Source: an uncultured Thermodesulfobacteriota bacterium (GTDB taxonomy: Bacteria > Desulfobacterota > WTBG01 > CAIYCZ01 > CAIRTM01). From it: DNA of 64,000 nt. A model generated the notes under the pieces. The model had not been told where the DNA came from and searched no databases. It worked only from the letters and a program-made list of their open reading frames with translations. A program made the position numbers and the translations under genes. The stretch lies in NCBI GenBank assembly GCA_964621615.1, contig CAZUMW010000009.1:24802-88801 (forward strand), written 5' to 3'. Shown one piece after another: positions 1-64,000 of this stretch; position 1 is the stretch's first letter; each line of letters opens with the position of its first letter.

Positions 1-1693
1 TGTCCAGGCCGAGGACCGCAAAATAGGTTTCCTCGGCTTTTTCATACGCGCCCCGTTGCTGTGCCCCGGCAGCATCAGCAAGCAGCGCGGCTATGGTCTC
101 CCGGCGGCGCTGCTGCTCGTAGGCGGCGGTGAAAGCCGCCCCCAGAATAAGGCAGATGATAGCGGCCGCTATGCCGGCAGAAGCAATTTTGTTGCGCAGA
201 ACCCATTTTTTCGTTCTTACCAGAATGTTGTCGCGCTTTGCGGAGACGCTCTTGCCGTCGAGGTACAGCAGCAGGTCGTTTTTGAGATCGGCGGCTGTCT
301 GGTACCGGTCATCTTTTTCGCGCGCCATCGCTTTCATGCACACGGCGCTGAGCTCCGGGGGGATCATGTTTTGCGGCGCCCGTATCTCAGGGCTCTGCAG
401 GATACGCTTCTGTGCTTTCTGCAGGGCCTCCCGCGCTGATTTGCCCCGATAGGGTGCCTGGTAGGTGAGAATTTTGTACAGGATACCGCCGAGCGAAAAT
501 ATGTCCGAGCGCTCGTCAAGCTCGGCGATATCGCCGCAGGCCTGCTCTGGCGACATATAGGAAGGCGTGCCGACTATCTGGCCCGCCGCTGTTCGATACG
601 GGTCTGACTCCGCCGTTTCCGGCGCTGCAGGGCCGCCTGCGGGCTGATCGTCCCGGCCCAGAACTTTGGCCAGGCCCCAGTCCATTATCATGGCCTCTCC
701 GAAATCGCCGACCATGATGTTTTCCGGTTTCAGATCGCGGTGCAGCACGCCTTTGGAGTGCGCATAGCTCACCCCGTCGCATATTTTCATAAATACCTGC
801 AGCAGGGTTACCGGGCTGTATTTCTGCTTCGAGCCTGCGTCTCCCTTGCCGATCCGGTTGATGATGTCCTCAAGGGTTTCGCCCTTGACGAGCTTCATCG
901 TGAAATAAATTTTTGACTCTTCATCGATGCCGATATCGTGTATCGGCACGATATTGGGATGCTCGAGCTGACCGGTTACCTGCGCCTCCTCGAGGAACCG
1001 CTTTATGTGTCCGGTGCTTGAGCTGACGCCGGGTAGCATGACTTTCATCGCGACTTTGCGCCTGATGTCCTGGTCGATAGTGGCGTAAACGGCTCCCATT
1101 CCGCCGCGGCCGAGCTCGGTGTCATAGATGTATTTTGTTTCGGAGGGGGAGCGGGAAATGACATCGTTGATTGTTGCGGCGCCGCTTTTGTCAAGCGATT
1201 TGCCCCTTTTGGCGTAGTAGAGCTGCGAGGTCAGCTCGAGGTCGACATCGGGCCTGACGTTGAGCATCTGCTGAATCACTTTTGTCGCTGCAATGCTTTT
1301 ATGGCCCTGCTGCACGGAGGCCTCCGGGGCGGCGTCCAGTTGGGGGGGGGGTGCCGAAAACTGTGTTTTTGTTTCGGTGTCATCAGGAGTCTGCGTTTCG
1401 GCATCAGCGGCGACGGTTTGGCCCGGATCATCGGCAATAGTTTCACCGGGCGGGGGCCCGGCATCCGGTTGCGGCCCGGCAATGGTTTTTTCATCCCCGG
1501 CCGAGCCATCTTCGGGGCGCTGCTGCTGATCTGCCTCGGTCCAGGCAACAGTTTCGCCGGAGCCCGGGGGTGAGGTGCCGCCGTCCCGGAGCTTTACGGG
1601 CAGGCAGTGATCGCAATACAGCTGCTCTCCGTGCCGGATCAGATTTTTTGTGATTGCTCGCCCGCAGGTGGGGCAGGTTTGTTGTGTTGTCAT
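1..1693 (-). CDS. Hanks-type Ser/Thr protein kinase with N-terminal zinc ribbon and C-terminal TM helix (3' end runs off the window)
   Basis: Missing from the ORF track because there is no stop in the window. Manual translation from ATG 1693 gives MTTQQTCPTCGR..YCDHC, then GRGGMGAVY, VAMK, RFLEEAQVTGQLEHPNIVP, HRDLKPENIM, DWGLAK, GTPSYMSPEQ, DIFSLG and a TM segment IASAGIAAAIICLILGAAFTAA. Confidence 0.93.
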   Translation of the reverse strand, partial: MTTQQTCPTCGRAITKNLIRHGEQLYCDHCLPVKLRDGGTSPPGSGETVAWTEADQQQRPEDGSAGDEKTIAGPQPDAGPPPGETIADDPGQTVAADAETQTPDDTETKTQFSAPPPQLDAAPEASVQQGHKSIAATKVIQQMLNVRPDVDLELTSQLYYAKRGKSLDKSGAATINDVISRSPSETKYIYDTELGRGGMGAVYATIDQDIRRKVAMKVMLPGVSSSTGHIKRFLEEAQVTGQLEHPNIVPIHDIGIDEESKIYFTMKLVKGETLEDIINRIGKGDAGSKQKYSPVTLLQVFMKICDGVSYAHSKGVLHRDLKPENIMVGDFGEAMIMDWGLAKVLGRDDQPAGGPAAPETAESDPYRTAAGQIVGTPSYMSPEQACGDIAELDERSDIFSLGGILYKILTYQAPYRGKSAREALQKAQKRILQSPEIRAPQNMIPPELSAVCMKAMAREKDDRYQTAADLKNDLLLYLDGKSVSAKRDNILVRTKKWVLRNKIASAGIAAAIICLILGAAFTAAYEQQRRRETIAALLADAAGAQQRGAYEKAEETYFAVLGLD

Positions 1694-1766
1694 GTCATGG
1701 TTTGCTGCTAAGTGTTATCCGGCAGTGCTTCGGCTTCTACTGCCAGCTGCACGCTGAAATATTCTG

Positions 1767-3065
1767 TCAGCGATTTTTAATTATTTCCAGGTTTTTTTGG
1801 ACTTTTTCAGCGCAAGCCCTGTCTTCGATCTGCGTATACAGCTCAAGTGAGCGGTTTAAAAAATCAACAGCATCTTCCTTGTCGCCAAGGTGATATGCAC
1901 TCATGCCGAGCGAGCACAGCGCGTGGGCTTTTTTTTCTTCCCGGCGGGCTTCGATGAAGCAGGTAAGCGCGTCGCTGTAGGCTGTGCGGGCTTTGCCGTA
2001 TATGCCGCGGCGGCGGTACAGATCGCCGAGATAGAGAAGCACATCGCCCTCCTGCTCTCTGCCGGCTGCTGATTTAAAAATCTCACGGGCTTCGCGATAC
2101 GCGGCAGCTGCCGCGTCTGTGTCGCCTTTCTGCTGAAGCTTGCCCGCCTTTTCAATAAGCGCCTCAGCCTTTGCGATGCGCTGTTTTTGCTGTCCTGGCA
2201 GGCGCTTGTAATCCTCCAGCTCAGAGAGCAGGCGATCGCTCCGGAACGCTTTCCGGTAATGCTGTTCAAGCAGTGAGCACAGCGTGAGGGCTTTTTGCTC
2301 TTCGGCGGACCTGCCGCCGGCCGCGCAGCCGCGCGCCTGCTTGAGCAGCCACACAAAAGCATCTTCAGCGTTTTTTTTCCGGCTCCGCACCAGAAGCCCG
2401 AGCCGCCGGTCGCTGCTCTGCTCCGCGGCGGCGATAAGCTCATTAATAAATTCCTCAAGAGAAAGCTCTTTTTCAAGGGGCCTGAGCTCTTCGGGCGACG
2501 GAATGTTTGCAAGGTTTTTTTTCGCAATATCAAGGACCCGGCCGTTGCCGCTTTTTTTGCTGAGCTCTATTGCTTTGCGGTAGTGATGTCCCGCCTTCCC
2601 GTAGTCACGGATAATAAAATGATAAATTGCGGCACAGTTGTTCCACGCTTCAGCCATGTCGGGGTCGAGCTCTATTGCTTTTTGAAAGAAGGTTAATGCG
2701 TTTTTGTACTTTTTGCGCATGTACAGGCTGTAGCCGAGCCCGTAGCACACAGCCGCGTTGCCGGGATTGTCCAGATAGCGTGATTCCATAAAAACAGCAG
2801 CTCCGGCGGTGTCCCCCAGGGCGCTGTAACACTGTATAATGCCCCGGTAGGGTTCAGTGCGGGCCGGCGCCTTATCTGCCGCTTTTTTGTAGATCTCGAG
2901 CGCATCGTTGTACCTGCCTGCCTCGAAAAGCTCCCCGGCCTTCGCAAGCTGCTGACCCGGCTCATGCCCGGCGTGCAGCGGCGGCAGCCCGGCTATAAAA
3001 AAAACAATCAAAAAAGCAATAAACGCTGCAGCAGCAGCTGATGATTCGGCTGTGTATCGGATCAT
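1767..3065 (-). CDS. Exported tetratricopeptide-repeat protein
   Basis: Signal-peptide-like N-terminus from ATG 3065 (MIRY..AFIAFLIVFFIAG) and multiple TPRs (YGLGYSLY, AEAWNNCA, LLYLGDLY, ALCSLG). The track start at 3284 overlaps the upstream gene and is unlikely. Confidence 0.8.
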   Translation of the reverse strand: MIRYTAESSAAAAAFIAFLIVFFIAGLPPLHAGHEPGQQLAKAGELFEAGRYNDALEIYKKAADKAPARTEPYRGIIQCYSALGDTAGAAVFMESRYLDNPGNAAVCYGLGYSLYMRKKYKNALTFFQKAIELDPDMAEAWNNCAAIYHFIIRDYGKAGHHYRKAIELSKKSGNGRVLDIAKKNLANIPSPEELRPLEKELSLEEFINELIAAAEQSSDRRLGLLVRSRKKNAEDAFVWLLKQARGCAAGGRSAEEQKALTLCSLLEQHYRKAFRSDRLLSELEDYKRLPGQQKQRIAKAEALIEKAGKLQQKGDTDAAAAAYREAREIFKSAAGREQEGDVLLYLGDLYRRRGIYGKARTAYSDALTCFIEARREEKKAHALCSLGMSAYHLGDKEDAVDFLNRSLELYTQIEDRACAEKVQKNLEIIKNR

Positions 3066-3168
3066 GGCAGGTTGCCTGCAGTGGTAATAGCCGGGCCGTT
3101 GATACAGCCTTTCCTGATGCAGCGGCGCCGCATGCTGCGGGCGCGGCAGCAGCGGGCGGGCCGGATGC

Positions 3169-3531
3169 TCAGGTGATGATATCAAGTATGGTGCCGACCA
3201 TTTCATCGTATGCCGGTATGATCGAGGCGCTGGCCCGATACCCGTATTGCGCGATTTTTGTTTGTATGAGCTCCTGCGATACATCCACGTTTGACATTTC
3301 CTTATAGCGCTCGGCTTCGGGAAGCCCCTCGGGTGCCTGAGTGCGGGGGCCCGGTTCGGCTGTGTGCGTAATGCAGGCTTTCGGGCTGCCTGAGGAGGAT
3401 GATTCTATAGCAGTCCCCGCGCGCATGTAGCTGTAGGTATTTATATTGGCGATATTGTTGGCATGTACCGCCAGCTTGACCGTATGTGCGGTCAGTCCTG
3501 CAAGGGCTGCATGCAGCGGGCTTATTTCCAT
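3169..3531 (-). CDS. Small flagellar basal-body rod/hook-domain protein (FlgC/FlgE-like termini)
   Basis: N-terminal HANNIAN and C-terminal SNVDVSQELIQ..YRASA..DEMVGTILDI match the terminal motifs of rod proteins; 120 aa. Confidence 0.75.
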   Translation of the reverse strand: MEISPLHAALAGLTAHTVKLAVHANNIANINTYSYMRAGTAIESSSSGSPKACITHTAEPGPRTQAPEGLPEAERYKEMSNVDVSQELIQTKIAQYGYRASASIIPAYDEMVGTILDIIT

Positions 3532-3603
3532 GGGCGCATGCTCCCGTTTTAGTCCATAGGTGCTGCAGGGACGCTCTGCCCGCGGTGCTTGAAATCCACC
3601 TGC

Positions 3604-4047
3604 TTAGAGGTAGTCACCGCGGTTGAATTTGATGATTTCGACCGAAGAGCGGATAAGCACCTCATCAAGTACCGGCTTTATTTCGTCATGCGGCGGCAGT
3701 GTTTCGGAAACGCTTTTGAGGGAGTCGGTTTCACGTTCGAGGTCGTGAACAACAGGGGAAATATCTTTCAGTGCGGATGCGCTGCCGAGCTTGCGGGAAT
3801 AGGTCTCCATGAGATCCAGCAGTGAGGAAATGCGTGAAGCCAGCGAGTCGTGGTCCTGGACGGTTTCCAGAGCGACTCTGGCGGCGGCGTTCAGGGCCTG
3901 CAGATCCGGTACAGACGATGCTTTAGCGGCCTTTGGTGCCATGTTTTTCTGAAGGTGTGCCTCAAACGCCGCTTTATTGCTTCCGGTGTGTTTTTTGTGT
4001 TCCGGAGCGGCTTTGTTGACTATGTTTCCGGGATCGGAAATTTTCAT
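3604..4047 (-). CDS. Hypothetical protein, helical, 147 aa
   Basis: Clean ORF preceded by a GGGGG RBS-like run, co-oriented with neighbours; no family recognised. Confidence 0.65.
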   Translation of the reverse strand: MKISDPGNIVNKAAPEHKKHTGSNKAAFEAHLQKNMAPKAAKASSVPDLQALNAAARVALETVQDHDSLASRISSLLDLMETYSRKLGSASALKDISPVVHDLERETDSLKSVSETLPPHDEIKPVLDEVLIRSSVEIIKFNRGDYL

Positions 4048-4128
4048 CGGAACCCCCTGAAAAAACGATGTTATGATTATATGTATCGTCGAAAAACAAG
4101 CAAAAGTAAAGTGAAAAAATTACATATA

Positions 4129-4881
4129 TCAGGAGCGCCGCTGTTGTTCGGATACGCCCCTCGGAAGATCCTGGCGCAGATGCTTCTTAAACCAGAAAAG
4201 ACTTTTTTCAACAGCGGCCTCCCGGTCCGCAGGCCTGCTGATCGAGTGGTCGCCTGAGGGAAAAATAATAAGTTCTTTTGGCTGGTTAACGCGGGAAATG
4301 ATATTTTCAGCGTGAGCGGCCGGCACAATGGCATCCTGTTTGCCGTGTATGACCTGCACGGTATGAAGGCGCTTGAGCGCCGGCAGCGGATCATATGCTG
4401 CGGTATCCGAAAAAAAAGAGTGGCTGAGCTTATCCAGGTCCTGCTGTGGAACCGTGTGAAAAATGTCTTCGATGATGCAGGGGGCGGCCCACAGAGAGAC
4501 GGCCTGCACAGGGCTCTGCGCTGCAAAGAAAATGGAGACGAAGCCGCCGAACGAGCTGCCGAGGATGCCGCGCGACGTGCCGATTCGGGGGTGGCTGCTC
4601 ACGTAGCCGGCAACTGCCGTCAGATCCTGCAGGCGGCCGGATGCTGTTGTTTCCGCGATTGTTCCCGAGCTTTCGCCGCAGCCGGCAAAATCAAATAGCG
4701 CCACCGCAATGCCGCTCCGGGAAAAGCGTTCGGCAATTGCAGCGAATTTATCGCTTGCTTTTGAGCTGAACAGGCCATGGCAGGTGATGACGCAGGGCGG
4801 ATTGCTGATGTCAGGAATATGCAGCACGCCGCTTATGGTGTGGCTGCCTTCCGACAGGAGAAAGGGCTCTTTGCGGATCAT
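4129..4881 (-). CDS. Alpha/beta hydrolase
   Basis: CHGLFS, nucleophile elbow GSSFGG, and HGKQD and GDH acid/His motifs. Confidence 0.88.
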   Translation of the reverse strand: MIRKEPFLLSEGSHTISGVLHIPDISNPPCVITCHGLFSSKASDKFAAIAERFSRSGIAVALFDFAGCGESSGTIAETTASGRLQDLTAVAGYVSSHPRIGTSRGILGSSFGGFVSIFFAAQSPVQAVSLWAAPCIIEDIFHTVPQQDLDKLSHSFFSDTAAYDPLPALKRLHTVQVIHGKQDAIVPAAHAENIISRVNQPKELIIFPSGDHSISRPADREAAVEKSLFWFKKHLRQDLPRGVSEQQRRS

Positions 4882-4910
4882 TTTTTACGCTGTATTGCTA
4901 TGGGGACGCC

Positions 4911-5900
4911 TTATGCTTCGCTGCTGCTGTTGTCGCTTTCGGCGCTGTCTGCATCAGGGGCCGACTCTTCAGCCTGCTTAAGGGTGCTCAGCTCAGGGCA
5001 GATTTTTTTGAGCCGGTGCTTTTCTACAAGATAGACGGTCTTTTTGCCTGCGACGCGGCAGTAGTGCTGATAGGCGTTCTTTTCTTTGCCCATCTCAAGC
5101 GTGTAGGTTGTGCCGCCGCTGCACAAAGCAGACATGGTCCGCACCGGGCGGTCGAGCCCGAATTCTTCCGGCGATCCCTTCGCAAAGCCGGCTGCCTCCA
5201 TGCCCGCAAATGCCTGCACCGCTTTGGCTGCTTCATCCTGGTTGGCTGTAAAGGTTTCCGGCCCGGTAACCTGCCAGATGCCGCTGTCGGCTTTTGCAAG
5301 CTGGAGGGTTTTGTCGCCGGAAACGGTGATCTTTGTTATCTTTTTTGTGTCGATGCTGAATATTGTTTTATCCCGCCACCCCTCGATTTTTTTATTGAAA
5401 TCATTTTTGACAATGCCGGCGGCGAGCATTACACGATTGCGGTCGTGCCTGCGGATATACGTGCTGAAAACATCGGGGCCGTTTTTGCCGATAAAAAAGT
5501 GTGCCAGCTGATTGCCGGAGGAATCCTCTATCAGAACCTCAACCCCCTTTTCGCCGGTAACCTCAAAATTGTCGAAATTATCGGGGTTTTGAGAGGCAAC
5601 CGTATCGCTTCGAAGGGAGCCAACAGCGCTCAGCATTTTGTTTACCGCCGATGTGTCGGCAGAAAATGTTTCATTGTCAGCCGCGACTGTCCAGGATTTT
5701 GTGCCGTTTTTTGTAAACTGAAACAGTGCCGTGTCGGGAGCCGTCAGGGTTATGGAAGCGGCCTGCTCCTTTTTGAATTCGGGAAACAAAAGAGGCGGCG
5801 CCTCTTTTTTGCCGCTTTCGGCCGGGCGCTCGATAATGTAATACAGCACTCCCAGAATCAGAAAGGCTCCTGCCAGTAGTGCAAGGCGTTTTAGTTGCAT
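4911..5900 (-). CDS. DUF4340 domain protein (Gld-like ABC accessory)
   Basis: N-terminal anchor and two repeated domains (FEVTG../FGLDRP..); last gene of a GldA/F/G-like cluster. Confidence 0.75.
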   Translation of the reverse strand: MQLKRLALLAGAFLILGVLYYIIERPAESGKKEAPPLLFPEFKKEQAASITLTAPDTALFQFTKNGTKSWTVAADNETFSADTSAVNKMLSAVGSLRSDTVASQNPDNFDNFEVTGEKGVEVLIEDSSGNQLAHFFIGKNGPDVFSTYIRRHDRNRVMLAAGIVKNDFNKKIEGWRDKTIFSIDTKKITKITVSGDKTLQLAKADSGIWQVTGPETFTANQDEAAKAVQAFAGMEAAGFAKGSPEEFGLDRPVRTMSALCSGGTTYTLEMGKEKNAYQHYCRVAGKKTVYLVEKHRLKKICPELSTLKQAEESAPDADSAESDNSSSEA

Positions 5901-5948
5901 GGTACAGCCCCCGTGCTGATTGAAAAGGAAACAGTCGGAAAAGAGGGG

Positions 5949-7586
5949 TTACAGAACAATGCCCCTTCGTTTGCGCCGCCTGCGCGCGTATGCCTGAAAA
6001 AGGCCGAAGACCGCAAGCGCTGCAGGAACGGCAAGCAGGTTAATATAGCGGACAGCGGTTTTTGTGCTGTCAGACGTAATATGCAGCGGCCGCTCGCCGG
6101 CTTCCCGCGAGCGTATATCCATCAAATAGTCACCCAGTATAAACCAGTCCATCGCGTTCAGAAAAAAGCTCCGGTTACCCTCGAAGCGTGCAGGAAACTG
6201 GCCGGTGATGAAGCGCGCATTACCCACAACGATTATTTGTGTTTCAGGGCTTTTAGCAGTGATTGTCCGCGGCTCGCCGGGCTCGCTTTTGTCCTGTCCG
6301 GCCGTTTCTTCCGTGGCGGTTGCATTGTCGTTGTCTTTTAACTCTGCCTCGGGGACGGCTTTGCCCGTAAAAAAGCTGTCAAACCTGCCCGACAGCTCGA
6401 CGGCCACGGTGCGCTTTGTGAGGCTCCCCGGTGACGGCTGAAAGGGCTGCTGGGGGTTGAGGTTGAAATAGCCCTTTTGCGTCCAGCTGTGCTCGGTTGT
6501 TTGTGCGATAACGGTGGCGCTGACGCTGCTGTTATCGGCGACAACCTCAAGCGGGCTCGGCCACGGCAGAACCATGCTTTCAAGGCGGCTGATTATAGGG
6601 TGGTCGGTTTCGGTGCTTTGCCGCAGAATGCGCACCCAGAACGGATAGGGCACCATGATATTGAACATGCCGCTCTGGAAGGAGGCCTGGGCATGGGATT
6701 TGTCAAGCACCAGCTCCGGCAGCACCTTGACGCCCCAGTGCTCGAGCAGATCCGTAACCGGCGATTCAATCAGCTGCCCCTGAAGGCCGCGCTGCTGATT
6801 TATGTCGACCCGGTCTATGAGAAACAGGGCTTTGCCGCCCGACATGACATACTGGTCTATCTCAAACAGGTCCCGGTCAGTGAGCTTTCTGGGGGAGGCA
6901 ACCACCAGCGCCGCGATATCATCCGGTATCGGCTTGCCGCCTTCGGTGGAAACGGTTTTTGTCCAGTACTGTTCTTTGAGGGCGCCATTGATTGCGCTGA
7001 GCTCGCTGTGCAGGCCGGGCTCGCCGTGTCCGGTCAGAAAGCCGATGGTCTCCACGGTGTCGCGGGTGACCCGCAGGATTTTGCTGGTAAGGTCATATTC
7101 CAGAGAAACTGTATCCGTCAGGGCGGGAATAACCTCTTTGTTGTCTCCGTACAGAACGGCAAGGCCCATGTACACATTGGTCATCGCCGCCTGATTTTTC
7201 TCAATGATATTGAGCCTGAGCTGAGGGATGCCCATGAAGCGAAGCTTGCGCTGCAGCATGGGGTCATCTGTCGGGTCGATATACTCGACGGCGATATTGC
7301 CCTCACCGTAAATTTCATATTCGGCGATGATGTCTTTGATCTGACTGGTGACGGTAACCATGTAGGGGGGCAGATCCTTTGACAGATATACCTTGATGTT
7401 GACGATATCATCAAGATCGCTGAGCATCTGACGGGTTGACTCCGAGATGGTGAATCGCTTGTTTTCCGTCAGGTCCGCGCGAAAAAAGTGGCGGTAGGAA
7501 AACGCGTTGACAACGCCCAGAATGCCCGCCAGCAGGAGAACCATGAGGACGACGTTTGTTCCGTATGCAGCTTTTTTTAAACCCAT
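5949..7586 (-). CDS. GldG-family ABC transporter auxiliary protein
   Basis: RADLTENKRFTISEST, EYDLTS, IGFLTGHGEP, IDQYVMSGG, FFLNAMDW and a C-terminal TM followed by RRRKRR. Confidence 0.88.
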   Translation of the reverse strand: MGLKKAAYGTNVVLMVLLLAGILGVVNAFSYRHFFRADLTENKRFTISESTRQMLSDLDDIVNIKVYLSKDLPPYMVTVTSQIKDIIAEYEIYGEGNIAVEYIDPTDDPMLQRKLRFMGIPQLRLNIIEKNQAAMTNVYMGLAVLYGDNKEVIPALTDTVSLEYDLTSKILRVTRDTVETIGFLTGHGEPGLHSELSAINGALKEQYWTKTVSTEGGKPIPDDIAALVVASPRKLTDRDLFEIDQYVMSGGKALFLIDRVDINQQRGLQGQLIESPVTDLLEHWGVKVLPELVLDKSHAQASFQSGMFNIMVPYPFWVRILRQSTETDHPIISRLESMVLPWPSPLEVVADNSSVSATVIAQTTEHSWTQKGYFNLNPQQPFQPSPGSLTKRTVAVELSGRFDSFFTGKAVPEAELKDNDNATATEETAGQDKSEPGEPRTITAKSPETQIIVVGNARFITGQFPARFEGNRSFFLNAMDWFILGDYLMDIRSREAGERPLHITSDSTKTAVRYINLLAVPAALAVFGLFQAYARRRRKRRGIVL

Positions 7587-7591
7587 AGGCT

Positions 7592-8308
7592 TCACTTCCA
7601 TTTTCTGCTTTCAATTGACATCTGATTTAAAAACAGAAAAAATCCGATAACAGACAGGTAATAAGTTATATCTCTGGAGTCGATAACCCCTTTGCCGATG
7701 CTTTCAAAATGCGATCCGAGCCCCAGGAAAGACAGCAGGGGAACAACGGAAGAGGGCAGGCTGAGCAGAACGAAATTCTCTCCGACGATAAGCAGCCCGA
7801 AGCAGATAATAATGGCGACAATAAACGCGATGATCTGATTCTCGGTAAGGCTGGATGCGAACATGCCGATCGACAGATACGCGCCCCCGAGCAGGAAGGC
7901 GCCGATGTAGCCGCCCCATATGGGCCCGGTATCCGGGTTTCCGAGAAACAGTACGCTGAGCGGCAGGGGAAAGGTAAGCGCTATGGTGATTACCAGGAAC
8001 ACAAAACAGGCCAGGAATTTTCCCAGGGTGATTTCCCAGTCCCTGACCGGAAGCGTCATCAGTATTTCCATGGTTCCGAGCTTTTTCTCCTCTGCCCAGC
8101 AGCGCATGGTAACGGCGGGCGCCAGAAAGAGAAACACCCAGGGCAGCACCGAGAAGAACGGGCGCATTGTGGCCTGGTTCATGATAAAGAATGTTCTGAA
8201 AAACAGCCAGTTGGTAACGCCGAGGAACGTGATAATCACGATATAGGCGACCGGGGAGCTGAAATATGATCTGAATTCTTTCCGGAAAATCGTGCCTGTG
8301 TTTTTCAT
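7592..8308 (-). CDS. GldF-like ABC-2 permease
   Basis: KEFRSYFSSPVAY, TMRCWAEEKKLGTMEILMTLP, SLTENQIIAF; multi-TM. Confidence 0.9.
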   Translation of the reverse strand: MKNTGTIFRKEFRSYFSSPVAYIVIITFLGVTNWLFFRTFFIMNQATMRPFFSVLPWVFLFLAPAVTMRCWAEEKKLGTMEILMTLPVRDWEITLGKFLACFVFLVITIALTFPLPLSVLFLGNPDTGPIWGGYIGAFLLGGAYLSIGMFASSLTENQIIAFIVAIIICFGLLIVGENFVLLSLPSSVVPLLSFLGLGSHFESIGKGVIDSRDITYYLSVIGFFLFLNQMSIESRKWK

Positions 8309-9243
8309 GACACCTCACGCGTTGTCAGATCAAGAAATACGTCTTCAAGGTTAACGGTTTTGTGTGAAAGCTCGGTAAGGCTCCAGCCGTTTTCTGCAGC
8401 CGCGAAAAATACCTGCTCGCTGAGCTCCTGAGCGGCGCCGGTAAACAGCTCGAAGCGGCTGATGCCGTCGATTTCCCCAAGATTTTTTATCTCGTTTACA
8501 TTGTCAAGCCCGCCGAGCGTTTCCTGAATAGCATCAGCGGGGCCGCGAACGGCTGCAATGACCGTGTGGCCGCCGTGGGCCATTGTTGCCAGCTCCTGCG
8601 GGGTGCCGCTGCCCACGATTTTCCCCTTATTCATGATCAGCACTCTGTCGCAGGTTGCGGAAACTTCGGGAAGTATGTGTGAGCTTAGGATAACCGTTTT
8701 TTCTTTGCCGATTGATTTGATCAGGTTCCGTATTTCGATTATCTGATGCGGGTCGAGGCCGATCGTCGGCTCGTCGAGTATGAGAATTTCAGGGTCGTGG
8801 ATGAGCGCCTGCGCCAGGCCGAGGCGCTGGCGGAATCCTTTGGAGAGCTCGCCGATATCTTTTGCGATGATGGACCCAAGCCCGCAGATATCGACGACCT
8901 GCTTTATTTTTGCTCTTTGCTGATGCCGTGGAATGCTGCGCATGGCGGCGATAAACCCGAGATATTCAAGAACCCCCATATCCATATACAGGGGGTTGTT
9001 TTCAGGCAGATAGCCGATGCGTTTTTTTACCTCCTCGGGATGCTGATCCACATTGTATCCCGCGATTGAGGCGGTCCCGCCGGTTGCCGGAATAAAGCAG
9101 GTCAGTATTTTCATGGTGGTCGACTTGCCGGCCCCGTTCGGTCCGAGGAAGCCGACGACATCACCTTTTTCAATGCGGAAGGACACTCCGTCGACCGCCT
9201 GCGTTGGCCCATAGTTTTTGCTGAGATTTGCAACCTCGATCAT
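8305..9243 (-). CDS. GldA-like ABC ATP-binding protein
   Basis: Walker A GPNGAGKST, signature LSKGFRQR, Walker B ILILDEPT. Confidence 0.93.
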   Translation of the reverse strand: MIEVANLSKNYGPTQAVDGVSFRIEKGDVVGFLGPNGAGKSTTMKILTCFIPATGGTASIAGYNVDQHPEEVKKRIGYLPENNPLYMDMGVLEYLGFIAAMRSIPRHQQRAKIKQVVDICGLGSIIAKDIGELSKGFRQRLGLAQALIHDPEILILDEPTIGLDPHQIIEIRNLIKSIGKEKTVILSSHILPEVSATCDRVLIMNKGKIVGSGTPQELATMAHGGHTVIAAVRGPADAIQETLGGLDNVNEIKNLGEIDGISRFELFTGAAQELSEQVFFAAAENGWSLTELSHKTVNLEDVFLDLTTREVS

Positions 9244-9287
9244 GCAAAGCCCTTCAGCTGAATTGTGTGTCTGTATTTTAGTGGATA

Positions 9288-9316
9288 TTTATAATCACTT
9301 ACCGCCCGGAGGTCAA
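9288..9316 (-). promoter_or_regulatory. Sigma70-type promoter for the Gld-like operon
   Basis: TTGACC-N17-TATAAA on the minus strand, 45 bp upstream of the ATG. Confidence 0.55.
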
Positions 9317-9465
9317 GCGCCTCTATAAGAAAAATGAAAAAAAGAAATGAGTGGAAAAAATCGTAGTGAAAGCTGAAGCGCTTGTCAAGAATAAATATTG
9401 CAGGAAATCTCTGCGCTCTGCCGGGTTCGGCGGTGAGCGCACTATGACCGGCGCGCCTGCGGGCT

Positions 9466-10854
9466 CTATCGGCGGTAGCGCTGTTTCTGATACAGCAGGT
9501 CGTAGCGTATTTGTCCGTCGCTGCTGCCTTGTGCAACACCCTGTACCACTGTCTGTCCGAGGCTTCTGCACCGCGGGTCGCTTCCTGCACCTGATGCGAT
9601 GCTGAGGCCGTCCCGGCAGGTTTCATGGTTCATTATCCGCAGGGCTTTAAGGCGCTGATACGGTGAAAGGGCGCTCATGCTGATTCCGGGAATCTGTTCG
9701 ACGTAGCGCCTGTTGCTGCGGCTGAGCGCCTGTTTTGTCTGTTCGGTTTTGTATTGCTCGATAAGAAGCCGTATCCGGGGATCTTCGGGAATCGATTTGT
9801 CGAGAGCCGTGCAGGAATACCGGACGGTGTTCTTTGCCGAAAGCGCGGTCATTTTTTCCTCGAGAGCGGCCCGCTGTGCCGCCAGGTCCTCTCTGCGTAC
9901 CTCATCGGGCGGGCGCTGCTCCAGCCGCCTGAGCTCGCCGATTTTTTTTTGAAGCGCCTCCCGGGCCGTGTGATCAGCAAAGGGCGCCTCAGGATCGATA
10001 ACATGAAGCCTTAGAACGGCTGCATAATTTCCGCCGGAGCCGGGGGAGGCAAGCACGGTGCCGCTTATCAGCCGGGGCGCTTTATCGCGGGCGGGCCCTG
10101 CGGACCCGAGGATGAAATCAATGCCCGCCACCTGCCGCGCCAGCGCCGCGTTTTTCTGCGGCGGCAGCTGTGACAGCGCGATGATAATGGAGCAGCCTTT
10201 ATCCTTCAGGCGGCCCGCCGCGGTTTCAGCAGCCTCAGGGGGGGGGGCGGCTGTAACGGGACCGGCGCGCGAGGCGCCGGCCTCCCCGGCAGCGGCTATG
10301 CCGAAGATGCCGATTTTCAGCGAGCCTGTTCGCTTTATAACCCAGGGCTCGAAAAGACTTTGATTGGTCTCTTTCTGCCGTACGTTGGCGGAAATGCAGG
10401 CAAGCCCGGGGTCGCTCCCCGCCGCTTTCAGGTATTCGGCAGCAGGCCCGCTGTCTCTGAGGCTCACGTTGACCGCATCCGTTCCCATGAGGGCGAGCGC
10501 GTCAAACACACAGCGGGCGCTGCTGTCGCGGGTGCCGTACGGGAAATCCTCCGGCGGCAGCAGGTTCCCGGCATCAAGCAGCAAAACCGAACCGCTTTTT
10601 GAGCGGTGCTCGTGAGCAAGGGATGCCCGCCGTGCGAGGCCGCCCTGGCTTCTGCACCCGCACCCCCGCGGTTCCAGGGCGCCGCTGGTGTTGCCGGTAA
10701 CGATGATAGTAAGGGAGGCCGGCTCAAAGGGCTTTTTGAGCGCGGTGGGAATGCCGGCGCATGAGGCCGCTGTCAGCAGTGCTGCAATGGCGGCAGCAAT
10801 CACAGCTGTGTGAGCGCCGGCACTATGCAGATAATAATTTTGATTTTCTTTCAT
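9466..10854 (-). CDS. Lipoprotein with UshA/5'-nucleotidase-like N-terminal domain (CGC motif) and an extra C-terminal helical domain
   Basis: Lipobox-like TAASC; TGNTSGALEPRGCGC..GGLARR, LLLDAGN, ISANV, KIGIFGI, GIDFILG. Confidence 0.72.
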   Translation of the reverse strand: MKENQNYYLHSAGAHTAVIAAAIAALLTAASCAGIPTALKKPFEPASLTIIVTGNTSGALEPRGCGCRSQGGLARRASLAHEHRSKSGSVLLLDAGNLLPPEDFPYGTRDSSARCVFDALALMGTDAVNVSLRDSGPAAEYLKAAGSDPGLACISANVRQKETNQSLFEPWVIKRTGSLKIGIFGIAAAGEAGASRAGPVTAAPPPEAAETAAGRLKDKGCSIIIALSQLPPQKNAALARQVAGIDFILGSAGPARDKAPRLISGTVLASPGSGGNYAAVLRLHVIDPEAPFADHTAREALQKKIGELRRLEQRPPDEVRREDLAAQRAALEEKMTALSAKNTVRYSCTALDKSIPEDPRIRLLIEQYKTEQTKQALSRSNRRYVEQIPGISMSALSPYQRLKALRIMNHETCRDGLSIASGAGSDPRCRSLGQTVVQGVAQGSSDGQIRYDLLYQKQRYRR

Positions 10855-10927
10855 ATCATAACATGATACCATAATTTAATTATAAATAAAGATCAAACTG
10901 GAAGCTGCTTTCGCTTCAGGGGCACAT

Positions 10928-11761
10928 ATGCAAAAGACCGGAACAGGGTGCAGCGCCGTAAAAGCCGGGCTGCTTGTGATGGACCGCTTTCGACCGGCCG
11001 CGCCCGCGGCTGCTTCGGCGATCTGCCTGCTTGTGCTGCTGTGCGCGCATGCGCCTGCTGCAGCCGGGGAGAGCTTCCCCCGCCCCCGAGGGCCGGTTAA
11101 CGATTTTGCCGGTGTCATATCGCCCCGGATCGAAGCCGCCATGGAGAATCTCTCCCGGGAAGTCCTTCGCAAGACAGGTGCTGCGGTGGTGGTTGCCGCC
11201 GTTGACACGGTGGGCGACAGCGATCCGGCTCTGTATGTCAATGAGCTGTATGAGGCATGGGGTATCGGCAAAAAAGGCGAGGATAAAGGGGTGCTTATAC
11301 TCCTTGCGCTGAAAGAGCGGGCGGTGCGCATCGAAAACGGATACGGCGTCGAAGGGACCCTGCCCGACGGGCTTGCGGGAAGCATACTTGACCGCTATTG
11401 CGTGCCGTACCTCAAGCAGGAGCAATACGGCAAGGGGCTTTTTAATGCTATGGCGGCGGTAAGCGGCGTGATCGCCAAGGACGCGGGCGTCACTATCGGC
11501 CAGGGCGTGCCCCGGCAGCAGCAGCGCACGGCCGCGCGACGCTCAGGCGGGTCCATTATACCGCTTATCGTTGTAGCTTTTTTCTTTTTGTCTCTTTTTT
11601 CGCGGCGGGGGCGCGGTCTTCTGCCCCTTGTGCTTCTTATGGGCATGTCCGGGCGCGGCGGGCTGAGCGGCGGCGGCTTCGGCAGCGGCGGGTTCAGCGG
11701 CGGGTTCGGGGGGTTCGGCGGCGGGCTGAGCGGCGGCGGCGGAGCCGGCAGAAGCTTTTGA
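10928..11761 (+). CDS. TPM domain (DUF477) membrane protein with Gly-rich tail
   Basis: VNDFAGVI, WGIGKKGEDKGVLIL, RIENGYGVEGTLPD and a GGF-repeat tail ending GGGGAGRSF. The true start may be ATG 10979. Confidence 0.92.
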   Translation: MQKTGTGCSAVKAGLLVMDRFRPAAPAAASAICLLVLLCAHAPAAAGESFPRPRGPVNDFAGVISPRIEAAMENLSREVLRKTGAAVVVAAVDTVGDSDPALYVNELYEAWGIGKKGEDKGVLILLALKERAVRIENGYGVEGTLPDGLAGSILDRYCVPYLKQEQYGKGLFNAMAAVSGVIAKDAGVTIGQGVPRQQQRTAARRSGGSIIPLIVVAFFFLSLFSRRGRGLLPLVLLMGMSGRGGLSGGGFGSGGFSGGFGGFGGGLSGGGGAGRSF

Positions 11762-11913
11762 CCGGAATCGTTTCGCGCATGCCCCGCACGGCAGTGCGCG
11801 GCCAAGCGCAATGTATATCAATAAATCAGTGCCGATTATTTTTCAGAAGAGCACGGCGTTGAAATTATTTTTTTGGACGCTGCTGCTGTAACCAATTAAA
11901 GGAGCCATGAGCG

Positions 11914-12654
11914 ATGGCAAAAAGGCCGCACAAGCCCGAGCTGATCTTCGGCGATTTTGTCCACGACTTCAAAGAGCTTCTGGGGCAGGAGCTGCTCAGC
12001 GTTATTGTCTATGGCAGCGCCGCCCGGGGAGAGTACGTTGCCGGAAAGTCCGATATTAACTTTATGGTGATACTGGCAGAGGATGCCATAGATCGCCCGG
12101 CGCGCATGATGCCGCTGATAAAAAAATGGCACAAGCGCTCGGTAAGCACGCCGCTTTTTCTGACCAAAGGATACATTTCGTCATCTCTTGATTCATTCCC
12201 CATAGAGTTTTTGAATTTCAAGTCAGCCTACCGGCTGATCTACGGCGAGGATGTGCTGCAGGATCTGCAGTTTGACAGCAGCCTGCTCCGCCTGCAGTGC
12301 GAGCGCGAGCTCAAGGGCAAGCTGCTGCAGCTGCGGGAGCGCTTTCTTGAAACCGAGGGCAGGCGGGGCCGCATCGAAGAGCTGATTCGTGTGTCGCTCA
12401 CCACGTTTTTATCAATCTTCAGGGCGGTCGTGTTCCTCGAGGGCAGCGAGCCCCCCGGCAATAACAATGAGCTCATCGCTGCCGTGTCCCGCTGTGCGGG
12501 CCTTGACAGCGAGCTGTTTGCTTATCTTGCCGAAATCAGACAGCGGACGCGCACGCTTGATAAAGCAGGCGCTGCCGGGATCATGGAGCGCTACATCGGG
12601 CAGGTGCGAAAGCTGGCGCAGCATATCGACCGCTGTGAGGAGGGCCGGGCCTGA
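11914..12654 (+). CDS. Nucleotidyltransferase-domain protein
   Basis: VYGSAARGEY..SDINF motif, DSFPIEFL and LRLQCERELKGK; lies between the TPM and LemA genes. Confidence 0.82.
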   Translation: MAKRPHKPELIFGDFVHDFKELLGQELLSVIVYGSAARGEYVAGKSDINFMVILAEDAIDRPARMMPLIKKWHKRSVSTPLFLTKGYISSSLDSFPIEFLNFKSAYRLIYGEDVLQDLQFDSSLLRLQCERELKGKLLQLRERFLETEGRRGRIEELIRVSLTTFLSIFRAVVFLEGSEPPGNNNELIAAVSRCAGLDSELFAYLAEIRQRTRTLDKAGAAGIMERYIGQVRKLAQHIDRCEEGRA

Positions 12655-12741
12655 CCGGTGCTGATGAGCTGGGCTGCTTTTTATATCTAATGGGTTGAAA
12701 CGCTATTTTGCTTTATGCACTTTCGATCGGAGGCAACGGGT

Positions 12742-13308
12742 ATGAGAAAAAAATATTCCTCGCCAGCGCTTTTCTGCGCGGCGCTGTACTGTCTTTGTGC
12801 GCTGTCGGGATGCGGCACCTACAACCGCCTCGTGACCCTTGATGAAGAGGTCAGCGAGTCCTGGGCACAGGTTGAAAACCAGCTGCAGCGCCGGATGGAT
12901 TTAGTGCCCAATCTTGTGGAGACGGTCAAGGGGTATGCAAAGCACGAAAGAGAGGTTTTTACCGAGGTTGCCGAGGCGCGCTCAAAGGTTGCCGGGGCGG
13001 GGTCAATCCCGGAAAAAATAAACGCAAACAGGCAGCTGTCCTCTGCGCTCAGCAGGCTGCTGCTTGTGGTTGAGCGCTATCCCCAGCTGAAGGCAAACGC
13101 CTCCTTTGTCCGGCTTCAGGATGAGCTTGCCGGCACGGAGAACCGCATCGCCGTTGCCCGCCGGCGGTACAATGAAGCGGTGAAGCGCTATAACGTCGCC
13201 ACCAGGAAGTTTCCGTCAAACATGATTGCCTCCGCATTCGATTTTGAAAAGGCTGAATTCTACAAGGCTCCCGAGCAGGCGAAAAGCGCCCCGAAGGTGT
13301 CATTTTAG
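12742..13308 (+). CDS. lemA: LemA family protein
   Basis: SGCGTYN, WAQVENQLQRRMDLVPNLVETVKGYA, YPQLKAN, LQDELAGTENRIAVARRRYN; RBS GGAGG. Confidence 0.93.
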   Translation: MRKKYSSPALFCAALYCLCALSGCGTYNRLVTLDEEVSESWAQVENQLQRRMDLVPNLVETVKGYAKHEREVFTEVAEARSKVAGAGSIPEKINANRQLSSALSRLLLVVERYPQLKANASFVRLQDELAGTENRIAVARRRYNEAVKRYNVATRKFPSNMIASAFDFEKAEFYKAPEQAKSAPKVSF

Positions 13309-13319
13309 CAGGCGGGGCT

Positions 13320-14996
13320 ATGCCGGATACAGAAAAACCGCTGTGGAGGCACGTGCCGCGATCCATGTTTAAAACCTATGTATGTAACGAGGCGGCCTGG
13401 ACAGTGCGCGACGGCTTTGACGCTTCGCTTCTCGACAGCCTGCCTGCCCGCCTTGCACGCTATGAAAAGCACCCTGAGCTTGCGCTGGTAAAGGACAATA
13501 ATGTGCGGAGCGTTTTTTCCTGCAGCCCATCCGGCCCGGCAGAAAAAGCGCTGTTTATCAAGCGCTATAAGTGCCGGGGGCTGTCCGACCGGCTTAAGCA
13601 CCTTGTGGTGCCTTCAAAGGCGCGCTCTGAGTGGAAGGCGCTGCTGCGCTTCGAGCAGAGCCGGCTTCCCTGCCCCCGTGCCCAGGCCTTTATGGAAAAG
13701 CGAGCTCTGGGCCTTCTTCGTGAAAGCTGCCTTATTACCGAGTCGCTTGCGCCGGCAGTGGAGCTCAATGACCGTGCCGCCGCGCCGGCGGCATCCCCCG
13801 CGGAAAAAAGAGACATCATAGTATTGCTCGCCGATATGGTTCGCGCGCTTCACGGGCACAATATTTTTTACCGAGATCTTCATGCAGGAAATATTTTGAT
13901 GCGGCGCTCTGAATCCGGCGCTCCCCGCCTGTTTTTCATCGATTTGCACCGCGCGGTTTTTTTGCCCCGGATTTTTGGCTGGATGCGCACGCGCGATCTT
14001 GCGCAGCTGTGCAATTCGCTGGGCGGCACCATGGCGCAGCGATTGCTGTTTTTGCAGCGCTACAGCGGGGCTGATTCGTGCAGGGATAAGCCGTGTCAGG
14101 GCCTGTGGCGCGCGGTCGGGCATAAAGCAGCCGCGCTCGAGCGCCGGCGCATACTAAGCCGCAGCAAGCGGTGCGTAAAAAACAGCTCGGTTTTTGAGTG
14201 CGAGCGATCATTTAAAGAGCGCTACTGCGGGCGGAAGGATTTCGGCAGGGACGCTGCGCGCGCAGCGCTGGCGGCGCATAAATCCCGCCTGAGCAAAAAA
14301 GACAGCATCAAATCGTCTTCAAAATCTGCTCTGACATGCCACGGCGAACATGAAAGCGGCCCGCTGTGCGTGAAAGAGTACCGGTACCTCGGGGCGGCCT
14401 ATATGATTAAAAACCTGTTCCGGCGGTCGCGCGCCATGAAAAGCTGGCTGGCGGCGCACGGGCTGATCGTCAGAGGCATCAGCACGCCGCAGCCGCTTGC
14501 GCTTGTTGAGCGGCGCCTGGGCCCTCTGGTGGTTGAAAGCTTTCTTGTTACCAGGTGGCTGCCGGATGCTCCGGCGTTGAACGATTATATCAGGAGCCGG
14601 GTCAGCGCCTTTTCGCCGGGCAAAAGAAAATCGTTTATCAGGTCACTTTCCCGCAGCCTCGGGACGCTGCACCGGCAGGGGATCTATCATGCCGATTTGA
14701 AGTCAAACAACATCCTTGTTGAAGATCGGGGCCGGGGCGGCGGCTGGACGTTCTACTTCATCGATCTTGACCGCGTTCGCTTCGCGCGGCAGGTAACCGA
14801 TTATCAGCGCATCAACAATCTGGCGCAGATCAACGCTTCAGTGGCAAGCGTGATGACGGTCAGGGAGCGGCTGCTGTTTTTCCGCCTGTATGCGGCGGAA
14901 GAGCCTTTTTTCGCCGAGCGCAAACACTGGTATCGCCTGATTATGCATATCGGCAGGCACAAAGTAACCGAGCCGTACGGGGTGCGCTTTCACTAG
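13320..14996 (+). CDS. Lipopolysaccharide kinase (Kdo/WaaP/InaA family) with two kinase domains
   Basis: Two HxD/RD..N..D cores: YRDLHAGNIL..FIDL and HADLKSNNIL..FIDL. Confidence 0.85.
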   Translation: MPDTEKPLWRHVPRSMFKTYVCNEAAWTVRDGFDASLLDSLPARLARYEKHPELALVKDNNVRSVFSCSPSGPAEKALFIKRYKCRGLSDRLKHLVVPSKARSEWKALLRFEQSRLPCPRAQAFMEKRALGLLRESCLITESLAPAVELNDRAAAPAASPAEKRDIIVLLADMVRALHGHNIFYRDLHAGNILMRRSESGAPRLFFIDLHRAVFLPRIFGWMRTRDLAQLCNSLGGTMAQRLLFLQRYSGADSCRDKPCQGLWRAVGHKAAALERRRILSRSKRCVKNSSVFECERSFKERYCGRKDFGRDAARAALAAHKSRLSKKDSIKSSSKSALTCHGEHESGPLCVKEYRYLGAAYMIKNLFRRSRAMKSWLAAHGLIVRGISTPQPLALVERRLGPLVVESFLVTRWLPDAPALNDYIRSRVSAFSPGKRKSFIRSLSRSLGTLHRQGIYHADLKSNNILVEDRGRGGGWTFYFIDLDRVRFARQVTDYQRINNLAQINASVASVMTVRERLLFFRLYAAEEPFFAERKHWYRLIMHIGRHKVTEPYGVRFH

Positions 14997-15020
14997 GGCC
15001 TGAATCTATTTTTTGCCGCA

Positions 15021-15320
15021 TCAGGCGATGCAGTCATATTGCTGTATGTCGGGCGGGGCTTCCAGAAGCTCGTCCATCTGCCCCAACGCGTTTTTTATAT
15101 GTTCGGAGGAGAGGTGCTTTTGCAGCGCCTGCTCATTCTCCCACTGCTCGACAAAAGTAAACTCCTCCGGGGCCTGGCGGTTATTGAGAAGATAATAAGC
15201 GATACAGCCCGCCTCATTGCGGGTTGGCCCGATAAGAGCGCTGAGCGCGGCTTTGAGCGTATCGGCTTTATCTTTCCGGGCCTTCATTCGTGCGATAACA
15301 TGAACGCTGCGTGTCTGCAT
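15021..15320 (-). CDS. Antibiotic biosynthesis monooxygenase (putative quinol monooxygenase)
   Basis: TRNEAGCIAYYL, FTFVEQWENEQALQKHLSSEH. Confidence 0.88.
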   Translation of the reverse strand: MQTRSVHVIARMKARKDKADTLKAALSALIGPTRNEAGCIAYYLLNNRQAPEEFTFVEQWENEQALQKHLSSEHIKNALGQMDELLEAPPDIQQYDCIA

Positions 15321-15460
15321 GAGAATCCTCCCTGAGTGTGTCTGTGATATGAAATAAATAATACCCTTTCCCGGCCGGCGGGGACGTTTAGTGTATCATG
15401 GTTTTTGCCCGGAGTGAACGGGTATCTGCCGGGCGGCCACCCCCTGATATGGAGGTCATA

Positions 15461-16612
15461 ATGAAAATCCTGCACCTGTACAGCAACTGGAAATGGACCG
15501 GGCCTGCCGAACATGCTCTTAATCTGGCGCGCAGCTTTCAGCGGGCAGGCCATGATGTAACATTCTGCTGCTCCCCGCCGCCGGAAGGCGTTCCTGACTC
15601 GATTGTCGATGCCGCCCGCCGGTCGGGGATTGAGCCGCTTGCTGAATTCAGATTGAACAAACATTTTAACCTGTCGGACAATATGAAGGATATCCGCCCG
15701 CTGTGGTCTTTTCTGCGCCGCGAAAAGTTCGATATTATCCACTGCCATCTGCCCAATGATCATGCTCTTGCGGGCGCGGCTCTCCGGCTCAATCCGGCCC
15801 GGTCAGCGCTTGTCAGGTCCTGCTATGAGGGCAGCGGCATGCCAGGGGGGCTGCGGTTCCTGATGTCGCTGATGCTGCTTACCGACGGCCTGATCACCAT
15901 ATCGGAGCGAACGCGCTCCCAGGTTGTCCGCAGGCGCTGTATCGGGGCGCACAAGGTCTGGAAGGTGGATGTGCCGGTTGACCTTGAGCGGTTTAACCGT
16001 GCCTCCGTGCAGGGCGGGCGCGCCGTCTATTGCCTGTCTGAGGATGCTGTAGTCGGAGGTATCGTTGCACGCGTGCAGACGCACCGGCGCTTTGAGGTGC
16101 TGCTCGAGGCCCTGCAATATGTGATTCGTGAATTTCCCGGATTCAGGTTTATGATAATCGGCCGGGGCACCCATATTGAGGATATCGCCATCAGGCCCTC
16201 ACAGAAAATGGGCATACGCAGCAACCTCATTTTTACCGGATATAAAAAAGAGGACTTTATTTCCACCCTGTCATGCCTTGATTTCAAGGTGTTTCTGGTG
16301 CCCGGATCGGACGGCTCGTGCAGGGCGGTGCGGGAGGCTATGGCAATGGGAATACCGGTCATCGCCGCCGACCGCGGCATGCTTGCAGAGATAGTCGATC
16401 ACGGCAAAAGCGGACTGGTGATTGATGATACGCCCGAGAAGCTGGCCGAGGCCATTATGTATATGGTTGAGCATCCAGAAAAGCGCCGGGAGATGGGAGC
16501 CGGCGCACGTGAAAAAGCACGCTCACTTTTCAGCCCCGCTGTGCAGGCCGAGCGGGTTGAGCAGATATATGAGCATGTCATGAAAAAAAAACAAAAGAAG
16601 GCGGGGAAGTAG
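15461..16612 (+). CDS. Glycosyltransferase family 4
   Basis: MKILHL, DIIHCH, EAMAMGIPVIAADRG..EIV; RBS GGAGG. Confidence 0.9.
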   Translation: MKILHLYSNWKWTGPAEHALNLARSFQRAGHDVTFCCSPPPEGVPDSIVDAARRSGIEPLAEFRLNKHFNLSDNMKDIRPLWSFLRREKFDIIHCHLPNDHALAGAALRLNPARSALVRSCYEGSGMPGGLRFLMSLMLLTDGLITISERTRSQVVRRRCIGAHKVWKVDVPVDLERFNRASVQGGRAVYCLSEDAVVGGIVARVQTHRRFEVLLEALQYVIREFPGFRFMIIGRGTHIEDIAIRPSQKMGIRSNLIFTGYKKEDFISTLSCLDFKVFLVPGSDGSCRAVREAMAMGIPVIAADRGMLAEIVDHGKSGLVIDDTPEKLAEAIMYMVEHPEKRREMGAGAREKARSLFSPAVQAERVEQIYEHVMKKKQKKAGK

Positions 16613-16634
16613 CACTCCGGTGAGCCGGGCGGGC

Positions 16635-16982
16635 TTATTGCTTGTCTGCCTTTTTGTCTTTCTTTTTCTTCTTTTTGCCGCTTTCCTGCTGCGAGGCCTG
16701 CTCTTTTTGCTTTGCTTTCTTTTTTGCGCCGGCCTGTTTTTTCTCTTCTGCGCGCTGCTGCTTTTTCTGTGCGGCTTTGGCAACAACCTGCTCGCGCTCA
16801 TCGATTGAAGCAATCGCCTTTTGTGTTCTTCTCAGCTCCGCCTGGAAATGCTTCAGCACTTTATCTTTTTTTATGTCGCTGCCCTCTGTGCCTCTTTGGG
16901 TGAGAATGCTGCGCCGCTGTTTGATCATCTGCTGGTACTCTTCCCTTTGCCGCAACCGGGTCTCTTTCTGGTTTGATCCCAT
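16635..16982 (-). CDS. Hypothetical, highly basic Lys/Gln-rich protein
   Basis: RBS AGGAG upstream; coiled-coil-like with a KKKKKK tail. Confidence 0.7.
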   Translation of the reverse strand: MGSNQKETRLRQREEYQQMIKQRRSILTQRGTEGSDIKKDKVLKHFQAELRRTQKAIASIDEREQVVAKAAQKKQQRAEEKKQAGAKKKAKQKEQASQQESGKKKKKKDKKADKQ

Positions 16983-17230
16983 GTGAGTGCTCCTTTTTGT
17001 GTCCAAAAGTGTTATATGAACTGCATATCAGGCTGAAGCAGCTTGAAAAAAGCAGCATACATTGTAATAAAGTTTTTCATTTTATGCAAGCATATTACGC
17101 ACCGGCGCGGCGATAATTTTTCAATGCGCGCGCTTTGCTGAGGATAAAAGGGCTGCGGACACGCCCGATATGCAGCTGTGTGAATACGCACGGGGCGGCT
17201 TTCTTGACACGCGGCTTGCTGCACGCCGTG

Positions 17231-17741
17231 TCAGAGCCTGGTTTTAACCGCATCAGGGTGCGGATGTGCTTTTATCTCACTAAGCGCCGCCTGCAGATCA
17301 TCGTCCGGCAATGCGAAATTTTTCAGCTCGCCTGCCATATACTTTTCGTACCCCGACAAATCAAGCAGGCCGTGCCCGCTGTTTGTACCACGCCTGGGCG
17401 ACAGCTGAGTTCGGCTTGTGGCTGCCAGCGGGGCTCACGCTTTCATCTTTGAAATAGATCCGGGCCGGGGTTTTTAAATGTTTTTCCAGATACACAGCCC
17501 GGCGCAGGGGGCTCGGCCGCCACCGGTACAGCATACCGATAATATCCTCAGGTATGTCAATCCACCGCTGCGTGCTGACTTCCTGCTCGATGAGGTTCAT
17601 CGGGAAAATCTGCGCAAGCGCATCGGGGGTGACCGGATTGCCGTCTGCATCAACAGGAGGCAGGGCTTTTAAGTCGGCTCCCAGGTTATACCACTGGCGC
17701 GGTATGTCATGCTCAGGCAACTGGATCTTTATATCTGCCAT
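17231..17741 (-). pseudogene. trpB2: TrpB2 (TrpB-like PLP enzyme) with a large internal deletion and frameshift
   Basis: N-terminus IPRQWYNL..IYFKDESVSPAGSHKPNSAVAQAWY is joined at about 17381-17384, in another frame, to the C-terminus SGHGLLDLSGYEKYMAGEL..stop at 17231. Confidence 0.85.
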
Positions 17742-17986
17742 TGTAAACGATCTCATTTTTGTTTACGTGTAGCCATTGTTAAAGTGATTAATATACTCCA
17801 AACTGCATTAATGCACAAGAGCAATGATTTTCATGTTCACAGATGCAGCATATGTGTGCAATAATACCTGCATTCGCCGCTTTCCGGTGACAGCGCCGGA
17901 CGGTTCCAGAGACAAAATATCAGCCCGGCCTGACCGGGCGGCACCTGAATACGCCAATACGCACATGGATTGCCGGAGATCGCCGC

Positions 17987-18547
17987 ATGAACAAACTTCG
18001 CTTTCGCCCCATGGAGCAGGGGGATATCGATCATATCGCCCGATGGATTAATGATGAGCAGGTGTTTAAACATCTCTACATGCTGTGGCACCCGATGCCC
18101 GCTGAGGCGCTCCGTGCGTGGTATGAACAGGAAAGAGCTGCCAGCGCACACATGTTTGTATTCTTTGCCGGGGAAGGCGGCCGTGAGCCTGCGGGCATGG
18201 GCCTGGTGCATTATATCCATGAAAAGAACCGGTGCGCGGAGCTCTCGCTCATTATAAACCCGGCTTTTTTCAACCAGGGGCTCGGCACGCACATATTAGC
18301 CATGCTGACCCGCTACAGCTTCGATGTGCTGAACCTGCATAAGATTTTTGTCCACTGTGTCGAGTATAACCGGAAGATGATTTCGATTCTCGCAAAAACA
18401 GGATTTGTCCGGGAGGGTGTGTTCAGAAAGGAGCTTTTTTTCAGCGGGCAGTATCACGATATATACCGGTACGGGTGTTTGCAATCCGAATATTATGACA
18501 AGAGCCATTCTGAAAAAAGCGGTAAAAAAACACACAATACAACGTAA
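17987..18547 (+). CDS. GNAT N-acetyltransferase (RimJ/RimL type)
   Basis: LRFRPME, NQGLGT, FDVLNLHKI, GFVREGVFRK. Confidence 0.88.
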   Translation: MNKLRFRPMEQGDIDHIARWINDEQVFKHLYMLWHPMPAEALRAWYEQERAASAHMFVFFAGEGGREPAGMGLVHYIHEKNRCAELSLIINPAFFNQGLGTHILAMLTRYSFDVLNLHKIFVHCVEYNRKMISILAKTGFVREGVFRKELFFSGQYHDIYRYGCLQSEYYDKSHSEKSGKKTHNTT

Positions 18548-18548
18548 A

Positions 18549-18577
18549 AGGCAGCCGGGCTAAAAACCCGGCTGCCT
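18549..18577. terminator. Hairpin terminator between convergent units
   Basis: AGGCAGCCGGG-CTAAAAA-CCCGGCTGCCT, an 11-bp stem right after the GNAT stop. Confidence 0.7.
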
Positions 18578-18593
18578 CGGGGAAAATTTATTC

Positions 18594-18734
18594 TTAATAT
18601 TTTTTTTGCTTTTCTTTGTGTTGCTCCTCCTCCATCTGCTTCATCTGTTTGCTGCCGCTTTGTTCTTCCCAGTACGGGCTGACGCCGAAGAATTTGTACG
18701 TTGAAGCAGCATAATCTGGAAGAGCTGACGTCAC
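18594..18734 (-). pseudogene. Orphan 3' gene remnant resembling the C-terminus of PRC-barrel proteins
   Basis: Reads LPDYAASTYKFFGVSPYWEEQSGSKQMKQMEEEQHKEKQKKY-stop; no RBS, and only about 20 bp separate it from the upstream terminator. Confidence 0.5.
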
Positions 18735-18756
18735 CCCGGGGGTAGGCTTTTTTTAC

Positions 18757-18790
18757 AAAAAAGGCGGAGCCCCCTTTAAAGCGGCTCCGC
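18757..18790 (-). terminator. Rho-independent terminator of the beta-propeller gene
   Basis: GCGGAGCC-N11-GGCTCCGC followed by C and T6 on the minus strand. Confidence 0.8.
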
Positions 18791-18813
18791 TCTGTTTATG
18801 CAGCCGGTAGCGT

Positions 18814-20529
18814 TTATTGTTCCGCGCCGAACAGGCCGGGGTTAACAACCAGCCCGGGGGTTGCGCTTACCGGGCCGTGACTGACTGCTTCCCCGAAAAT
18901 ATCGATATCCTCTATTATGTATGAATAGCGCGTCCTGTTTTTCACGCCAGTGTCTATATAGCGATAGCGCGCGCCGGCTGTCTGCGAGCCTCTGGCCGGT
19001 ATCAGCCCGCTGTTAATCTGTGTGTAGCCCCCTTTGTTTTTAGAGCGATATATGTTAAAGCCTGCGCTGTCCACTTCCGATGCGGTGGCCCAGGTGAGAA
19101 CGACTTTTCTGTTGCCCGGCGATGCGTTCAGATCGCTTATCGTTACAAGAGTCTGGCAGGTACAGTCCTGACACTGTCCGGAGGGGCAGTCTGCATCTGA
19201 TTCACAGGTTTCACCGGGCTCGATTACCCCGTTGCCGCACTCAGGCTCCACGCACGTGCAGCCGTCGCAATACCGGCCGGCAGGGCAGTCGGCATCCGAT
19301 TCGCACTCTTCGGCCCCTTCCACTATTCCGTTACCGCAGACCGGCTGAACACACTGACATCCCTGACAGAATTGACCTGCGGGGCAGTCGGTGTCAATTT
19401 CGCACTGCTCTCCCGGGTCGAGGGTGCCGTCCCCGCAGAGCGGCTCGCCTTTGAGCAATGTCCCGCTGCTGCCCGCAATGAATACGGTATCGGCTGAACT
19501 GCCCCACACGCTGTTCAGGTCTGAGCCTGTGCTTGAGGGCATGGCGGCCCAGCTGCTTCCGTCATGGTGCAGAATCGTGCCGCTGTTTCCCACCGCATAC
19601 ACATCGCCTGCTGCAGATCCCCATACGGCATTGAGATTATTACCTGTCGGGGAGTCCATGGTAGACCAGGAAGTACCGTCATAGTGCAGAATCGTTCCGA
19701 ATTCGCCAACAGCGAATATATCATCGGCCGCGCTCCCCCAAATGCCGTAAAGCGTTTCAGTCGATCCGGTTTCAACCGCAGTCCAGTCATACCCTTCTTT
19801 CCAGCCGGTGGTGTGGATAATGTTCGTATGGGTACCGCTTTGACACAGCATCAATGTATTTTTTTTGCACCCGTATTCACCAACCGCGTAGACATTCTGC
19901 TCGGAGCTGCCCCACACGCCGTACAAATCGATGTTGAACATGGTCGGCGGGTCGCTTTCAGCCTTGTTCACATTGCTGTTGTCAATGTCAAGGTACTGCA
20001 TGTTGTAGTAATAGGTAGCAATAAGAAACGAGCCGATAAACAGATTTCCCGGGGCCCATATTTTGTTCACTGAAACGCCCCATAAATCATATATACCCTT
20101 ACCGCTGAGGTTATTTGACGATACTTTTTCCCAGCCGGACCCGTTAAAGTAATAAACAGTTCTGTTCTGCCGGGCGCCGATGAATACGTTGTCTCCGTCT
20201 GCTCCCCATATTGTCTGCAGATCCCGATCAGCTTTGTCCGGGCTGAAATCGGCGAGCCTCCATTCGCGGCCCGTATAGTGCAGTACCGTTCCGGCCCCCG
20301 TCGGGCCGACATCCCCGATCGCGTAAATATTCGATGAGCCGCTTCCCCAGATATCGTTCAAGTCCGTGCCGGATAAATCATACGTCTCAGTCGATGTGCA
20401 CGCAGGGCTGATTGAGCCTACATCGATCTGCACCCATTGAAACGCACAGGTGTTTACCGGCAGAAGCATACAGAAAACAGTAAGTGCGGCTATTGTTGCT
20501 GTATGCGTGTGCGCTGTGTATTTCCGCAT
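18814..20529 (-). CDS. Secreted beta-propeller protein with three Cys-rich repeats and a C-terminal Ig/FN3-like domain
   Basis: Signal peptide; seven [LI]xx[IVL]WG(S)..[IV][YFW]A[VI]G repeats; three CG[DN]G..E.CE.D.DCP.G..C..C.C repeats; tail LTWATASEVDSAGFNIYRS..IEDID..GPVSATP. Confidence 0.85.
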   Translation of the reverse strand: MRKYTAHTHTATIAALTVFCMLLPVNTCAFQWVQIDVGSISPACTSTETYDLSGTDLNDIWGSGSSNIYAIGDVGPTGAGTVLHYTGREWRLADFSPDKADRDLQTIWGADGDNVFIGARQNRTVYYFNGSGWEKVSSNNLSGKGIYDLWGVSVNKIWAPGNLFIGSFLIATYYYNMQYLDIDNSNVNKAESDPPTMFNIDLYGVWGSSEQNVYAVGEYGCKKNTLMLCQSGTHTNIIHTTGWKEGYDWTAVETGSTETLYGIWGSAADDIFAVGEFGTILHYDGTSWSTMDSPTGNNLNAVWGSAAGDVYAVGNSGTILHHDGSSWAAMPSSTGSDLNSVWGSSADTVFIAGSSGTLLKGEPLCGDGTLDPGEQCEIDTDCPAGQFCQGCQCVQPVCGNGIVEGAEECESDADCPAGRYCDGCTCVEPECGNGVIEPGETCESDADCPSGQCQDCTCQTLVTISDLNASPGNRKVVLTWATASEVDSAGFNIYRSKNKGGYTQINSGLIPARGSQTAGARYRYIDTGVKNRTRYSYIIEDIDIFGEAVSHGPVSATPGLVVNPGLFGAEQ

Positions 20530-20631
20530 TTTTAGTACCTCTTTCTCATACGTATTGATTAATGTAATGGTTAGCGGGCCTAACGCTTGACACATGTAAA
20601 ATAATTGTAATACCGAACTATTGCTAGTGTA

Positions 20632-20660
20632 GTTATACGGTAGGGATAAAATCGTGTCAA
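20632..20660 (-). promoter_or_regulatory. Near-consensus sigma70 promoter for the beta-propeller gene
   Basis: TTGACA-N17-TATAAC on the minus strand within an AT-rich spacer. Confidence 0.7.
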
Positions 20661-20909
20661 GATAAATGTTTTCGTATTATAAAGAAAAATAACGAAAACA
20701 TTCACATATCAATGTGACAAAAATAGCTAAATTAATATATGCTACCCGCCTTTTTTATACATTATAATCATAAAAACAACTTCTTAGTAAATATTGAGGG
20801 GGAGCGGCTACCCGCAGCGGCTCTGCTGACATGCGCAGCGGAGTAAAAAAGCAATAACGCGTGCAGGGGGTGATGTGTGCAGCAAAAACGCTGATACAGC
20901 GCTGCGGTT

Positions 20910-22556
20910 CTATCGGCGGCGGATGGATGCGCGCACGCGGTTAATAAGCGCGTTGGTTGATGCGTCGTGGGCTGTTACCTCGCCGGGGCTGCTGAGCTCA
21001 GGCAGGATTTTTTTTGCCAGCTGCTTTCCCAGCTCGACCCCCCACTGGTCAAACGAGCAGATATTCCACAGCACGCCCTGAACGAACACCTTATGCTCAT
21101 ACATGGCAATGAGCGCGCCCAGGGCTTTCGGAGTGAGCTTCTGAAACAGAAGGGTGTTGCTGGGGCGGTTTCCCTCGCACACGCGGTGGGGGGCAACGGT
21201 GTCGATTGTCTGACGATCGGCGCCCGCTTGTCTCATTTCCTCCTCGACCTGCTCCCGTGATTTTCCGTTCATCAGAGCCTCGGTCTGCGCAAAGCAGTTT
21301 GCCAGCAGCATTGCGTGATGATCGCCGCGGGGATTGTGGCTTTCAATGGGGGCGAGGAAATCGCAGGGCACCATTTTTGTTCCCTGGTGAAGGAGCTGAA
21401 AAAACGCGTGCTGCCCGTCTGTGCCGGGCTCTCCCCAGATAACGGGAGCGGTGGACACAGATGCCGGCTTGCCGCTTTGCTGCACGTGCTTGCCGTTTGA
21501 TTCCATGTCAAGCTGCTGAATATAGGCCGGCAGAAAGCGCAGATAGTGGTCATAGGGCAGAATTGCATGGCTCTGACAGCCGAGCGTGTTGTTGTAGAGC
21601 ACTCCCAGAAGCGCAAGAATTACCGGAATGTTTTCGATGAACGGCGCACGTTTGAAATGCTCGTCCATGTCGTGTGCTCCCTGCAGGAACTCCTCGAAGC
21701 GGTCCATGCCCACGCTCAGCACCACCGGAAGGCCGATCGCCGACCATACCGAGTAGCGCCCCCCGACCCAGTCCCAGAATTCAAACATGTTTTCAGGAGC
21801 TATGCCGAAGCGCTCGACCTCATCCTTGCTGGTCGAAACAGCCACAAAGTGCAGGGGGACGCGGTCAGGGCTGCCTGCTGACTGCAGAAACCAGTCGCGC
21901 GCCGTCCGGGCATTTGTCATGGTCTCCAGCGTGGTGAACGTTTTTGAGGCGATAACAAAGAGGGTGGTTTCGGGGCTGCACCGCTTCAGGGTTTCAGCGA
22001 TATGGGTTGCATCAACATTTGAAACGAAATGCGCTCTCAGCTCAGGGTGTGCGTACGGGGCGAGCGCCTCGGTTACCATGAGCGGCCCGAGGTTGGAGCC
22101 CCCGATGCCGATATTGACTATATCGGTAATCCGCCGGCCGCTGTAGCCTTTCCACTGCCCGCTTCTTACCCGGTCTGAAAAATCCCGCATGCGGTCGCGC
22201 ACCGATATTACATCGGGCATGACATTTCTGCCGTCAGTATATACAGGCTCTGCGCTCATGTTTCTGAGAGCTGTATGCAGCACCGCCCTGTTTTCGGTTA
22301 TGTTTATTTTTTCACCGGCAAACATGCTCCTGATCCAGCCGGCCAGATCCTGCTCATGTGCAATACCGATCAGCAGAGACATGATCTGTTCGGTAATGAG
22401 GTTTTTTGAATAGTCAAGGACAATGCCGGCCCCCTCGCAGCTGAACCGCTCGCAGCGATGCGGGTCCTCCTGAAAGCACGTTGATATAGACAGGCGTTTC
22501 AGCTGATCGATATGGTGCGCAAGCCGCTGCCAGCAGCTGGCGTTGTCGGTGCTCAT
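20910..22556 (-). CDS. pgi: Glucose-6-phosphate isomerase
   Basis: [51 protein letters not shown]. Confidence 0.98.
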
Positions 22557-22636
22557 GGGAGCTCCTTTCTGTAGTGCGGTTATTTTTTTGCAGGAATTAT
22601 ATCAAACTGTCTGCTTTTTATGAAAACCTATTTTCC

Positions 22637-22664
22637 TTGACTTTGCATGCTGGTGGGATACAAT
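22637..22664 (+). promoter_or_regulatory. Sigma70-type promoter for recJ
   Basis: TTGACT-N16-TACAAT. Confidence 0.55.
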
Positions 22665-22708
22665 TGGTGAAATTTGTATTACGTCTTTTTCTCCCCATTT
22701 TTTGTCTT

Positions 22709-24433
22709 ATGGAAAAAGCAGACACGCTATGGCGTATAGCCGAACCCCGCCGGGACCTCTGCATAGAAATTGCCCGCTCGCTTAACATTTCCCCCCTTGT
22801 TTCACAGGTAATGATAAATCGCGGGATTACAACCCCTGATGCGGCTGCATCCTTTCTTTCCTCGAATCTTCGAGATCTGCATTCGCCGTTCCTGATGAGG
22901 GGCATAGAGCAGGCTGCACAGCACACCTGCGAAGCCGCCCTCGCGGGCAGGCCGATATGCATATACGGGGATTATGATGTCGACGGCATCACCGCAACAG
23001 CGGTCATGGTTCTGTTTCTTCAGGCCGCCGGTGCATCAGTGTTTTTTCACATCCCGACGCGTCTCGATCACGGATACGGGCTGAGCGCTGATGCGGTCAG
23101 GCAGCTCAAAAGCCGCGGCGTCCGGCTTATCATTACCGTAGACTGCGGAATCTCAGATGGTGAGGCCATAGAAAGCGCCCGCCGCGAGGGCATAGATGTC
23201 ATAGTGACCGATCATCATGAGCCCCCCGACGCCCTGCCGCCCGCCTGCGCAGTGGTGAATCCCAAGCAGCCGGGATGCCCGTTTCCCTTTAAGGGGCTTG
23301 CGGGAGTGGGTGTTGCGTTTAATCTGGTTATGGCGATGCGGAAAATGCTGCGTGATCAGGGGTTCTGGGACGGCGTGCGCGCTGAGCCCAATTTGCGGGA
23401 CTATCTTGATCTTGTTGCGCTGGGAACGATTGCGGACATTGTTCCGCTCACGGATGAAAACCGCATTTTTGTCAAACAGGGCCTCGGCGTGCTTGCCGAA
23501 AGCAGAAGGCCGGGCCTGCGCGCATTAAACCGCGTCAGCGGCGTTACGGCCGGCCGGATTTCCTCCCACACCGTTGCCTATCGTCTGGCCCCCCGCCTGA
23601 ACGCATCGGGCCGTATCTCAGATGCAGAGCTTGCAGTGCGGCTTCTGCTTACCGAAGATGAAAAAGAAGCCGATGCTCTTGCCCGCCGTATTGATGAGGA
23701 AAACACGAGGCGGCAGAAAATTGAACGTAAAACCCTTGCAGATGCCCGCTCACAGATCGTGCAGGGGGATGCGATACCCGATGCGCTGGTCATGGCATCG
23801 GCGGACTGGCATCCGGGCGTGGTGGGGCTCTGTGCCTCCCGCCTGTGCGATGAATATAACCGGCCTGTTGTTCTGTTTGCGCTTGACCCCGAAACAGGCG
23901 ATGGCAGAGGGTCGGGCAGAAGCATCGAGGGATTTGATATCTACAGCGCGCTGAAACAGTGCTCCTCTGTTTTGAAAAGCTTCGGGGGCCACCGTGCTGC
24001 CGCGGGGCTCACAATAGCGCGTGACAATATGGATGCATTTATCGAGCGTTTCGACGAAGTTGCCCGCATGCAGTTCGAGCGCAGGGACTTTACCCCCGTT
24101 ATTCCCATTGATGCGGAAATAGCCCTGGAGCTTCTTACCTGGGATATCCTTGTTGAGCTTGAAAAGCTCGAGCCGTTCGGAGCGGCTAATCCGGAGCCGG
24201 TATTCAGCGTGCGGGATATCAGGCGGTACAGCTCCATGGTTGTCGGAAACGGTCACCTGAAGCTCAAAATAATGGAGCAGGGGCAGTTTTTCGATGCTAT
24301 CGGGTTCAATATGGCATCGCGCTACAGCTTAAGCGATGAGGCGATTCATCTGGCGTTCGTTCCCCGGTTCAACTTTTTTAATGGCGAAAAAAGCATCCAG
24401 CTCAATCTCAAAGACATTAAGCTGCTTTCGTGA
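22709..24433 (+). CDS. recJ: Single-stranded-DNA-specific exonuclease RecJ
   Basis: IYGDYDVDG, ITVDCG, TDHH, LGTIADIVPL, PRLNASGR, GSGRS, FGGHRAAAG, LEPFGAANP. Confidence 0.97.
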   Translation: MEKADTLWRIAEPRRDLCIEIARSLNISPLVSQVMINRGITTPDAAASFLSSNLRDLHSPFLMRGIEQAAQHTCEAALAGRPICIYGDYDVDGITATAVMVLFLQAAGASVFFHIPTRLDHGYGLSADAVRQLKSRGVRLIITVDCGISDGEAIESARREGIDVIVTDHHEPPDALPPACAVVNPKQPGCPFPFKGLAGVGVAFNLVMAMRKMLRDQGFWDGVRAEPNLRDYLDLVALGTIADIVPLTDENRIFVKQGLGVLAESRRPGLRALNRVSGVTAGRISSHTVAYRLAPRLNASGRISDAELAVRLLLTEDEKEADALARRIDEENTRRQKIERKTLADARSQIVQGDAIPDALVMASADWHPGVVGLCASRLCDEYNRPVVLFALDPETGDGRGSGRSIEGFDIYSALKQCSSVLKSFGGHRAAAGLTIARDNMDAFIERFDEVARMQFERRDFTPVIPIDAEIALELLTWDILVELEKLEPFGAANPEPVFSVRDIRRYSSMVVGNGHLKLKIMEQGQFFDAIGFNMASRYSLSDEAIHLAFVPRFNFFNGEKSIQLNLKDIKLLS

Positions 24434-24579
24434 AGCATGAAGCGCGGAGGCGGTGCTTTTGCTGTATTCGCATACATGCCGGGTACCCGCAGTGTGAGCC
24501 GGGCGCCCAGTGCCTGCAGCGCGGGCGCGTATGACAACGAGGCCGGACTGTGTGCCTCACAGGTGCGGAGAAACACACA

Positions 24580-25191
24580 ATGCCTGCCGGCTGTGACGAA
24601 AAAGAGCTTCTGAATCAGTGTATAGCAGGCCGTGCCGATGCCTGGCACCGGTTCATCGAGCGCTATTCCTCCCTTATTTATTTTGCAATTCATGCCGTCA
24701 TGAAAAGCAGGTCTCCCGGCTCCCCGGGTGATGAAATTAACGATCTGCACAATGATGTGCTCCTGTCGCTGATGGAGAAAAACGGCCGAAAGCTCCGCCA
24801 GTATGAGGGCAAAAACGGCTGCACGGTATCCACCTGGATCAGGGTTATCGCAGTGCGGATGACAATCGACCATTTGAGAAAACAAAAAGATGAGATTTCT
24901 GTTTCAGATCAGCAGCCCCGGCCCCAGCCCGAACCTGCCGCCGACGGGGGCTCACGCATGCTGGATGCGCTCGAGGAGAAGGAAAAACAGGCGATCATGG
25001 ATGAGCTTATCGCAGAGCTCCCTGCGCGGGACCGCTTTTTTTTACGGCTTTTTTATTATGAACGGGTCCCGACCCCCCAGATAGCATCGCTTCTCAAGAC
25101 GACAAACAATGCCGTGTACAGCAAAGCACACTATATTAAAGATAAGCTCAAGGCGGCGGTGGAAAAAAAAGTTTCACAGAAAAAGCGCTAG
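24580..25191 (+). CDS. ECF-type RNA polymerase sigma-70 factor
   Basis: Region 2 (AWHRFIERY, DLHNDVLL, TWIRVIAVRMTIDHLRK) and region 4 (LPARDRFFLRLFYY..IASLL..VYS..LK) only; about 203 aa; GGAG RBS. Confidence 0.92.
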   Translation: MPAGCDEKELLNQCIAGRADAWHRFIERYSSLIYFAIHAVMKSRSPGSPGDEINDLHNDVLLSLMEKNGRKLRQYEGKNGCTVSTWIRVIAVRMTIDHLRKQKDEISVSDQQPRPQPEPAADGGSRMLDALEEKEKQAIMDELIAELPARDRFFLRLFYYERVPTPQIASLLKTTNNAVYSKAHYIKDKLKAAVEKKVSQKKR

Positions 25192-25263
25192 CCGCCGTCT
25201 ATAAGTGTGTACAAGAACTGCTGCGCACATTCAGGGTACCGCTCCCGGGGGATTATTGCTTCC

Positions 25264-25965
25264 ATGGAACAGCTTATTGCCGGTTATTTTAAAAAAAACA
25301 AGGAAAATCAAAATGCGCTGCCCTGTCCGTCAGAGGAGACCCTCTGGGACTATATGAGCGGAAGGCTTCCGGCACGGGCGTCGGAACAGGTTGCGCAGCA
25401 TTTGTGCAGCTGCGATCTGTGTGCCCGGACTCTGGTTGCCGCGGCTGAAACCGAGCCGCCTGCCCTTGAGGAGGTGCCGGGCCAGGGATGTGCTCCCCTG
25501 GTCAGCAGGCGGGTTCTGCAGCAGATCCCCCAGCCGGTGAGCGCCGGATGGCGGGGATGGGGGCGCGCCCTCGCAGAGCGTATCCGCGAAGCGGCGGGCG
25601 CCGCTGCCGGGTGGCTGTATCCCGCCTCTGCCGAGTATGTGTATGTGCGCGGAAGAACGCACGTCATATCAAAAAACCTTGTTGTTCTTGAAAAAGAATT
25701 TAAAGATATAACGCTTGAAATCGAGCTGGAAAAGACCGATACACAGAGTACCGATATAAAAGTGTATGCCCGGCGCCCGGGAATCGGAGCCCCGGCGGAC
25801 GGCCTGAGAATAAACCTGTACGCCGGCGATGCGGAAACGGCTTCCTGTGTGACGCACCGGGGGGAGGCGCTTTTTGAGCAGCTCGGATTCGGTGAATACC
25901 GGCTTCGGGTGATGGAGAACGAAAAAAACCGGGGTGAAGTGTTACTTACCATCAAGGAGCAATAG
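25264..25965 (+). CDS. Soluble zf-HC2 (ZAS) anti-sigma factor with a C-terminal Ig-like domain
   Basis: CPSEETLWDYMSG..HLCSCDLC (HxxxCxxC); no TM segment; beta-rich C-terminus (LRINLY..ALFEQLGFGEYRL); directly follows the sigma gene. Confidence 0.85.
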   Translation: MEQLIAGYFKKNKENQNALPCPSEETLWDYMSGRLPARASEQVAQHLCSCDLCARTLVAAAETEPPALEEVPGQGCAPLVSRRVLQQIPQPVSAGWRGWGRALAERIREAAGAAAGWLYPASAEYVYVRGRTHVISKNLVVLEKEFKDITLEIELEKTDTQSTDIKVYARRPGIGAPADGLRINLYAGDAETASCVTHRGEALFEQLGFGEYRLRVMENEKNRGEVLLTIKEQ

Positions 25966-25967
25966 CC

Positions 25968-28900
25968 ATGGCCGAGGACAGAGAGCAAAAACAGACCCGG
26001 GGTGCTTCAGCAGAGCCCGCCGGCATAGAGCAGCTGCTTGCCGACCGTCAGAAAATAGACGAGGAGCTGAAAGCGAAGTTTTCCCAGGACGTGACGGTTA
26101 TGTTCACGGACATAAAGGGCTCTACCAGCTTTTTTGAAAGCTACGGCGATATTGAAGGGCGCCTGATGGTTCAAAAGCACAATGATCTGCTGTTTCCCGT
26201 TGTGCAGAAATTCGGCGGCAGGGTTATAAAGACAATCGGGGATGCCATTATGGCGGCTTTTGACAGCCCCGAAGCGGCGGTACGCGCGGGCATTGAGATG
26301 CAGAGCAACCTGCAGGAGCACAACCGCGGGAAAAAGGATAAAAAAGATCAGATTCATGTAAGAATAGGCATTAATACGGGCGAGGGCCTGGTCGAGAAAA
26401 GCGACATATTCGGCGATGTTGTCAATGTTGCCGCGCGGGTCGAATCGCTGACCGAGCCGGATGAAATTCTCGTTTCCGCACCCGTATACGACCAGGTGCG
26501 CTCAACGGATGACATTATCTGCCGCTATGCACAGCAGACCCGGGTGAAGGGCAAAGAGGAGCCTATGGATGTGTATCGGGTTATATGGGCCGAAGAGGAG
26601 TGCGCTGCGGGCGTGACCCGCGGCGCCGCGTCTGCGGCAAAGGCTGCGCGGAAGCGGGCCGCCGACCGGCGCCGGCTTGAAATCGATATCAGCAGAGACG
26701 GAACCACCATCAAAGTCTCTGCAGCCGAAAAGAGCCGGCAGACCCAGAGCACTATCAGGCCCTATGAAGAAATGCAGGTATCGATGGTCGATGTCGATCA
26801 GCGCTGCAGCGAAATCACCCAGCTTTTGAACAGGGCGAACACCCGCGGGAAGGTTTCTAAAGACATTTTAAACAAGCTTCGGGATGTGGGCAACGTGCTG
26901 TTTGACATGCTGCTGACAGCACAGACAAAGGATGCTTTGCGAAAGGCCCGCGTCGACGATCTGATTTTTCACATCGAGGACAGCCTGGTGCAGATACCCT
27001 GGGAGCTGCTTTACGACGGGGACCAGTTTCTCTGCCAGAAGTTCAATATGGGCAGGCTGGTAAAAACCAGGCGCCAGATATACGATATCAGGCAGCGAAG
27101 CCTTTCCCGCCCCCTTAAAATGCTCATTGTCTCAGACCCGCGCGGGGACCTTGCGAATTCCTCAAAAGAGGGCCGGGCCATCAGGGAACACCTCGACAGG
27201 CATGCGGAGCTGATCAGCGCCAATCAGCGAAGCGGCCAGATCACGACATCCTATCTTATGGAAAAAATCCGGAATTTTGACATCGTTCACTATGCCGGCC
27301 ACGCCGACTATGATCACGAGGATCCCTCACACAGCGGGTGGCTGCTTGCGGGCGGCAAGTTTACCTCTGCAGACATTGTCAAGCTGGCGGGCGGGCGCCC
27401 CATGCCTGCGCTTGTGTTCTGCAATGCCTGCCAGTCTGGACAGACAGAGGAGTGGAAGCTCGGCGCGCAGTACAGCCGGGAAATATTCGGCCTGGCAAAT
27501 GCCTTTCTGCTGGCCGGCGTTCAGCATTATATCGGCACCTTCTGGGAGATACTCGATGAGCCGGGCGCACACTTTGCGGAGGCATTTTACCGGTCGGTTC
27601 TAGACGGCGCCACAATCGGGGAAGCCGTGAGGCAGGCCCGCGCGGAGCTGATCAAGCAGCACGGTGAGGACACGATCGTGTGGGCCAGCTATATGCTGTA
27701 CGGCGATCCGGGAATGAGCTATTGTGATTTTGACGATGAGCAGGAAGCTGAGGAGCCGCATGATGCACAGCCCCGCGTCAGGGAAGCCGCACAGGTGCGG
27801 GGTGCGCCCAGCGACGTTGTTGCCTTTGAGACGCCGCAGCCGCGCGCTTCGCGGAGCAAATACGTTATTGCCGCAGCCGCGGCGATTGTTGCGTGCGCTG
27901 CAGCTCTTCTGCTTGCCGGACGCTTTTTCAGCTCCGGAACAGATCCCTACAGTGCGGCATATGCGCAGCTGCAGGCACATAAAGTAGAGGATGCACGAAA
28001 AGCCTTTTCAGGGCTTGCCGAAGATGACCCGCGCCGCTACGAGGGCCTTGCCGCCGTCCGCTATGAGCTCGGCGATTATGACGGATCATTTACATTAAGC
28101 TCCCGCGCTCTGGAGATAGCGCCTCACAGCGTGTATGCGCATGTGCTGCAGGGGCGGGTGCTGCTGTCCCGCGGCCGTGAGGCTGACGCGCTCCAGCACT
28201 TTCAGGCAGCAGCCGGCAAAAGCGGCGGCATCTCCTGGCAGAAGGCAGAGGCGCTGAACGGAATCGCCCGCATCTGGTCCGAGTGGGGAGATACGCAGAA
28301 AGCCATGCAGTTTTACGCCCGCGCGGCAGAGCTTAACCCGAGGAGCCCGGAAATTGTTACAAACCGTGCATTTGCCATGCAGAAAACGGGCAACACCGCC
28401 GGAGCTGTGTCCGGCTTTAAGGACGCCGCCGGCCTTAACCCGCAGGATCCCTATGCATCGGTATTCCTTGCCGAAGCGCTGAAAAAGCAGAAAGCCGAGC
28501 AGGACAGCAAGCGCCGTGAGCGCATCGACAAGCTGGTTGATGAGCTTGCGGAAAACTTTGATGCCGGCGGCGCCGCGGCCGCGCAGCAGGACACGTGGAC
28601 GTCCCGGCCGCTCACCCTCAGCTTCATAAACATAACCGGCAAAGGCGCGCCGGCGCAGCGCGAGGGCGCTGACGAGTTTTTTCTCATGCAGCTGAGCGCG
28701 CTGCTGCAGGGAAGCGGCCGGGCTCAGGTTGTCGAGCGCGAGCTTCTGGAGCAGGTGCTTCAGGAGTTGAAGCTGAGCGCAACCGATCTGGTCAATCCCG
28801 ACACCGCGGTTCGCCTGGGCAGGATTCTTTCCGCCCGCGTTATTGCCACCGGATCTATTATGCGCTATAGTAATCAAATTCAGGTCAGCCTGCGCCTCAC

Positions 28901-29267
28901 CGATACTGAAACAACCGCGCTGAAGGGCGTTATCGCGGAAAGCGGTACGGACCCTGCAGAGCTTGCCCGGCAGATCGCCGGGGAAATAACACAGCAGCTC
29001 ACGAAAGCATACCCGATCCGCGGCAGCGTTGTCGAGCTCGACGGGAATCAGCTGCTGCTCGATATCGGCAGCGCTCTGGGGGTAACGGAGGGCATGGAGT
29101 TTACGGTCCTTGACGAGGTTCGCCCGGAGAGCGGCGGGCGTATGCGGCTGCGCCCTCTGGGAACAGCGCGGATTGCATCTGTTGCTCCTGAATACGCCTA
29201 TGCCGAGCCCTCTGGGAACAGCGGGTCTTTCAAACCGGGATTGAAGGTAAAGCAGCTGGTGCAGTAA
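25968..29267 (+). CDS. Membrane protein: class III adenylate cyclase - CHAT protease - TM - TPR - CsgG-like - FlgT_C-like
   Basis: Cyclase motifs MFTDIKGST, KTIGDAIMA, RIGINTG, DIFGDVVNVAARVE; CHAT motifs PWELL, IVHYAGH, VFCNAC, AFLLAGV..IGTFW; TM VIAAAAAIVACAAALLLA; TPRs; VVERELLEQVLQELKL..LGRILSA. Confidence 0.9.
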   Translation: MAEDREQKQTRGASAEPAGIEQLLADRQKIDEELKAKFSQDVTVMFTDIKGSTSFFESYGDIEGRLMVQKHNDLLFPVVQKFGGRVIKTIGDAIMAAFDSPEAAVRAGIEMQSNLQEHNRGKKDKKDQIHVRIGINTGEGLVEKSDIFGDVVNVAARVESLTEPDEILVSAPVYDQVRSTDDIICRYAQQTRVKGKEEPMDVYRVIWAEEECAAGVTRGAASAAKAARKRAADRRRLEIDISRDGTTIKVSAAEKSRQTQSTIRPYEEMQVSMVDVDQRCSEITQLLNRANTRGKVSKDILNKLRDVGNVLFDMLLTAQTKDALRKARVDDLIFHIEDSLVQIPWELLYDGDQFLCQKFNMGRLVKTRRQIYDIRQRSLSRPLKMLIVSDPRGDLANSSKEGRAIREHLDRHAELISANQRSGQITTSYLMEKIRNFDIVHYAGHADYDHEDPSHSGWLLAGGKFTSADIVKLAGGRPMPALVFCNACQSGQTEEWKLGAQYSREIFGLANAFLLAGVQHYIGTFWEILDEPGAHFAEAFYRSVLDGATIGEAVRQARAELIKQHGEDTIVWASYMLYGDPGMSYCDFDDEQEAEEPHDAQPRVREAAQVRGAPSDVVAFETPQPRASRSKYVIAAAAAIVACAAALLLAGRFFSSGTDPYSAAYAQLQAHKVEDARKAFSGLAEDDPRRYEGLAAVRYELGDYDGSFTLSSRALEIAPHSVYAHVLQGRVLLSRGREADALQHFQAAAGKSGGISWQKAEALNGIARIWSEWGDTQKAMQFYARAAELNPRSPEIVTNRAFAMQKTGNTAGAVSGFKDAAGLNPQDPYASVFLAEALKKQKAEQDSKRRERIDKLVDELAENFDAGGAAAAQQDTWTSRPLTLSFINITGKGAPAQREGADEFFLMQLSALLQGSGRAQVVERELLEQVLQELKLSATDLVNPDTAVRLGRILSARVIATGSIMRYSNQIQVSLRLTDTETTALKGVIAESGTDPAELARQIAGEITQQLTKAYPIRGSVVELDGNQLLLDIGSALGVTEGMEFTVLDEVRPESGGRMRLRPLGTARIASVAPEYAYAEPSGNSGSFKPGLKVKQLVQ

Positions 29268-29525
29268 TGACCGAACGAACATCTCTTTTGTGGAAAAGAA
29301 AGACACCGTAAGGGGTGTGAACCGCTCCTGTGTGGTGATAACGAACGTGATTGGGTCACCGATAACAATAGAAATAAAGAAACAGGAAAACCCGGATAAT
29401 AGGCTGTTTAGTAATTGAGGGCAAAAAAAAAGAGACTGTCACTTATCGGCGGACACGCTTACGCTTTGTCCGCCTTACCTGATATTCACAAACTGATTTC
29501 AGTTATTAAAAAAATTTTTTGAGGG

Positions 29526-31616
29526 GTGACGACGGTGAAAACATACAGAATATTAGCTTTGCTGCTTGCTTCTGCGCTGCTTGTAAGCGCGGTGCCGGGG
29601 TGCAATACACCGCCTGACCCGAAGTACCGGAAGGACGGAACGCAGTACGGGGTCACGGACGGTTTGTTCCGCGACCGGTGGTGGAATTATTACGAGCGGG
29701 GCCTTTCCTTTTCCGACGGGGAATTCTGGAAAGAAGCCGCAGAGGATTTCCGGGAAGCGCTCAGGCAGCGGGACAGCGACCAGCGCCTCGCCCGGACCTA
29801 CGGAATGCACTTTACCGATTATTTTCCGCACCGGGATCTGGGGGTTGCCCTGTATCACCTGGGCCGGTTCGATGAGGCCCGGCGCGAGCTTGAGACATCG
29901 CTTGCCGCTGTAGAAACCGCGAAGGCGAAATTTTATCTGAACCGGGTCAGGAAGGCAATCATCGCCGCAAGCAATGCCGATACCGCCCGCCCCTCGATAG
30001 AGGTTTCCTCCGTTCCCGCCGATGCGGTCAGCAACAGCTTCAGCATGACGCTCGAGGGTGAAGTGGCCGATGACACATATGCAGAAAAAGTTGCGGTCAA
30101 CGAAGATCCCGTTTTTGTTGAGCTGTCTGCAAAGCGGATTCCCTTTAGCAAGAAGATCAGGCTCAAAAAAGGGCTCAATGAAATAAAAATTAAATCCACG
30201 GACCTCATGGGCAAGAAATCCGAAAAAACGGTCACTGTCTACGGCGACTATCAGGGGCCCCTTGTCAATGTCAGCAATTACGCCGACGGGCAGAAGACCG
30301 CACAGGGAAGGGTCGTCCTGCACGGATCGCTTGCAGACGCAACCGGCATCACTACCTTTAAAATCAACGAGCAGGTCCTTGCCTATAACAAAGAGCGGGA
30401 AGTGGACTTCACGTTTGCGGTGAACCTCGAGCAGGGCTCAAATGAAATCATGCTTGCGGCGACGGATACAGCGGGCAACACAACGCGCGGAACGCTCAAT
30501 CTGGTTTATGTGCCGCGCCTTGCAGAAGAGCCGGCTCCTGAGAAACCATTGTATGCAGGCGAGCCGATCCGGGTGGCCCTTCAGGGCTCGGGCGTGCTCG
30601 ACACAGGTCAGCACCGGCTGTATGCCGCAGCGCGGCCGGGGGGGGCGGCAGGCTCCTTCAGGCTGAATCTGAAAGACCTGGCGGAGACGCAGACCGTCTA
30701 TTACAAAACAATGTATATTGACGGCAGCGTTACCGGGCGCCATCCGGTTGAATCGGTTTCGGTTAACGGCGATCCGCTGATGATCATTCCGGGTAAAACA
30801 ATTTATTTTAACGAGCTTGTCGAGCTCGATGAGGGTGAAAACACGCTGAGGATAACCGTTGAAGATGCGCAGGGGAACACCGAATCCCGGACCGTCACGA
30901 TCGTCAGGCGGGTTCCCTCTGTTCATCAGGTCGACTCGCGTATGAGCATTGCCATTCTGCCGTTTGAGAAAAAGGGTGAAATCACCCCGGCCTCGGATAT
31001 TATCTATGATAATCTTATCAGCTCCTTTTTTGACCAGAACCGCTTTCATATCGTCAGCCGCGGCGAAGAGCTGGAATCAGCCCTCAGAGAGCAGAAGCTG
31101 AGCCGGACCGATCTCGTGGACAAGAGCGCCGCCGTGGAGCTGGGCAGGCTGGTCGCCGCCGAGGCGGTGCTGATGGGCTCCATTCGCGAAACCGCGGATG
31201 CCGTGGAAATCTATGCCCGGATGGTCAACACGGAAACGTCATCGCTGCTTGAGGTGAAGGACGTGTACGGTCAGGACAAATCCCTGGCAAGCCTGCAGTA
31301 TCTGACAAACGGCCTTGCGCTGAAGTTTGTGCACAGCTTTCCGCTGGTCGAGGGTATGGTGCTCAAGGTCGACGGCGACACGATATATGCTGACTTCGGT
31401 ACCGATCAGCAGATTAAAAAGGAAATGAAATTTATCGTGTTCCGGGAGGGGGAGAAAATAATTCACCCCGTAACCGGCCGGGTGCTCGGCAGCAACACCG
31501 AAGAGCTCGGCGTTGCGCGAGTGGTGAATGTGTTTGAGGATATGTCGCTCGGCAAGCTGGTTGCTGATATTGATCACGGGCTTATTAAACAAAAGGACCT
31601 CATTATTACAAAATAG
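29526..31616 (+). CDS. Lipoprotein: TPR - Ig-like repeats - CsgG-like - FlgT_C-like
   Basis: Lipobox VPGC; TPR (YFPHRDLGVALYHLG); Ig repeats with GLNEIKI / GSNEIML / GENTLRI; SIAILPFE..EQKLSRTDLVD..LGRLVAA; EGMVLKVDGD. Confidence 0.85.
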   Translation: MTTVKTYRILALLLASALLVSAVPGCNTPPDPKYRKDGTQYGVTDGLFRDRWWNYYERGLSFSDGEFWKEAAEDFREALRQRDSDQRLARTYGMHFTDYFPHRDLGVALYHLGRFDEARRELETSLAAVETAKAKFYLNRVRKAIIAASNADTARPSIEVSSVPADAVSNSFSMTLEGEVADDTYAEKVAVNEDPVFVELSAKRIPFSKKIRLKKGLNEIKIKSTDLMGKKSEKTVTVYGDYQGPLVNVSNYADGQKTAQGRVVLHGSLADATGITTFKINEQVLAYNKEREVDFTFAVNLEQGSNEIMLAATDTAGNTTRGTLNLVYVPRLAEEPAPEKPLYAGEPIRVALQGSGVLDTGQHRLYAAARPGGAAGSFRLNLKDLAETQTVYYKTMYIDGSVTGRHPVESVSVNGDPLMIIPGKTIYFNELVELDEGENTLRITVEDAQGNTESRTVTIVRRVPSVHQVDSRMSIAILPFEKKGEITPASDIIYDNLISSFFDQNRFHIVSRGEELESALREQKLSRTDLVDKSAAVELGRLVAAEAVLMGSIRETADAVEIYARMVNTETSSLLEVKDVYGQDKSLASLQYLTNGLALKFVHSFPLVEGMVLKVDGDTIYADFGTDQQIKKEMKFIVFREGEKIIHPVTGRVLGSNTEELGVARVVNVFEDMSLGKLVADIDHGLIKQKDLIITK

Positions 31617-31640
31617 CGGCTGTTTCAAGCGCGCCTTTAA

Positions 31641-31670
31641 AAAACCCGCCCGCGTACGGGCGGGTTTTTT
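31641..31670. terminator. Bidirectional Rho-independent terminator
   Basis: AAAACCCGCCCG-CGTA-CGGGCGGGTTTTTT. Confidence 0.88.
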
Positions 31671-31734
31671 TCTGTAAATCCTGCATGCCCTTTTGTGTCC
31701 CGCTCCCGGCTTTAAACTCCTGTTAAACTTCAGC

Positions 31735-31764
31735 TTGACACATACTGCATTAGCTACTAATAAT
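31735..31764 (+). promoter_or_regulatory. Sigma70-type promoter for the FadL-like gene
   Basis: TTGACA-N18-AATAAT (or N17-TAATAA). Confidence 0.55.
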
Positions 31765-31811
31765 GGTAAAAATTCCTCACTTTTTACTATTGATACGGCC
31801 CGGGGGCTCCA

Positions 31812-33191
31812 ATGAAAAAATGGTATATCCTTTTTGCCGCATCGGCAATATGTATGTGCCTGATTTCGTCTGCAGCGGCACAGACTCAGGTTGCCGGCTT
31901 CACCATACCGCGCATTAAAGTCGCTTCCTCTCCCAATCCTGTCGGCTCCGGGGCGCGGGCACAGGGAATGGGCGGAGCGTTTATCGCCGTCGCAGATGAT
32001 GCCACAGCGGCTTCCTGGAACCCCGGGGGGCTTATTCAGCTGGAGCGGCCGGAGGTTTCATTTGTGGTGAACATGACCCACCGCAGGAAAGACCTGCATT
32101 TTTCCGAGCACCCCGGCTCGCCCGATACCCATGAAATATATCGAGAGGATTTGAATTATTTCAGCGTTGCATTTCCGTTCCGCGCATTTGATAAAAACAT
32201 GATCGTATCGCTCAACTATCAGCGCCTGTATGATTTCTACGACGATATGGAGTTTGATTTTGAGTATAACACCCTGTCGCCCGGCTCGTTTTTCCACAGC
32301 CGGATACAGACCGACTATCGCCAGCGCGGCGGGCTCAAGGCAGTGTCGCCCGCCTTTGCCATACAGCTCACCCCGCGGTTTTCCGTCGGTATTACCTTCA
32401 ACATCTGGACTGACAACCTCGGCTTTGATAACGAGTGGAAAAATGTCTATGAATACCGCGTGACCGGCTCCGCGTTTCTCCATGCAAATCAATCGCTGAT
32501 TAAATTCCGGGGCAGATCCGTTGACTGGCAGGAGAATGAAAATTTTGAAGGCTTTAACATGAACATCGGCTTTCTCTGGGATATAAACAGCAAAGTAACC
32601 ATCGGCGGAGTGCTCAAAACCCCGTTTACCGCCGACATCGACAGAACCACCTACCGGTCAACCTATCAGGCATACGGGACGACACCGCCGCTGCGGGTTA
32701 TCCCGCAGGTGAGCAAAGAAAGCATACAGATGCACTTTCCGCTGTCGTTCGGGATCGGCATAGCGCTTCGCCTTTCAGACAGGCTCACCCTGTCCGGGGA
32801 TGTCTATTATACGGACTGGTCTGATTTCTGGATACGATCGGGCGGCGTAAAAATAACCCCCATAACCAGCGGCCGCCGCAGCGACGCTCATGTGCACGAT
32901 ACGACGCAGGTGCGCCTTGGCTGCGAGTATCTGTTTATCCTTGAAAAAACAATTGTTCCGCTCAGGTTCGGCGCCTTTTATGACCCGCAGCCCACGCGGA
33001 AAAACCCCGATGATTATTTCGGCATTACGGCCGGTACGGGAGTGATGTTGGGCCCGCTGGTTATCGATTGCTGCTACATTTACCGGTGGGGCGACGATGT
33101 TATGGGCGATTCCATTCAGCTTTCCGGCGGCAGCGTTGAAGCTGATGCGGATCAGCACCGGTTTCTGCTGTCGGTTATATATCATTTTTAG
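31812..33191 (+). CDS. FadL/OmpP1/TodX-family outer-membrane beta-barrel
   Basis: Signal peptide; hatch motif GSGARAQGMGGAFIAVADDATAASWNPGGL; amphipathic strands; terminal aromatic residue (YHF). Confidence 0.87.
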   Translation: MKKWYILFAASAICMCLISSAAAQTQVAGFTIPRIKVASSPNPVGSGARAQGMGGAFIAVADDATAASWNPGGLIQLERPEVSFVVNMTHRRKDLHFSEHPGSPDTHEIYREDLNYFSVAFPFRAFDKNMIVSLNYQRLYDFYDDMEFDFEYNTLSPGSFFHSRIQTDYRQRGGLKAVSPAFAIQLTPRFSVGITFNIWTDNLGFDNEWKNVYEYRVTGSAFLHANQSLIKFRGRSVDWQENENFEGFNMNIGFLWDINSKVTIGGVLKTPFTADIDRTTYRSTYQAYGTTPPLRVIPQVSKESIQMHFPLSFGIGIALRLSDRLTLSGDVYYTDWSDFWIRSGGVKITPITSGRRSDAHVHDTTQVRLGCEYLFILEKTIVPLRFGAFYDPQPTRKNPDDYFGITAGTGVMLGPLVIDCCYIYRWGDDVMGDSIQLSGGSVEADADQHRFLLSVIYHF

Positions 33192-33290
33192 CTGACGGTT
33201 CTTTATTGAAAAATCTGTTGCGATCATAATAGCCGAGTTCAGGCCCGGACAACCACGGACCGGGAAACCAGCTGGCTGCCACGCTCACCT

Positions 33291-33938
33291 ATGATGCCTG
33301 AAAACGAGCCCACATTACCTGTCCGGTTTCAAAGCGAAATACAGGCGTTTGTGCAAAGGGATGCGCATTCACCGCCGCCCCGCGGAGCCGTGCTGTTCGT
33401 GGGCAGCAGCATAGTGCGCTTCTGGGACTCGCTCGCCGCCGATATGTCTCCGCTTCCGGTAATAAACCGCGGATTCGGCGGTGCCTGCACCTGGGAGGTG
33501 CTGCACTATATGGACAAAATTGTCACCCCCTGCGATCCGCGCATTATCGCCTACTACTGCGGAAGCAATGATATCGGATTTGATGCCACAGCAGCTGATA
33601 TTTACCGGCGCTTTCACCTGTTTGTTCAGCGGTGCCGTGAGAGAACCGCCTGCTGCGGTATTTATTTTATATCAATTATCGCAGCTCCTCAGAAGCGCCA
33701 TCGATGGGGTGAGGTTGCAGCAGCAAACAGCATGGTCGAGCGCTATGCAGCGCATGCGCCCGTGGTCGGCTTTATCGATGTGAACCCGGCGCTGTGCAGC
33801 GGCGCTTCCGGGCCGCGCGCGGACCTTTTTGCCCCGGACGGGCTTCATCTGACACCGGCAGCTTACCGGAAGCTTTCTGCGGTGATCAAACCTGTTATCG
33901 AGAACAGGTGGAATGCGATATGCCGAAGCGGCTCATGA
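33291..33938 (+). CDS. SGNH/GDSL hydrolase
   Basis: FVGSS, INRGFGG, YCGSND and DGLH blocks. Confidence 0.9.
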   Translation: MMPENEPTLPVRFQSEIQAFVQRDAHSPPPRGAVLFVGSSIVRFWDSLAADMSPLPVINRGFGGACTWEVLHYMDKIVTPCDPRIIAYYCGSNDIGFDATAADIYRRFHLFVQRCRERTACCGIYFISIIAAPQKRHRWGEVAAANSMVERYAAHAPVVGFIDVNPALCSGASGPRADLFAPDGLHLTPAAYRKLSAVIKPVIENRWNAICRSGS

Positions 33939-34870
33939 TTATTATTGGAGGGGCCTGTCAGGCGGTGCCGCCTGTCTGCGGGCTGCAGCGGATGCGCTTA
34001 TTTGTTCTGCTGGCAGGCGGTGCTGCGGTGTGTTTCCTGTGCGGGTGCGCCGCGCAGAGCCGCCTTTTTGTGCTTACCGGCATGGAGCGATCATTTCCCG
34101 CGGAAACGATTGTGCGCACCGAAGACGGCACAGCGGTGTCCTTTGAAATCATGATCGACGATTTACAAACCGCCGGGGTGCTGTATATCGGCGAGCAGCA
34201 TGTAAATCCTTACCACCACCGGGCTCAGCGGCAGATCATGGAAGCGCTGGCCCGGACGCGCCGCGTTATTGTCGGTATGGAAATGTTTGCCGCTCCCTAT
34301 CAGCATGTGCTTGATGAGTGGTCGCAGGGAGCGCTGGACCGGCAATCATTTATTGAAAAAACCCACTGGTATGCAAACTGGAAATACGATTTTGATTTAT
34401 ATGCCGGCATACTCGAGACCATCAGCGAACATCATATTCCGCTTGTCGGCCTGAATGTGCCGTTTGACATTCCCGCCAAGGTAGCGGTCGGCGGCCTGTC
34501 GAACCTGCTCGATGCCGATCGCGTTCATCTGCCGGATGTTATCGATGTATCGCAGCAGCTCCACCGCGCCTACGTTAAAAAGGTTTTTGAGCGCCATCAC
34601 ATGAGGGGGCGCGACAACTTCGAGTATTTTTATCAGGCCCAGTGCGTGTGGGAGGAGGCGATGGCGGAGAGGGTTGCATCATGCCTTAACGGCGATGAAA
34701 TAATTATCGTGCTTGCCGGCAACGGTCACATCATCAAGGGGTTCGGCATACCCGACCGCGTGCGCCGGCGCCGCGCGGTGTCCAGCAGGACGGTGTATTT
34801 GACCACCCCGGGCCAGGAGGCGGAACGCGATTATGCCGATTATATCTGGATAACGCAGAAAGCACATTGA
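33920..34870 (+). CDS. ChaN-family (DUF399) lipoprotein
   Basis: Lipobox LCGC; LYIGEQHVNPYHH, GMEMF, QCVWEEAMA, LAGNGH. Start uncertain. Confidence 0.85.
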   Translation: MPKRLMIIIGGACQAVPPVCGLQRMRLFVLLAGGAAVCFLCGCAAQSRLFVLTGMERSFPAETIVRTEDGTAVSFEIMIDDLQTAGVLYIGEQHVNPYHHRAQRQIMEALARTRRVIVGMEMFAAPYQHVLDEWSQGALDRQSFIEKTHWYANWKYDFDLYAGILETISEHHIPLVGLNVPFDIPAKVAVGGLSNLLDADRVHLPDVIDVSQQLHRAYVKKVFERHHMRGRDNFEYFYQAQCVWEEAMAERVASCLNGDEIIIVLAGNGHIIKGFGIPDRVRRRRAVSSRTVYLTTPGQEAERDYADYIWITQKAH

Positions 34871-34909
34871 GGAGCCATATTTTGATGGCCCTAAAAAGGT
34901 CCGTTTGGT

Positions 34910-35138
34910 GTCATTGCGAGCAATTGACCCCGGCGCTTCGCATCGGTGTTGTTGATGTAAAGAACATGGATGGTTTTGCCCGCCAGTGTCTTTTCGTTGT
35001 CGCTGTCGTTGTCGTAATCTAAAGGAGCGTGAACAGCGAGGTATGCACGATTACGACAACGACAACGAGAGCTTTTTTCCACCCAAGGAATATCAATGAG
35101 TTACATCATTTTCCTTAGGGGCGAAGCGAAGCAATCTC
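34910..35138. repeat. Fragments of a TCATTGCGAG..GAAGCAATC REP-like family
   Basis: GTCATTGCGAG at 34910 and TCATT..GCGAAGCGAAGCAATCTC at 35106-35138. Confidence 0.45.
34994..35068. repeat. Palindromic element built from (GACAAC)n units, copy 1
   Basis: TCGCTGTCGTTGTCGTAATC (35000-35019) and GATTACGACAACGACAACGA (35049-35068) form a 19/20 inverted repeat with a 29-nt loop. Confidence 0.8.
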
Positions 35139-35186
35139 TTCTGTTGTAATTCAGATTTGTCAATCCCATGAAAACAGGAATCCAGT

Positions 35187-36410
35187 ATGAACACCAATGC
35201 TGACCGAATAAGCCCGCGCGAGCGGCGGGTGCTGCTGGCGACCTGCTTTACACACTTCATGAGCCATGTAAATGTGCTTGCCTTTCCTGCGCTTGTCCTG
35301 CCGCTTTCCCGAAGCCTGGATATGGAGATTAGCGGTGTGATGGATCTTTCTTTTTTGATGTACCTGCTGTACGGGCTTTCGGCGATTATGTGGGGTGCTG
35401 CGGCAGACCGGTGGAGCGCCTCTTCGCTGCTTCGCCTGTTCCCGGCCGGCTGTGCGCTGAGCTGCTTTGCTGCGGCATGGGCGATCGGCTCGCCCCGCCA
35501 GCTGAGCATCTGCCTTGCAGCGCTGGGCTTTTTTTCCGGCATCTATCATCCGGTGGGGCTGGGATACATTTCTCAAACCATTCGCCGCGTAAGCCGGGGG
35601 TTTGCCTGGAACGGTATTTTCGGCAATCTCGGCGTTGCGCTTGCCCCGCTTGCAGCCGGTGCGCTGGTATGGCTGCACGGCCCCGCGGCCTGCTATGTTT
35701 TCCTTGGTTCGGTCAACCTGCTGGGGCTCTTTTTCGTGCGCGGCCTTCGTGATCCCGGTACCGGTATGCACGAAGACGAACCGGTGCCGGCGCCGTCTTC
35801 CGGGCATTTGAAGGGATTCGTTATTCTGCTGGGGATTATGATGCTGGGCGGTATCGTGTACCGGGGGGCGACGCTTGTGCTGCCCGCCTTTGTCGAGCTG
35901 AGAAGCATGTCCGCCGTTCGATCCCTTTTTTCATTTGACGGGACGGCCGAGTCCGTAACCTTTATCGCCACGGTCATTGCCTCAGTGATTTATCTGTTCG
36001 GGATTCTCGGCCAGTATTCCGGCGGGCGCGTTGCCGAGCGCTATGATCTCAGGTACTGCTATCTGTGCTTTCATCTCGTGCCCGCCTGTGCAGCTTTCTG
36101 CATCTCGGCTGCATATGGGTTCCCGCTTGTGGGCTGCGCGGCTGTGTACTTTTTCTTTCTTCTGGGGATGCAGCCTATTGAGAACACGCTGGTTGCCCGG
36201 CTTGCATCCGATGCTTTTCGGCACTCAGCCTATGGGGCAAAATTTGTGCTGACATTCGGCGTCGGCTCCCTGTCCGTGAAAATGATTTCAGTCATAGAGC
36301 ACCGCTATGGTATGGCGCCCGTGTTTGTAATGCTCGGCGCGGTTTCCTGCCTGCTTGTCATGGGAATCCTGCTTTTGATTTCACGGACCCGCCCTCAGAT
36401 GTCGTCCTGA
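35187..36410 (+). CDS. MFS transporter
   Basis: About 12 TM segments; GAAADRWS, SGIYHPVG, GGRVAERY. Confidence 0.92.
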   Translation: MNTNADRISPRERRVLLATCFTHFMSHVNVLAFPALVLPLSRSLDMEISGVMDLSFLMYLLYGLSAIMWGAAADRWSASSLLRLFPAGCALSCFAAAWAIGSPRQLSICLAALGFFSGIYHPVGLGYISQTIRRVSRGFAWNGIFGNLGVALAPLAAGALVWLHGPAACYVFLGSVNLLGLFFVRGLRDPGTGMHEDEPVPAPSSGHLKGFVILLGIMMLGGIVYRGATLVLPAFVELRSMSAVRSLFSFDGTAESVTFIATVIASVIYLFGILGQYSGGRVAERYDLRYCYLCFHLVPACAAFCISAAYGFPLVGCAAVYFFFLLGMQPIENTLVARLASDAFRHSAYGAKFVLTFGVGSLSVKMISVIEHRYGMAPVFVMLGAVSCLLVMGILLLISRTRPQMSS

Positions 36411-36504
36411 TTTCCCGAACGCCTCTGAAGAAAGTTGGAAAAAATATTTTTTACATTTGAATTGATATCAAACGTGTCCACAATACATTAAAGCAATAAA
36501 CAAC

Positions 36505-36546
36505 AGCCGGTTGCGGGGGCTTTGCAGAGCCCCGCCCGAACCGGCT
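36505..36546. other. GC-rich imperfect hairpin in an AT-rich spacer
   Basis: AGCCGGTT-GCGGGGGCT..AGCCCCGC-CCG-AACCGGCT. Confidence 0.5.
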
Positions 36547-36696
36547 TCGTTACATTATTTTGGACACCGGTGAATTGATATAGATTGTTTGTTGCCTATG
36601 CAATGATAATATTGAAATTTTTTATTTTTTATATTATTGGTGTTAATTGATAAACAATCGTGAAAAACGTTCGTATTTTTCAGACTGATATGTCGT

Positions 36697-37278
36697 ATGA
36701 ATTTATCTGTACGGATCTCCAGTGCAAATGATGTGCCCTGCATAATTAAAGATTATGGTCATTTAAATATTCTTTTCAGGATGACCTACGGCAGGTATGT
36801 GCTTAAACGGGAATATTATGCCTACAAAAAACTTTCAGGGCTTGAAGGTATAACAGAGTGTCTTGGTTTCAAACGGCCCGGTGCGCTTGCCTTCAAACCC
36901 ATTCCCGGAAAAACGCTCAGCCGTTTTAAACGGGGTGAGGTGGCGCCCGTTGTATTTGAACGGCTTGAATCACTGCTTGCGAATATCCATTCCAGGGGTG
37001 TTGCTCACGGTGATATTCACCGGTCAAATATAATGATTGCCGAGAACGGCAGGGTCTATATTATCGACTTTGCCTCTGCGGTTACTTCCGGTGACCCGGA
37101 GAATCCACATTTTTTATTCACGATTTTCAGGATGCTCGATATAAATGCCCTGAAACGTATAAAATCACGATATCTTATGCAGCATTGCCCGAAGCCGGAG
37201 GGGTTCATTGGCAAGTGTTACCGTATTGCACGGCGAATCAAATCAAAAACAAAAAAAATAAAGCGGCTTTTATTCTGA
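36697..37278 (+). CDS. Small protein-kinase-fold enzyme (RIO1/Kdo/LPS-kinase-like)
   Basis: IIKDY, RE..AY..L, HSRGVAHGDIHRSNIMI..YIIDFA; AT-rich. Confidence 0.8.
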   Translation: MNLSVRISSANDVPCIIKDYGHLNILFRMTYGRYVLKREYYAYKKLSGLEGITECLGFKRPGALAFKPIPGKTLSRFKRGEVAPVVFERLESLLANIHSRGVAHGDIHRSNIMIAENGRVYIIDFASAVTSGDPENPHFLFTIFRMLDINALKRIKSRYLMQHCPKPEGFIGKCYRIARRIKSKTKKIKRLLF

Positions 37279-37317
37279 ATTTCATAGTTTGGATATTTTT
37301 CCTCAGGAGGCTATGGG

Positions 37318-37893
37318 ATGCTGCCTGGTATAGCTAAAAAAGTCAATACAATTTTCAACAACAAAACAGTAAGAAAAGTGCTGTTAAAGTGTCGTTACCC
37401 CCTGTTTTTTGCCTTTGCGCTCCTTACGCTTGGCTACATAAAACGTGAATGGTTTATACCTGCTGTTTTGGTTTCTTTCACTGGCACATGTATTCAGTGC
37501 TGGTGTTTCGCTACCCTGGAGAAAAACAAGATCATTTGCTGGAAAGGGCCGTATCTGCTGGTGAGAAACCCAATGTACATCGGCCGCTATTTTATCATTT
37601 TCGGGTTTTTGCTACTGCTCGGCAATATATGGATTTTGATACTGTTTGCAATACTCTATTACTTTTATATGGTTAACCGTGTGCAGCGGGAAGAGAACAA
37701 ATTGAAAAGTATTTTCGGCGAAGCCTATGAAGAGTACTGCAATAAGGTTAACCGCTTTATGCCTTCTTTGAAAAATTACGACCACACGCAGTTTTTTCAG
37801 TTTTGCCTTACAACCTTCCTGCGCAACAACGGGCACTGGAATTTTACGTTGGTCCTTGCGGCACTTCTCAGCGCCTTTATCATAGTGAAATAA
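37318..37893 (+). CDS. Isoprenylcysteine carboxyl methyltransferase / PEMT-family membrane methyltransferase
   Basis: GPYLLVRNPMYIG, REENKLKSIFGEAYEEYCNKVNRF; AT-rich. Confidence 0.87.
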   Translation: MLPGIAKKVNTIFNNKTVRKVLLKCRYPLFFAFALLTLGYIKREWFIPAVLVSFTGTCIQCWCFATLEKNKIICWKGPYLLVRNPMYIGRYFIIFGFLLLLGNIWILILFAILYYFYMVNRVQREENKLKSIFGEAYEEYCNKVNRFMPSLKNYDHTQFFQFCLTTFLRNNGHWNFTLVLAALLSAFIIVK

Positions 37894-38259
37894 TATGTTC
37901 TCATAGATAGTCATGGCAGCAGGCGCGGGCCTTTTGTTGCTGGTGGCCGGTTTGCGAACAGCTGTTTTCTGACAGGCAGGAGCGCGGCGCATATCCATCG
38001 CAATATAGTGGTATTATTCATGTTGTCCATCAGCTTTTTTTTGTGCTTTTACCTTCTGAAAACCTCAAAAGAAGAATCGCGTCAGCCGCTTTGATCTTTT
38101 CGCCCCAGTTTGCAACAGCGATCCAGATCACAAAAATGTTCTCACCTTCAGGTTTTGATTTACAATAAAGGAATCCGTACAGGGTGCGCTTCCCAACCTG
38201 TTATGAATGTGCTATTTAGTAAAATAAATTCAATCTCACCACAGCACCTGTAATAACAC

Positions 38260-40029
38260 ATGAAATGGTACCGCTCGCTTCGAACAAAGCTGACCCTGAT
38301 ACTTATGGCGGCAAGCCTTGCAGCCACCTGTGTTACATCGGTCGCGTTTGTTGCGCTTGAGCTCTACACCCGCCGAAGCCTCCTTGTCGATGATATTACC
38401 GCCCAGGCCGAGCTGCTTGCCCGCAATTGCCAGGCAGCCCTTGCATTCAGGGTTCCTGAGGATGCCGATGCGATCCTGAACTCTCTGAAAAGCAAGACCG
38501 ATATTGCATATGCCTGCATATTTGACGCTGAGGGTGATGTGTTTGCCCAATACCGTCATCCCCGTGCACAAGAGCGCGCTTTTCTGCACGAGTCGGCTGA
38601 CGAGCGCCATGTCATCCGTGACAGGACCATGCACGTATACCGTGACATTTATCTGGATGAGAAGCCGGTCGGGGCGGTGTATATACAGGCTGACATGAAG
38701 CGCATATATTCGGCGCTTCGCCGCGATATGGCCCTGCTCGGGCTTGTGCTGCTGCTGGGAGCGCTTGTCGCCTTTGTGCTTTCGGCGCGGCTGCAGCGGC
38801 TTGTTTCGAAACCGGTTCTTGCCCTGGCAGAGACAGCCGGGGCTGTTTCGCATAACAATGATTACTCGGTGCGGGCCGAAAAGAAAAGCGGCGATGAAAT
38901 CGGCGTATTGATCGATGCCTTCAACACAATGCTCAACCGCATTCAGGAGCACGAGGTCGCCCTGAACGCCAGCACCGAGCGATTCCGGTCCCTGGTTGAG
39001 ACGACAAGCGACTGGATATGGGAAACCGATGCAAAGGGCTATTATACATATGCGAGCCCGGCGATACAGCCCATTCTCGGCTATCGGCCCGAGGACATTA
39101 TCGGCAGGCGGCTGTCTGATTTTATGCCTGAATACGAGTCAGCGCATGCGGGGCGGTCCATGCGCCGCAGGATGAAATCCTGTAAGCCGATTGTTATGTT
39201 TGAAACAAAACAGCTCCACCGCAACGGCGGGCTGGTGGTAATGGAAACCAGCGGGGTCCCTTTTTTTGACGGGTCAGGAACGCTGCTCGGCTACCGGGGG
39301 GTCGCCAGGGATGTTACAGAGCGGAGGCAGCTGGTGAGCGAGCTTGCAAATAAGACTCGCGAGCTTGAAAGTTTTGTGTATACTGTTTCACATGACCTGA
39401 AGGCGCCGCTGGTAAGCCTTGGCGGGTTCAGCTCCCTGCTTGTCAATCGCTATGGCGATATGCTGGACGCGGACGGCCGCCATTATCTGGAGCGGATTCA
39501 GGCAAACACGGCGCATATGGGCCGCATGATCGCAGAGCTTCTGGAGCTGTCGCGCATAGGGCGCGTTGTGGGGGATCGTAGCGCAGTGAATATGGACGAG
39601 CTGGCGGCGAAAGTCAGGGAGGATTTGCGGCCGGAGCTTGAGCTCAGGAACATCGATCTCAGAATACTCTCGCCGCTGCCGCGGCCTGTTGCCGATCGCG
39701 ACCGCATCGCGCAGGTTCTTGAGAATCTTTTTTCAAACGCGATACAATTTATGGGCGATCAGCAGGAGCCTGCTATAGAAGCCGGCTCGAGCGGGCAGCA
39801 GTCCGGCAAATATCTTTTTTTCGTCCGCGACAACGGAATCGGCATAGAGCCGGAATATTACGAAAAAATTTTCCAGCTGTTTCAGCGGCTTAACGACATC
39901 GACACAGACGGCACGGGGATCGGGCTGGCAATCGTTAAGCGAGTCATCGAGCATCATGGCGGCAGCATCTGGGTTGAATCACAGAAAGGGGAGGGCAGCA
40001 CGTTTTTCTTTACCCTCCCGGCGGAATAG
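38260..40029 (+). CDS. Sensor histidine kinase (periplasmic sensor-HAMP-PAS-HisKA-HATPase)
   Basis: Two TMs, HAMP DEIGVLIDAFN, PAS, H-box VSHDLKAPL, NLFSNA, DNGIGI, GTGIGL. Confidence 0.95.
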   Translation: MKWYRSLRTKLTLILMAASLAATCVTSVAFVALELYTRRSLLVDDITAQAELLARNCQAALAFRVPEDADAILNSLKSKTDIAYACIFDAEGDVFAQYRHPRAQERAFLHESADERHVIRDRTMHVYRDIYLDEKPVGAVYIQADMKRIYSALRRDMALLGLVLLLGALVAFVLSARLQRLVSKPVLALAETAGAVSHNNDYSVRAEKKSGDEIGVLIDAFNTMLNRIQEHEVALNASTERFRSLVETTSDWIWETDAKGYYTYASPAIQPILGYRPEDIIGRRLSDFMPEYESAHAGRSMRRRMKSCKPIVMFETKQLHRNGGLVVMETSGVPFFDGSGTLLGYRGVARDVTERRQLVSELANKTRELESFVYTVSHDLKAPLVSLGGFSSLLVNRYGDMLDADGRHYLERIQANTAHMGRMIAELLELSRIGRVVGDRSAVNMDELAAKVREDLRPELELRNIDLRILSPLPRPVADRDRIAQVLENLFSNAIQFMGDQQEPAIEAGSSGQQSGKYLFFVRDNGIGIEPEYYEKIFQLFQRLNDIDTDGTGIGLAIVKRVIEHHGGSIWVESQKGEGSTFFFTLPAE

Positions 40030-40087
40030 CGCTGCGGCGCTCCATGAAAGTGTTCCGGCATGGCGGGTTCCTATGTATCAAGGCACA

Positions 40088-40513
40088 ATGGATATTTTAG
40101 TTGCAGAGGACAATCACGATCATCTCGAGCTTATTGTGCAGGCGCTCAATGAGCAGCTGGGACCGGAATGCCGGATTGCGGTTGCGGGTGACGGGCAGCA
40201 GGCGCTTGATTACCTTTACCGGAAGGGGATGCATGCTGCCGACAGCAGCCATTTTCTGCCTGATCTCATACTGCTTGATCTCAATATGCCGAAAGTGGAT
40301 GGCCGTGATGTGCTTAAAGCGGTGAAGGAAGACGCTGAGCTGAGAACGATTCCGGTTGTTGTTCTGACGACCTCAACGCACGATCGGGACATAGCGGAAA
40401 GCTACCGCAGCGGCACGAATTCCTATATTGTCAAGCCGGTTATGTTTGACGAATTAAGGAAGGTTATCAGAGACATCACCGGTTACTGGGCTGCGACCAA
40501 TACCGGCCCTTGA
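40088..40513 (+). CDS. Single-domain response regulator (Rcp1-like)
   Basis: ILVAEDN, PDLILLDLNMPKVDG, IPVVVLTTS, NSYIVKP. Confidence 0.95.
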   Translation: MDILVAEDNHDHLELIVQALNEQLGPECRIAVAGDGQQALDYLYRKGMHAADSSHFLPDLILLDLNMPKVDGRDVLKAVKEDAELRTIPVVVLTTSTHDRDIAESYRSGTNSYIVKPVMFDELRKVIRDITGYWAATNTGP

Positions 40514-40551
40514 GAAAAGCTGATGCGCGAACCGGCTTCCGGAATACAAAC

Positions 40552-42123
40552 ATGGACAGCCACGAACCAATAGCCATTCTTATTGCAGAAGATAATCAGG
40601 ACCACTGTGAGCTGATGCAAAACAGCCTTGTTCAGTCAGAGCTTGACTGCACTGTCGACACAGTTGCGTCCGGGATTGACTGCTTTGACCGCGTTGCCGC
40701 CGGCGGCTATGATATCGTTATACTGGATTACCGCATACCCCGGATGGACGGCCTTGCGGTTCTTGCTGAAATGCGCCGCATGAACCTGGATGTGTCCGTT
40801 ATCATGGTGACCGGCATGGGAGATGAGCGAATTGCCGTTGAGGCGCTTAAAAGCGGTGCATATGACTATATAGTCAAAAGCGATGATTTTTTCGCGGAGC
40901 TTGTTCATACAGTAAAGCAAAGCGTCGAGCATCGCCGCCTGCGCACTGATCAGGAGCGTCTGCTTGCCAGGCTGCGCCATTCGGAGCAGCGCTACAGAAC
41001 GCTTTTTGAGGATTCCCCTCTGTCGTTGTGGGAGGAGGATTTTTCTGATGTGAAAAAGTATATCGATTCTCTGCGCGCATCGGGAGTAAGCGACTTTGAA
41101 AGCTATTTTGAAACGCATCCCGACAGCGTCGGCCGGTGTGTGTCACTGGTTAAAATAGTTGATGTCAATAAAGCGACCCTGGCGCTTTACAAGGCGGCCA
41201 CGCCGGAGGATCTGCGATCCGGGCTTCAGCATGTCATGGTTCCTGATTCATATGAGGCGGTGAAGCAGCAGCTTGCTGCGATCGCGGAAGGGCATACATC
41301 ATTTGCATGCGAAACCCAGAACAGAACCCTGGCCGGCGAGCCCATCTGCGTCCGGCTGCACTGGACTACGGCGCCCCCGGGTGATACGGGCTACGGGAAA
41401 GTACTCGTGTCGGTAGTTGATATAACCCAGATGCGCGCGCTTGAGCGGGAGCGGGCAAATCTCATTTCGATGTTTGCCCATGACATTAAATCTGCCCTGG
41501 TGGTGATTGAGAGCTTTGTGCAGCGGATGCGCAAGAAGCTGGATTCCCTGGAGCGGTACCGCCAGGAGAACTATCTTGACATTATTCAGAAGGAAGCTGA
41601 AAAGCTTGAGTTTATGGTGAGCGATTTTATGGAATTTTCGATGCTCAGGACAGGTGCGCTTCGCTATCAGTTTTCCTCTGTTTCTCTTGAGTCTCTTCTG
41701 CGGGATGTGCTTGAATCCTATCAGCCCCGGGCCGGCCAGTGCGGCGTCACAATCCGGCTTGAGCGCAGCTCTGCTCTGCCGGACATAGAGGCAGACGGCG
41801 AGCGGCTGCGCCGCGTTTTTACAAATATTATCGACAATGCGCTTAAATTTTCGCCGGATAACGGAACTGTTTCCATTGAGCTGGAAAGCCGCGGCGATGC
41901 TGTCCGGATTGCGATACGCGATCAGGGTGAAGGTATACCCCCATCGGATCTTAAAAAAATTTTTGATCCTTTTCACTGTTCCGGACCTCATGGACAGCAT
42001 GGTCACGGCCTCGGCCTGGCAACCGTTAAGGCGATTGTCGATGGCCACAGCGGCGCGGTACACGCAGAAAGCCACCCAGGGGCAGGAACAACGTTTTTTG
42101 TCACGCTTCCCTGCAGCCAATAG
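40552..42123 (+). CDS. Hybrid REC-PAS-histidine kinase
   Basis: ILIAEDN..ILDYRIP..YDYIVK; H-box FAHDIKS; NIIDNALKF; DQGEGI; GLGL. Confidence 0.92.
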   Translation: MDSHEPIAILIAEDNQDHCELMQNSLVQSELDCTVDTVASGIDCFDRVAAGGYDIVILDYRIPRMDGLAVLAEMRRMNLDVSVIMVTGMGDERIAVEALKSGAYDYIVKSDDFFAELVHTVKQSVEHRRLRTDQERLLARLRHSEQRYRTLFEDSPLSLWEEDFSDVKKYIDSLRASGVSDFESYFETHPDSVGRCVSLVKIVDVNKATLALYKAATPEDLRSGLQHVMVPDSYEAVKQQLAAIAEGHTSFACETQNRTLAGEPICVRLHWTTAPPGDTGYGKVLVSVVDITQMRALERERANLISMFAHDIKSALVVIESFVQRMRKKLDSLERYRQENYLDIIQKEAEKLEFMVSDFMEFSMLRTGALRYQFSSVSLESLLRDVLESYQPRAGQCGVTIRLERSSALPDIEADGERLRRVFTNIIDNALKFSPDNGTVSIELESRGDAVRIAIRDQGEGIPPSDLKKIFDPFHCSGPHGQHGHGLGLATVKAIVDGHSGAVHAESHPGAGTTFFVTLPCSQ

Positions 42124-42377
42124 CCCCGTGGGGAATGTTGAAAACCCACTTCTTCCCCGCCCTTTCATATAAGAGCACAAGCGCCCGGCCGGCCGGATTT
42201 TTTTGCCGGCTTACAAAAATACCACGATATATTTAAGCAGCCCACGGACGCCCCCCGATTTTCATTCCGCCTCCTACCTCATAAATTAACACGCTGTTAA
42301 TTCTGCGGTAACTTTTTATGTGCATATAGTAATTTGACAGGAACAGTGAGTTTAAAAAATGCGCAGGAAGCTGAATC

Positions 42378-42905
42378 ATGTTCGCCGCGCTGTGCAACCG
42401 GGTTTCATATCTGGACACCTTTTTTTTCAAGTCGCTATGCCGAGGGCATAACGCGAGGCCGCTATCCGCATGTGTCCGCGCTATCTCCCGCAGTGCCGAC
42501 GGTTACCTGTATCCTGTGATTGCCCTTGCGGTTCTGATCTGCTTTCCGGAGCACGGCCGCTCCTTTGCTCTTGCCGGCGCAGCGGCATATGCTGTAGAGC
42601 TTCCGCTGTATAAAATACTCAAAAATACCATCAAGCGGGACCGTCCGTTTGCCGTGCTTGCAGAAATTCACAGTGCTGTTGTGCCGATAGACCGGTTCAG
42701 CTTCCCTTCAGGGCATACTGCAGCTGCCGTTATCATGGCAACGCTGCTTGCTCATTTTTTTCCAATGCTGTCGGTTCCCGCCTTTATCTGGGCTGCTCTT
42801 GTGGCGTTTTCGCGTATTTATCTCGGCGTTCACTATCCCACGGATACGGTCGCGGGCGTGGCTCTGGGCTTTTTCAGCGCACAGGTCGGGCTTGCTCTGC
42901 TGTGA
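42378..42905 (+). CDS. PAP2-family phosphatase
   Basis: KNTIKRDRP, SFPSGH, SRIYLGVHYPTD. Confidence 0.93.
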   Translation: MFAALCNRVSYLDTFFFKSLCRGHNARPLSACVRAISRSADGYLYPVIALAVLICFPEHGRSFALAGAAAYAVELPLYKILKNTIKRDRPFAVLAEIHSAVVPIDRFSFPSGHTAAAVIMATLLAHFFPMLSVPAFIWAALVAFSRIYLGVHYPTDTVAGVALGFFSAQVGLALL

Positions 42906-43969
42906 ACATTCTGTATGGTATTCAGGCCACCGGCAACGGCCATATCAGCCGCTCACGCGAGGTGGTCGGCGCTTTAAAGAATGCAGGCCACAGCGTTTTT
43001 GTCATATTCAGCGGCCGAGATGCATCCCGGCTATGGAATGTTGAGCCCTTTGAGCCGTATGGTGTCTATGCAGGCATGACCTTTTGTTATGCGCGTGGGA
43101 GGATAAAGTATCTATCCACTCTGAAACAGCTCAGCCCCGTTCGCCTGTATCGCGATATCGTGTCGTTTCATGCACGGCCGTTCGACCTTGTTATAACCGA
43201 TTTCGAGCCGCTTTCAGCCCGTATTGCGCGGCGAAACAAAATCCCCAGTGTGGGTATCGGCCATCAATATGCGTTCCGGTATGCCATTCCCACAGCCGGG
43301 GGAGATCCCCTCGCACGGCTTGTTCTGCGGTATTTTGCACCTGCAGACCATGCGCTGGGCCTCCACTGGCATCATTTTGACGAGCCGATACTGCCCCCGA
43401 TACTGCCCCCGATGAGCGATGATGGCCGAGAGCCTGATCCGGATAAAATACTGGTTTACTTCCCGTTTGAATCCCGGCGTGACGTGCTGCAGCTCCTTGC
43501 ACCGTTTAGAAATGTCCGCTTCCATTATTATGCTGATGTGCCTGACCGAATCGAGCGGGGGAATGTGCTGCTGTGCCCCCACTCACGAAGCAGCTTTTTG
43601 CAGGATCTGCACACCTGCTCAGGGGTTATTACCAATGCCGGGTTTGAACTTCCCAGCGAAGCGCTTCGGATGGGTGCAAAGCTGCTGGTAAAACCTCTTG
43701 CAGGCCAGTTTGAGCAGGAATCTAATGCGCACACGCTTGAGCAGCTGAGGCTTGCGGCGGTTATGCGAGGCCTTGATCCGCAGGCTGTCAGCACATGGCT
43801 TGCAGCACCGCAGCCAGCGCCCGTCAGATATCCGCAGATAGGGAAATTTATTGCAGACTGGGTTGTTCGGGGACGGTGGTCAGAGGTGCGCGATGCCGTT
43901 GCGTCGGTGTGGAGGCAGGTAGAGGCCGGATCGGGGAAACGCGCGTTTCAGGAATGCTTTTCATTATGA
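42902..43969 (+). CDS. MJ1255/VC2487-family glycosyltransferase
   Basis: ILYGIQATGNGHISR, VITDFEP, GIGHQYAF, NAGFELPSEAL, GQFEQESN; GTGA overlap with the PAP2 gene. Confidence 0.87.
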   Translation: MNILYGIQATGNGHISRSREVVGALKNAGHSVFVIFSGRDASRLWNVEPFEPYGVYAGMTFCYARGRIKYLSTLKQLSPVRLYRDIVSFHARPFDLVITDFEPLSARIARRNKIPSVGIGHQYAFRYAIPTAGGDPLARLVLRYFAPADHALGLHWHHFDEPILPPILPPMSDDGREPDPDKILVYFPFESRRDVLQLLAPFRNVRFHYYADVPDRIERGNVLLCPHSRSSFLQDLHTCSGVITNAGFELPSEALRMGAKLLVKPLAGQFEQESNAHTLEQLRLAAVMRGLDPQAVSTWLAAPQPAPVRYPQIGKFIADWVVRGRWSEVRDAVASVWRQVEAGSGKRAFQECFSL

Positions 43970-46309
43970 GGGTGATTGATTTGCCGGTAAGGCCGCCTGT
44001 ATTGCTTTTAAAAGCTCAGCTATCGTGTACGGCTTCTGGATGTAGCGATATTTTTTTTCCTGGATGATGGTTCGCTGCGATTTTTCGTCTGTGTAGCCGC
44101 TGCACAGAATGGCCTGGACCGCCGGGTTTCTTCCGCGGATTTTTTCCACGAGGTCAAGCCCGTTTTCATCCGGCAGCACCACATCGCTGAGCACCAGAAG
44201 GATCTGATCGCTGTGCTGCTCAAACAGCGCAAGGGCCTCGCCGGCATCCGCAGCGTCATGTACCGTATAATTGTGCAGGCGGAGTGCCTCCGCACAGAAC
44301 AGGCGCACCTCCTTTTGATCCTCGACAACAAGAATATGCTCATTGTTGCCCCTCAGGGCTTCGGGGCTTAGCGGCTGTGTGCTGCTTTCCTGGGGGGGAA
44401 CGAACACCGCCGGCAGGTGCATGTTAAACGTGGTGCCCGCTGACGGATTGCTGTCCACGGCAATCCATCCGCCGTGCTGCTTCACGATGCCGTATACCAC
44501 GGCGAGGCCGAGGCCGGTGCCGCTGCCTGAGTCTTTGGTGCTGAAAAACGGCTCAAAGATACGCTCTGCGGTAGCGGGGTCCATGCCGATGCCCGTATCC
44601 GAAAAAGACACGCGAATATACTTTCCGGGACGCGCATCCGGGATGCTGCGGCACTGCTCCGGCGTTATTGTGACATTTTGGCTGCTGATAGTGAGCTCGC
44701 CGCCCTGGGGCATGGCGTCCCTGGCATTGACGACCAGATTCATGATAACCTGTTCCATGTTGCCGGCATCGGCCCGCACCGTCCACAAATCGTGGGCAAG
44801 GCAGTTTGAAAAATGAATGTTTTCGCCAATCAGGCGGCCGAGCATTTTGTGCATGTTTTCGATCGTGGTGTTTATGTTAATCAGGGTCGGCTCCATCGGC
44901 TGCTTGCGGCTGAACAGCAGCAGCTGCCGGGTAAGGGCCGCAGCCCGTACAGCGGCACGCTGAACCTGGCTCAGCTTGCTGTACAGGGGGTGCGATTCGT
45001 CAAGCTCAAGCATGCCCATTTCAACATACCCCTGAATGGTGGTTAAAAGGTTGTTGAAATCGTGCGCCACGCCCCCCGCCAGAATGCCGACAGCTTCCAT
45101 TTTCTGTGCCTGGAGCAGCTGTGCATAGATCTTTTTTTTCTCCTCATCAGCCTGTTTGTTTTCTGTTATGTCAGATATGACGACATAGCGGCCGGTTGTC
45201 TGACCGTCGACGCGGCATACGGAGTACCGGTTGTTTATGCACCGGCGGGTTCCGTCTTTTCGGGTTATCCAGTATTCTAGCTCACGCGGCGGGATGCCGG
45301 TCTCTTTCATTTCGGCATCTATCACCCTCAGCCGGCGGTGCTCTTCCGGGGCGGCAAGCCCCATTCCGTCCAGCTGCGTCAGCTCTTCGCGGGTGTAGCC
45401 CAGTATATCGCTGGCTCTGTTGTTGGCGTAGACGATCCGGTCGTTTTCTATAATCAGGAGCCCGTCCTGAATATTGTCAACCATGCGGCGGAAGCGATCT
45501 TCGCTTTCCTGAAGCGCCTCATCGGCACGAATGCGCTCGGCGATTTCCCGCTCCAGCTCATTGCGGGCTTTTTCCGCATCATTGGCGCGCGACTCGGCAT
45601 TTTCAGTTGCCTCGATCAGTGCGCGGTCGCGCTCCTGAATCTGATCGAGCATGCTGTTGAAGGCATTCATGAGCAGCCCCATTTCATCATTTGTTGATGG
45701 GACTGCGCGGACGCTGTAATTTTTTTTCTCTGAAACAGTGCGGGCGGTTTCGGTCAGCGACAGTATCGGGCGGGAGATTATGCGCTGGAGCTGCACGGCG
45801 ATAAGCGCAGCTGCGCATGCTCCCATAATTATCACTATCAGTATAATCATCAGATCGTATTTCAGGGCATTGGCGATTTGCTGCATATCGGAGCACAGGT
45901 ATACCGATCCGATGCGCGAATCGCCGAGGCGTACGGGATGCAGAATGTGCAGGTGCTTTTTGCTGAATGCGTATCCGCTTTTAAGGTATTCCGGCGGTGT
46001 GAGGCTGCCGCTGACCCCGGAGCGCGTGTACTGGGCAAACAGCTCGCCGTCTGCGGTATAGACACTGGCCGTAATAATTGATGATTTAGCCCACAGAGCG
46101 CTGAGAATCTCGCGAGCGTCTTCCGGAACGCCGAACGCGATCGCTGCCTGTGCGTTGCTGCCGATTACCTGCGCCTGCACCGTTAAATCAGCAACCAGCG
46201 CGCGGCGCATGGCGACGATATCAAACACGACAAACGCGCAGCATGAGATGAGCATCGCTGCGGTGCTGGTCAGTATCAGGATTGCGGTCAGCTTTTTTTT
46301 AATGGTCAT
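43964..46309 (-). CDS. Hybrid sensor kinase (sensor-HAMP-PAS-HisKA-HATPase-REC)
   Basis: Two TMs, HAMP, PAS, AGGVAHDFNNLL, NLVVNARDA, GTGLGL, and a C-terminal REC domain. Confidence 0.95.
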   Translation of the reverse strand: MTIKKKLTAILILTSTAAMLISCCAFVVFDIVAMRRALVADLTVQAQVIGSNAQAAIAFGVPEDAREILSALWAKSSIITASVYTADGELFAQYTRSGVSGSLTPPEYLKSGYAFSKKHLHILHPVRLGDSRIGSVYLCSDMQQIANALKYDLMIILIVIIMGACAAALIAVQLQRIISRPILSLTETARTVSEKKNYSVRAVPSTNDEMGLLMNAFNSMLDQIQERDRALIEATENAESRANDAEKARNELEREIAERIRADEALQESEDRFRRMVDNIQDGLLIIENDRIVYANNRASDILGYTREELTQLDGMGLAAPEEHRRLRVIDAEMKETGIPPRELEYWITRKDGTRRCINNRYSVCRVDGQTTGRYVVISDITENKQADEEKKKIYAQLLQAQKMEAVGILAGGVAHDFNNLLTTIQGYVEMGMLELDESHPLYSKLSQVQRAAVRAAALTRQLLLFSRKQPMEPTLININTTIENMHKMLGRLIGENIHFSNCLAHDLWTVRADAGNMEQVIMNLVVNARDAMPQGGELTISSQNVTITPEQCRSIPDARPGKYIRVSFSDTGIGMDPATAERIFEPFFSTKDSGSGTGLGLAVVYGIVKQHGGWIAVDSNPSAGTTFNMHLPAVFVPPQESSTQPLSPEALRGNNEHILVVEDQKEVRLFCAEALRLHNYTVHDAADAGEALALFEQHSDQILLVLSDVVLPDENGLDLVEKIRGRNPAVQAILCSGYTDEKSQRTIIQEKKYRYIQKPYTIAELLKAIQAALPANQSPS

Positions 46310-46940
46310 ATGGGCTGCCGCTCCGGTTATGCGGGTGTGCTGCTTTGAAAGCGGTGTGCATACGGTGCTCCTGCTGCTTTGAGGTTGGCGATGGGGGGCC
46401 GCTGAGCACCCGGACCGCCGCTCTAAGCATTTTTGAGCTTATGGTCAGCCCCGCAGCGTTTGCCCGGCGAAGGTTAACCGCAAACCGGATCCGTCCGCTG
46501 ACCGTATGAAATTCAATAATGCCGCCGGCTTCGACAAATCCGTTAATGTCCGAGACGGTCAAAACCGGCGCGCTGTCAATATTCTGCAGTATTTCTGTGA
46601 GGTTGTTTTGCTCTGATGAGCTGACATACAGGATTTCATAACGCTCCAGGTCACAATCCTTCCGGTACGGGCCCAGATAGGTAACGGCGAGATGTCTGCT
46701 TTTTGCGTGAAGATACGTCCCGTCAATTTCATTGAAATAGTTTTTGAAGGGGCTTGTTCCCAGAACGGCGATCCTCAAAGGGTTTTCGCCGGTGCGAGGG
46801 CTCGCCACGGGGGAGGCTGTTTCCGAGACCTGGCGGGATGAGGGCGGGGATGCTGCCTCCTGCCCCTCCCCCGGCCAGGTGACAAACATAATGAATTTGT
46901 AAATGTAGGCCGCTTTTACCTTGAATTCAGGGGCGGTCAT
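46299..46940 (-). CDS. YfiR-family (DUF4154) periplasmic protein
   Basis: KVKAAYIYKFIMFVTWP, VLTVSD, RIRFAVNL..AGLTISSKML. The real start is probably upstream (see findings). Confidence 0.9.
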   Translation of the reverse strand: MTAPEFKVKAAYIYKFIMFVTWPGEGQEAASPPSSRQVSETASPVASPRTGENPLRIAVLGTSPFKNYFNEIDGTYLHAKSRHLAVTYLGPYRKDCDLERYEILYVSSSEQNNLTEILQNIDSAPVLTVSDINGFVEAGGIIEFHTVSGRIRFAVNLRRANAAGLTISSKMLRAAVRVLSGPPSPTSKQQEHRMHTAFKAAHPHNRSGSPYDH

Positions 46941-47098
46941 TTGAGCGTAGGCTGCGGCCGCGCCGCCGCATACCGCGGCTATTAAAAAAGCGGCAACAGC
47001 AGGCGATACCGCTTTGCGGCAGCGGGAAAGCAGACCGGCCCTGATCGCATGAAGCGCTACGCGGTGCGGCGCCTGCGCGGGTTCATTTTGTCTGCAGC

Positions 47099-49096
47099 TT
47101 AGTACTTTATTGTAATGCCTACGGTAGTCGAACGCTCCGGCCCCCCCGGTATAGTGTCAATATTCCTGCGCACAACCTCTGCATACGTGTAGTCTTCATC
47201 AAAAAGGTTGTTTACCGTTAAAAACAGCTCTATATGTTTGTTAATAGCCGGCCGGTAATACACGGCTATGTTTGTGGTAAAAAAGGAATTCGACTCTTCC
47301 CAGTCATCCCGATACCGCGTTGCGGTGCTCAGGGTGAGACAGTCCCAGGGCTTGTATGTGACGCCGAAATTCACCATATGGCGAATGATATAGTCGAGGT
47401 GCTCATGCGTTTCGTGGTTTTTTGTGTCGAAGGTATAGGTGCCGTTAAGAAAAAACGTGACTGTGTCCCGGTATGAATATTTCAGCTCGTACTCGAGTCC
47501 GTGAATTTCCTGCTTGTCCGCATTTTCATAGGTCGGCATGCCGTCCGGCCCCTCGACGCGGTATATGGGATCGCTGAGCTTGTTCCAGAAATAGACAAGT
47601 GATGCGGACAGGCTGTTCTGAAAGCTGTAATACAGGCCGGCATCGAGACCCCGCATCGTTTCAGGATCAAGGTGACGGTTGCCCCGAATAACCGGGGTCG
47701 ACGTGCTGAACAGCTCGTAATAATTCGGCGAGCGATACGAGGTTCCATACAGCAGCTTGGCCACCAGCCCCGGCATAAGCCGGTAGACAAGGCCGGCGCG
47801 ATAGTCGGCGTGATTTTTTGTAACGCTGTTATAGGTGTAGCGCAGCCCCCCCACAAAATCGAGCTTTTTGCTTATCGAGTAATTGAGGTTGCAGTACCAG
47901 GCTTTATCGCTCGTGTGCTGATCCGTCCGCCACGGGGAGATGGCCAGGCCGTGTGAGGTGCGGCGGCTCGCCACCTTGTAGGGATTTGCATGGTAGCGGT
48001 CATACAGTATCCCGGTTATCAGGTGAAGGCGGTCCGGGAGCGTTATCTCAGCGTACAACTCAGCGCCGTATTTGTAATTGTTATAGGATGATTTGGCCGG
48101 GTCATGCGCAGACGGGTCAATGGTGTATACGCCGTAAATGCGGTAGGAGCGGTCAGAATAGTCGTATCTCAGCGTTCCGTGCAGGGTGAGCCAGCTGTTG
48201 CAGCGGTGAGCATACCGGGCATCAATGAAAAACTGGTGTTTGTCCAGCTCGCGCGCCCGGAAGGCCCTGTCCGGCAGCAGGCCGATTTTGGGGGTGTTTT
48301 TTTCATTGAAATATGACAGATCGATTTCGAGATCTTTGTATGCAACTGTTAAGAACATGGTGGTGTAGTTCATATAGTGGCGGTGTGACAGCCCGCGCCC
48401 GCTTTCATCCTGCTCGGGCTTGATCCTGAGCGTATCGCCGTGCTGATCTCTTACCGATGCTGCCAGAAAGTAGCGAAGGTCGCCCCTGGTCTGCGCTGTT
48501 GTGAGGCGGGCTTCATGCGTGTCAAACGAGCCGTACTGATATCTGAGCTCACACCCTGCATCGGGCATTGTCTTGCGGGTTATGATGTTGATAACGCCGG
48601 TGAGCGCGTTTGTCCCGTACAGCACTGATGCGGGCCCGCGCACCAGCTCGATTTTTTCTATTGCATTTATCGGGATTGCGTTTACCTCGAACGCGCCCTG
48701 GGCGGGATAGTAGGTCGGGTGGCCGTTTACGGTAAAGAGGACTTTTGAGTTGAAGTGCTGCCTGCCGAAATTGTTCCGGATTGAGAGCTGGTTGAACGGT
48801 GTTACGTAGGAATCGTAGTGAAATATGCCCGGCATGAAAGCGATTGCCTCTGCCACGGTATGCACGCCGAGATTTTTTATGTCCTCGCGGGTGAGGACGC
48901 TTGCGATGCCCGGGGCATATGCCACGGATTCCTCTCGTTTGGACACCGCCTCAACGGAAACGGCCATCAGCTGCTCGAAGGGCATTTCGAACAGGCTGTC
49001 CGATTCTTTTTCACCGGCGCGCGCCGGCCCGGCACCGCCTATGGTGAGCAGAAGCGCGCTCAGGAGAAGACAGCTGTAGACAATTTTTTTTACCAT
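47099..49096 (-). CDS. TonB-dependent receptor
   Basis: Signal peptide; SLFEMPFEQLM, plug domain IEKIELVRGPASVLYG; barrel; terminal NNLFDEDY..GITIKY. Confidence 0.93.
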   Translation of the reverse strand: MVKKIVYSCLLLSALLLTIGGAGPARAGEKESDSLFEMPFEQLMAVSVEAVSKREESVAYAPGIASVLTREDIKNLGVHTVAEAIAFMPGIFHYDSYVTPFNQLSIRNNFGRQHFNSKVLFTVNGHPTYYPAQGAFEVNAIPINAIEKIELVRGPASVLYGTNALTGVINIITRKTMPDAGCELRYQYGSFDTHEARLTTAQTRGDLRYFLAASVRDQHGDTLRIKPEQDESGRGLSHRHYMNYTTMFLTVAYKDLEIDLSYFNEKNTPKIGLLPDRAFRARELDKHQFFIDARYAHRCNSWLTLHGTLRYDYSDRSYRIYGVYTIDPSAHDPAKSSYNNYKYGAELYAEITLPDRLHLITGILYDRYHANPYKVASRRTSHGLAISPWRTDQHTSDKAWYCNLNYSISKKLDFVGGLRYTYNSVTKNHADYRAGLVYRLMPGLVAKLLYGTSYRSPNYYELFSTSTPVIRGNRHLDPETMRGLDAGLYYSFQNSLSASLVYFWNKLSDPIYRVEGPDGMPTYENADKQEIHGLEYELKYSYRDTVTFFLNGTYTFDTKNHETHEHLDYIIRHMVNFGVTYKPWDCLTLSTATRYRDDWEESNSFFTTNIAVYYRPAINKHIELFLTVNNLFDEDYTYAEVVRRNIDTIPGGPERSTTVGITIKY

Positions 49097-49254
49097 GCGG
49101 GCCGCCTGTACAGAGTGCGGGCTGCCGTGGCATATGGTATCAGGAAGAATAATGGTGTGTATGCTGTTCATCTCACCACATGCGGCGATGGAAAACCGGT
49201 TTTTGAATGTAGCGTTAACGTGTGCGCGCCGGTGAAAGCCTGCATCATCCGAAA

Positions 49255-50289
49255 TCACCGGGGCGCGTGTTCAAGGACAGCAGCAGCATTGAGCACTGTT
49301 TCCAGAAGACCGGGAAACTCGCGGCGGCGCCTGAGCGTATTTTTTAAATGATCGAGCCCTGCAGGGATATACCGCAAAAATTCCCGTTTTCCTTTTTTCA
49401 GCCCCAGAAATGAAAACGCCGCCAGCGCCTGCATGGTGCGCTGCAGCGATGCGTAATCCAGCAGCGTGAAAAACTGTTCAGTGTCGCTAAATGTATTCTC
49501 ACACAAATCATTCAGGGTGTCAATGTAGTAGTGTGCAATCAGGCGCTGCTCGTCGGGCTCAAGCACGAAATAGGCATCCTTAAGCAGCGAGGCCAGGTCA
49601 TAGTGAACGGGACCGCGGGTGGCTGTCTGGAAATCGATAATGCGTATCTGATCGTTTTTTACATAAATATTTTTTGACTGAAAGTCCCGGTGCATAAAAT
49701 GCCGGGGGGCGCCGGACAGCGCTGCCGCCAGCATATGGTATTCCTGCTCGAGCGCGCTGGTGCTGTTTCCGGTGACTGCACACATCGCCTCCAGGAATGA
49801 CTCTTTAAAATAGTGTGTTTCAAAGCGAAACGCTTCATAGCCGAAGCAGCGCCCCTTCAGCGCGGGGCACATCTCAAGGTCTGTGCCTGCCCGGCTGTGG
49901 AGGCGGGCAAGGAATGCCGCAGCGCGCCGGTACCAGGATCGTACTTCCAGCCGGGTGGAGCATCCGTGCAGTACGGTTTCAAGGCTGCTGTCGCCGAGAT
50001 CCTCCATGATAAGCAGCCTGTTTGGCATATCGGCGGCAATTATGTGCGGCGCGCCGAGCCCCCGGTCAAAAAGAAATGCTCCGATGTCGCAATACTGCTG
50101 AAGCTCATGGTTTGAGCGCGGATCGTGCATGATGACATACCCGTGGCTTCCGGACCGGAGCCGGTAAAAGACCCGGTCCGACCCCCCTCTGGCAAGCTCG
50201 CACAAAACAGGATTTTCAGAGCGCAGGCCCGGAATTGCCTCATAAGCAAAATCAAGCATTTTCCTGTGCAGCAAACTCCCTTCAGACAT
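49255..50289 (-). CDS. Phosphotransferase, AmgK-like (MurNAc/GlcNAc anomeric kinase)
   Basis: RGGSDRVFYRL, MEDLGD, HRDFQSKNI, IDFQ..GP..YDLASLL; adjacent to a nucleotidyltransferase. Confidence 0.8.
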   Translation of the reverse strand: MSEGSLLHRKMLDFAYEAIPGLRSENPVLCELARGGSDRVFYRLRSGSHGYVIMHDPRSNHELQQYCDIGAFLFDRGLGAPHIIAADMPNRLLIMEDLGDSSLETVLHGCSTRLEVRSWYRRAAAFLARLHSRAGTDLEMCPALKGRCFGYEAFRFETHYFKESFLEAMCAVTGNSTSALEQEYHMLAAALSGAPRHFMHRDFQSKNIYVKNDQIRIIDFQTATRGPVHYDLASLLKDAYFVLEPDEQRLIAHYYIDTLNDLCENTFSDTEQFFTLLDYASLQRTMQALAAFSFLGLKKGKREFLRYIPAGLDHLKNTLRRRREFPGLLETVLNAAAVLEHAPR

Positions 50290-51211
50290 ATTCGATCCAC
50301 CCATCGCCGATAACCGCGTTTGTAATGCGGGCGTTTTGCTGTATGCGTGCGTTGTCCCATATCACGGCGTTGTTCAGATACGCGCCGTCGCCGAATGTGC
50401 AGCTGCTGCCGGCAGCAATAAAGCCCTCGAACCGGACATTTCTGCCAAAAGCACACCCCGGGCCGAAATGCTGCCGGCTTTTGGGGATAATACGGCTTTC
50501 CACGAGGGCGCATTTGTCTACAAGAATGTCCCTGTGGGCGCGATGATAGCGTGCAGCTGAGCCGATATCACACCACGCCGGTGCTTCAGGGATATATGCG
50601 CATATCGACCCCGGCCTGCGAAGGACAGCGCGCAGCAGCACGGGTATAAGGTCACCGGGCCCGGCGGGCATATCCGTCAGCAATTCAGTGCTCAGGCAGG
50701 CTATGCCGGCATAGGCAAGCGTTGCAGCCAGGCCGGGAGGGGTAAGGGTGTTGCGGAGATCGACGATATGGTTGTACGTGTTTATGCCTACATTGTTATG
50801 CGGGGGGTGATCGTGCAGAGCCAGCGCGCCGAGAAGCCGCTCCGAGCGGCATAGCGCCATGAGGGGCTCAAGTGCGATGTTGCTGAGTATATCGCCGTTA
50901 TGAACGATGAAATAATCGCTGTCTTTCAGCCATGAGCGGAATCCGCCGATCCCCCCGCCTGTGCCGAGAATCTGCGGTTCATGAGAGTAATATACCGGCA
51001 TGCCGGGCATGTTTTCTGAGATGCAGCTGCGGATACGGCCGGCATGGTAATGCGTGTTTATGCCGACTTCCGTTATGCCGCTTTTTTTGAGCTTGTGCAG
51101 AATGTGACAGATCAGGGGGCGGTTCAAAATGGGAACCAGCGGCTTCGGCACTATGGATGACAGCGGCCGCAGGCGCATGCCGTATCCTGCTGCAAGAATT
51201 ATAGCCTTCAT
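50282..51211 (-). CDS. NDP-sugar pyrophosphorylase, MurU-like
   Basis: MKAIILAAGYGMRLRPL..PKPL, LGTGGG, HNGD, WCDIG; short beta-helix tail. Confidence 0.85.
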   Translation of the reverse strand: MKAIILAAGYGMRLRPLSSIVPKPLVPILNRPLICHILHKLKKSGITEVGINTHYHAGRIRSCISENMPGMPVYYSHEPQILGTGGGIGGFRSWLKDSDYFIVHNGDILSNIALEPLMALCRSERLLGALALHDHPPHNNVGINTYNHIVDLRNTLTPPGLAATLAYAGIACLSTELLTDMPAGPGDLIPVLLRAVLRRPGSICAYIPEAPAWCDIGSAARYHRAHRDILVDKCALVESRIIPKSRQHFGPGCAFGRNVRFEGFIAAGSSCTFGDGAYLNNAVIWDNARIQQNARITNAVIGDGWIEYV

Positions 51212-51306
51212 GGTCTGCCGGTTTTGTGATAGGTTACGGTCATATGTGAAACGCCCTCTCTTATATATCATACGGAAATGTGAATTAAAAGAAAGGAGCT
51301 GATTCA

Positions 51307-51738
51307 ATGCGGGATATGACACACGGCGAAATTATGGACTTCATTTCCTACTGGACATGGGGGACCCTCATCGGTGTTGAGCGCAGCCGCCCGTATGCCG
51401 TCGAGCTGTCTTATGGCACGGACGGAGATTTTCTGTACTGCGGCTCGATGCCCGGAGGGCGCATGGCCAGATGCGTGCGCTCCAACCCTGAAGTCGCGTT
51501 CAAGATCTGTGAGTGCGGCCGGAACTATGCGCGATACCGGGCGGTGCTTATTGAAGGCAGAGCGGAGCTGCTCACTGCAGCAGAGGATATCCGGTACGCT
51601 GTTCGCCGCATTGCACTGCAGGCGGGGCTTCCCGAGCATGCCTTTGACGGCATCGTGCAGCGCGTCGCCGGTCATCCGGAAAGCAACTCGGTAAAAATCC
51701 CCCTGTCACGCGTGAGCGGAAAAAGCGCAGGGTATTAG
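51307..51738 (+). CDS. Pyridoxamine 5'-phosphate oxidase-like FMN-binding protein
   Basis: PYAVELSY, SNPEVAFKI, YRAVLIEGRAE, SGK. Confidence 0.82.
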   Translation: MRDMTHGEIMDFISYWTWGTLIGVERSRPYAVELSYGTDGDFLYCGSMPGGRMARCVRSNPEVAFKICECGRNYARYRAVLIEGRAELLTAAEDIRYAVRRIALQAGLPEHAFDGIVQRVAGHPESNSVKIPLSRVSGKSAGY

Positions 51739-51790
51739 TGCTTCCCTAACCCGCACACGCCGGAAGAGATCAGTTTTTCTGGCAGCCATT

Positions 51791-51861
51791 GCAATCGTTG
51801 TCATATTCGATGCAACAGTGATCAGTGAGGCAAACACGATTACGACCACGGCAACGATTGC
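51791..51861. repeat. Palindromic (GACAAC)-type element, degenerate copy 2
   Basis: GCAATCGTTG..CAACGATTGC arms; ACACGATTACGACCACGGCAACGA matches copy 1 at 21/24 positions. Confidence 0.65.
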
Positions 51862-51928
51862 GTTTAGCACTGAATTTTTTGCGCTCTTATGTCAATCAAT
51901 AAATGCTTAATGCCTGTCATTCTTTGGG

Positions 51929-51957
51929 TTGACGCACACTAAAATTTTTCCTATACT
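51929..51957 (+). promoter_or_regulatory. Sigma70 promoter for the substrate-binding protein gene
   Basis: TTGACG-N17-TATACT. Confidence 0.7.
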
Positions 51958-52011
51958 CACGCACATTATCTGTCCGGGTTAATCATTTTTCAGCCTATGA
52001 TGGAGGGGACG

Positions 52012-53337
52012 ATGAAAAAAGGATATGTACATTTTTTTTCTGTTACGCGCACGGGGGCGCCGCCTGTAATCGCCGCCGCTCTTTGTGCGGGTATAGCAGC
52101 GCTGCTGCTCTGTGTGAACCCTGACGCTTATGCCGCTCAGACTGTCAAGCTGGGCTTTATCTATCCGAAAACCGGCTCGTACGCTCTTGTCGGGGCTGAT
52201 GAGTTTCAGGGTGCCCGGCTTGCGGTTAAGGAGGTAAACAGTGCCGGCGGCATACAGGGTAAAAAGCTGTCACTCGTATCGCGGGATACCGGCGCAACGC
52301 CCGAGACCGCCGTTTCCGCCGCGGCGGATTTAATAGACAAACAGGGCGCTCGCATGATATTCGGCGGCGCCACCAGCAGCGTTGCTCTGGCAGTAAGCGA
52401 TCAGTGCCAGAAGAAAAACACCCTTTTCATGGCAACCGTTGCCGGCACCCCTTCGCTGACCGGTTCGGATGCCCACCGCTGTACCTTTCGCGTCGGCTAC
52501 AACTCATGGATGGATGCCAGCGCGCTTGCATTTTTTCTCAATGAGCACTATCCCGACAAAAAGTATTTTTATATCACTTTTGATGCGCCGCTGGGAAAGC
52601 GTATTGAGAGCAATATCCGCCAGCTGACCGGCACCGAAGATACCGGCGTTCACAAGTCGGTGCTCACCCCGTTTCCTACCGCAAAGCCGGATGATTTCCG
52701 CCGGGCGATAAAAGCGGCCGAGAAAGAAAACCCGGATGTTCTGCTTATGGTTCAGCTGGGCAAAAACATCTCAACGGGGATAATGCAGGCGACCGTTCTG
52801 GGCGTAAAAGACAGGATGCAGGTCGTGGTGCCGTTTTTAGAGCTGACCTCAACCCAGGGGCTTCCGCCCAAGCTGCTTGAAGAAGTGATCGGGACCACTG
52901 ACTGGGCATGGCAGGTACCGTTCCGGTTCCGCTACAGGCGCGGCATGTCGTTTGTTGATACCTTCAAAAAAACTTATAACCGCTATCCGTCATGGGGAGC
53001 TGTTACTGCATATACAGCTGTGCATGAATACGCTGATGCCGTGCGCCGCGCCGGCTCTTTTGATACCGCAGCGGTTATCAGAGCGCTTGAGGGCCATGAG
53101 TTTGTGCTGCTTAAAAACAAGCAGACGTGGCGCTCCTTTGATCACCAGTGCGTTCAGTCTGTCTACATTTTGCGGGGCAAGCCGGCATCCGAGGCGGTTC
53201 ATGACGAGTCGCGCCGTGATGTGTTTGAGGTGCTGACCAGCATACCCGGATCACACTGCGCGCGCAGCCGGGATGATTTCGAGCTGGTACGGAAAAATGC
53301 GGGCAAGTCCGTTTCCCTCGAGCCGCTGCCTGAATGA
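52012..53337 (+). CDS. Branched-chain amino acid (LivJ/K-type) ABC substrate-binding protein, with no permease nearby
   Basis: VKLGFIYPKTG, LAVKEVNSAGGIQGK, GGATSSVA, YRRG..FV..F...Y.RYP, ALEG; RBS GGAGG. Confidence 0.88.
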   Translation: MKKGYVHFFSVTRTGAPPVIAAALCAGIAALLLCVNPDAYAAQTVKLGFIYPKTGSYALVGADEFQGARLAVKEVNSAGGIQGKKLSLVSRDTGATPETAVSAAADLIDKQGARMIFGGATSSVALAVSDQCQKKNTLFMATVAGTPSLTGSDAHRCTFRVGYNSWMDASALAFFLNEHYPDKKYFYITFDAPLGKRIESNIRQLTGTEDTGVHKSVLTPFPTAKPDDFRRAIKAAEKENPDVLLMVQLGKNISTGIMQATVLGVKDRMQVVVPFLELTSTQGLPPKLLEEVIGTTDWAWQVPFRFRYRRGMSFVDTFKKTYNRYPSWGAVTAYTAVHEYADAVRRAGSFDTAAVIRALEGHEFVLLKNKQTWRSFDHQCVQSVYILRGKPASEAVHDESRRDVFEVLTSIPGSHCARSRDDFELVRKNAGKSVSLEPLPE

Positions 53338-53341
53338 CCGC

Positions 53342-54100
53342 TCATATTCCCGCATAGAGCATAGTGATCCAGCTGCGCAGTATGCTGTGAGCATACGTTT
53401 TCAGAGTGCAGCCCGGCTCTGCGATGAGCCCGGTCATGTCGAGGAAGGTTTCTGCAGCCGGAAATATTTCCGGATCGTGCGTGTGCATGCATATGCCCTC
53501 GTATGCATTTCTTCCGAGCACAGCGTCGTCATACGGCTTAATGCGTATTTGAGAGGCATGCGCTCGTATCGCTTCTTTTTTGACTTCGCGGTACGGGGAA
53601 ATATCGACTGCTTTTGTGAAGGGCAGGCCCTGGATTGACGACCATACGGCATACCCCCATAGTGTCTGAGCCCCTGCGCCCGCCTGCCTGACCGCCTTCG
53701 CTGTCAGCTCTGTTACGCGCAGATGAGTCGGGTGGCGCTCAAACGGGCATGGAGCGTATATGATTGCCGGCCTGACAGCGCCGATAATGCCGGCAATGTC
53801 CCCCGCAGCTTTTTCTGCGGAGCTCTCCTCCGACAGATCGGAGCGTGCATACTGCAGAAAAAATGCGCCTGCAGCGCCCAGGATCTGCAGCGCGGCACGC
53901 GCTTCGCGCTCGCGCAGCTCCGAGCCGGCGGTTACGTATACCGCTACAACCGGAGCGCCGCCGGCAGCGTGCCCGGCCAGGGTACCGCCCGCTCCGATAA
54001 CATCGTCATCCGGGTGCGGTGCTATTACCAGTACCGTATCGGTGTGCTTTCCCCAGTCAGGGGCTTTTCCAGCGCCGGTGGAAACAAACTTTTTTTGCAT
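53342..54100 (-). CDS. PIG-L family deacetylase
   Basis: APHPDDDVIGAGGT, ERHPTH, KKEAIRAHASQ. Confidence 0.9.
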   Translation of the reverse strand: MQKKFVSTGAGKAPDWGKHTDTVLVIAPHPDDDVIGAGGTLAGHAAGGAPVVAVYVTAGSELREREARAALQILGAAGAFFLQYARSDLSEESSAEKAAGDIAGIIGAVRPAIIYAPCPFERHPTHLRVTELTAKAVRQAGAGAQTLWGYAVWSSIQGLPFTKAVDISPYREVKKEAIRAHASQIRIKPYDDAVLGRNAYEGICMHTHDPEIFPAAETFLDMTGLIAEPGCTLKTYAHSILRSWITMLYAGI

Positions 54101-54145
54101 TCAGCCCGCTCATCTAACACGCTGCGGCCTGCTCTCCGGTTTCTG

Positions 54146-54685
54146 TCAGTCCCGAAGCGCCGGAGACATGTAGGTCAAAAATGCAACTTTCAGCTCCGAG
54201 CCGTTTTCTTTGGCCAGAACCATTCTTATGGTTATCGGCTCCTCGACGCCCGAGCATTTTACCAGATAATAAATAATATAATAGGGCGGCTGCTTCTCAA
54301 TGCGCAGCACCTGGCAGCGCCCGGGCATGCCGATGCGCTCTTTTCGCCGCTCATTTATTCGCAGAAAGGTGCTTTTGTCGCTGTGGGCGCGCTTCCAGGC
54401 CTCATTGAAGTCGCGGATGTATCTGTCATGATCATCCTCCCGGATTGCCTCAAGAATATTGTCGATAATCGGCCGGGCCTGCTCGACTACTTTCTTCAGC
54501 TCCTTTTCCGCCTGCTCCTTTCGCTTCTTTTTTCTGGCTTCGGCTGCCTCCTTTTCCCGTTGATCATCCTGTGATTTTTCAACGTTCGCGGGCTCGGCTT
54601 CAGCGGGCTCTGTGCGCGTTTGCTTAACCGAGCAGGCAGCTGTCATCAGGTATGCGCCCAGCAGGATTATCAGTGCGTGCTTCAT
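54146..54685 (-). CDS. Lipoprotein, DUF3887-like C-terminal domain
   Basis: Lipobox TAAC, charged linker, small alpha/beta domain; RBS GGAGGG. Confidence 0.7.
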   Translation of the reverse strand: MKHALIILLGAYLMTAACSVKQTRTEPAEAEPANVEKSQDDQREKEAAEARKKKRKEQAEKELKKVVEQARPIIDNILEAIREDDHDRYIRDFNEAWKRAHSDKSTFLRINERRKERIGMPGRCQVLRIEKQPPYYIIYYLVKCSGVEEPITIRMVLAKENGSELKVAFLTYMSPALRD

Positions 54686-54716
54686 ACAGGTTCCCTCCGT
54701 AAGAAATAGTAACAGG

Positions 54717-56300
54717 TTATTGTATCTGAACAATACGGGTGCCCGGATAGTAGTGCTCAAGAATGGCGGCAGGCGAATGGCCCGCGTGCGCCATAGAGTA
54801 GGCGCCCCACTGGCTCATCCCTACGCCGTGCCCATAGCCGCTGCCCTCAAAAACATAGCCGTCTTTTGTTTTCTGAATGCTGAAAAGCGTGCTTTTTACG
54901 GTGCCCGGTCCGAGCATAAGCCTGAAGCTGTTGCCGCTCAAAAGCAGCGGCTTCCCGTCAATGCTCAGCTCGATTTTTTGTATGCGCCGGGTGTCCGAGC
55001 GGGCCAGCGGGCTCAGCCCGGCAAGCTCGCGGGCGTGTATGTCAAAACCCGCAAGATGATCACATATGGAGGCGCCGGTCAGGGTGGAGCGCCAGCGTGA
55101 GCCGGGGCGGCCTTTGCTGAAATCATCCGCGACGGCAGTAAGGTAGCTCCGCCGTCCCGCCCACACGCCGCTGAGCGATTCGGTGCGGCCGCCGCTGTTT
55201 GCATGATACAGGGTCAGCGGGACCCTGCGATTGTGTATCAGTATGCGGCCGGCAGTGGCTTTTACCGCCTGCGTTGTAGCCGGGTGCTCTCTGCTCATCC
55301 CGCCGTATACCTGTGACGATGTCGTTGAAAAAACATCATAGGGCTTTTTGCAGCGCAGGCACATGTGATAAACCGCATAGGTACGTGCTGCGATTGCCTG
55401 CGCCTGCAATGCTGCGGCAGGCCATGCGGGGGATACCTCGCGGGGAAGCACGCCGTATAAATACTCATCCAGCAAAACCCGGTTAATAGCGATCAGCCTG
55501 CTGCCGGCGCGATGAAGGTGTATGAGACCGCGGTATGGCGTGCCGTTTACACGAAGCGCGCGGTGCGCTTCAGGCTGGACGGAAACGGTGCCGGAGCCAA
55601 GCGGCTTTCCGTCCATGAATATGTGATCATAGCCGTCTATCACCCTGCAGGAGACCTCGTTTTTTTTAGCCAGCATACTTCCGTCACTGCTGATGACCCG
55701 CATCCCTCCGGGGCATGAAATGTTCAGCTGTCCGGTGCCTGCGCCGATCAGCACCCGGACATGTGTGCGCAAGCGGTCCCCCGCACTGGTGCGTACGCGC
55801 CCCTGATCGTCCAGATGGGGCAGCGGGGGATGCTGCCCGGGGCCGGCTGTGCCGTTGTCTTGTCCGTGACCGCCGGAGGTTATGCGCTGTGCAAGCTCGC
55901 TGATCCTGATGAGTTCAGCGCTGCCCGCGCCTGCGTTCCGTGCCGCGCGCAGGTGATGCAGCGCCTGCCCGGTATCTCCGATATAATTGTAATAAAGCTC
56001 TCCAAGCGCCAGATGCGCTGAAGCCGCAACCTGCTGATTCCCCGCGTTCATGCAGATGTCGCGGTAAAAGCTGATCGCCTCAAGATAGCGGCCCCGTTCG
56101 CGGTATGTGTCCGCGCGGTCAAGAAGTGCGCTGAAATCCCAATCCGCTTCTGGGTTTCGCTGAGCATCTGACAAAGCGCTGCCCATGCATCCGCTTGCGA
56201 ATGCCGTGCTGCACAGCAGCGCGGCGAGCAAAGCGGCTCGTATCACAGCGGCGGTAACGGTGTGGCGGCGTGTGCTGAAGCGATGCGCTATCTTTTGCAT
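54717..56300 (-). CDS. SpoIID/LytB-domain protein with an N-terminal TPR
   Basis: YLYGVLPRE, AQAIAARTY, SQVYGG, YHANSGG, GSGYGHGVGMSQWGA, ILEHYYPG. Confidence 0.92.
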   Translation of the reverse strand: MQKIAHRFSTRRHTVTAAVIRAALLAALLCSTAFASGCMGSALSDAQRNPEADWDFSALLDRADTYRERGRYLEAISFYRDICMNAGNQQVAASAHLALGELYYNYIGDTGQALHHLRAARNAGAGSAELIRISELAQRITSGGHGQDNGTAGPGQHPPLPHLDDQGRVRTSAGDRLRTHVRVLIGAGTGQLNISCPGGMRVISSDGSMLAKKNEVSCRVIDGYDHIFMDGKPLGSGTVSVQPEAHRALRVNGTPYRGLIHLHRAGSRLIAINRVLLDEYLYGVLPREVSPAWPAAALQAQAIAARTYAVYHMCLRCKKPYDVFSTTSSQVYGGMSREHPATTQAVKATAGRILIHNRRVPLTLYHANSGGRTESLSGVWAGRRSYLTAVADDFSKGRPGSRWRSTLTGASICDHLAGFDIHARELAGLSPLARSDTRRIQKIELSIDGKPLLLSGNSFRLMLGPGTVKSTLFSIQKTKDGYVFEGSGYGHGVGMSQWGAYSMAHAGHSPAAILEHYYPGTRIVQIQ

Positions 56301-56550
56301 GCAGGAATGGTTATACCCTCAAAAAAAAGTTTTCTCATTATGCTCTGCAGGCTCCCCGTTTTTGTTTGCGTAAATATATAATACTAACAGTGGTGAAAAT
56401 CAAATCCAATCAGAAAAAAATTTTTATACCCCGGCTGCGCCTGTGTGCCTGTATGTCAGGCCCGCAGCTCCGGCCAGTGATTGCACCGGCACAGCCGCAG
56501 ACATGCCGCATTGATGTAATGGTATGCAAATGCGCTTCGCCGCCGCTTAG

Positions 56551-56579
56551 TTGACTTGCGATGATTTCGTACTTATGTT
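56551..56579 (+). promoter_or_regulatory. Sigma70-type promoter for clpB
   Basis: TTGACT-N17-TATGTT; no CIRCE element seen. Confidence 0.55.
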
Positions 56580-56657
56580 TTAACTCGACAGAAACGAAGA
56601 AACTGCCGGCCTGCAGGTCGCCGGCAGCAGCAATAAAGCGGAAAGGAGTTCGTGCAT

Positions 56658-59237
56658 ATGCGATTCGACAAACTTACTATAAAATCACAGGAAGCGCTTA
56701 GCGAGTGCCAGCAGCTGGCTGAGCGATACGCGCATCAGCAGATAGAGCCCGAGCACCTGCTCGCTGCGGTCATTTCCCAGCAGGGGAGCGTTGCGGGAGC
56801 GATCGTCAAAAAATGCGGAGCAGACACTCAATCGGTACTCTCGGAGGTTTATCAGAAGCTTGAGAAATATCCCCGGGTAAGCGGGTCAGGGATTGACCAG
56901 ATATACATGTCGCCTGCAACGAAGAAAGTTCTTGATGCCGGTTTCAAGGAAGCGCGCGGAATGAACGATGAGTATGTAAGCGTTGAGCATCTGCTGCTCG
57001 CTCTCAGCAGCGCCAGGGACACCGGAGCAGCATCAATACTGCAGTCATCAGGCGTGACCCATGATCTTATATTAAAGGCCTTAACTGAAATCCGCGGGGC
57101 GCAGCGGGTCACCGACCAGAATCCGGAAGAAAAATATCAGGCGCTTGAGCAGTATGCGCGCGATATGACGGAGCAGGCGCGAAGCGGGAAGCTTGACCCT
57201 GTTATCGGCAGAGATACCGAGATCAGGCGTGTCATCCAGGTTCTTTCCCGGCGCACAAAAAACAATCCCGTGCTTCTGGGTGAGCCGGGCGTCGGAAAGA
57301 CAGCCATCGTGGAGGGGCTGGCAAAAAGAATAATTGACGGCGATGTTCCCGAGGGGCTGAAGGAGAAGCGCATCGTCAGCCTTGACATGGGCTCCCTTCT
57401 CGCCGGGGCAAAATACCGTGGCGAGTTCGAGGACCGCCTGAAGGCGGTGCTCAAAGAGGTACAGGAAGGGCAGGGGCAGATCATCATGTTTATCGACGAG
57501 CTGCACACTGTTGTGGGAGCAGGCGCCGCCGAAGGTGCGGTTGATGCATCGAACATGCTCAAGCCTGCCCTTGCGCGCGGAGAGCTGCGATGCATCGGCG
57601 CTACCACGCTTAAGGAGTACAGAAAAAATATTGAAAAAGATGCGGCGCTTGAGCGCCGGTTTCAGCCCGTTTTTGTCCAGGAGCCCGATGTCGAAGACAC
57701 GATTTCAATCCTTCGCGGGCTGAAGGAGCGCTATGAAGTTCATCACGGGGTGCGAATCCTTGACTCGGCTATTGTGTCTGCGGCAACGCTTTCCAACAGA
57801 TACATAACCGACAGGTTTCTGCCCGATAAGGCCGTTGACCTGATCGACGAGGCGGCTTCGGCGCTGCGCATGGAGATCGACAGCCTCCCGGCTGAGATCG
57901 ATGAGATACAGCGCAGGCTTACGCAGGCTGAAATTGAGCGCGAGGCGCTTAAAAAGGAGGATGATCCGGCATCACGGGAGCGGCTTGCAAAGCTCGACAG
58001 CGAAATCGAGGAACTCAGAGAGAACTGTGATGAAAAGAAGCGGGTATGGGAGGAGGAAAAAAGCAATCTTCTGAAAATTCAGCATCTCAAAGAGCGCATC
58101 GAACAGGCCAGGAACGAAGAGCAGGCAGCTGAGCGGTCGGGCAATTATGAGCGTGTGGCAGAAATACGGTACGGTGTTATCGGTGAGCTCGAGAAACAGC
58201 TTCAGGATGAAAATGAGCGCCTTGAGCAGATACAAAAGGAAGACAAGATGCTCAAAGAGGAAGTTGATGCTGAAGATATTGCACAGATTGTTTCCAAGTG
58301 GACCGGCATTCCGGTGTCGCGAATGATGGAGGGCGAAATTGAAAAGCTGGTTCACATGGAAGAGCGCATAAAGCAGCGCGTTGTCGGGCAGGATGAGGCT
58401 GTTGAGACGGTATCAAATGCTGTCCGCCGCGCCCGCTCCGGGCTGCAGGATCCAAACAGGCCGCTGGGCTCGTTTATATTTCTCGGGCCGACCGGCGTCG
58501 GCAAAACAGAGCTCGCGCGCGCTCTTGCCTCGTTTCTGTTTGACGATGAGCAGGCCATGGTGCGCATGGACATGTCAGAGTTCATGGAAAAGCACTCGGT
58601 TGCCAGGCTCATCGGAGCCCCTCCGGGGTACGTAGGCTATGAGGAGGGGGGCTATCTTACTGAGGCGATACGGCGCAGGCCGTATGCTGTCATATTGTTT
58701 GATGAGATCGAAAAAGCGCATGCCGATGTGTTCAATATTCTTCTGCAGATCATGGATGACGGCCGGCTGACAGACGGGCAGGGGCGCACCGTTGATTTCA
58801 AGAATACGATTATCATCATGACCTCGAACCTCGGCAGCCAGGTCATGCTTGAAATACAGGACCAGAAGCGCACCGAGCGGGTTATGGAGATTCTGCGGCA
58901 GGCTTTTAAGCCGGAATTCTTAAACCGGGTGGATGAGGTTGTTCTGTTTAATAATCTTGGCCGCGATGAGCTTAAGCAGATTGTGGATATTCAGCTTGCG
59001 CTTCTGCGGGCACGCCTTGCCGAAAAGGATATCAGCCTGAACCTCACGGACAAAGCGCTTGACTTTATTGTCGGCCACGGCTACGACCCCGTATACGGCG
59101 CACGGCCGCTGAAGCGGGCTATTCAGCGGCATATTCAGGATCCGCTTGCCATGCTTATTCTTGAGGGCAGGTACAGGGACGGGGGAGAGGTAACGGTCGA
59201 TGTAGACGCTTCAGGAGACAGGCTGGAGTTTGCGTAA
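56658..59237 (+). CDS. clpB: ATP-dependent chaperone ClpB
   Basis: Two AAA+ modules ([16 protein letters not shown]), middle coiled coil, YGARPLKR. Confidence 0.98.
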
Positions 59238-59301
59238 CGCTCACCCCGCGTACAGCGAGGGCGCCCCGGCAATTAAACGGATATGCCGGATTGTGTGAGT
59301 C

Positions 59302-59327
59302 GCCCCCGCCTGAAGGGCGGGGGCTTT
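59302..59327. terminator. Terminator hairpin between convergent clpB and glgP
   Basis: GCCCCCGCC-TGAAG-GGCGGGGGC-TTT. Confidence 0.7.
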
Positions 59328-59376
59328 CCGTTTGCAGGCAGCAGCGGGAGGCGCAGCGCGTCTGCCGGCGTGCTGC

Positions 59377-61875
59377 TTACGGAGGGTTTTCAACCAGCGG
59401 GACCTCAACGCTTTCTGCATGCCAGATTCCGGAGGCATATTGCCTGATGGTATGATCGCTGGAAAATTTACCGCACCGCGCGGCATTGAGGATGGACATT
59501 TTTGTCCATCTTTTTTTATTGCTGTACGTGCTTTCAGCCGAATCCTGGGCCGTTACATATGCATCGAAGTCTGCAAGCAGGCAGTATTCATCGCGGGTGA
59601 CGATTTCATCGTAGATCGGGCGGAACAGCCCCGGCTCGCCCGGTGAGAAAAAATCAGATGCAATCAGGTCCATGACCCGCTTCAGGAGCGCCGAGCTTTC
59701 TATAAAGTCCCGGGGGCGATAGCCGCTCTTTTTAAGCTCGATGACCTCATCGGCGTTCAGGCCGAATATGAAAATATTGTCTTCGCCGACCTCCTCGCGA
59801 ATCTCGATGTTTGCGCCGTCAAGGGTTCCCATGGTGATTGCCCCGTTCAGGGCAAGCTTCATATTGCTGGTTCCGGAAGCCTCTTTTCCGGCGGTCGAGA
59901 TCTGCTCTGACAGGTCTGCTGCGGGTATGATGCGCTCTGCAAGCGTTACGCGGTAGTTTGATAAAAAGTTTACCCGCAGATAGCGGTTTACATCCGGGTC
60001 GCTGTTAACGATGTCGGAAATATAGTTAATGAACTGTATTATAAGCTTAGCGCGGGTGTATCCCGGGGCCGCTTTTCCTCCGAAAATGCACGTGCGCGGC
60101 ACCCCCCCCGCATCCGGTGACTCCTTGAGCTGAAGGTATTTTGCAATGATAAAAAGGGCGAACAGCAGCTGGCGCTTGTATTCGTGAATGCGCTTCACCT
60201 GAACATCGATTATGGAGTCCGGGTGTATCTCGACCCACTCCTCCTTCCAAACATGCTGAGCGAGCCGGTGCTTACAGGAAAGCTTGACCTCACGCCATCG
60301 CTGCTGAAATGAGTCGTCATCGGCGAACCGCTCGAGCTCTCGGAGCTGCTCGAGGTCCCTGAGCCACCCGTCCCCGATTGCCTCGGTTATAAGGCTGGAA
60401 AGTCCGGGATTTGACACCTTTATCCAGCGGCGCGGGGTTATGCCGTTGGTCTTGTTGTTGAATTTGTCCGGCCACAGGTCGCAGAATTCTTTCAGGATGG
60501 TTGTTTTCAGCAGGTGCGTGTGCAGCTCGGCAACGCCGTTTATCGAATGGCTTCCGATCGTGGCAAGATAGGACATGCGAATGCGCTTTTCCCCTTCTTC
60601 GGAAATAATGGACATTCTGCGAAGCCGATCGCTGTCTCCGGGGTTACGCCGCGAAACATCTTTCAGAAAATTGTGGTTGATGAGGTAGATTATTTCAAGG
60701 TGGCGCGGCAGCACGCGCTCAACCAGGGAAACGGGCCACTCCTCGAGCGCTTCGGGCAGCACGGTGTGGTTTGTATAGGAAAATGTTTTTGTTGTTATAT
60801 TCCATGCCGTATTCCAGTCGAGGCCCTCTTCGTCAAGGAGCAGGCGCATAAGCTCCGGTATGGCAAGTGCGGGATGGGTGTCGTTCAGCTGTATGGCAAC
60901 CTTGTCCGGGAATGTGGAGATGTCGGCGTTGTCTTCTTTGAACCGCCGCAGTATGTCCTGCACTGAGGCTGACACAAGAAAATATTCCTGCTTGAGCCGA
61001 AGCTCCTTTCCTTCAAAAAAATTGTCATTCGGGTACAGCACCTTTGTGAGGTTTTCGCTGACCACTTTATTGCCGCAGGCAGACATGTAGTCGCCGGTGT
61101 TGAAATCGTCGAGATTGAATTCCTCAGTGGCTTTTGACGACCACAGGCGCATTGTATTGACGTTGCTTGTCATATAGCCGGGAACAGGCGTGTCATACGC
61201 CATTGCGATTACTTCCTCACCGCCGTGCCAGGCTGTTTTCGGCATTCCGAATGCGTCGGCCTTGTGGCTGACCGTGCCGCCGAAGCGCACTTTGAAATTA
61301 TATTCAGGCCGCTCGATTTCCCACGGGTTAGGCCGGGCAAGCCAGTTGTCGGGTGTTTCAATCTGCCGGCCGTCTTTAATCCGCTGGTGAAACAGGCCGT
61401 ACTCATATCGAATGCCATAGCCGTGAGCGGGGATGCCGAGCGTTGCCATTGAGTCAAGAAAGCAGGCGGCAAGGCGGCCGAGCCCTCCGTTGCCCAGCCC
61501 GGCGTCAACCTCATAGCTGCGGATCGACTCCAGGTCCATATCGATTTCCTCGAGCGCTGTGCGGCACATTTCATACAGGCCGAGGTTGATGAGGCTGTTT
61601 TCAAGCGATTTGCCGATGAGGTATTCCATGGAGAGGTAGTACACGCGCTTGGCATTTCTGTTGTGGTATGTCTGCTGCGTTGCGATCCAGCGCTCGACCA
61701 GCCGCTCAACAACCGCATAGGCGGTGCTCAGGAAAAGATCGTATCCTGTTGCCGTGTACTGGTCTTTTGCCAGCCGGTACTCAAGATTGTTCATTATCGA
61801 AGTCTTGAGCGCTTCCGGCGTGTTTTCCTTGTAGATTATGTGCCAATTGATAAGCGGTGATTTTGCCTTTGCCAT
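59377..61875 (-). CDS. glgP: Glycogen/starch phosphorylase
   Basis: GLGNGGLGRLAACF, QLNDTHP, KRIHEYKRQ, EASGTSNMK, GTLDGANIEI. Confidence 0.98.
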   Translation of the reverse strand: MAKAKSPLINWHIIYKENTPEALKTSIMNNLEYRLAKDQYTATGYDLFLSTAYAVVERLVERWIATQQTYHNRNAKRVYYLSMEYLIGKSLENSLINLGLYEMCRTALEEIDMDLESIRSYEVDAGLGNGGLGRLAACFLDSMATLGIPAHGYGIRYEYGLFHQRIKDGRQIETPDNWLARPNPWEIERPEYNFKVRFGGTVSHKADAFGMPKTAWHGGEEVIAMAYDTPVPGYMTSNVNTMRLWSSKATEEFNLDDFNTGDYMSACGNKVVSENLTKVLYPNDNFFEGKELRLKQEYFLVSASVQDILRRFKEDNADISTFPDKVAIQLNDTHPALAIPELMRLLLDEEGLDWNTAWNITTKTFSYTNHTVLPEALEEWPVSLVERVLPRHLEIIYLINHNFLKDVSRRNPGDSDRLRRMSIISEEGEKRIRMSYLATIGSHSINGVAELHTHLLKTTILKEFCDLWPDKFNNKTNGITPRRWIKVSNPGLSSLITEAIGDGWLRDLEQLRELERFADDDSFQQRWREVKLSCKHRLAQHVWKEEWVEIHPDSIIDVQVKRIHEYKRQLLFALFIIAKYLQLKESPDAGGVPRTCIFGGKAAPGYTRAKLIIQFINYISDIVNSDPDVNRYLRVNFLSNYRVTLAERIIPAADLSEQISTAGKEASGTSNMKLALNGAITMGTLDGANIEIREEVGEDNIFIFGLNADEVIELKKSGYRPRDFIESSALLKRVMDLIASDFFSPGEPGLFRPIYDEIVTRDEYCLLADFDAYVTAQDSAESTYSNKKRWTKMSILNAARCGKFSSDHTIRQYASGIWHAESVEVPLVENPP

Positions 61876-61940
61876 AGTAGCTCCGAAAAATGCGCCCCCT
61901 TACATGAGCGCTGTTTCCCTGCCCCCGGCCCCTGCGACGC

Positions 61941-63092
61941 CTACTGAGCAGTGTTTTTGGGAGGCTTGCCGGTTTTTTGCTTCCGGCTGACTGTTTTGTT
62001 TTTGCGCCCGAAGACCCGCACGTCGATGGACGGCTGCTCCTTGTCATCGGTTTCAATGATAATTTTACCCCGCAATAGAATTTTGCTGTAGCTTGCGGGC
62101 ACCGTTGCGGTGATCCGGTAGCGCTTTCCTTTTTCAACCGTTTCATAGGCGACAGAAAGCTCCTGAACCGTTGAGCGAACGCCCGTAATATGAAAGGTGG
62201 TGTCTGCCGAGGATGCTTCGAGCATAAGCTCACGGGTGTGCTCTTTGCCGGATTCGAACCGTCCGAACGACATATATGAAGGGTTTGTTTTTATGTTGCC
62301 GATAATCCACCCGTACACATACACCCGCAGCTGCTTTACTTTTTCGTGGTCGGTGTGCACGGTGACCACATCCCGGAAGCGCCCGACATCAATGCCGGGG
62401 AGCAGCGTTATTTTTATGTGCTTGTCCTTATGGCCCGGAAACCCGTTCGGGCTTGCTTCCAGCTGAATGTGTTTGTTTCGTGAGGTTACCGAGGTTATGC
62501 GGCATCGTTCGGCATCCTTGCCGCTCAGCGCCACATAGCGTGATGTGCGCTTGAGGTCTTTTTTGTTCAGCCTGCCGAAATTGATCCGGCTCGGCCGTGT
62601 CGCCAGCACCACCTTGACATCGGCGATAACGGAGAGCTGCACCACTTTGTTGTCAGGATCGTTTGTGTATACCCGGATGGTTTTTTTATGCGTGCCGCCC
62701 CGGGAGCCCACTTTGAACGTGACGTTGATTTTCCCTTCCCCGCCCGGGGGAATTTTCCTGGCCGAAGCCAGGGCTGCGGTACAGCCTCAGCCGGATTTTA
62801 CTTTCTGAATGTCAAGCTCTGCGCCCCCGCTGTTTTTGAAAGCGAAGGTGTGCTTGAGGCGCGAGTTCTGTGCGCTATCCCCGAAATCATGTACGCGCGC
62901 ATCGAATACGATGCGGGGTGCTTTGACGCTGCCGTCCTGTTTTTTCTGCTGAGCCGCGGGCTGCTCACCGGAAGCGGGCTGCTTTGCTTCCGTGCCATCT
63001 GCAGCGCGGACGATCGATGCGCATGCCGCAACAAAGACAATTGCGGCGCACGCAGCGCGCATAAATGTGGATCCATAGCCGTTTCTGTGCAT
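61941..63092 (-). CDS. DUF1573-domain exported protein with an in-frame TGA (probable selenocysteine)
   Basis: Track ORFs 62787-63134 and 61941-62711 are one frame: ..HTFAFKNSGGAELDIQKVKSG-TGA-GCTAALAS..IPPGGEGKI... The TGA sits at the first Cys of the family CGC motif. Confidence 0.87.
62757..62786 (-). promoter_or_regulatory. Candidate bacterial SECIS element
   Basis: Directly 3' of the TGA: GGCTG-TACCG-CAGCC, overlapping CCTGGC-TTCG-GCCAGG, whose G-containing loop lies 20 nt downstream of the UGA. Confidence 0.6.
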
Positions 63093-63262
63093 AAAGCGTG
63101 ACCTTTCTCTGTGCGTTTTTTTGGCTGACTGCAAAATGAGCTTGAAAACCCGTCAGCCACTGTGCTAGGTATTAAACTGCCGGTTCCGCACGATGGTTGT
63201 ACTATATATATCCACGGTACATATGAAAAGTATTTTTTCATTATACCACAAAGGAGGATAAC

Positions 63263-63706
63263 ATGAAAAAAGTTATAGTACTTCTGGTGAGCATCTTCGT
63301 TTTTCTACCCTCAGCTGCGGGCGCGCACTGCGATGCGTGCCGGGGTGCGTTTCAGATCCGGCACATTGATTGCCTGGACATGCATGCCGGCGACGGAGCG
63401 CTCACGATCACTGTGTGCCTGACCATGTCTGACGGCAGGGAGTATATCGTGCCGGTAACAGTGTACGATGATCTCCGGGCGAGGCTTGAATTTGCTTCCG
63501 GCACCACCATCGAGGCGCGCCCCGGCTCCATTGAAATATTCTCCGGAGACGGCTATCAGCAGTTCGACGACATCGACAACACTACCAGCTTCCTTGTTGC
63601 CTATGACAGCACAGAGTGTCTGATCGCGGCGGTCCTGTGCCTTACAACGGGATTCACCGGCGTTGGGCTGCTGTTTTGCTACTGGGCCTATGTGGCCTGC
63701 TTTTAG
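63263..63706 (+). CDS. Exported hypothetical protein with a Cys-rich hydrophobic C-terminus
   Basis: RBS AGGAGG, signal peptide, CDAC, tail CLIAAVLCLTTGFTGVGLLFCYWAYVACF. Confidence 0.8.
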   Translation: MKKVIVLLVSIFVFLPSAAGAHCDACRGAFQIRHIDCLDMHAGDGALTITVCLTMSDGREYIVPVTVYDDLRARLEFASGTTIEARPGSIEIFSGDGYQQFDDIDNTTSFLVAYDSTECLIAAVLCLTTGFTGVGLLFCYWAYVACF

Positions 63707-63798
63707 CCGCAGATCGATCCGTGGCGTTTGTTTGCCGCCTTTTTGACAGGTACGGAACGCCGGCGTACCATTAATGATGCTCATTGGAGGCCTTTGAC

Positions 63799-64000
63799 AT
63801 GAAATACACTGTAATTCTGACAATGATCGGCGCTGTGCTGCTTGCAGCTGCAGCTTCCTGTGACAATGCAAAAAAAAGCGGCGCCGGCACGGAAAATGTC
63901 GTTGTTGAACAGCGGGGTGATACCATAGCTGTACAAAGCAGGGACGGATCGCTGGCCATAGAGGGAAACGAGCAGAAAGCACGGATAAAAATCAAAACCC
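63799..64000 (+). CDS. Lipoprotein (5' part only)
   Basis: RBS GGAGG; MKYTVILTMIGAVLLAAAASCDNAKK.. with lipobox AASC; runs off the window. Confidence 0.75.
   Translation, partial: MKYTVILTMIGAVLLAAAASCDNAKKSGAGTENVVVEQRGDTIAVQSRDGSLAIEGNEQKARIKIKT

Follow-up and report, generated by a model that had tools for sequence, protein, structure and literature searches.

A DUF1573 gene of the OS_HP2 family with a predicted selenocysteine codon and two conserved downstream hairpins in a Thermodesulfobacteriota bacterium

Organization of the locus

The minus strand of the window (by which is meant the whole 64,000-nucleotide stretch of DNA analysed, from an uncultured Thermodesulfobacteriota bacterium) carries a frame-1 coding sequence, 63134 to 61941, in which translation meets a single internal stop codon, the TGA at 62789-62787, ahead of the terminal TAG at 61943-61941. 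The peptide around the internal stop reads ...DIQKVKSG-[TGA]-GCTAALASARKIPPGGEGK..., the flanks being ...FAFKNSGGAELDIQKVKSG on the upstream side and GCTAALASARKIPPGGEGKINVTFK... on the downstream side, and the codons across the site are KSG-TGA-GGC-TGT-ACC. (What this means operationally is that the TGA would provide the first position, and the TGT at 62783-62781 the Cys, of a U-G-C motif.) A preliminary description had proposed that the two open reading frames on either side of the TGA are one gene, and this is borne out: they share a frame, nothing but the lone TGA separates them, and a single DUF1573 domain straddles it. Coding sequence past the TGA (62786-61941, minus strand) specifies the rest of domain 1, two more Ig-like β-sandwich domains and a basic tail, as judged from translation and from the structural model of an orthologue that is discussed below.

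The TTG at 63134, with which the preliminary description began the gene, is less likely to be the start codon than the ATG at 63092-63090 (MHRNGYGSTFMRAAC...). The ATG is preferred because a Shine-Dalgarno-like box, GAAAGG, lies 9 nt upstream of it and because the gene caller, working on the identical Logan contig (L007), begins its 101-residue N-terminal piece there. From this ATG to the TAG ending at 61941 the product has 383 residues when the internal stop is read as Cys, and the TGA is codon 102. The first ~31 residues (63092-63000, minus strand) look like a signal peptide, with a basic n-region, the hydrophobic stretch AACAAIVFVAA and then VRA/AD; a comparable hydrophobic N-terminus is found in all orthologues compared, and the protein is probably exported. 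The VAAC sequence within this segment was considered as a lipoprotein signal and rejected; a lipobox is present in no orthologue.

The gene is probably transcribed singly, as a monocistronic unit. A promoter-like site (TTTTCA, an 18-nt spacer and TG-TATAAT; 63269-63240, minus strand) and a weaker second one (63229-63201) lie upstream, both of them weak candidates in that the consensus scan returned 2 sites where 1.1 are expected, and a weak terminator-like stem-loop with a T run (61911-61892, minus strand), likewise from a consensus scan, lies ~30 nt past the stop codon. The divergent neighbour (63263-63706, plus strand) is an open reading frame for a Cys-rich protein of 147 residues with a signal peptide and a C-terminal hydrophobic segment; it has no Pfam or NCBIfam match, and a 38% identical homologue stands beside the orthologue in L001. 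Next, just beyond the end of the window, comes the gene of an AF_1845-like (PF27226) lipoprotein. It is the one recurrent neighbour, of Sec and Cys forms of the gene alike, at six loci: L007 (the window's own contig), L001/L010, L011, L009, L090 and L094. A Thermodesulfobacteriota MAG has a ClpB 78% identical to the one in the window and shares with this locus the order ClpB, SpoIID, the AF_1845-like gene, a ~150-residue gene and the gene considered here.

Membership of a known family

With the TGA read as Cys, residues 61-156 (62912-62625, minus strand) match the DUF1573 profile PF07610 of Pfam along positions 1-95 of its 98 (1.6e-28; 99 bits, the cut-off being 26.1). The NCBIfam model NF041425, 'OS_HP2 family (seleno)protein', is matched by residues 65-160 with a borderline score, 100.1 bits where the cut-off is 100 (U replaced by C), and by all six aligned orthologues, the best of them at E = 1.3e-31. 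OS_HP2 is one of six new selenoprotein families described from the metagenome of the Olavius algarvensis symbionts (Zhang & Gladyshev 2007, PMC1976440). It was entered as 'OS_HP2, pfam07610, UxC', with 354 Cys homologues, in a subsequent survey of the GOS data (Zhang & Gladyshev 2008, PMC2398784), and is listed as 'DUF1573 domain-containing protein, UGC' in reviews of 2022 and 2026 (PMC9312934, PMC13188914); it is treated as a computational prediction in PMC9312934, PMC13188914 and PMC1976440. Because of the NF041425 match and these published OS_HP2/DUF1573 UxC entries, the gene of the window is a member of an already known selenoprotein family, and its recognition is a rediscovery.

The correspondence is close: OS_HP2 proteins share the pfam07610 domain, the UxC (UGC) motif, in which Sec substitutes for the first Cys, and a stem-loop directly past the UGA, their hosts are Deltaproteobacteria/Thermodesulfobacteriota of the sulfate-reducer type, and the window protein's HMM score reaches the curated cut-off. 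There is no essential difference; this is another member. Without counterpart in the OS_HP2 literature cited here are the three-domain architecture, the two hairpin loop classes (NUCN and AGUUCA), the second hairpin and the AF_1845-like neighbour. The Cys-containing DUF1573 proteins (PF07610; abundant in Bacteroidota, Planctomycetota, Acidobacteriota and others) have in common with the window protein the Ig-like domain, the C-G-C-T sequence and a conserved TNDP motif, and differ from it in having a TGC or TGT codon with no hairpin past it. The residues before the motif also differ, being usually T-T or S-T in the Cys proteins and A-G, S-G or A-S in the Sec forms.

Conservation of the TGA and its alternation with Cys codons

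A protein search and scans of GTDB representative genomes and JGI metagenomes yielded 22 unique sequence contexts (the window and 21 relatives) with TGA at the same codon and 92 unique homologue contexts with TGC or TGT there. Cys homologues place [TS][TS]-C-G-C-T at the TGA site, so that the TGA falls on the first Cys of the CGC motif, as had been proposed; the aligned residue is always Cys and never Gly or Trp. The 21 other TGA contexts are 25-50% identical in protein sequence (the best match among GTDB representative genomes being 47% identical), with conservation on both flanks of the TGA. They are found in Thermodesulfobacteriota (L010-L013), in Thermodesulfovibrio/Nitrospirota (L039, L042, L043) and in a Leptospirales MAG (L030), and as two tandem paralogues in the unclassified MAGs L014 and L016. 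In a neighbour-joining tree of 99 domain sequences (short sequences, no bootstrap) all TGA forms fall into one clade with the window protein inside it, and the sole Cys form nested in that clade, the sister of the window protein, is P0002 of locus L009. This full-length Cys orthologue is a continuous protein of 356 residues, 48% identical to the window protein (...KVRTTCGCTAALASEKEIPPGG..., with TTCGCT at the motif).

Seen in one sequence alone, a domain broken by a lone in-frame stop could reflect faulty sequencing or assembly, or a pseudogene that has recently acquired a nonsense mutation. Against this, two further assemblies, L007 (SRR7048225) and L008 (SRR7048224), each built from a separate run, have the identical TGA, which all but disposes of the sequencing error that was to be checked for; the same codon is TGA in the 21 other contexts across the protein distances just given; protein sequence is conserved on both of its sides; and the hairpin that accompanies the TGA covaries. 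The probability of an error or a pseudogene is accordingly negligible.

Gene callers treat the locus as two genes, and a 101-residue exported fragment followed by a downstream reading frame with an internal start would also be the outcome of genuine termination. Some termination at the UGA is to be expected under selenium limitation; that bacterial selenoprotein mRNAs terminate at UGA when selenium is limiting is established. As an account of the gene itself, two separate products are nevertheless very improbable. The break would fall in the middle of a β-sandwich domain, the supposed start of the second frame varies (GTG 62711 here, TTG or CTG within 'ALAS' in other orthologues), beyond the TGA there is neither a conserved start codon nor a ribosome-binding site, nor a second signal peptide, and the Cys orthologue P0002 is one uninterrupted protein. 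Nine orthologue entries (P0003-P0011) make the same point from the side of annotation: all begin 'MASAKEIPPGGEGK' ('MASAKEIPPGG'), directly past the motif, and the DNA of each has a ~90-residue upstream piece, an in-frame TGA at the same codon and then GGN-TGY-ACN-GCN.

A SECIS-like hairpin that accompanies the TGA

A SECIS-like hairpin, CCUGGC-UUCG-GCCAGG (62772-62757, minus strand; nt 18-33 if the U of UGA is nt 1), starts 14 nt past the TGA, leaving 20 nt between the UGA and the loop. The preliminary description had noted this UUCG-capped hairpin at SECIS distance, and comparison among relatives upholds it. A corresponding hairpin is present in all 22 TGA forms, albeit with an internal mismatch or bulge in 2-3 members (L011, L094, L014b), and comes in two length classes. 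In class A, which comprises Thermodesulfobacteriota and the L014/L016 lineage, the stem joins nt 17-23 to nt 28-34 around a 4-nt loop, N-U-C-N; in class B (Nitrospirota, L117 and L030), nt 18-24 pair with nt 31-37 around a 6-nt loop, AGUUCA or UCUGAU.

The helix is supported by covariation. Pairing extends to 91% of cells across the 16 class-A sequences, compared with 15-53% for controls in which the partner strand was slid; compensatory double changes are found in 4 of its 7 pairs and are in part synonymous (UUG/GCC to UUA/GCU in L096; CUG/AGG versus UUG/AAA); and RNAalifold, unguided, predicts the same helix. It is also specific to TGA forms, whose mean folding energy over nt 14-40 is -10.0 kcal/mol as against -3.2 kcal/mol for Cys forms (Mann-Whitney p = 1e-12, phylogeny not corrected for). 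The contrast persists when the comparison is made with the 33 Cys forms that have the same peptide, CGCTAAL, and in the Cys revertant L009/P0002 the complementarity is lost (GCC to GAG). Nt 4-18 could also form a lower helix, GGCUGY/GCAGCC, but this pairs nearly as well in Cys forms (0.82) as in TGA forms (0.91) and was rejected as a mere consequence of the codons for G-C-T-A-A.

Comparison with the SECIS element of the E. coli fdhF type shows likeness in placement, a hairpin within coding sequence shortly past the UGA. The spacer is 13-14 nt here; in fdhF, ~11 nt separate the UGA from the minimal upper helix. Loops are small and pyrimidine-rich, U-C is invariant at loop positions 2-3 of class A, and in several relatives a G precedes the U-C (GUCA, GUCC, AGUUCA); other loops are AUCU and CUCA. 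On the other hand, the helix is short (6-7 bp) with a 4-nt loop and no evident bulged U, a second hairpin comes next, the window's own UUCG loop lacks a G in its first two positions, and binding by SelB is only proposed. The bSECISearch consensus that Zhang and Gladyshev drew up in 2005 reportedly has 16-37 nt from the UGA to an apical loop with a G at position 1 or 2; in the window the spacing is 20 nt and the only G of the loop is at position 4. Rfam searches found no SECIS or other relevant family, either in the whole window at gathering thresholds or in 62650-62850 at permissive E-values.

Decoding of the UGA

Bacterial selenoprotein genes are customarily recognized in silico by three features together, namely Sec and Cys codons in alternation, a UGA that is conserved and a hairpin that goes with it (criteria of PMC1976440). 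Because the conserved TGA, the Sec/Cys alternation and the TGA-specific covarying hairpin are all found here, the earlier proposal of a selenoprotein is sustained, and the UGA at 62789-62787 is very probably read as Sec.

Insertion of some other amino acid, by a near-cognate tRNA (Trp, Cys, Arg) or under a reassigned code (UGA as Gly or Trp), might be suggested by the Gly residues that stand on both sides of the codon. However, of the 37 open reading frames in the window that have a full-length Pfam match, 16 end in TGA, more than in any other stop codon, and the genetic code is therefore standard. The residue aligned at the site in homologues is, moreover, Cys throughout and never Gly or Trp; decoding by SelB is typically marked by a conserved downstream hairpin at just such a spacing; and the family is curated as a selenoprotein family (NF041425). 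A tRNA-Sec gene lies near one orthologue: on contig L097 it is found 1.9 kb downstream of the TGA form (ARAGORN, anticodon TCA; RF01852 at 75 bits, gathering threshold 47). Readthrough that does not insert Sec is, all told, most improbable.

The window itself holds no tRNA (ARAGORN) and no tRNA-Sec (Rfam), and Pfam searches of 40 further open reading frames found no SelA, SelB or SelD domain and no known selenoprotein family. Because no decoding machinery was seen within these 64 kb, Sec incorporation is something that we infer; Thermodesulfobacteriota are among the phyla richest in selenoproteins (PMC13188914). Among the ~55 pairs of open reading frames that a scan of the window returned (one TGA between them, 60 codons or more to either side), no other pair made a convincing interrupted gene. 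An in-frame pair in L001 (15995-17002) was also considered as an interrupted gene and was rejected; a TAA lies between its members, which are two adjacent genes.

Under the selenoprotein reading, SelB carrying Sec-tRNA(Sec) would bind the hairpin that starts 14 nt downstream of the UGA and deliver Sec to the ribosome, so that U-G-C replaces the C-G-C of the family, perhaps with the assistance of the second hairpin, which starts 4 nt beyond the first. The product would be a protein of ~383 residues with three Ig-like β-sandwich domains, presumably exported through the Sec translocon.

A second conserved hairpin

The second hairpin, UUCCCC-CGGGC-GGGGAA (CGGGN in relatives; 62752-62736, minus strand; nt 38-54), coincides with codons for I-P-P-G-G-E. 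Codons for Pro and Gly are inherently complementary, and the hairpin is less clear in class B.

The helix is paired in 16 of 16 class-A TGA forms, and compatible codons for I-P-P-G-G-E are expected, from the codon usage of the window, in ~4% of lineages. Synonymous positions within the stem are invariant or covary, whereas those of the loop and of the flanks are free to vary. In L014/L016 a compensatory change from CG to UA combines a Gly-to-Glu substitution with the synonymous change of CCC to CCU. Like the first hairpin, it is lost in the Cys revertant L009. Sec and Cys forms differ less in this region than over the first hairpin (-7.7 versus -5.8 kcal/mol, p = 0.002). The second hairpin may contribute to recoding as an accessory element, and may be new to science; if it does matter for decoding, it would extend the one-hairpin picture of bacterial SECIS elements.

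Protein structure and possible function of the U-G-C motif

The structure considered here is an AlphaFold2 model of the Cys orthologue P0002, as a stand-in, at 48% identity, for the window protein (mean pLDDT 90, pTM 0.71). Past a disordered signal region the model consists of three β-sandwich domains and has no helices; its C-G-C (residues 81-83) is located in a short exposed connector between two strands of domain 1. Foldseek searches with the model returned only HYDIN/ASH-type, cadherin and titin Ig modules and the uncharacterised Porphyromonas gingivalis protein 2qsv. The HYDIN/ASH/PapD-like Ig domains (PF22544, PF15780; PDB 7sqc and 9ijj, and the bacterial 2qsv) are the best structural and profile matches, but they are structural or adhesive modules without CGC or UGC, and the likeness is one of fold only. 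Sequence and profile searches of the PDB found no solved relative with the CGC motif, the sole PDB relative being 2qsv, which lacks it.

The protein does not belong with the thioredoxin-fold UxxC/CxxC oxidoreductases: its fold is all-β and Ig-like, and a single residue separates the two chalcogens (U-G-C). It may be compared with CXC redox motifs. A CGC peptide acts as a mimic of PDI, C-G-C being a PDI-like redox motif, and Mia40 uses CPC. Shared with these are the two chalcogen residues with one Gly between them, in a connector that is exposed in the model; the scaffold differs, an Ig-like β-sandwich rather than a thioredoxin or helical fold, and an oxidoreductase role for DUF1573 proteins is putative.

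Our best guess at function, which is put forward tentatively and at somewhat less than an even chance, is that the protein provides a periplasmic selenol/thiol redox centre with a selenenylsulfide formed across U-G-C. It is favoured because C-G-C behaves as a PDI-like motif and because Sec/Cys pairs most often mark redox-catalytic Cys residues (a principle cited in PMC9312934, ref. 62). That same principle tells against the main alternative, that U-G-C, carried by a periplasmic Ig-like scaffold, binds soft metals or metalloids (Hg, Cu(I), Cd, As), and the neighbourhoods likewise offer it little, there being no metal-resistance or transport genes consistently adjacent. A metal site would, for its part, suit the fold, which is not thioredoxin-like, and would have precedent in the several predicted bacterial selenoproteins that handle metals (MerT/MerP-like, heavy-metal ATPase, YHS and CobW-like; PMC9312934, PMC2398784). 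In favour of a metal site there is also a His that is invariant in 'LKHTF' of six close aligned orthologues; against it, the TGA forms L014a/L016a have Asn at this position, and many Cys forms have still other residues. Binding of metal by U-G-C is possible, though rather less likely than not. Among the OS_HP2 gene neighbourhoods examined there is no redox or metal partner.

The several features might, speculatively, be brought together in one picture: a bipartite recoding signal (a SelB-type hairpin, 3-4 nt, and then the second hairpin under selection at synonymous sites, the two being lost jointly on reversion from Sec to Cys), and U-G-C carried on an exported rod of three Ig domains that is paired with the AF_1845-like lipoprotein, as an uncharacterised periplasmic class that performs selenol redox chemistry or handles metals on a non-thioredoxin fold. 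As a whole this composite is rather less likely than not.

Consequences for annotation

That standard pipelines would split the gene was anticipated in the preliminary description and is what is found: L007 has pieces of 101 and 256 residues, and the entries P0003-P0011 are C-terminal fragments. More generally, public calls for the gene and its orthologues consist of a ~90-100-residue piece and a 256-282-residue piece, or name only the C-terminal fragment; because they are split or truncated in this way, counts of selenoproteomes from MAGs miss the gene. The remedy is to merge the pieces, with Sec at residue 102. The existence of a Sec/Cys pair at this position also implies that the first Cys of the DUF1573 CGC motif is functionally critical, and does so for a very large family, its 354 Cys homologues having come from the GOS data alone (PMC2398784).

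Conserved features of OS_HP2 genes

A second hairpin (62736-62752, minus strand) starts 3-4 nt past the SECIS-like hairpin of the window's OS_HP2 gene and is kept in 16/16 of the class A TGA forms (homologues with an in-frame TGA at the predicted Sec codon and a SECIS-like hairpin with a 4-nt loop). It is gone from the Cys revertant L009, which is nested among TGA forms. Selection at synonymous sites may preserve this second hairpin in the class A TGA forms; the cited papers on OS_HP2 make no mention of it.

The residue preceding Sec is Gly or Ser in every TGA form (the sequences being A-G-U, S-G-U, A-S-U and T-S-U). Most Cys forms have T-T-C or S-T-C at the corresponding place, with exceptions that include S-G-C (in L108) and A-G-C (in L143). 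The difference may stem from the chemistry of Sec or from the context of the UGA codon.

Two unclassified MAGs carry tandem OS_HP2 paralogues, two apiece and spaced about 1.2 kb (L014:3169 and 4366; L016:3169 and 4365), and in both genomes each paralogue has an in-frame TGA and hairpins of its own.

Genomic neighbourhood

Contig L097 carries a TGA-form OS_HP2 orthologue and, 1.9 kb downstream of it, a tRNA-Sec gene (L097:5903-5999; anticodon TCA; RF01852, 75 bits), with tRNA-Phe and a TRAM/tRNA(U5)-methyltransferase gene between them.

The divergent neighbour of OS_HP2 in the window (63263-63706, plus strand) encodes a Cys-rich protein of 147 aa with an HCDACRG motif and no family match, which is predicted to be secreted or membrane-anchored. 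The next gene, just beyond the window end (271-819 of the identical contig L007), encodes an AF_1845-like (PF27226) lipoprotein; at six loci, a Cys form among them, OS_HP2 has an AF_1845-like neighbour.

Other regions of the window

Long ORFs of 468, 169, 246 and 593 aa (9466-12654 and 18814-20595) have no Pfam match at 1e-5. The segment 24550-31616 (plus strand) is an unusual cluster of signalling and envelope genes: an ECF-like sigma factor gene comes first, followed by an ORF (25207-25965) without family match, a 1099-aa protein with adenylate/guanylate cyclase, CHAT (caspase-like), TPR and CsgG-like regions, and a 696-aa protein with TPR, Glucodextran_B, Big_13 and CsgG-like regions. The segment 38260-49258 contains two CHASE8-HAMP-PAS histidine kinases (38260-40029, plus strand; 43964-46309, minus strand, the latter a hybrid) and response regulators. 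Also encoded there are a YfiR/DUF4154 protein at 46299-46940 and, at 47099-49258, a TonB-dependent receptor.
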